Positions 1-23,908 of a stretch of 23,908 nucleotides of DNA are shown here, in pieces. The stretch is from positions 1-23,908 of the forward strand of contig JBGFRZ010000019.1 in the NCBI GenBank assembly GCA_041694835.1, read 5' to 3'. The first letter of the stretch is position 1. The number at the start of each line of letters is the position of its first letter. The position numbers were made by a program, and so were the translations under genes. Source of the DNA: Ignavibacteria bacterium. GTDB lineage: Bacteria; Elusimicrobiota; Endomicrobiia; PHAN01. Under the pieces are notes generated by a model, which did not search any database, was not told where the DNA came from, and saw only the letters and a program-made list of their open reading frames with translations.

Positions 1-18
1 TTTGTTTTCGTCAGAAAT

Positions 19-47
19 ATTATAGCAATTCCGGAGAGAAAATGCAA
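19..47 (-). promoter_or_regulatory. sigma70-type promoter firing leftward out of the window
   Basis: Minus strand reads TTGCAT-N17-TATAAT (-35 at 47-42, -10 at 24-19) with a TGn extended -10. Confidence 0.6.
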
Positions 48-97
48 ATGTTTTATCGTCGGATTTACCGACGAGAATTATTTCAAAGAACTAAAGA

Positions 98-116
98 GGG
101 TTTTTCAACGCTCTCA
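98..116 (-). mobile_element. terminal inverted repeat of the same family as the MITE at 20340/23815
   Basis: Reverse complement TGAGAGCGTTGAAAAACCC matches TGAGATTGTTGAAAAACCC (23815-23833) at 17/19. It is flanked by TTA at 117-119, like the MITE target site. Confidence 0.65.
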
Positions 117-129
117 TTATAAATTTTAT

Positions 130-158
130 CAAAAAAACATCAAACTTCAAAAGTTTGG
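130..158 (-). terminator. possible intrinsic terminator after the 167-778 gene
   Basis: CAAACTT-CAA-AAGTTTG hairpin (141-157) followed on the minus strand by a T run. The stem is AT-rich and therefore weak. Confidence 0.35.
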
Positions 159-166
159 TTTATATT

Positions 167-778
167 TTATCTGAATATTATTCCGATGCCTATCAAAATC
201 AGGATGCCCCCCGAAACTTTCGCCACATATCTGAATATTTTATCTGGAATGAGTGGCGAGATTTTGCCTGCAAGCGCACCGAGTATCAAAGGAACGAGAA
301 ACTCTCCGAGTCCGAAGCATGAAGCCATGACCACCGCCGAAAAAAGACTATCCGCCTCCATTATGATATAACCCCATACGGCCATATGAGGCAGGCAAGG
401 CGTCAGTCCGGCGACAATGCCGAGAGCAAAGATATCCGCCGCCTCTGTTTTGAAAAAACTGAAGCTTTTGTGTTTATTGAAGAAAACAAATAGCCCGACG
501 GTCGCCACGAAAGCGCCGCCGAGTATGTTCAAAATGAATCTGTGTTCAGTTAACGTTTTTAGAAATATCTTTCCCATCAGGAATAAAGCCGTGGCGATAA
601 GTATATGAACAATTGCTCTTGTGGCCGAGAAGATGATCGCTTCATTCAAATTTTTAGAAAAATTTTTTTTCGACGAAAGGATGTAGGACATCAAGAGGGG
701 ATTGCAGCTCAAAGAGCATACGGTGATGTTCAAAGTGATTCCAAGCAACAGCAGTTCTATGAACTTATTCTGGAACAT
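167..778 (-). CDS. CcdA/DsbD_2-like (TauE/SafE-annotated) multi-pass membrane protein
   Basis: About 6 hydrophobic helices with two Cys motifs (CSLSCNP near the N-terminus, GLTPCLP mid-protein) and 'FGLG' / 'SGGILILIG' segments typical of the DsbD_2/CcdA-like group. Confidence 0.6.
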   Translation of the reverse strand: MFQNKFIELLLLGITLNITVCSLSCNPLLMSYILSSKKNFSKNLNEAIIFSATRAIVHILIATALFLMGKIFLKTLTEHRFILNILGGAFVATVGLFVFFNKHKSFSFFKTEAADIFALGIVAGLTPCLPHMAVWGYIIMEADSLFSAVVMASCFGLGEFLVPLILGALAGKISPLIPDKIFRYVAKVSGGILILIGIGIIFR

Positions 779-1394
779 AAATATGTACAGTTACTGGTTT
801 ATTTTTGTCAAAAGCTTTTATTTTTTCGGAAAGCGAAACACCCTTCGGATTTTTCATTTTTTTCATTATCACTTCTTTCTCTACCGGATATAGAGGACAG
901 GTGCCACATAGATTACTCTCCGGGCCGTAGAGAACGATCGCGTCAAAGTAAGGGGAGCCCGGAAAAATGATGTTATAGATGTCGCTTTCCTCATTTTTCA
1001 AAAATTCTTCGGCGGTTGATTGAATTTTTCCTTGCTTCATAACGATTTTAACAGCCGATGTCCTTTTAGTTTTTTGGGAGTCTCTGATTTCTTCCCAAAG
1101 CTCCCAATCGATAAAAGCGAGGGCTTTTTGCAGATCCAATAGTTTTGCGTCTGATACGACGGCAGAATTTTCCTTCAACCACTTGTATCCATGAAGATAT
1201 ATGAGAAAAAGAACATCACCCTCGTTTTTGAGTATATCGGCTTTAAACGAGACCACTCGCCTTCTTTTATCCGCTGTCACTTCACCGAATTTGAAAACCT
1301 CTTTTTCGAACAGAAATTCTTTTTTATCGCGAGCAATGATGTAAATTAAAAAAAATAACAGAAATATCAGAATAAAGGAAACCAATTTTTTCAT
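765..1394 (-). CDS. membrane-anchored/exported hypothetical protein with CxxCP motif (YdjY-like)
   Basis: Likely start ATG 1394 (MKKLVSFILIFLLFFLIYII signal/anchor) overlaps the upstream stop as ATGA. Contains FPGSPYF and NLCGTCP. The YdjY resemblance is by eye only. Confidence 0.6.
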   Translation of the reverse strand: MKKLVSFILIFLLFFLIYIIARDKKEFLFEKEVFKFGEVTADKRRRVVSFKADILKNEGDVLFLIYLHGYKWLKENSAVVSDAKLLDLQKALAFIDWELWEEIRDSQKTKRTSAVKIVMKQGKIQSTAEEFLKNEESDIYNIIFPGSPYFDAIVLYGPESNLCGTCPLYPVEKEVIMKKMKNPKGVSLSEKIKAFDKNKPVTVHIYVPE

Positions 1395-3025
1395 AATTTC
1401 CTGATTTTTTCGGCTTCTGGCGTCATACCGAATTTTTTCAAAAAATCCACGAAACCCTCTTTTACGGCAGGCTTTTGTAGGTCGAAAATGAATATGGAGG
1501 CGGCTATTATCTCCTCGGGCTCTTCTTTTCGAAGCCACGAAAAAATTTCTTTGTCTTCATAGTAGTTCGCATAGAGGTTTGTAGCCGAGACGGCGAAAAA
1601 CTTCCGCGGCATCTTCGTTAAGTCTATCTCGTCACCTTCTCTTGGTAGATTGGAAACAAATCCAAGTGGGTGATATTTTATGCCGTAGTAATGTGGATCG
1701 CCTGTTCCGAAATATGAAAAATATATATGGTTCGTATTTTCGGATTTTAGATATATTGAAAGCTCTTTTAATCCCTGTCCCCAGTCGATGTTAGAATCGA
1801 GCAGAAATTTGTATCCATTCTCATGACCTCCAGCTATTTCGTTGAAATAACTTATATGCCATGGATGAGTTTTTACGAATCCATACGCTATCCAAAAAAG
1901 AGACAAAAAAACAGCCGCCTTCAAAAATATATTTTTTCTAAGCAAATCTCCCATCAAAATTCCTACTGAGCATATCAAAAAAGGATAGACGGGGATTATG
2001 TGTCTGTGTCCTATCTGTATTTTCGAGAATGAACTTACGGTCAGGTAAAACACCACCGGCAGAAGCAGGAAAATCCAGTTTTTCGATATCTTTTTATTGA
2101 AAGGCAAAAACGGCAGCACCGCAAGAAGAGGTATGGGCGTCTTTAAGAAAAATGTAGCGACAAAGTAGTAAGGCCATCCACCGACCGAGTATTTTCCGAA
2201 TAGAAAACTCGCCCTTGGAGTTTCGGCGGCGGATTTAAGTATGCGGGTAAGCCCTTCGTAATACATATTCGGCGAAGAAAAGAGGTACGATGCCCAGAGG
2301 ATGAGTGAGGTTGCGATTGAGACAAGAGTTAAATTCGCGGCCGTTTTCCCGGGGAGTTTTTTGAAGAAAAAGAAGTAGAAAAACAAAATAAAAAAAAGAG
2401 GCAGAATCATAACGCCTGAAAATTTCGATGAAAGTGCCAACCCTAGAAAAATCCCGGCCGCCATCGCCGTTTTAATGCCGCCGTCTTTCATCAGATTCCA
2501 GAAGTAGTAGAAGGAAACGAAGAAAAAAAAGGCCAGTGGAACGTCGGTTGTTACAAGGGTAGAGTTAGCGATGATAGAGGAGTAGAAAACGTAAATAAAA
2601 ACCGATATAACGGCAGAGACCTCGTCCGAGAGCTTTTTCGTTATTAAAAAAATCCAGACGCAGAAGGCTGCCGAAAGAAGAAGCATCATCAATCTTCCTG
2701 CGAAAAGAATTTTTTCGGCATCCATTCTATTGTGGTGGATGAAGTAGTCGCCCAGTCTGTACTGATTGGCATGCATATTTGGATACCATGGATGGGATTT
2801 CGGAATAAACTCAAGTTTCAAAAACATAAGTGGCAGGGCGGCGATAATTTTTGCGATGGGCGGATGGTCGTATATGTTCATATCAAGTTTCCCGGTCTTC
2901 AGATAAGAGTATCCCGCCGCAAGATGGACCGCCTCGTCGTAAGTCTGGGAGTTTTTGATTATAGTATGAATTCCCGTAGCGATGTGAATAAGCAATAGCA
3001 GAAATAGTATAATTTTAGTCGGCAT
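1391..3025 (-). CDS. GT-C fold glycosyltransferase, family 39 / ArnT-PMT-like
   Basis: N-terminal TM then 'TYDEAVH...HPP', 'TTDVPL', 'LALSSKFSG', many TM helices and a C-terminal 'DSNIDWGQ' soluble domain. Confidence 0.85.
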   Translation of the reverse strand: MPTKIILFLLLLIHIATGIHTIIKNSQTYDEAVHLAAGYSYLKTGKLDMNIYDHPPIAKIIAALPLMFLKLEFIPKSHPWYPNMHANQYRLGDYFIHHNRMDAEKILFAGRLMMLLLSAAFCVWIFLITKKLSDEVSAVISVFIYVFYSSIIANSTLVTTDVPLAFFFFVSFYYFWNLMKDGGIKTAMAAGIFLGLALSSKFSGVMILPLFFILFFYFFFFKKLPGKTAANLTLVSIATSLILWASYLFSSPNMYYEGLTRILKSAAETPRASFLFGKYSVGGWPYYFVATFFLKTPIPLLAVLPFLPFNKKISKNWIFLLLPVVFYLTVSSFSKIQIGHRHIIPVYPFLICSVGILMGDLLRKNIFLKAAVFLSLFWIAYGFVKTHPWHISYFNEIAGGHENGYKFLLDSNIDWGQGLKELSIYLKSENTNHIYFSYFGTGDPHYYGIKYHPLGFVSNLPREGDEIDLTKMPRKFFAVSATNLYANYYEDKEIFSWLRKEEPEEIIAASIFIFDLQKPAVKEGFVDFLKKFGMTPEAEKIRKL

Positions 3026-3039
3026 AGCCTTCGGTGATA

Positions 3040-3072
3040 TCGAACATTTGTTCGAATTTTCCGTCTGTAAAA
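3040..3072. repeat. 33-bp repeat copy 1 containing palindrome CGAAC-ATTT-GTTCG (LexA/Cheo-box-like)
   Basis: TCGAACATTTGTTCGAATTTTCCGTCTGTAAAA, 31/33 identical to 8369-8401. Confidence 0.85.
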
Positions 3073-5118
3073 TTACCGGGTTTTAAGTCTTTCAAGATAA
3101 CCGCGGGCGGTCTCATTCGATGGATCGTATCTAAGAGTCAATTCGAGGTTTTCCCGCGATTTTCTGAAATCGCCATTTTTCCAATATATGACAGCCTTGT
3201 TGTAGTATGCGAGAGCGAAGTCCGGGCGCAGCTCGGTAGCTTTTACATAGCTCGAAAGCGCCTCTTTGTCCTTTCCAAGTTTTTCCGAAGCCACACCCAT
3301 GTGGAGCCAGACGTTTGCGGCCTCTCTTTTTATCGAAATTGCAACATCGGGCATCGCTTTGTATTCCGCCGCCAATCCAATTAATTTGTCATACATTATC
3401 GTAGCGAGGTTATAAAATTTGGCGGCTTCCATGAAGTTGTTTTGGATATAGTGACACCATCCAAGGTGATAAGCTGGCTGAGGAAAATCATTTTTCATAT
3501 AAAGAGACATAAGGAAACATTTTTCCGCCGCGGAGAACTCGTTTTTGAGCATATAGTAAAACCCCGCCTGATGCCAGGATTTTGAGTATTCCTCAATCAA
3601 ATCCGGCGTAAAAAACTCAACGTGGGAATGATACCTGTAATCCCCCCTGTATACATAAAATTCATTTAATATATTGAATGACTCGTGCGGTTTTTTTGTG
3701 AGGCTGTTTGAAAGGCCATACGGAAAAGTTTTGGTTTTCAGCGGGAAATCAACATCATTTGTAAAATATACATCGGAGTTTTTTTCGATAAAACTCTGCC
3801 ATCCTGTTGCGGTTGAAAGCGGAAAGAACTTCACTCCAATATCCCTATTTGATTTCTGAAACCATGGAGAGCCGGAAAGCCCCGACGGAACAGTTTTTAT
3901 ATCAGGTCTTTTTAATGTGACATATCTCTGATGCCACATCGAGAAAACCTGGACGTCTTCTTTAAGAACAATTATAGAGTTTTTAGGAAGCCCTGCCGAA
4001 AGATTCCTCGCGTAATCGGTCAGGAAAAAGTTCATTCTTTTGTTAAGAACCGGAAAAGTCGATATAAAAATACCAGCACATAAAATAACAGCCGTGCTCT
4101 TCCCGGCGATCCCGCTGTAATCGGAAATGGCGGATATTCCCGAAATAAGAAAAATAGTGAAAAAGATATTTGGAAGCAGGAAGTGGGCTTCAAGTATGGC
4201 CAATGCGTGTGGGTTCGGCGGCATGTTGGCAAGGTATATGAAAAAAACACCGCTTATGATGAAGCCCGCCGCCAGAAACAAGAAGATATCTTTTTTTTCC
4301 CTGAAAAGCTTCACCGCGCCGAAAACAGAAATAAGAGGGCCCATATAAAAAAAGTATTCGTACAAATGTACAAAATAGAATTTGAGCTGAGGGACGAAAT
4401 TCTCGCCCTTCGCGTACCCTGCAGATATCAAATCTAGTGTGCCCCCGTGAGTTTTTCTCATAAGAGAAGAAAGTAGCCTCTCGAAAGTCGATGGATCGTT
4501 CCAGTTTATAAGAGGTGCCGTGTTGGACCTTATGAGCAAATAAAGAAATACGCTTGAGCCGAGAATTAAAAAAATGTGTGATTTTGCAATATCGAACACC
4601 CTCAACTTTTTCCTTATGAAGAATAAAAGAAAAGCGGGATATATAAGAACCGAATCCATCCTTACGCCCGTGGAAAGACCAAGCATAAACATTGATACAT
4701 AGTATTTTTTCGAGAGCAGAAAGTAAATTGAAAGGAGAATGAAAAAAACCGACATCGTGTACATCTCCTGGACAATCGCAAGATACCAGAAAAGATATGA
4801 AAATCCCGCTGCAAGGGCACCGAAGGAAAAATGCCCGGCGCCACTGAAAATTTTTTTCGATATCTCGTAAATCAACAAAACTGAGAAAGCCATAAAAATG
4901 GCCGAAACGATAGTCACTTTATAGGCATAGTTTGAGAATGGAATAAGTCCGCAGATTATGTTACCCAAAAGAGTGTAAAGAGGGTATCCCGGCGGATGGG
5001 CGACGCCGAGGGTCTTTATAACGCTCACCATCTCGCCCGAATCCCTGTAGGGAGCGAGTGCCGGAAATGCGGCAAATACATAAACGATGAGAGCAAACAG
5101 AAAAACAACGATTCGCAT
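3073..5118 (-). CDS. DUF2723 / TMEM260-like GT-C membrane protein with C-terminal TPRs (paralog A)
   Basis: 'RDSGE...LGVAHPPGYPLY' signature, multiple TMs, 'NWNDP', C-terminal TPR repeats. Start placed at ATG 5118 (ORF track GTG 5124) because of the promoter position. Confidence 0.85.
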   Translation of the reverse strand: MRIVVFLFALIVYVFAAFPALAPYRDSGEMVSVIKTLGVAHPPGYPLYTLLGNIICGLIPFSNYAYKVTIVSAIFMAFSVLLIYEISKKIFSGAGHFSFGALAAGFSYLFWYLAIVQEMYTMSVFFILLSIYFLLSKKYYVSMFMLGLSTGVRMDSVLIYPAFLLFFIRKKLRVFDIAKSHIFLILGSSVFLYLLIRSNTAPLINWNDPSTFERLLSSLMRKTHGGTLDLISAGYAKGENFVPQLKFYFVHLYEYFFYMGPLISVFGAVKLFREKKDIFLFLAAGFIISGVFFIYLANMPPNPHALAILEAHFLLPNIFFTIFLISGISAISDYSGIAGKSTAVILCAGIFISTFPVLNKRMNFFLTDYARNLSAGLPKNSIIVLKEDVQVFSMWHQRYVTLKRPDIKTVPSGLSGSPWFQKSNRDIGVKFFPLSTATGWQSFIEKNSDVYFTNDVDFPLKTKTFPYGLSNSLTKKPHESFNILNEFYVYRGDYRYHSHVEFFTPDLIEEYSKSWHQAGFYYMLKNEFSAAEKCFLMSLYMKNDFPQPAYHLGWCHYIQNNFMEAAKFYNLATIMYDKLIGLAAEYKAMPDVAISIKREAANVWLHMGVASEKLGKDKEALSSYVKATELRPDFALAYYNKAVIYWKNGDFRKSRENLELTLRYDPSNETARGYLERLKTR

Positions 5119-5126
5119 ACTCACAT

Positions 5127-5155
5127 ATTATAATAAGATTTTGAGTTTGTTGCAA
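5127..5155 (-). promoter_or_regulatory. sigma70-type promoter for DUF2723 paralog A (near-leaderless)
   Basis: TTGCAA-N17-TATAAT on the minus strand, 8 nt before ATG 5118, with no Shine-Dalgarno. Confidence 0.6.
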
Positions 5156-5264
5156 CTCTTTTTGTCGGAGGCAAAAAACCTTTGCGGAATGGATATTTTG
5201 ATTTTCCTGTTCGATTTTGTAAAATTGGGTTGTTTAGCGCAATATTTATATCAGAGGTGCTTGT

Positions 5265-6563
5265 ATGTCAAAAATTAAAAGTGTAGTTGGGAGAGAGATT
5301 CTGGATTCAAGAGGCAACCCCACTGTCGAGGTTGATGTGGTTTTGGAAAGTGGCATTATGGGGAGAGCATCAGTTCCTTCGGGAGCTTCCACCGGAGAAA
5401 AGGAGGCTCTTGAGCTGAGAGATGGTGACAAGAAAAGATATCTCGGCAAAGGTGTTTTGAAGGCGGTCGCGAATATAAACGAGATTATCTCCAAAAAAAT
5501 CGTTGGAATGGATGCTTTATCGCAAAGAGAAATTGACGAAAAAATGCTCAAACTCGACGGAACCGAGTTTAAGTCTAACATTGGAGCAAACGCTTTGCTC
5601 GGCGTCTCGCTTGCGGTTTGTCGCGCTGGTTCAAACGACGAAAAATTACCGCTTTACGAGTATATTCGCAAGGCATATGATATGCAGTCCACAACTTACA
5701 GTTTACCCGTTCCGCTGATGAACATCATAAACGGCGGGGCTCACGCCGACAACAATGTTGACCTTCAAGAGTTCATGATACTTCCCGTCGGCGCCAAAAA
5801 TTTCAAAGACGCTATAAGAGTCGGAGCGGAGGTTTTCCACAATCTGAAATCGGTCTTGAAATCAAAAGGCTACGCAACATCCGTCGGCGATGAAGGGGGA
5901 TTCGCCCCCAACCTTTCCTCAAACGAAGAGGCTCTCTTCGTAATCATGGAAGCTATTTCAAAGGCGGGATATAAAGCCGGCGAAGACGTGCTTCTTGCTC
6001 TTGACTCGGCTGCGAGCGAATTTTTTGAAGATGGCGAATATGTCCTTGAAGGAGAGAAAACAAATCGGAGAAAGACATCTGATGAACTCGTAAATCTCTA
6101 CGGCGATTGGCTCAAAAAATACCCCATTGTTTCTATTGAGGACGGCGTTTCAGAGAAGGATTGGGACGGTTGGAAAAAGCTTACAGAAAAGCTTGGGAAA
6201 AACTGTCAGCTTGTCGGGGACGACGTATTCGTCACTAATCCGAAAATTTTTGCCGATGGCATAAAAAACAAAATAGGAAACGCCATACTTGTAAAAGTCA
6301 ATCAGATAGGTTCTCTCACGGAGACGGTCGATTGCGTTCGGCTTGCGTTCAGATCCGGATATAATGCGATAATATCGCACCGCTCCGGCGAGACGGAAGA
6401 TTCTTTTATAGCGGATTTGGCTGTCGCTTTGAATACCGGCCAGATAAAAACGGGTTCGGCTTCAAGAACCGACAGGATTTGCAAATATAACCAACTCCTT
6501 CGCATTGAAGAGGAGCTTGGCCCAAAGGCGAAATATCCCGGCAAAGAGACATTCAAAAGATAA
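5265..6563 (+). CDS. eno: enolase
   Basis: [39 protein letters not shown] and GQIKTGS motifs. GAGGT RBS upstream. Confidence 0.99.
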
Positions 6564-6571
6564 AAGGTGCA

Positions 6572-6859
6572 ATGAGAATACCCGTTAAACTAATAAAAAG
6601 GGTCGCCATTATAGGTGCCGTTGTTTATCTGCTCGTAAATCCCGGTTTCAGGAGAATAATAAAACACGAGATAGAAAAAAGAAAAATAATTTCTGAAATA
6701 GAACGTCTTAAAAAAGAAAATGAAATTCTTGTCTCGGAGATTCGCCTTATGGAGGCGGACAAATCATACTATACCCAGGTGGTTTGCAGAGAACTTGGAA
6801 TGTTGAAGCCGGGCGAAGTCGAATATAGGATAACGGAAAAAACTGAAAGCAAAAAGTGA
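6572..6859 (+). CDS. septum formation initiator FtsB/DivIC family
   Basis: Small protein with TM plus coiled coil and 'RELGMLKPGE' motif, directly after eno as is typical for ftsB. Confidence 0.85.
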   Translation: MRIPVKLIKRVAIIGAVVYLLVNPGFRRIIKHEIEKRKIISEIERLKKENEILVSEIRLMEADKSYYTQVVCRELGMLKPGEVEYRITEKTESKK

Positions 6860-6885
6860 ATTTGTAAGAGTTCAGCGAGCGGTTT

Positions 6886-8349
6886 ATGATTGAAAAAAAA
6901 TACGAGGCCGTAATAGGTCTTGAGGTTCACACACACTTAAAGACAAAAAGCAAAATTTTCTGCGGATGTTCGACGGAATTCGGCCAACCGCCTAACATAA
7001 ACATCTGCCCCATCTGCACTGGCTATCCCGGGGTTTTACCCGCCTTAAACGAGAGAGCTGTCGGACTTCTCATAAAAACGGCCATGGGACTTAACTGCAA
7101 AATAAACGGACACTCCGTTCTTGCCAGAAAGCATTACTTTTATCCCGATCTTCCAAAAAACTTTCAGATATCTCAGTACGAGCTGCCACTTGCCTATGAC
7201 GGTGGCGTGGAAATTCCACTTGAGGGTGGCTCGATAAAAAAAATAAGGATAAAAAGGATTCATCTAGAGGAGGATGCGGGGAAACTTCTCCACGCGCTTG
7301 GCTCCAGGGAGTTGGATTACTCGCTTGTTGACTACAATAGAGCCGGCGTTCCTTTAATGGAAATAGTGACCGAGCCCGACATAACTACCCCTCAGGAGGC
7401 ATGGCAGTATCTCAATACTTTAAAATTGATACTTGAATATCTTGAGGTCTCCGAGTGCAACATGGAGGAGGGCAAGTTTAGATGCGATGCTAATATATCG
7501 CTTCGACCGGTGGGACAGATATCGTTGGGTGTTAAGACTGAACTTAAAAACATGAATACGACAAAGGGCGTAAGGGATGCGCTCGAATACGAGATAAAAA
7601 GGCAGACGGAAGTAATTCTGTCCGGTGGAGAAATAATTCAAGAAACGCGTCTTTACGACGCTTCGACGGATACGACGTCCCCGATGAGGACGAAAGAGGA
7701 AGCCCACGACTACAGATACTTCCCTGAGCCGGATATTCCACCCCTCGAGCTTTCGGAAGAATTTATAGAAAAAATCAGAAAGGAAATCGTCGAGCTGCCC
7801 GGAGAAAGAAAAAGAAGATTTATGTCCGAATACGGGCTTTCGGAGTACGACGCGGGCGTTCTTACTTCCGAAAAATCGATAGCGGATTATTTTGAAAGTT
7901 GTCTGAACGCTTTTGAAAAAGAAAAAGCCTCCGCTGCAAAACCTGTTGCGAACTGGATTATAACGGAACTCCTCGGGGAATTAAACAAGGATAAAAAGGA
8001 CATCAAGGGAGCCCCCATCAAGACGGAGAACCTTGCGTCTCTTGTAAAACTTATTTTGAACAATATTATTTCAGGCAAAATCGCAAAAAGCGTATTTAAG
8101 GAGATGTACTTGACGGGAAAATCCCCCGATTCTATAATAAAGGAAAAAAATCTTGTTCAGATTACGGACGAAGTCGCCATAAAAAAACTCTGCGAGGATG
8201 CTATTGAGGAGAATCCTGGCGCCGTGAAAGAGTACAGAGCCGGAAAAGAGCGCGCGATTGGTTCCCTTGTGGGTGCGGTAATGAAAAAATCGCAGGGTAA
8301 AGCTAACCCGAATATCGTCAACGATATGCTAAAAAAAATACTCTCCTGA
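6886..8349 (+). CDS. gatB: Asp/Glu-tRNA amidotransferase subunit B
   Basis: IGLEVH, YFYPDLPK, HLEEDAGK, RCDANIS and DYRYFPEPD motifs, C-terminal YqeY-like domain. Confidence 0.99.
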   Translation: MIEKKYEAVIGLEVHTHLKTKSKIFCGCSTEFGQPPNINICPICTGYPGVLPALNERAVGLLIKTAMGLNCKINGHSVLARKHYFYPDLPKNFQISQYELPLAYDGGVEIPLEGGSIKKIRIKRIHLEEDAGKLLHALGSRELDYSLVDYNRAGVPLMEIVTEPDITTPQEAWQYLNTLKLILEYLEVSECNMEEGKFRCDANISLRPVGQISLGVKTELKNMNTTKGVRDALEYEIKRQTEVILSGGEIIQETRLYDASTDTTSPMRTKEEAHDYRYFPEPDIPPLELSEEFIEKIRKEIVELPGERKRRFMSEYGLSEYDAGVLTSEKSIADYFESCLNAFEKEKASAAKPVANWIITELLGELNKDKKDIKGAPIKTENLASLVKLILNNIISGKIAKSVFKEMYLTGKSPDSIIKEKNLVQITDEVAIKKLCEDAIEENPGAVKEYRAGKERAIGSLVGAVMKKSQGKANPNIVNDMLKKILS

Positions 8350-8368
8350 AAATTTCTCGTCGAAACAT

Positions 8369-8401
8369 TCGAACATTTGTTCGAATTTATCGTCTGTAAA
8401 A
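8369..8401. repeat. 33-bp repeat copy 2 containing palindrome ATTCGAACA-TT-TGTTCGAAT
   Basis: TCGAACATTTGTTCGAATTTATCGTCTGTAAAA in the gap between convergent gatB and DUF2723 paralog B. Confidence 0.85.
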
Positions 8402-8427
8402 CCAACGGGTTCGGTTCGGATGGGATA

Positions 8428-10464
8428 TCATTGATTTTGCAAGATATTTTGGCGCGCCATTTGTATATATCTTTTCGCCTGGTCATTTTTCGGGTCGCGT
8501 TCAAGGACTTTTCCGAAGTAATAAACGACATTTGACCAATCGGCTCTTTTCCAGTATATAACCGCTGCGTTGAAATACGCGTTTATGTTTTGAGCATCTG
8601 TTTCCATCGCTTTGGCGTAAAGTTCAAGGGCTTTTCTGTCGTCCCCGAGTTTTTCATGGATTGCCCCCAGATTCACCATACTTGGAGCGTCTTCGGGATA
8701 GAATGAAATTATTTTTTCATAAATATTTTTTGCTTCACGCATTTTATTTTCCTGAAAGTTTTTGAAAGCTTCTTGGGCCAATTCGATTTTCACGTTCGCT
8801 CTCAGCCATATTATATCCGGCCATCTCGCCATAAGATAGTCGTAGTGATTTACCGGGTTTTTCTTGAAAAGGGACTCAAGGTAGAAATATATGGGTTGCA
8901 GTCCTCTTGAGCGGTAGTCTGAGAAATTTTCGAAGATGTTTCGGAGGGAGTAAAAATAAAAGAGATTTTGCTTTTCTTGCGTAGTATAAAGTATGCCGGC
9001 GGCTTCTACTTTCGCGGGCGACATTATGTCTTTGTTGAACGTTGAAAAATAGACGGTTTTTGATTTTGATATTTCAGACTCTGTTTTTTTCCTTCTTTCC
9101 TCTTTTGATTCCTTGGAGAGTCTTCTGAAATCGTCTCCGTACGGCGACCTGAATACGACCGCACCTCTGTCATATAGAGCCACATCCGTTCTTTCCTTTT
9201 TTGCAAACTTAAAATACCCCGTGGAGTAAAACGTATCATCGCCGCCATCCATGAAAAGCACACTGTTGGGTTTTATCGATTTAAGGATATTTTTTCCATA
9301 GTCATGGGCAAGGAAATAATTCCGCCAGTTGTAGTTTGCGTAATTCAAAATTATCACTATGGCAATAGAGAGCGGAATCAAAAAATAATTGAGCGCTTTC
9401 AGAAATTTCTTTGTTTTGAAGAAAACGGCGCCGTGAAAAATCATGAAGCATAACGGTATGTTTCCCATGACATAAAATCTGTCGAGTATTCCTTCCGTTT
9501 CCGGATTGAATGGCAGGTTACCTAAAAAAATGAAAAACGGCACGGAAAATAAATAAATTAAAGAGATAAAAACAGCCTCTTGCGTTCTGGTTTTGAAAAA
9601 ATGATAAAATCCGATTAATATCAAAAACATGCCCGGAACCCCGAATTGATGAGAAAGGCCATTGAAAACTCGCTTCGCCTGCATCGCCAAAACAGGGAGA
9701 GTATACTTTTCTTTTTCTCCGACTGTCAGCTGTAAAGTCCCATAGTCGGCTCTTCTTATCACCCTTAAAGTTTTTGAGAGCGTCTCCGGATTGCCTACAT
9801 CAAACCCCGGATTTTTAACTGATCTGACTGGCAGATATATATATATCGAAAATCCCAATATAAATAAAAGCGACAAAGTGAGAAAACGAGAAAACGAGAA
9901 AACGAAGCGGATGGATTTTTGTTTAACGAGCAGATAAAGAATCGCCGGAACCATCAGAATTAAAGTGTGGTGATTTCCCAAGCCTAACCCGAATAAAAAA
10001 GATATCAAGCATAAATCCGGTTTCTTTAGCATTAGATAAATGACAACGGAACAGAAAAAGGCGTTCAGCGTAAAAACCTCAGTTTGAACGGAGGAGCGAA
10101 CCATCGAAAAAGAGAATGCAAAAAAAAGAGAAGAGAGGAAAGCAATTTTTGAATGTGTCTGATTTTTCAGCGTATTATATAGAACAAACACTGTTGCCGC
10201 GCCCCAGAATGCGCTCATCAGATTAATTTTGTATGCTATATCGCCGATAGGAATTATACTCAGAAATATCTTCCCAAAAAGAGAAAAGAGAGGGTATCCC
10301 GGAGCGTGGTTTATACCGAGTATCTGGCAGGACGCTATGAGCTCTCCGGCATCGCCCACGGTGAGCGAAGGCGCCATATTGAAGACATAAAATAAAAATG
10401 ATATGAAAAACGCGAGGATTCCCACGGCGGATATTAGTATACATAACTTGACAATAAAAAGCAA
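8428..10464 (-). CDS. DUF2723 / TMEM260-like GT-C membrane protein with C-terminal TPRs (paralog B)
   Basis: 'GDAGE...LGINHAPGYPLF', 'GLGNHHT', 'GGDDTFY', TPRs. Start uncertain (TTG 10464 or GTG ~10425). Confidence 0.85.
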   Translation of the reverse strand: MLFIVKLCILISAVGILAFFISFLFYVFNMAPSLTVGDAGELIASCQILGINHAPGYPLFSLFGKIFLSIIPIGDIAYKINLMSAFWGAATVFVLYNTLKNQTHSKIAFLSSLFFAFSFSMVRSSVQTEVFTLNAFFCSVVIYLMLKKPDLCLISFLFGLGLGNHHTLILMVPAILYLLVKQKSIRFVFSFSRFLTLSLLFILGFSIYIYLPVRSVKNPGFDVGNPETLSKTLRVIRRADYGTLQLTVGEKEKYTLPVLAMQAKRVFNGLSHQFGVPGMFLILIGFYHFFKTRTQEAVFISLIYLFSVPFFIFLGNLPFNPETEGILDRFYVMGNIPLCFMIFHGAVFFKTKKFLKALNYFLIPLSIAIVIILNYANYNWRNYFLAHDYGKNILKSIKPNSVLFMDGGDDTFYSTGYFKFAKKERTDVALYDRGAVVFRSPYGDDFRRLSKESKEERRKKTESEISKSKTVYFSTFNKDIMSPAKVEAAGILYTTQEKQNLFYFYSLRNIFENFSDYRSRGLQPIYFYLESLFKKNPVNHYDYLMARWPDIIWLRANVKIELAQEAFKNFQENKMREAKNIYEKIISFYPEDAPSMVNLGAIHEKLGDDRKALELYAKAMETDAQNINAYFNAAVIYWKRADWSNVVYYFGKVLERDPKNDQAKRYIQMARQNILQNQ

Positions 10465-10477
10465 AATAATGTAAAAT
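10448..10477 (+). promoter_or_regulatory. sigma70-type promoter for the trmD operon
   Basis: TTGACA-N18-TAAAAT, 26 nt before the trmD ATG. Confidence 0.55.
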
Positions 10478-10503
10478 CTATACTCTACTAACGGACGGAT
10501 TTT

Positions 10504-11232
10504 ATGATCTTTGAAATATTAACTTTATTTCCCGAGATGTATGAAGGATTTTTAAAGACAAGCATAATTGCAAAAGCCATCAAGAATGGGATAATAAGGA
10601 TAAACATACACAACCTAAGGGATTTTGCGAAAGACCGGCATAGAACCGTAGACGACAAATCTTTCGGACCCGGGCCGGGAATGGTGCTCAAAGCCGAGCC
10701 TATATATAAAGCGTTAAAAAAAATAATCCCCGAAAGAATCTCCGCCAACAAACTCTTGCCAAAGAAAACCAGCGGAATAATATATCTTTCACCGCAAGGA
10801 CGCGTCTTCAATCAGAAAACTGCGAAAGAGCTATCCAAATATAGACAACTCATTTTTATATGCGGACACTATGAAGGCGTTGATGAAAGAATATTCAGAT
10901 TTATAGATGAAGAAATCTCGATAGGCGATTATGTTTTGACGGGCGGTGAACTTCCGTCTATGGTCGTCGTCGATGCCGTATCGCGTCTTGTCAAAGGTGT
11001 AGTAAAAAAGGAAGAGTCGGTTGAGTGCGATTCTTTTTACAACGGTCTGCTTGATTATCCTCATTACACAAGGCCGAGGATATGGCGAGGCGGCAAAGTG
11101 CCGGAAGTTTTATTGTCGGGGAATCACAAAAAGATAGACGAGTGGCGAAAAAAAAAAGCGTTAGATGTTACTGAAAAAAAACGTCCCGACATTTTGGAAT
11201 CGAAGAAAAAAGAAATCCGAAGGATTTCATAG
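10504..11232 (+). CDS. trmD: tRNA (guanine-N1)-methyltransferase
   Basis: LTLFPE, VDD..FG.GPGMV, LSPQG, CGHYEGVDER, SIGDYVLTGGE and YPHYTRP motifs. Confidence 0.99.
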   Translation: MIFEILTLFPEMYEGFLKTSIIAKAIKNGIIRINIHNLRDFAKDRHRTVDDKSFGPGPGMVLKAEPIYKALKKIIPERISANKLLPKKTSGIIYLSPQGRVFNQKTAKELSKYRQLIFICGHYEGVDERIFRFIDEEISIGDYVLTGGELPSMVVVDAVSRLVKGVVKKEESVECDSFYNGLLDYPHYTRPRIWRGGKVPEVLLSGNHKKIDEWRKKKALDVTEKKRPDILESKKKEIRRIS

Positions 11233-11242
11233 GAGATGATAT

Positions 11243-11635
11243 ATGACAACATCTAATTTGTTAACCCCTCAAGAAGTTAAAAAGCCGAATTTCAGATATG
11301 GTGACCAGATAAGGGTTCATTTCAAAATCAGAGAAGGCGAAAGCGAAAGAATCCAGGCGTTTGAAGGCGTGGTCATAAGACAGAGGGGCTCTGGTGCGAG
11401 CAAGACCTTCACTGTCAGAAAGGTTTCCTACGGCGTCGGCGTGGAAAGGATTTTTCCTCTTTACTCCCCGCTCATCGAAAAGATTGAATTGGTAAAATCG
11501 GGGAAAGTCAGAAGGGCGAAGCTTTATTATCTGAGAGAACTCGCAGGCAAATCAGCGAGAATACAGGAGACGAAAGAATCGCAACAGAGGGAACGCCCCG
11601 AAGATTCGTCTTTGCCTTTGGAACAGCAAAAATGA
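11243..11635 (+). CDS. rplS: 50S ribosomal protein L19
   Basis: [26 protein letters not shown] and [11 protein letters not shown] motifs. AGGAG RBS. Confidence 0.99.
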
Positions 11636-11639
11636 GTTT

Positions 11640-12266
11640 GTGCCGTCGACCGAAATAAGAATAATGAAACACAGAGCTCTTTATAGATTCGACAAAGAAT
11701 TAAGGAAGGGCTTTGAACTTATCGCCGGAGTGGACGAGGCCGGAAGGGGGCCTCTGGCGGGACCTGTCGTCGTTGCTGCGGTCATTCTTTCCTACAAAAA
11801 ACAAATCAATGGACTATACGACTCGAAACTTTTAACTCCGAATGCCCGAGAAAAAATTTATTATGAGATACTGAGGAACGTCGTTTCTTTCGGCATCGGT
11901 GTTTCTGGCGAAAGATGCGTGGACCAAAAAGGCATAATGAAGGCGCTGTTTTCGGCCGCAAGAACCGCCGCAAAAAAATTATCGCCCCAGCCGGATATTG
12001 TTTTATTTGACGGGAATCATAAAATACCGGGACTACATCTCGGACAGATGAATATCGTCAAGGGCGACAGAAAAAGCGCCTGTGTAGCAGCCGCCTCGAT
12101 AATAGCCAAAGTGACGAGGGACAGGATGATGAAGGCATACGCGTCGGAATTTCCCGCTTACGGCTTCGAGTGGCACAAAGGATACGGAACCCCGGCGCAT
12201 TACGAAATACTCAGAAAAATCGGCCCCTCCCCACTGCACAGGATGAGTTTTCTTAGAAATTTATAA
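11640..12266 (+). CDS. rnhB: ribonuclease HII
   Basis: GVDEAGRGPLAGPVV, DSK, KGD..SA.VAAASIIAKVTRD and HKGYGT motifs. Start may be ATG 11664. Confidence 0.97.
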   Translation: MPSTEIRIMKHRALYRFDKELRKGFELIAGVDEAGRGPLAGPVVVAAVILSYKKQINGLYDSKLLTPNAREKIYYEILRNVVSFGIGVSGERCVDQKGIMKALFSAARTAAKKLSPQPDIVLFDGNHKIPGLHLGQMNIVKGDRKSACVAAASIIAKVTRDRMMKAYASEFPAYGFEWHKGYGTPAHYEILRKIGPSPLHRMSFLRNL

Positions 12267-12294
12267 AATAAATTTCTGGTTTTCGCAAAAATTT

Positions 12295-12636
12295 ATGAAG
12301 CCCCGAGAAAGAGGCGACCTTGCCGAGAAATTCGCTATTGAATTTCTTAAAAAAAGCGGCTATAAAATAATAGAAAGGAACTTCAATACGAAATTCGGCG
12401 AGATAGATATAGTGGCCGTTGACGGAAAAACCCACGCTTTCATAGAAGTGAAGTACAGAAAGTGTGCCAACCACGGTTCCCCTTACGAGTCCGTCAATCG
12501 CAAGAAGATGGAGCGTCTCAAAAAAGCGGCGTGGTGTTACATTCAGAAGAATGGTCTGTCCGATACGGACTTAAGGTTTGATATCGTAAGTATATCCGCC
12601 GACAAAGTAGAACTTTTCAAAAATGCATTTGTGTAA
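12295..12636 (+). CDS. yraN: YraN (UPF0102) PD-(D/E)XK-family protein
   Basis: G..AE..A..FL...GY.I.ERNF, GEIDIVA, FIEVKYR and RFDIV motifs. Canonical position after rnhB. Confidence 0.95.
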   Translation: MKPRERGDLAEKFAIEFLKKSGYKIIERNFNTKFGEIDIVAVDGKTHAFIEVKYRKCANHGSPYESVNRKKMERLKKAAWCYIQKNGLSDTDLRFDIVSISADKVELFKNAFV

Positions 12637-12729
12637 AATAGAGGATAGAAAATAGCGAATAGAAAATAGAGATTAGGGAATGGAAATTTTTATTCAATCC
12701 CCCATCCCCTCTCCTCTATTCTCTAATTA
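12635..12729. repeat. degenerate heptamer tandem repeats arranged as an inverted pair
   Basis: Seven nnnATAG-like units (AAAATAG AGGATAG AAAATAG CGAATAG AAAATAG AGATTAG GGAATGG) then five complementary units (CAATCCC CCATCCC CTCTCCT CTATTCT CTAATTA). Confidence 0.75.
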
Positions 12730-12730
12730 T

Positions 12731-14266
12731 ATGTTATCAAAAATTTTATCTGGCGCCGTCGAAGGCATTGATGGATACATAGTCACAGTAGAGGTTGACC
12801 TTGCGAGTGGCTTTCCCTCTTTTACCACGGTCGGTCTTCCCGATGCGGCGGTTAAAGAATCAAAAGAGCGCGTCGCCGCCGCCATCAGAAATTCCGGCTT
12901 CGATTTTCCGATAAAAAGGACAACCGTCAACCTCGCCCCCGCATCAATAAAAAAAGAAGGTCCTTCGTTTGACCTCCCCATAGCCGTCGGGATACTCTCC
13001 GCCGCTGGCTCATTAAAGCAAAACGCACAAGAGCGTCTTAAGAAAATAGCCATCATAGGGGAACTCGCTCTCGACGGAACGCTTAGACCAATAAAAGGAA
13101 TTCTTCCCATCGCCATAGAGCTTAAATCCATGGAAATAGAAGCCGTCATTCTTCCTTCGCACAACACCGCTGAAGCTGCTGTTATCGAAGGGATAAATGT
13201 CTATGGAGCCAAAAATCTCAAAGAGACGATTTCATTTCTCAACGACGAGCTCGAAATTCCAAAGACCAATTTTGACAAAAATTCTCTCATAAATGAATTT
13301 ATGGAGTTTGAATTCGATTTTGCCGATGTAAAAACCCAGAATTTTGCAAAAAGAGCCATAGAGGTTGCGGTTTCTGGTGGCCACAACATAATAATGATAG
13401 GCCCCCCGGGCAGCGGAAAGACGATGCTTTCAAGAAGGATTATAAGCATTCTCCCCCCGTTGAGTTTCGACGAATCTATAGAGGTGACCAAGATCCATTC
13501 TGTCAGCGGTTCTCCCGTAAAACACGGACTCGTCACAAAGAGGCCTTTCAGGTCGCCTCACCACACGATATCCGATGTAGCTCTCATAGGCGGGGGACAA
13601 TATCCAAAGCCGGGCGAGGTTTCGCTCGCTCACAGGGGCGTTTTGTTTCTTGATGAACTTCCCGAGTTTGAGAGGAATGTCCTTGAAGTTTTGCGTCAAC
13701 CACTTGAGGATAAATTAGTCACCGTCTCGCGGGCAAAAAACTCCATCACATTTCCGGCGTCTTTTATGTTTGTGGCAGCGATGAATCCGTGCCCTTGCGG
13801 AAATTACGGGCATCCCGAAAAAAGTTGCACCTGCACCCCTTATCAAATTCAGAAATATATCTCGAAAATATCTGGTCCGCTCCTCGACAGGATAGACATA
13901 CACATAGAAGTCCCTGCTCTGAAATCATCCGAGATAATATCGCGGGAAGAAAGACCCTCGGAACCATCGAAAGATGTAAAGAAAAGAATAGAAAAAGCTC
14001 GCGATATTCAAAAAGAAAGATTCAAAGACGCCAACACCAATGCCACGATGAACCCGAAGATGCTAAAAAAACATTGCAAACTCAACGACTCCTGCGAGTC
14101 GCTTTTGAAAAATGCGATTGAAAAGCTGGGGCTTTCGGCGAGGGGATATGACAAGGTTTTGAAAGTTTCAAGAACGATAGCCGACCTCGCCGGCTCCGAC
14201 GAGATAAATACTCGGCATCTCGCTGAAGCCATCGGCTACCGCTCGCTTGATAAATTTACCGTATAA
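12731..14266 (+). CDS. comM: YifB/ComM family Mg-chelatase-like AAA+ ATPase
   Basis: [52 protein letters not shown] and LSARG motifs. True start likely ATG 12731 ([15 protein letters not shown]), because the longer start reads through the repeat. Confidence 0.95.
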
Positions 14267-14269
14267 ATC

Positions 14270-16852
14270 ATGCAGGAAAAATTCACCTTCAAATCACAAG
14301 AAGCTATAATTGATGCCGAGGAGATAGCGAGAGGCTATCGCAACACGACGGTCGCCGAAAGCCATCTTCTTCTGGCGCTTTTGAGACAGTCTGAAGGAAT
14401 GGTATCAGAAATTGTAAAAGGTATTCCTGCCGACCTGAAACAGATTATTAACGAGTTGTCGTCGACGCTCGAAAATCTGCCCACAGCAACCTCATCGACG
14501 CGTCCATACGCCTCATCGGAACTTACAAGTATAATTGAAAACGCGAAGAGGGAAGCGTCCTTGCTCAAAGACGAGTTTATATCCACCGAGCATCTTTTTA
14601 TGGCGGTGGCCGCCTCAAAGACAAAATCCGGCGCGTTGCTTTCAAAATATGGAATAACGAGAGAAACTATATTAAAAACACTTATGAAAATAAGAGGGAA
14701 TATGAGAGTAGACGACCAGAACCCGGAGGATAAATTTCAGGCGCTTGAAAAATACACGAGGGACTTGACAGAGTTAGCTAAAAAAGGAAAACTCGACCCC
14801 GTGATAGGAAGGGATTCCGAGATAAGAAGAGTGATGCAAGTTTTATCCCGAAGAACCAAGAATAATCCTGTTTTAATCGGAGAGCCCGGCGTTGGAAAGA
14901 CCGCTATAGCCGAGGGGCTTGCAAGAAGAATAGCTTCCGGAGATGTTCCGGAGATGCTCAAAGAAAAGAAAGTCCTTTCGCTTGACCTGGGGGCGTTAAT
15001 CGCCGGGGCGAAATTCAGAGGAGAGTTTGAGGACCGACTTAAAGCCGTTTTAAAAGAGATAACATCTAAAGAAGGAACGATAATACTATTTATCGACGAG
15101 CTCCACAACCTTGTCGGCGCCGGTGCCGCCGAGGGGGCGATTGATGCGGCAAACATAATGAAACCGCTCCTTGCCCGTGGAGAGCTTAGATGCGTAGGTG
15201 CAACCACTCTCGACGAGTATAAAAAATACATAGAAAAAGACGCCGCTCTTGAAAGAAGATTTCAACCCGTGGTTGTGAGTCAGCCCACCGTCGACGACAC
15301 TATAGCGATATTGAGAGGGCTCAAAGAAAGATATGAAATTCACCACGGCGTAAAAATCAAAGATGCCGCCTTGGTTTCAGCAGCGGTGCTTTCTAACAGA
15401 TACATATCCGACAGATTTCTTCCCGACAAAGCCATTGACCTTGTTGACGAGGCGGCGTCTCGTTTAAGGATAGAGATAGATTCTATGCCTTCAGAGCTTG
15501 ACGACCTTGAAAGAAAAATTAGACAACTTGAAATAGAAAAACAGGGTTTGTTGAAGGAAAAATCGAAAACCGAAGATGTCGATAAAAAACTCGAAGGGCT
15601 CAAAAAAGAAAGAGCGCAACTTTCTTCCCACTGGAAAAGTGAAAAGGAAGCGATACTGAAAATCAGACGGCTGAAAGAAGATATAGATGACTTGAAATTA
15701 GAAGAAGAAAGCGCAGAGCGTTCAGGTGATCTCGGAAAAGTGGCGGAGCTCAGGTACGGAAGAGCGAGAGAGTTGCATAATCAACTTGAGACTGAAAACG
15801 AAAAACTTGCCGACATACAAAAAAATATGAAGATGCTGAAAGAGGAAGTCGACGAGGAAGACATAGCGGAAGTCGTTTCAAAATGGACGGGAATACCCGT
15901 CTCAAAAATGCTTGAAACTGAAACTGCGAAACTTCTGAGAATGGAGGAGTACATTAAAAAGAGAGTTGTAGGACAAGACGAAGCGATAAATGCCATTTCA
16001 AACTCCGTCAGGCGCGCGCGCAGCGGTCTTTCAGAGCCGACGAGACCGCTTGGTTCTTTCATATTTCTTGGTCCAACGGGGGTGGGAAAAACCGAGCTTG
16101 CAAAAACACTTGCCGAGTTTCTTTTCAACGACGAAAAAAGCATGATTCGTCTTGATATGTCGGAGTATATGGAAAAACACTCCGTAAGTCGTCTCGTCGG
16201 CGCACCACCGGGATATGTGGGTTACGAAGAAGGAGGACAACTCACAGAGGTGGTAAGACGTAGGCCCTACGCCGTCATACTTTTTGATGAAATCGAAAAA
16301 GCCCATCCCGATGTTTTTAATATGCTACTTCAAATTCTTGATGACGGTCGTCTTACTGACGGACAAGGCAGAACCGTCGACTTCAAAAACACCGTGATTA
16401 TAATGACATCGAATCTTGGCGCCGAGGTTTATCAAAAGACAGCATCGCCGCTTCTTGAACTGATGGAAAAGGAAATAAAAGGAGAACTTCTTGGAGTTTT
16501 GAAAAAGTATTTCAGACCGGAATTTTTGAACAGAGTCGATGAAATAATTATATTCCACCATCTTACCGATGAACACATAAAAAAAATTGTGGATATACAG
16601 CTCGCTCTCCTCAACAGGCGCCTCTCCGACAAAAAAATAAAAATAGAGCTTACAAAGGCAGCAATGGAGTTTCTATCCGCCGCAGGTTACGAGCCGCATT
16701 ACGGCGCCCGCCCGCTGAAAAGAGTGATTCAGAGAGAAGTTGTGGATGTTTTAAGTCAGAAGCTCCTTTCGGGTGATATTAAGGAAGGTAAGACGCTTGT
16801 GGTCGATAAACCCGCTAAATCCCGGCGACTCGAATTCGAACCTAAAAAATAA
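14270..16852 (+). CDS. clpB: ATP-dependent chaperone ClpB
   Basis: Clp N-domain, two AAA+ modules ([16 protein letters not shown]), long coiled-coil M domain with 'ELRYG', no IGF ClpP-binding loop. Confidence 0.97.
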
Positions 16853-18952
16853 CTATCCTTGTATTTCCGATATGTCGGCAAGCGGAAGATATAGATTTAT
16901 TATCTTTGAAAGTAGCGAAAGGCGGTTTGTTTTTATATCCTCTTCTTCGGCCATAACCATAACTTTTTCAAAAAATTTATCAAGGTGCTTACTTAAGCCG
17001 ACTAAAAGGCCAAACGCCGTCGTGTAGTTTTTTTTCTCTAACGATGTCCTCAAATTTTCCTCAAGGTTGTTTATCGCCACGAATAGTTCGGCTTCAGATT
17101 TCTCCCTGAATTTGTTTTCATCAATGGAATTTAAACTTAAAGAATGGGCTCCCTTTTTCGCCTGCCTTATGATATTCGAAACTCTTTTGAATATCGTTAC
17201 TACATGCTCGAAATTCGGCTCCTTCCTTATCTCGGCAATCGCTTTTATCCTTTGGAGCGTATCCGGGACGTTATTAAATCCTGCCGCCATAACCGCCCTG
17301 ATTTCATCGAAATTATAATTTAAGGTTGTCAGGATAGTTTCAAATCGTTGACCAAAGAAATTCAATAAATTTTTTTTAAGAGCATCTTGTCTTTCTGCAG
17401 GTATGTTTAAACATTCGAAGGATTTCAGTATAAGCTCGTCCAAGGGCACTTTATCGATTTGGTGTTCGACAAAAATTCTCACTATGCCCGTTGCCATTCT
17501 TCTTAGTCCGTAAGGGTCTTCGGAGCCAGTGGGAATAAGTCCGATTGAAAAGTTCGCCGAGATAGTGTCTATTTTGTCGGCGACAGAAACTAAAGCCGCC
17601 GGAAAATCAGGCAATGTGCTTTCGGGTCCATAGGGCTGAAGATGCTCCTCTATAATGCAACAAACTCGCGAGTTTTCCCCTCCCTTTTCTGCATATATTC
17701 TTCCCGCCGTGCCCGAAAGTTCAGGATATTCGAAGACTATCTCGCTGACCATATCGGTTTTTGAAAGATACGCCCCTCTTTCTATATCGGACATTATGCT
17801 TTGTTCTACTCCGATTTTTAAACACAACCATTTTGAGAGTTCAATTATTCTTAAGGTTTTCTCGTAAATCGTCCCGATATTTTCGTGGAATGCGACGCCC
17901 TTGAGTTTTTCAACATTCGACCCGAGCGGTTTTTTTAAATCGTTGTGAAAGAAAAATAAGGCGTCTTCAAGTCTCGCCGTCAGTACCTTTTCGTAACCTG
18001 AACGTATGACATCGATATTTGAAGATATGCCGTTTTTTACGGCGACAAAACTTTCGGAGATATTGCCGTGTTTTTTGAGAGGAAAGAATTTCTGCTTTTT
18101 TTTCATGCAAGTTACAAGTATCTCTTCAGGCAGATTGAGATATTTTTTGTCAAACGAGCAGATGAGCGCCACCGGATGTTCAATTAAATTGTTGACTTCG
18201 GCGAGCAGGTTTTCGTCTATAAGAATCTCTGCGGTTTGCTTTTTCGCCGCCGCCCCTATTGCCTTTAGCAGGCGATTTTTTCTCTCTTCGGCATCGACTA
18301 TGATGCATTGGTTTTTAAGCGTCGTAAAGTATTTTTCCGCCGAGTGTATTTTTATTTTTTTCGAAAATCCCGCTCCCGCTCCGAATGTGGTTCCCGAAGG
18401 TTTTACATCTGCCACGCTTCTCATCTTGAGTTGCCTTTCCCCGTATAGAGCGAGAATGTTCCTTATGGGCCGTGCAAACCTTAACTGAGAGGACTCCCAT
18501 ACCATCGATTTCGGGAATTTTATACCCGCAATTATAGACGGAAGTTCATTGGAAAGAATTGTCTGTGTCTTTTCTCCGTATATTGGAATCGAAGCGCAGA
18601 AGTATTCGCCCTTGGATAGTTTTTTTAGCAGAAGTTCGTCTGGTTTAAGACCGTACTTTTGAGCAAAACCGACGGCGGGAGGAAGGAATTGGCCATTTTT
18701 GTCTTTTCCCGACGCAACGCTAGGCCCTGTATACTCCTGTGTTCTGTCGTCGGCTTTCGGTGAAAGTCGTTCGACATAGAGTATCAATCTCTTCGGCGTA
18801 TATGTCGTCGATATCTTACCGTATTTTATCCTTTTTTCGGTGAGAAAATTCTCAAACAGAGTTAGGAATTGTTGTGATGCGGGTTTTAAAAATGTTGTGG
18901 GAATTTCTTCACAGCCAATTTCAAGCACAAAATCGTTCGATTTATTTTCCAT
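16853..18952 (-). CDS. glyS: glycyl-tRNA synthetase beta subunit
   Basis: LEIGCEEIP, TPKRL, FPKSMVW..RFARPIR, ARLEDALFF, PTGSEDPYGLRR motifs and DALR C-terminus. Start placed at ATG 18952. Confidence 0.97.
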   Translation of the reverse strand: MENKSNDFVLEIGCEEIPTTFLKPASQQFLTLFENFLTEKRIKYGKISTTYTPKRLILYVERLSPKADDRTQEYTGPSVASGKDKNGQFLPPAVGFAQKYGLKPDELLLKKLSKGEYFCASIPIYGEKTQTILSNELPSIIAGIKFPKSMVWESSQLRFARPIRNILALYGERQLKMRSVADVKPSGTTFGAGAGFSKKIKIHSAEKYFTTLKNQCIIVDAEERKNRLLKAIGAAAKKQTAEILIDENLLAEVNNLIEHPVALICSFDKKYLNLPEEILVTCMKKKQKFFPLKKHGNISESFVAVKNGISSNIDVIRSGYEKVLTARLEDALFFFHNDLKKPLGSNVEKLKGVAFHENIGTIYEKTLRIIELSKWLCLKIGVEQSIMSDIERGAYLSKTDMVSEIVFEYPELSGTAGRIYAEKGGENSRVCCIIEEHLQPYGPESTLPDFPAALVSVADKIDTISANFSIGLIPTGSEDPYGLRRMATGIVRIFVEHQIDKVPLDELILKSFECLNIPAERQDALKKNLLNFFGQRFETILTTLNYNFDEIRAVMAAGFNNVPDTLQRIKAIAEIRKEPNFEHVVTIFKRVSNIIRQAKKGAHSLSLNSIDENKFREKSEAELFVAINNLEENLRTSLEKKNYTTAFGLLVGLSKHLDKFFEKVMVMAEEEDIKTNRLSLLSKIINLYLPLADISEIQG

Positions 18953-19019
18953 ATTACTATCGATTGTGCCCGCTGCAACTTTGCATGGCAGATTTAGAAA
19001 ATTAAAACGCAAAAAAACA

Positions 19020-19048
19020 ATTCGTGTTTATTCGCGTCAATTCGTGGT
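19020..19048. repeat. three 10-bp-period repeats ATTCGYG
   Basis: ATTCGTGTTT ATTCGCGTCA ATTCGTGGT in the DJ-1/glyS intergenic region. Confidence 0.6.
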
Positions 19049-19136
19049 AAAGTATTTAATCCCGCTCCATCGGAACAAGTTTCGTGATTTCAAGAATTTA
19101 ACCGCGGATGAATCGGATTTAACTTATCAACATCCA

Positions 19137-19646
19137 TTACTTTTCTTGAAGCGCTTTCAGTATGACCTCGCCGAATTCTTGCGCCGCTTCAGGCCCTGCC
19201 GCAGTTATGATATTTCCGTCTATCTCAACCTTTTTGTCCGAGAGAGTGGCACTTTTGAGTTCTTTTTTTTCAGAAGGAAAAACCGTCGCTTTTTTACCTT
19301 TAAGCACACCCGCCCTTTCTATGGTCACGGGAGCTATGCAGATGGCTCCCAAAGGTTTTTTATTTTCGTGCATATATCTCGCTATTTCGTGAGCTTTTTC
19401 GTTGTCCCAGTAAATGCTTGAACCGCTTCCGCCTATAAAGAAAACCCCGTCGAAATCCTTCGGATTTACTTCATTTAACAGAATTTCTGCTGTCGTCTTG
19501 CCTCCAAGCGTTCCGGAAAGTTCACCAATTTTAAGAGACGCCGTTATCACTTTTATGTCGGCATTCTCGAGAATTTTTTTCGGTTTGAAGTACTCTTCGT
19601 CTCTGAAATTTATCGGTGCAACCACAAACAAAACTTTTTTGCTCAC
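19137..19646 (-). CDS. DJ-1/PfpI family protein
   Basis: KKVLFVVA..NFRDEEY, FIGGSG, nucleophile elbow GAICIAP, ATVF, DGNIITAAGP. GTG start at 19646 with GGAGG RBS, overlapping the cyclophilin stop (GTGA). Confidence 0.9.
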   Translation of the reverse strand: MSKKVLFVVAPINFRDEEYFKPKKILENADIKVITASLKIGELSGTLGGKTTAEILLNEVNPKDFDGVFFIGGSGSSIYWDNEKAHEIARYMHENKKPLGAICIAPVTIERAGVLKGKKATVFPSEKKELKSATLSDKKVEIDGNIITAAGPEAAQEFGEVILKALQEK

Positions 19647-20263
19647 GCTCTCCTCCGTGGAGTCTTTCTCCTTGGACTTCTCAACTCCCCCCTTTGAATC
19701 GTCACTCTGTTTATAAGAATATCGTTTAGCGGCATATCTCTCGGCCCTCTTTGAACCCTTGCGATTTTGTTTACAATATCCTGTCCTTCTATCACCTGTC
19801 CGAAAATTGTGTGCCGCCCGTCGAGCCATGGCGTCGGAACTTCGGTTATGAAAAACTGGCTGCCGTTGGTGTCAGGTCCGGAGTTGGCCATCGCAAGTCT
19901 TCCGGGTTTGTCGAATTTCAAATCTGAAATCTCATCCTTAAACTTGTATCCCGGTCCGCCCATGCCATTTCCGAGGGGACATCCTCCCTGAATCATGAAC
20001 TCCGGTATGACCCTGTGGAATTTCAATCCGTCGTAAAACTTCCTTTTTAACGGCGTCCCCGTTTTTGTGTTGATAAATTCTTTTTTACCTTCCGCAAGGG
20101 CGATAAAGTTTTCGACCGTAATGGGGGCTTTCTCGTGGAATAATTCAAACACCATTTTGCCCATAGACGTTTCAAAAATAGCATACATTTTTTGGGAAGG
20201 TTTTTCCGCTTGGGCAAAAATAAAAGATGAAGAAGCGAAAAAAACTGCAAGGAATTTAAACAT
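19643..20263 (-). CDS. cyclophilin-type peptidyl-prolyl cis-trans isomerase with signal peptide
   Basis: FHRVIPEFMIQGG, AMANSGPDTNGSQFFIT and WLDGRHTIFGQV motifs. ATG 20263 preceded by AGGAGAGG. N-terminal MFKFLAVFFASSSFIFAQ. Confidence 0.95.
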   Translation of the reverse strand: MFKFLAVFFASSSFIFAQAEKPSQKMYAIFETSMGKMVFELFHEKAPITVENFIALAEGKKEFINTKTGTPLKRKFYDGLKFHRVIPEFMIQGGCPLGNGMGGPGYKFKDEISDLKFDKPGRLAMANSGPDTNGSQFFITEVPTPWLDGRHTIFGQVIEGQDIVNKIARVQRGPRDMPLNDILINRVTIQRGELRSPRRKTPRRRA

Positions 20264-20339
20264 GGGCTTTACCTCTCCTGTAATTTTACCCCGCACTTCG
20301 TCCGTGTTGCAGGGTTGTACTGAATTATATACTGAATTA

Positions 20340-20517
20340 TGAGATTATTGAAAAACCCATCTTTTTCACTTAAAGAGCAGTTTCTTAACGGTTAAAAGTT
20401 TCAATCAGACCGCAAAACTCCTCGCTTTGCTCGTCGGACATTGCGGTCTAAACGATTTCAACTTTTAACCTAAAACTGCCAAATCGTTCAAAAGATTAAG
20501 GTTTTTCAACGAGCTCA
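20340..20517. mobile_element. 178-bp MITE-like palindromic element with TTA target-site duplication
   Basis: TTA|TGAGATTATTGAAAAACC...GGTTTTTCAACGAGCTCA|TTA with nested inverted arms. Second copy at 23815. Confidence 0.8.
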
Positions 20518-20586
20518 TTATATAAAAAAATTAAAGATTTTCCAATATAGAATCGTAAAGTTTTTTGAAGCGTCGAAACGGACGGA

Positions 20587-20615
20587 TTGACATATCCTTT
20601 TATATAATGTAAAAT
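20587..20615 (+). promoter_or_regulatory. sigma70-type promoter for the nuclease-GGDEF operon (leaderless geometry)
   Basis: TTGACA-N17-TAAAAT ending 6 nt before ATG 20622, with no Shine-Dalgarno. Confidence 0.65.
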
Positions 20616-20621
20616 TACGAT

Positions 20622-22442
20622 ATGACAGAGAAGAGATACGTCAGCTACAGTATGCTTTCCATTTATGACGAATGCCCTCAGAAGTATAAATTCCACTACA
20701 AGGAAGGTCTTGCCAAACTTTACAGGCAGGAAAAGCCCCATCTTTCTTTCGGTGAAAGCCTCCATAAGGCTCTCGAGGATTTTTTTAAGATAAAAAATAT
20801 AAAAGACAGGACAAAAGACAAATTGACGGATATCTTAAAAATGGTATGGGTCGGAAAGGGGTATTTGTCGCAAGAGGAGGAACAGCAGCATTTCCATGCC
20901 GCCCAGCATCTTCTTGAAATATTTTATGACACACAGGACATAACGGTTACACCTTTCAGGCTTGAAGAGTTTTTTAGGGTTCCTGTAGGCGATTTTTTTC
21001 TGACGGGGCGCATCGACAGAATAGACATTATACCCGCAACCACCGACAAGGTCGAGATCATAGACTACAAGACTGGTAAATTCATGCCTAAGCAGGAAGA
21101 TATAGACAATGATCTTCAGATGTCCGTTTACGCCCTCGCCGCGACCAAAAAATTTCCCAGGTTGTATCCTGAAAAAATATCGGTTTATTTTTTCCAACAC
21201 GGTCAGAAGCTAACCACGAAAAGAACGCCCCGCGAACTACGAGCTATCGAGGAAGATCTGATAAACAAAGTGGCGGTGATTTCATCTGATTCCGAATTTT
21301 CCGCAAAAGAGTCTCAGTTCTGCAAATTCTGCGATTATCTTCTGATATGCCCGCTCATGGGTCTTGCCGCTTCTCCAAGCGGAGTTAAAACGAAAGTCGA
21401 AGAGCATCTTGACAAAAAGCAACAGCTCGAGGAAGAACTTAAAAAAACCGCGGAATACTATAAGGCGATAACGCAGGATCTTTACGCTATACATAACTAT
21501 TCACTGAACATATCGTCGACTCTTGACATAAAAGTTCTTGCCCAAAAAGTCTCCGATGCGTTCAGAGAAATATCGGCAGCCTCGCGCTCAGCCCTTTTTT
21601 TATGGGACGAAGGCGAGGGAAAATTTATTCCCCTTGAATGTCACAAAATGGAGATAGCCGATAACTTTTATGTTGAGGAACAGAAGGTTTTTGATTCGGT
21701 TAAAAAGTGCAATTTGGGCATCTGTGCTTGCGATAGCTATTCCCCCGACAACCCTTTCTCTTATATAATAGATGAGTCGTTGAAAATAAAAAATTACATA
21801 GTGGCGTCACTTATGGCGAAGGATAAAATTTTCGGGCTTATGATTCTTGCTGATATATCAGGCCCTCTCCCGCCCACCAACAAACATCTTCATATATTGA
21901 TTATGAGCTTATCCGACCAGTCCGCCATATCAATATACAACGCCTTGCTTTACAGGTACGCCATCTACGACGGGCTTACGAAGCTTTTCAGGGGGAGCCA
22001 CTTCCAGGAGAGATTGAAACAGGAAATGACGAGGGTGGCGAGAACGGGCGAGAAACTCACCCTCATAATGGCTGATATAGATAATTTTAAAAAAATAAAC
22101 GACACTTTCGGACATGTCGAGGGAGACAGAATCCTCAGAGAAGTAGGCAGGGAGATAAAATCAAAGATAAGGGCATCCGATATCGCAGGGAGATATGGCG
22201 GTGAGGAGTTCACAGTGCTTCTTACGGCGACCGACAGGGCGGGGGGCGTTTGTGTCGCTGAAGCCATAAGAAAGAATATCGAGACCAACATCCGCACTTC
22301 AGACAACGGTCAAGTGACTGCGAGCTTCGGCGTTGCCGAGTACAACAAGGAAATAAGGAATCCATCGGATTTTATAAAAATGGCCGACGACAGACTCTAC
22401 GAAGCAAAGCGCTCCGGGAAAAACAGGGTGGTAGGTTTGTAA
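20622..22442 (+). CDS. PD-(D/E)XK (AddB/RecB/Cas4-like, 4-Cys) nuclease - coiled coil - GAF - GGDEF diguanylate cyclase fusion
   Basis: SYS..ECP (C18), G..H48, E115, GRIDRID (D132), DYKTG (D148/K150), Q166xxxY170, C234-x2-C237-x5-C243. GAF ending 'AISIYNALLY'. DGLTKL, DIDNFKKINDTFGH..GD, RxxD (517-520), GGEEF (526-530), AD..LY.AK.SGKNRV. Confidence 0.9.
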   Translation: MTEKRYVSYSMLSIYDECPQKYKFHYKEGLAKLYRQEKPHLSFGESLHKALEDFFKIKNIKDRTKDKLTDILKMVWVGKGYLSQEEEQQHFHAAQHLLEIFYDTQDITVTPFRLEEFFRVPVGDFFLTGRIDRIDIIPATTDKVEIIDYKTGKFMPKQEDIDNDLQMSVYALAATKKFPRLYPEKISVYFFQHGQKLTTKRTPRELRAIEEDLINKVAVISSDSEFSAKESQFCKFCDYLLICPLMGLAASPSGVKTKVEEHLDKKQQLEEELKKTAEYYKAITQDLYAIHNYSLNISSTLDIKVLAQKVSDAFREISAASRSALFLWDEGEGKFIPLECHKMEIADNFYVEEQKVFDSVKKCNLGICACDSYSPDNPFSYIIDESLKIKNYIVASLMAKDKIFGLMILADISGPLPPTNKHLHILIMSLSDQSAISIYNALLYRYAIYDGLTKLFRGSHFQERLKQEMTRVARTGEKLTLIMADIDNFKKINDTFGHVEGDRILREVGREIKSKIRASDIAGRYGGEEFTVLLTATDRAGGVCVAEAIRKNIETNIRTSDNGQVTASFGVAEYNKEIRNPSDFIKMADDRLYEAKRSGKNRVVGL

Positions 22443-23146
22443 TGAGATTTTTGAAGTTTGTAGCGGCGGTTTTGTTTATTCCCTTTGTTTTTGCTGCGAC
22501 GTTTACATACGGCAAATTTTTCATTGACTTTGCTGTGAGGTCATTTAACGAGTACTGGAGTTTTTGGATAGGGCTTTTCTGTTATCCGATTTTTCAGACT
22601 TTTGTTTATAAACCGACAAGATTTTATATAATAGAACATGAAGTTACCCACTCGGTCTTTGCCATCTTTTCAGGCGCAAAGTTGAAGAAGTTCTCGGTAA
22701 AAAAAGACAACGGAAGTGTTGTGGTTGACAAGACCAACACGCTCATAACACTCGCACCTTATTTTTTCCCATTTTTCGCGATTAGTTTTTTTCTGTTATG
22801 GAAATCTTTGCTTTATTTTTATCCTCTCTTTATAAAATACTCGCTGATTTTTTACGGGATAAGCGGCGCTTTGTTGAGTTTTCATTTTTTTATGACGGTT
22901 TCCGCCGTATTTCACGGGCAGCCCGATATTAAAAGCGAGGGTGTTATTTTTTCTCTGGTTTTCATTTTCATAGTTTATATATTTCTTTCGGTTTTTTTCA
23001 TCAAGCTACTTTTTGGAGAGAGTCCCGCTAGTATCGAGCTGAAAGTTTTTTTCGGAGACTTAAAGGATAACACCGTCGTCGTTTACAGCCGAATATACAA
23101 CTTTGTCAAGAACGAAATATGCCCCATCATCTTACACAAGAAATAA
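22442..23146 (+). CDS. M50-like (M50B-type) membrane zinc metallopeptidase
   Basis: Multi-TM protein with HEVTH (HExxH), 'LAPYFFP' and a distal Asp (GQPD). ATG overlaps the upstream stop (TAATG). Confidence 0.65.
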   Translation: MRFLKFVAAVLFIPFVFAATFTYGKFFIDFAVRSFNEYWSFWIGLFCYPIFQTFVYKPTRFYIIEHEVTHSVFAIFSGAKLKKFSVKKDNGSVVVDKTNTLITLAPYFFPFFAISFFLLWKSLLYFYPLFIKYSLIFYGISGALLSFHFFMTVSAVFHGQPDIKSEGVIFSLVFIFIVYIFLSVFFIKLLFGESPASIELKVFFGDLKDNTVVVYSRIYNFVKNEICPIILHKK

Positions 23147-23718
23147 AAAGGAAACTCTTCCATCTTCTGACACTAATCTATGTGGTGGGATACTGGTTTT
23201 TGCCGCGCAAGATATTGATAACGGGCTTGGGTATCACGATATTTACGGCTCTTGTCATAGAGATAGTAAGGCTCAGACATGAGAGATTCAATAAATTCAT
23301 ACAGTGGCTCGGGATTCTGAGAAAAAAAGAGGAATACCACTTCAGCGGATTGATATGGACGCTCACAGGCGGTTTTTTCACGATATATTTCTTTGAAAAT
23401 ACGGCGAACCCCGTAACAAAAAACATAGTCATCGTAAGTTTGCTCTACGCTGCACTCGGCGACACCGCCGCGGCGATTTTCGGAAGGCTTTACGGGAAAA
23501 TAAAAATCGGAGAAAAAACGCTCGAAGGCAGCCTTGCGTGTCTTTTTGTGAATTTAGTTGTAGGATATTTTTTTCTCCCGTGGCCTATTTTTCTGATAGG
23601 AGCGCTGGCATCAACATTCTTTGAGATTATTCACTGGCCATTGAATGATAACTTATGGCTCCCCGTGCTTTCGGCCAGCGCCATAACGCATTTGATGATG
23701 AGATACACCTTCCTTTAA
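23119..23718 (+). CDS. CTP-dependent polyprenol/phytol/dolichol/diacylglycerol kinase family (SEC59/DGK1/VTE5-like)
   Basis: RKLFHL, GDTAAAIFGRLYGK, KTLEGSLAC and NDNL motifs. Multi-TM. Confidence 0.85.
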   Translation: MPHHLTQEIKRKLFHLLTLIYVVGYWFLPRKILITGLGITIFTALVIEIVRLRHERFNKFIQWLGILRKKEEYHFSGLIWTLTGGFFTIYFFENTANPVTKNIVIVSLLYAALGDTAAAIFGRLYGKIKIGEKTLEGSLACLFVNLVVGYFFLPWPIFLIGALASTFFEIIHWPLNDNLWLPVLSASAITHLMMRYTFL

Positions 23719-23814
23719 GATGTCAGACTATCATAAAAGTATAAAAAACAGGCTCTTCTCCAAATGTTGTTGTAACATTGGGTAAGGATTTTGCAATACC
23801 GCTATGATGTATAA

Positions 23815-23908
23815 TGAGATTGTTGAAAAACCCATCTTTTTCACTTAAAGGGCAGTTTCTTAACGGTTAAAAGTTTCAATCAGACCGCAAAACTCCTCGC
23901 TTTGCTCG
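23815..23908. mobile_element. second copy of the MITE, truncated by the window end
   Basis: 92/94 identical to 20340-20433, same orientation, preceded by TAA. Confidence 0.85.

Follow-up and report, generated by a model that had tools for sequence, protein, structure and literature searches.

A gene of an Elusimicrobiota genome joins a Cas4/AdnA-type nuclease, carrying the cysteines of a putative Fe-S cluster, to a long helix, a GAF domain and a diguanylate cyclase (GGDEF) domain in one polypeptide, and this fusion is a real, conserved gene of the Elusimicrobiota. Our tentative reading, to which we assign a probability of roughly 0.45, is that the protein is a cytoplasmic, dimeric and bifunctional enzyme in which engagement of DNA by the nuclease sets the output of c-di-GMP. 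The gene lies in the window, that is, the whole stretch of 23,908 nt of contig JBGFRZ010000019.1 (assembly GCA_041694835.1) that was analysed, and its features are as follows.

20587..20615, + strand: promoter-like site TTGACA-17-TAAAAT, a pattern match at 11/12 consensus positions
20622..22442, + strand: nuclease-coiled coil-GAF-GGDEF fusion gene (P0001), a single ORF of 606 aa
20640..21353, + strand: Cas4/AddB/AdnA-type PD-(D/E)XK nuclease domain, residues 7-244, assigned from PDDEXK_1, structure matches and motifs
21357..21515, + strand: flexible linker (residues 246-257) followed by a long helix (258-298), presumed to be a dimerising coiled coil, from the AF2 model
21528..21935, + strand: GAF domain, residues 303-438, from Pfam, the least conserved module
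21960..22427, + strand: GGDEF diguanylate cyclase domain, residues 447-602, from Pfam, structure, GGEEF and RxxD
22442..23146, + strand: partner gene C1 (P0121), a 234-aa polytopic HExxH membrane protein whose start overlaps the stop codon of the fusion
23119..23718, + strand: second downstream membrane protein P0122, 199 aa, of no known family

The reading frame runs unbroken from 20622 to 22442, as an earlier sequence-only reading of this DNA had claimed, and Pfam together with an AF2 model (mean pLDDT 85.8) resolves its product into PDDEXK_1 (7-244), a long helix (258-298), GAF (303-438) and GGDEF (447-602). The fusion itself proved genuine, as the same unbroken architecture was found in 19 more protein clusters and in 14/401 sampled genomes of the phylum. 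An assembly chimera or a split gene is ruled out, since the uninterrupted architecture recurs in other clusters, other genomes and one unclassified MAG. The fusion is spread over six families of two classes, with a further copy split across two contig ends in genome G396; meanwhile, 387 of the 401 genomes hold no full-length copy, and this frequent loss marks the gene as dispensable. Trees of the fusion and of its downstream neighbour group by taxonomic family, the fusion being absent from many genomes, and gene trees and synteny together are consistent with a gene that is passed on vertically, at a constant position in the chromosome, and has been lost many times. The promoter-like site is the best of the region and ends 6 nt before the ATG, which predicts a leaderless or near-leaderless transcript; L046 and L050, the two further genomes of the family, also carry TTGAC(A/T)...TAAAAT, 11-12 nt before the start codon. 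Rfam, run over the whole window, returned nothing at gathering thresholds, so that the 325-nt upstream spacer holds no c-di-GMP riboswitch or other known RNA.

The N-terminal domain matches PDDEXK_1 (PF12705) over residues 7-244 with an E-value of 3.2e-34 (119.4 bits against a cut-off of 22). The sequence-only reading had credited it with a complete set of RecB-family motifs, and most of that set stood: H48, D132, the D148-x-K150 pair and Q166 are invariant in 20/20 aligned family members, and D132, D148, K150 and Q166 likewise in 13/13 genome orthologues, whereas E115 and the tyrosine of QxxxY vary. Among the 13 genome-derived orthologues, position 115 is E in 10, N in 2 and D in 1, the neighbouring position (E116) being E or D in 13/13, while Y170 is Y in 9, F in 2, S in 1 and C in 1. 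The catalytic roles of H48, D132, D148, K150 and Q166 are taken to be those of the wider family. The split 1+3 cysteine set that had also been pointed out (C18; C234-x2-C237-x5-C243) is present and invariant in the 20 aligned members; the same four cysteines are invariant across the genome orthologues, and CX2CX5C occurs in 27/27 rows checked. The pattern C...CX2CX5C, which we take to be that of AdnA/AdnB/AddB-type nucleases, suggests that the domain binds a 4Fe-4S cluster, and the motifs as a whole point to a nuclease half that is probably enzymatically active.

The structural comparisons agree with this assignment. Model residues 1-246 match the AdnA nuclease (9np6_A) with a Z-score of 20.8 (rmsd 3.0, 232 residues aligned, 19% identity), 6ppu_A with Z 19.8 and the Cas4-family nuclease ACE1 (9iab_B) with Z 18.0 (231/266 residues aligned), and the nuclease domain matches 3l0a with Z 15.4. 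These matches come from a VIA-wide search; Foldseek with the full model returned cyclases only. In a phmmer alignment, D148 falls opposite D1014 of AdnB, the position altered in the AdnAB structure that lacks nuclease activity, the sequence similarity to the solved AdnAB chains being marginal (E 0.29). The best structural likeness is thus to AdnA/AdnB of the mycobacterial AdnAB complex and to AddB-type nucleases, whose cysteine pattern the fusion shares; unlike them, its polypeptide has no helicase motor, and no UvrD-like motor or other helicase family was found in the protein (Pfam) or in the flanking genes. Closest to the domain are helicase-nuclease fusions and free-standing nucleases whose source annotation is RecB-family exonuclease, and the nearest sequences with a motor are UvrD/PcrA-type helicase-nucleases of 950-1000 aa. 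Cas4 models (Cas_Cas4, TIGR00372 and the PADLOC Cas4 model) match weakly over residues 133-244. The fold is common to stand-alone Cas4-family nucleases such as ACE1, but the fusion falls below the cut-offs for Cas4 proper (PF01930, 20.0 bits against 22.7; TIGR00372, 25.5 against 65) and is joined to a signaling enzyme.

The C-terminal domain is an unambiguous GGDEF domain by profile (PF00990, E 3.9e-43, 147.5 bits against a cut-off of 23.8; TIGR00254, 169.1 bits against 37.4) and by structure, with Z-scores of about 26 against WspR, DgcR, PleD and others (3i5c, 3bre, 6zxc and 6hbz among the matched structures). The GGEEF motif (526-530), the RASD sequence (517-520) and the FKKINDTFGHVEGD segment, all claimed earlier, are present and invariant in the 20 members. 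GGEEF was found in 25/25 GGDEF-bearing rows checked, and the RxxD motif, located five residues before it, has R517 and D520 invariant in 20/20 members and occurs in 23/25 GGDEF-bearing rows, missing only in L056 (the G107 orthologue) and in variant P0177. D485, D487, N493, D494, H498 and G501 do not vary among the members, and D502 is found in 19/20; we take these positions to fill the DxD metal-site and N/D guanine-binding roles. In Hypr-GGDEF enzymes, which produce cGAMP, a serine replaces the aspartate at the end of GHxxGD. The argument that this aspartate points to c-di-GMP rather than cGAMP held, with Asp in all 25 GGDEF-bearing rows checked; among the 20 aligned members one (P0020) has Asn at the last position and none has Ser. 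On these motifs, the fusion is predicted to make c-di-GMP from GTP as a dimer.

Among known cyclases, the closest counterpart of the C-terminal 300 residues is Dcsbis (PA2771; 4zmu_A, Z 25.2, 292 residues aligned over GAF and GGDEF), and the fusion shares GGEEF, RxxD and a helical linker leading into the GGDEF domain with the coiled-coil-linked cyclases WspR, DgcR, DgcB and IsPadC. None of the matched cyclases carries a nuclease: their inputs are receiver, PAS, phytochrome or transmembrane domains, whereas the N-terminal 245 residues of the fusion form the putative Fe-S PD-(D/E)XK nuclease. Likewise, the nearest large clusters in the ESM Atlas (at least 50 members) are ordinary GAF-GGDEF cyclases, none of them with PDDEXK_1. 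The closest cyclase paralog (G020, 385 aa) consists of a TM helix, a coiled coil, GAF and GGDEF, which identifies the N-terminal module as the exchangeable one.

Between the two enzymatic domains lie a linker, a long helix and GAF. A coiled coil had been placed at about residues 255-295, and AF2 gives one long helix at that position, preceded by linker residues 249-254 that are modelled as disordered (pLDDT below 50). The linker from P244 to the helix measures 10-11 residues in 13/20 members and 19-53 in the clade of the window; in that clade it is long, variable and modelled as disordered, which argues against rigid allosteric coupling there. The GAF domain that had been claimed is recognized by Pfam just above the cut-off (E 4.7e-5, 24.4 bits against 22.4), and its structure matches are the cNMP-binding GAF domains of PDE2A, PDE5A, PDE6 and Lcd1, with Z about 16. 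Mean pairwise identity is 52.7% for the nuclease, 54.4% for GGDEF and 29.3% for GAF, and dN/dS amounts to 0.06-0.09, 0.05-0.10 and 0.16-0.24, respectively. The earlier impression that both halves look catalytically intact is borne out in that their catalytic and cofactor motifs are kept under purifying selection.

The host has an ordinary c-di-GMP network with receivers and degraders, its genome yielding 7 GGDEF, 4 PilZ and 5 HD-GYP-type matches and 0 EAL matches. In the proposed mechanism, a short linker plus a coiled coil would connect a Cas4/AdnA-type 4Fe-4S nuclease with a GAF-GGDEF cyclase, which would produce c-di-GMP under product inhibition through its RxxD site. The nuclease would fill the N-terminal input slot, which a single TM helix holds in the closest paralogous cyclases. 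Two nuclease domains at the tip of the coiled coil could then engage DNA ends or single-stranded tails, and this engagement would set how the two GGDEF domains meet, either by altering the geometry of coiled coil and GAF or by plain recruitment to DNA. The c-di-GMP level would thereby respond to broken DNA or to linear DNA entering the cell; PilZ proteins would read the change and HD-GYP enzymes would degrade the messenger. That the protein dimerises, that DNA is what it senses and which half controls the other are inferred, as is the coupling of DNA to c-di-GMP. Variants P0162 and P0171, the only ones to have lost the Asp of the DxK motif, retain the fold, the cysteines and GGEEF, which would be expected if the signaling role called for binding alone and not for cleavage. 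The strict retention of catalytic residues in most members exceeds what a pure DNA-binding sensor would need, and this speaks against the DNA-sensing reading.

Known inputs of c-di-GMP networks are light, gases, redox state, small ligands and phosphorylation; the fusion may tie lifestyle signaling in bacteria to the condition of their DNA. It could be a functional c-di-GMP counterpart of DisA, which has a DAC fold, makes c-di-AMP and carries an HhH DNA module behind a helical spacer. The two would share the concept of a cyclic-dinucleotide synthase and a DNA-interacting module on one chain, and the analogy would be functional only, as DisA differs in its fold (DAC, not GGDEF), in its product and in having a non-catalytic DNA module. 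If the two halves of the fusion communicate, the protein would report DNA integrity or incoming DNA directly through c-di-GMP, as DisA does through c-di-AMP, and it would do so as a compact, soluble, two-activity protein that is tractable in vitro. The sequence-only reading knew of no characterised protein of this architecture, and our literature search, which covered abstracts of openly accessible papers, agrees: it returned no paper on a nuclease-GGDEF fusion and no description of a diguanylate cyclase with a catalytically intact-looking nuclease N-terminal to it. As far as those abstracts reach, the combination of a nuclease with a c-di-GMP synthase seems unstudied.

The wiring might also run in reverse, with the nuclease as the output and c-di-GMP at RxxD, or a ligand of GAF, switching DNA processing on or off; the protein would then be a c-di-GMP-gated repair or degradation enzyme that makes its own ligand. 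The invariance of the nuclease core (20/20, with the low dN/dS given above) and the near-universal RxxD motif accord with such an arrangement, and PD-(D/E)XK nucleases switched on by cyclic nucleotides occur in defence systems. Variants P0165 and P0179 point the same way: they have a nuclease-coiled coil-GAF-GAF layout with an intact-looking nuclease and no detectable GGDEF, so that the nuclease can be the sole recognisable enzyme and may be the regulated output. Their C-terminal stretch of about 130 residues was considered as a degenerate GGDEF domain, which hhalign and Pfam do not support. Against reverse wiring, GGEEF and the metal- and guanine-binding positions are just as invariant, which places c-di-GMP synthesis itself under selection, and P0162 and P0171 have GGEEF without the catalytic Asp. 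Moreover, P0177 and the G107 orthologue lack RxxD, and the regulatory domains of enzymes usually lie N-terminal to the domain that they regulate. We consider reverse wiring unlikely.

In these anaerobes the 4Fe-4S cluster could instead be the sensor, its integrity under O2, NO, oxidants or iron supply controlling the cyclase, with DNA irrelevant. Fe-S clusters are gas and redox sensors in other regulators, and the four cysteines persist in 27/27 rows, including the two that lack the DxK Asp. Redox or iron sensing leaves unexplained, however, why H48, D132, D148, K150 and Q166 are invariant in 20/20 members, and the cluster of AddB- and Cas4-type nucleases is regarded as structural. The kinship of the domain with helicase-nuclease fusions and RecB-family exonucleases also speaks against it. 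We hold such sensing to be improbable.

A further possibility is that the chain merely co-expresses or co-localises two independent enzymes, a nuclease and a GAF-regulated cyclase, with no crosstalk between them. The disordered, length-variable linker of the window's clade would allow this, and the same genome also encodes a stand-alone paralogue of the nuclease (257 aa, 29% identity). The nuclease also appears to be swappable: in G029 it is 60% identical to that of its congeners, which share 92-97% among themselves, the rest of the G029 protein being 88-98% identical and its flanking genes ordinarily diverged. G029 has thus swapped exactly its nuclease module, one module being exchanged between lineages, and the nuclease behaves as a discrete cassette, which counts for the DNA-sensing reading as well. 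Conversely, six families of two classes have kept the fusion, with a distribution consistent with vertical descent, and the linker is fixed at 10-11 residues in 13/20 members. In one genus the fusion is even more conserved than its flanks, with 92-97% identity for the nuclease against 78-84% for panC and 74-87% for C1. Taken together, we give independence of the two halves little credence. The natural variants, which are rare, amount to ready-made separation-of-function alleles for the DNA-sensing reading and its alternatives: one without GAF (P0177, a minimal form of nuclease, linker and GGDEF), two without GGDEF, two whose catalytic Asp is gone and one in which the nuclease has been exchanged.

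The neighbourhood bears on the suggestion, made in the sequence-only reading, of anti-phage signaling. The annotated neighbours in the window are housekeeping genes (glyS, PPIase, DJ-1, ClpB, RNase HII and L19), with no cas or Argonaute gene among the annotated window ORFs; flanking annotation gives housekeeping or envelope genes with no defence or effector gene near the fusion, and no DNA-repair-specific gene in the neighbourhood, a point against the DNA-sensing reading. In one class recA stands three genes upstream, and it is retained there in L071, L073 and L085 among the fusion-less sister loci that were inspected. PADLOC gave only generic Cas4 and DruK nuclease-fold matches on the fusion (best Cas4-family E 2.4e-10) and no match on C1 or P0122. 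Nucleic-acid-coupled second-messenger synthesis is an idea shared, by analogy, with Cas10, whose palm is GGDEF-like, and with the CD-NTases of CBASS; the fusion differs in that neither a CRISPR nor a CBASS setting surrounds it and no effector lies next to it, and in its canonical GGEEF and RxxD motifs and its vertical, housekeeping-type pattern. An abortive-infection-type or CBASS-like sensor, in which phage DNA would be recognised by the nuclease and announced by an alarm signal from the cyclase, can draw on the PADLOC matches, on the likeness to ACE1 (the closest stand-alone structure match, which cooperates with Argonaute against invading DNA according to PMC12094033), on the patchy, often lost gene and on the exchanged nuclease module, but is weakened by the housekeeping setting, the generic nature of those matches, the blank PADLOC result for both downstream neighbours, trees and synteny that fit vertical inheritance at a fixed site, and a predicted product, c-di-GMP, that is unremarkable for a genome in which GGDEF has 7 matches. 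We regard it as highly improbable.

The earlier reading had missed both the family variants and a conserved downstream partner, C1. This gene lies directly downstream of the fusion on the same strand in 14/14 sampled loci, an operon-like linkage, and is present in 366/401 sampled genomes of the phylum. Its product has six invariant residues (H66, E67, H70, H148, Q160 and D162), those of HExxH among them, and a confident AF2 model (pLDDT 90.6). It matches Pfam Peptidase_M50B with E 3.2e-5 (24.2 bits, below the cut-off of 26), its core (model residues 50-170) aligns with SpoIVFB at Z 6.1 and with RseP at Z 5.4 and 4.8, and Foldseek finds SpoIVFB and MjS2P at E 0.25-0.95. On profile and model, C1 weakly resembles site-2 or M50B-type intramembrane metalloproteases, and it is flagged here as an uncharacterised HExxH membrane protein that is widespread in the phylum. 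P0122, which has no Pfam or NCBIfam match, follows C1 in 6/9 fusion-bearing and in 11/12 fusion-less loci of the window's class.

The DNA-sensing reading could be extended to the envelope: the protein would be a diguanylate cyclase activated by DNA ends or foreign linear DNA, in which the Fe-S nuclease detects and trims DNA and the signal passes to envelope remodelling via the co-transcribed S2P-like protein and adjacent ABC transporter and polysaccharide deacetylase genes. We regard this extended form as doubtful; if true, a DNA-end-activated cyclase would be the first sensor to tie DNA status directly to c-di-GMP and would parallel DisA or cGAS. Separately, c14, a 187-aa HAMP-like protein with 2 TM segments, seemed to be a co-varying partner in one class, a reading set aside because a homologue is encoded on contig C64 of the genome to which the window belongs.

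The nuclease-cyclase fusion is encoded by one forward-strand gene, in which Pfam delimits three domains; the GGDEF call is confirmed by NCBIfam, whose Cas4, AddB and AddA matches to the N-terminus all fall below threshold.

20622-22442, + strand: fusion gene, single open frame of 606 codons
Residues 7-244: PDDEXK_1 nuclease domain, Pfam E 3.2e-34
Residues 303-438: GAF domain, Pfam E 4.7e-5, barely above cut-off
Residues 447-602: GGDEF domain, Pfam E 3.9e-43

The sequence-only reading had assigned a set of nuclease, cysteine and cyclase motifs to this protein, and a sequence check finds each of them where it was placed. Structurally, an AlphaFold2 model (mean pLDDT 85.8), for which 20 family members served as alignment input, contains a disordered stretch at residues 249-254, followed by a single long helix (258-298), the GAF domain, a second long helix (421-448) and the GGDEF domain. 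The helical spacer resembles those through which such cyclases dimerise.

The architecture recurs well beyond this contig. Using residues 1-300 as query, we retrieved 19 further clusters with PDDEXK_1, GAF and GGDEF, 586-654 aa in length and 38-71% identical over residues 1-300 only. Because these independent orthologues share the architecture, an assembly artefact is ruled out, and read coverage across the junction is unneeded. A profile scan of 401 genomes from the window's phylum detects the full-length fusion in 14, the window's genome counted, distributed over two classes and families f1 (3/3), f5 (4), f9 (1), f19 (5) and f23 (1). One of these copies (genome G067) has two frame breaks within its last ~90 codons, through decay or an error of assembly. 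In a fifteenth genome, G396, the fusion halves lie at the ends of two separate contigs, and a scan of species-representative genomes adds a 622-aa copy in an unclassified MAG (locus L092). As far as sampled, the fusion occurs only in Elusimicrobiota and in a small number of unclassified MAGs. Some members bear the source names 'diguanylate cyclase [Endomicrobia / Endomicrobiia bacterium]', 'diguanylate cyclase [Elusimicrobiota bacterium]' or 'hypothetical protein'; no full-length member's name mentions the nuclease, and 'RecB family exonuclease' or 'PD-(D/E)XK nuclease family protein' occurs among truncated cluster members only. Searches of article text found no description of a nuclease-GGDEF fusion.

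Across the 20-sequence family alignment, whose sequences share 33-68% identity with the window protein, the cysteines C18, C234, C237 and C243, the nuclease residues H48, E115, D132, D148, K150, Q166 and Y170, and the cyclase residues D485, D487, N493, D494, H498, G501, R517 and D520 together with GGEEF are invariant. For E115 and Y170 this invariance is softened by 13 genome-derived orthologues that take in lineages outside the alignment: at position 115 ten have E, two N and one D (position 116 being E or D in 13/13), and at position 170 nine have Y, two F, one S and one C. In one genus the fusion has diverged less than the genes beside it: its nuclease is 92-97% identical, versus 78-84% for panC and 74-87% for the downstream gene C1. 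Both the nuclease and the GGDEF ends look functional and evolve under selection, judging from these residues and the values below.

Conservation of the fusion modules (mean pairwise identity; dN/dS from pairs in which dS is not saturated)
Nuclease: 52.7%; 0.06-0.09
Coiled coil: 43.1%; 0.05-0.10 (linker and coiled coil)
GAF: 29.3%; 0.16-0.24
GGDEF: 54.4%; 0.05-0.10

Every sequence test assigns the protein to both the GGDEF cyclase and the PDDEXK_1 nuclease families. A structure search with the model, run independently of Foldseek, aligns residues 1-246 with the AdnA nuclease domain (9np6_A, Z 20.8, rmsd 3.0, 232 residues; 6ppu_A, Z 19.8), residues 1-247 with ACE1 (9iab_B, Z 18.0, 231 residues), a Cas4-family protein associated with Argonaute (PMC12094033), and residues 2-252 with the putative exonuclease 3l0a (Z 15.4). 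The GAF domain resembles GAFs of the cNMP and phytochrome types (Z about 14-16), the GGDEF domain resembles many cyclases (Z about 26), and the two together match Dcsbis (4zmu, Z 25.2, 292 residues). By sequence, AdnA/AdnB are the only solved relatives, at marginal E-values, and in that marginal alignment D148 pairs with AdnB D1014, the position mutated in the nuclease-dead complex. The closest non-fused relatives are nuclease domains found at the C-terminus of UvrD/PcrA-type helicase-nucleases in Patescibacteria and other phyla, and stand-alone nucleases of 240-460 aa, some source-named 'RecB family exonuclease'. Cas4 proper was rejected, with scores below cut-offs and no cas context, as were helicase-nuclease and Hypr-GGDEF identities and membership in a PADLOC-listed defence system.

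The window's genome also encodes a stand-alone, Cas4-like nuclease paralogue (257 aa, 29% identity) on contig C11 (3300-3995), flanked by genes for an RsmD-like methyltransferase and an amino-acid kinase; one of four PilZ genes of this genome (C11 7250-7546) lies ~3 kb away, a proximity that is probably coincidence. Proteins with 2 to 5 tandem Cas4-like PDDEXK_1 domains (P0147, P0148, P0149, P0151-P0154 and others) rank first in the nuclease plus coiled-coil profile search; P0147 carries 5 nuclease copies in 1297 aa, and one such cluster has a member named 'RecB family exonuclease'.

Similarity to the nearest cyclase paralogues is limited to profile positions ~258-593; one of them (genome G020, 385 aa) has a single transmembrane helix followed by coiled coil, GAF and GGDEF as in the fusion, so the nuclease occupies the N-terminal slot held by a membrane anchor in sister cyclases. 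Between the last cysteine motif and the helix, the linker spans 10-11 residues in 13/20 members and 19-53 in the window's clade. Variants were sought with the nuclease plus coiled-coil profile against 1.84 billion representative proteins; among the best 150 matches, 14 rows are fusion-like, each a single N-terminal match at about profile positions 3-300, and the same search yielded P0156, in which H48 is replaced by Gln, and the variants P0162, P0165, P0171, P0177 and P0179 taken up below. CX2CX5C is present in 27/27 rows checked, GGEEF in 25/25 GGDEF-bearing rows and RxxD in 23/25. In genome G029 (genus g42) the nuclease module alone has been replaced (L052, contig C48 1620-3386, versus L045, L047, L049 and L054): it is 60% identical to congeners, themselves mutually 92-97%, and 75% to another genus's domain, while the coiled coil, GAF and GGDEF remain 88-98% identical to congeners and the flanking genes on both sides diverge ordinarily.

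The fusion appears as a cyclase with a new, predicted enzymatically intact input module: one conserved chain joins an intact-looking Fe-S nuclease to an intact-looking diguanylate cyclase that would be product-inhibitable. The host has predicted c-di-GMP receptors and phosphodiesterases (4 PilZ and 5 HD_5, HD-GYP type, alongside 7 GGDEF matches over cut-off and no EAL match in the window's genome). Our best reading, at a probability of about 0.45, is an inferred coupling in which a DNA-engaged nuclease pair would set c-di-GMP output: at the tip of the coiled-coil dimer it would bind and trim DNA ends or single-stranded tails, and this engagement would act on the cyclase through changed geometry or enzyme recruitment. 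DNA sensing is suggested by the N-terminal input position of the nuclease, by the exchangeability of that module, by a minimal variant with nuclease, short linker and GGDEF but neither GAF nor RxxD (P0177, 435 aa, 'diguanylate cyclase [Elusimicrobiota bacterium]'), and by two variants, P0162 and P0171, which replace the DxK Asp with Tyr or Leu yet keep the fold, cysteines and GGEEF. The mode of action may be like that of DisA, which has no domain in common with the fusion.

Reverse wiring, in which the nuclease is the regulated output of the GAF/GGDEF part, is unlikely; it is favoured, and DNA sensing opposed, by the near-universal retention of catalytic residues, by the conserved I-site, and by P0165 (716 aa) and P0179 (704 aa), one metagenomic observation each, which keep nuclease and coiled coil without a detectable GGDEF cyclase, followed by two GAF stretches and ~130 C-terminal residues matching no Pfam family and no GGDEF part of the family profile. 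Redox sensing by the Fe-S cluster is improbable, as is mere co-expression of two enzymes on one chain. An anti-phage alarm, proposed by the sequence-only reading, is highly improbable and found no support. PADLOC matches the fusion only to generic Cas4-fold models and matches neither of the two genes that follow it.

The fusion is linked, operon-like, to C1, a membrane HExxH protein.

20587-20621, + strand: promoter-like TTGACA-17-TAAAAT (pattern match) and gap to the ATG, the site ending 6 nt before it
22442-23146, + strand: C1, 234 aa, immediately downstream of the fusion
23119-23718, + strand: P0122, 199-aa membrane protein following C1

C1 lies directly downstream on the same strand in 14/14 genome loci, with fusion stop and C1 start touching or overlapping in 10/14 (simple ORF calls); in G396 it also follows the contig end bearing GGDEF, and at L092 none occurs within 3 kb downstream. 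This polytopic membrane protein has invariant HExxH, PYFxP, FH and QxD motifs, is only weakly like M50B/site-2 proteases, and may represent a new subfamily of intramembrane metalloproteases present across the phylum. It is present, nearly always in single copy, in 366/401 phylum genomes and is therefore independent of the fusion. In the fusion-less related genomes examined, synteny is kept and the fusion is merely absent from its slot ahead of C1, as is a small HAMP-like membrane protein (one class) or an amidohydrolase (f5). The fusion tree and the C1 tree (quick, midpoint-rooted, with some long branches) both cluster by taxonomic family, and C1 sequences from fusion-bearing and fusion-less genomes interleave, a pattern that fits an old fusion-C1 pair lost many times over. 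In the window's class, C1 is followed by a second uncharacterised membrane protein (P0122, which matches nothing in Pfam, NCBIfam or PADLOC and stands behind C1 in 17/21 loci examined), an ABC ATPase, an ABC_tran_2 protein and a polysaccharide deacetylase.

The window is an entire 23.9-kb contig of a 1.9-Mb genome (97% complete), without an Rfam match anywhere and without terminator-like sites on the + strand in 20200-23908, gene junctions included. Upstream of the fusion lie ordinary genes (L19, RNase HII, YraN, ComM-like, ClpB, glyS, DJ-1/PfpI and cyclophilin). TTGAC(A/T)-17-TAAAAT is kept 11-12 nt before the start in the family's two other genomes (L046, L050), and no Shine-Dalgarno-like sequence is evident; with the promoter-like site so near the start codon, transcripts would have little or no leader. 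In the other class the genes ahead of the fusion are recA, an alpha/beta hydrolase gene and panC, of which at least recA and panC remain in place at fusion-less sister loci (e.g. L071, L073, L085). Gene cluster c14 (L045 8359-8922 and homologues; 187 aa, two transmembrane helices, HAMP-like segment) is directly upstream in 6/6 fusion-bearing f19/f23 loci (L055 with one gene between) and missing from that position in 6/6 fusion-less f19 sister loci examined; a homologue is found elsewhere in the window's genome, on contig C64 (4657-5139).
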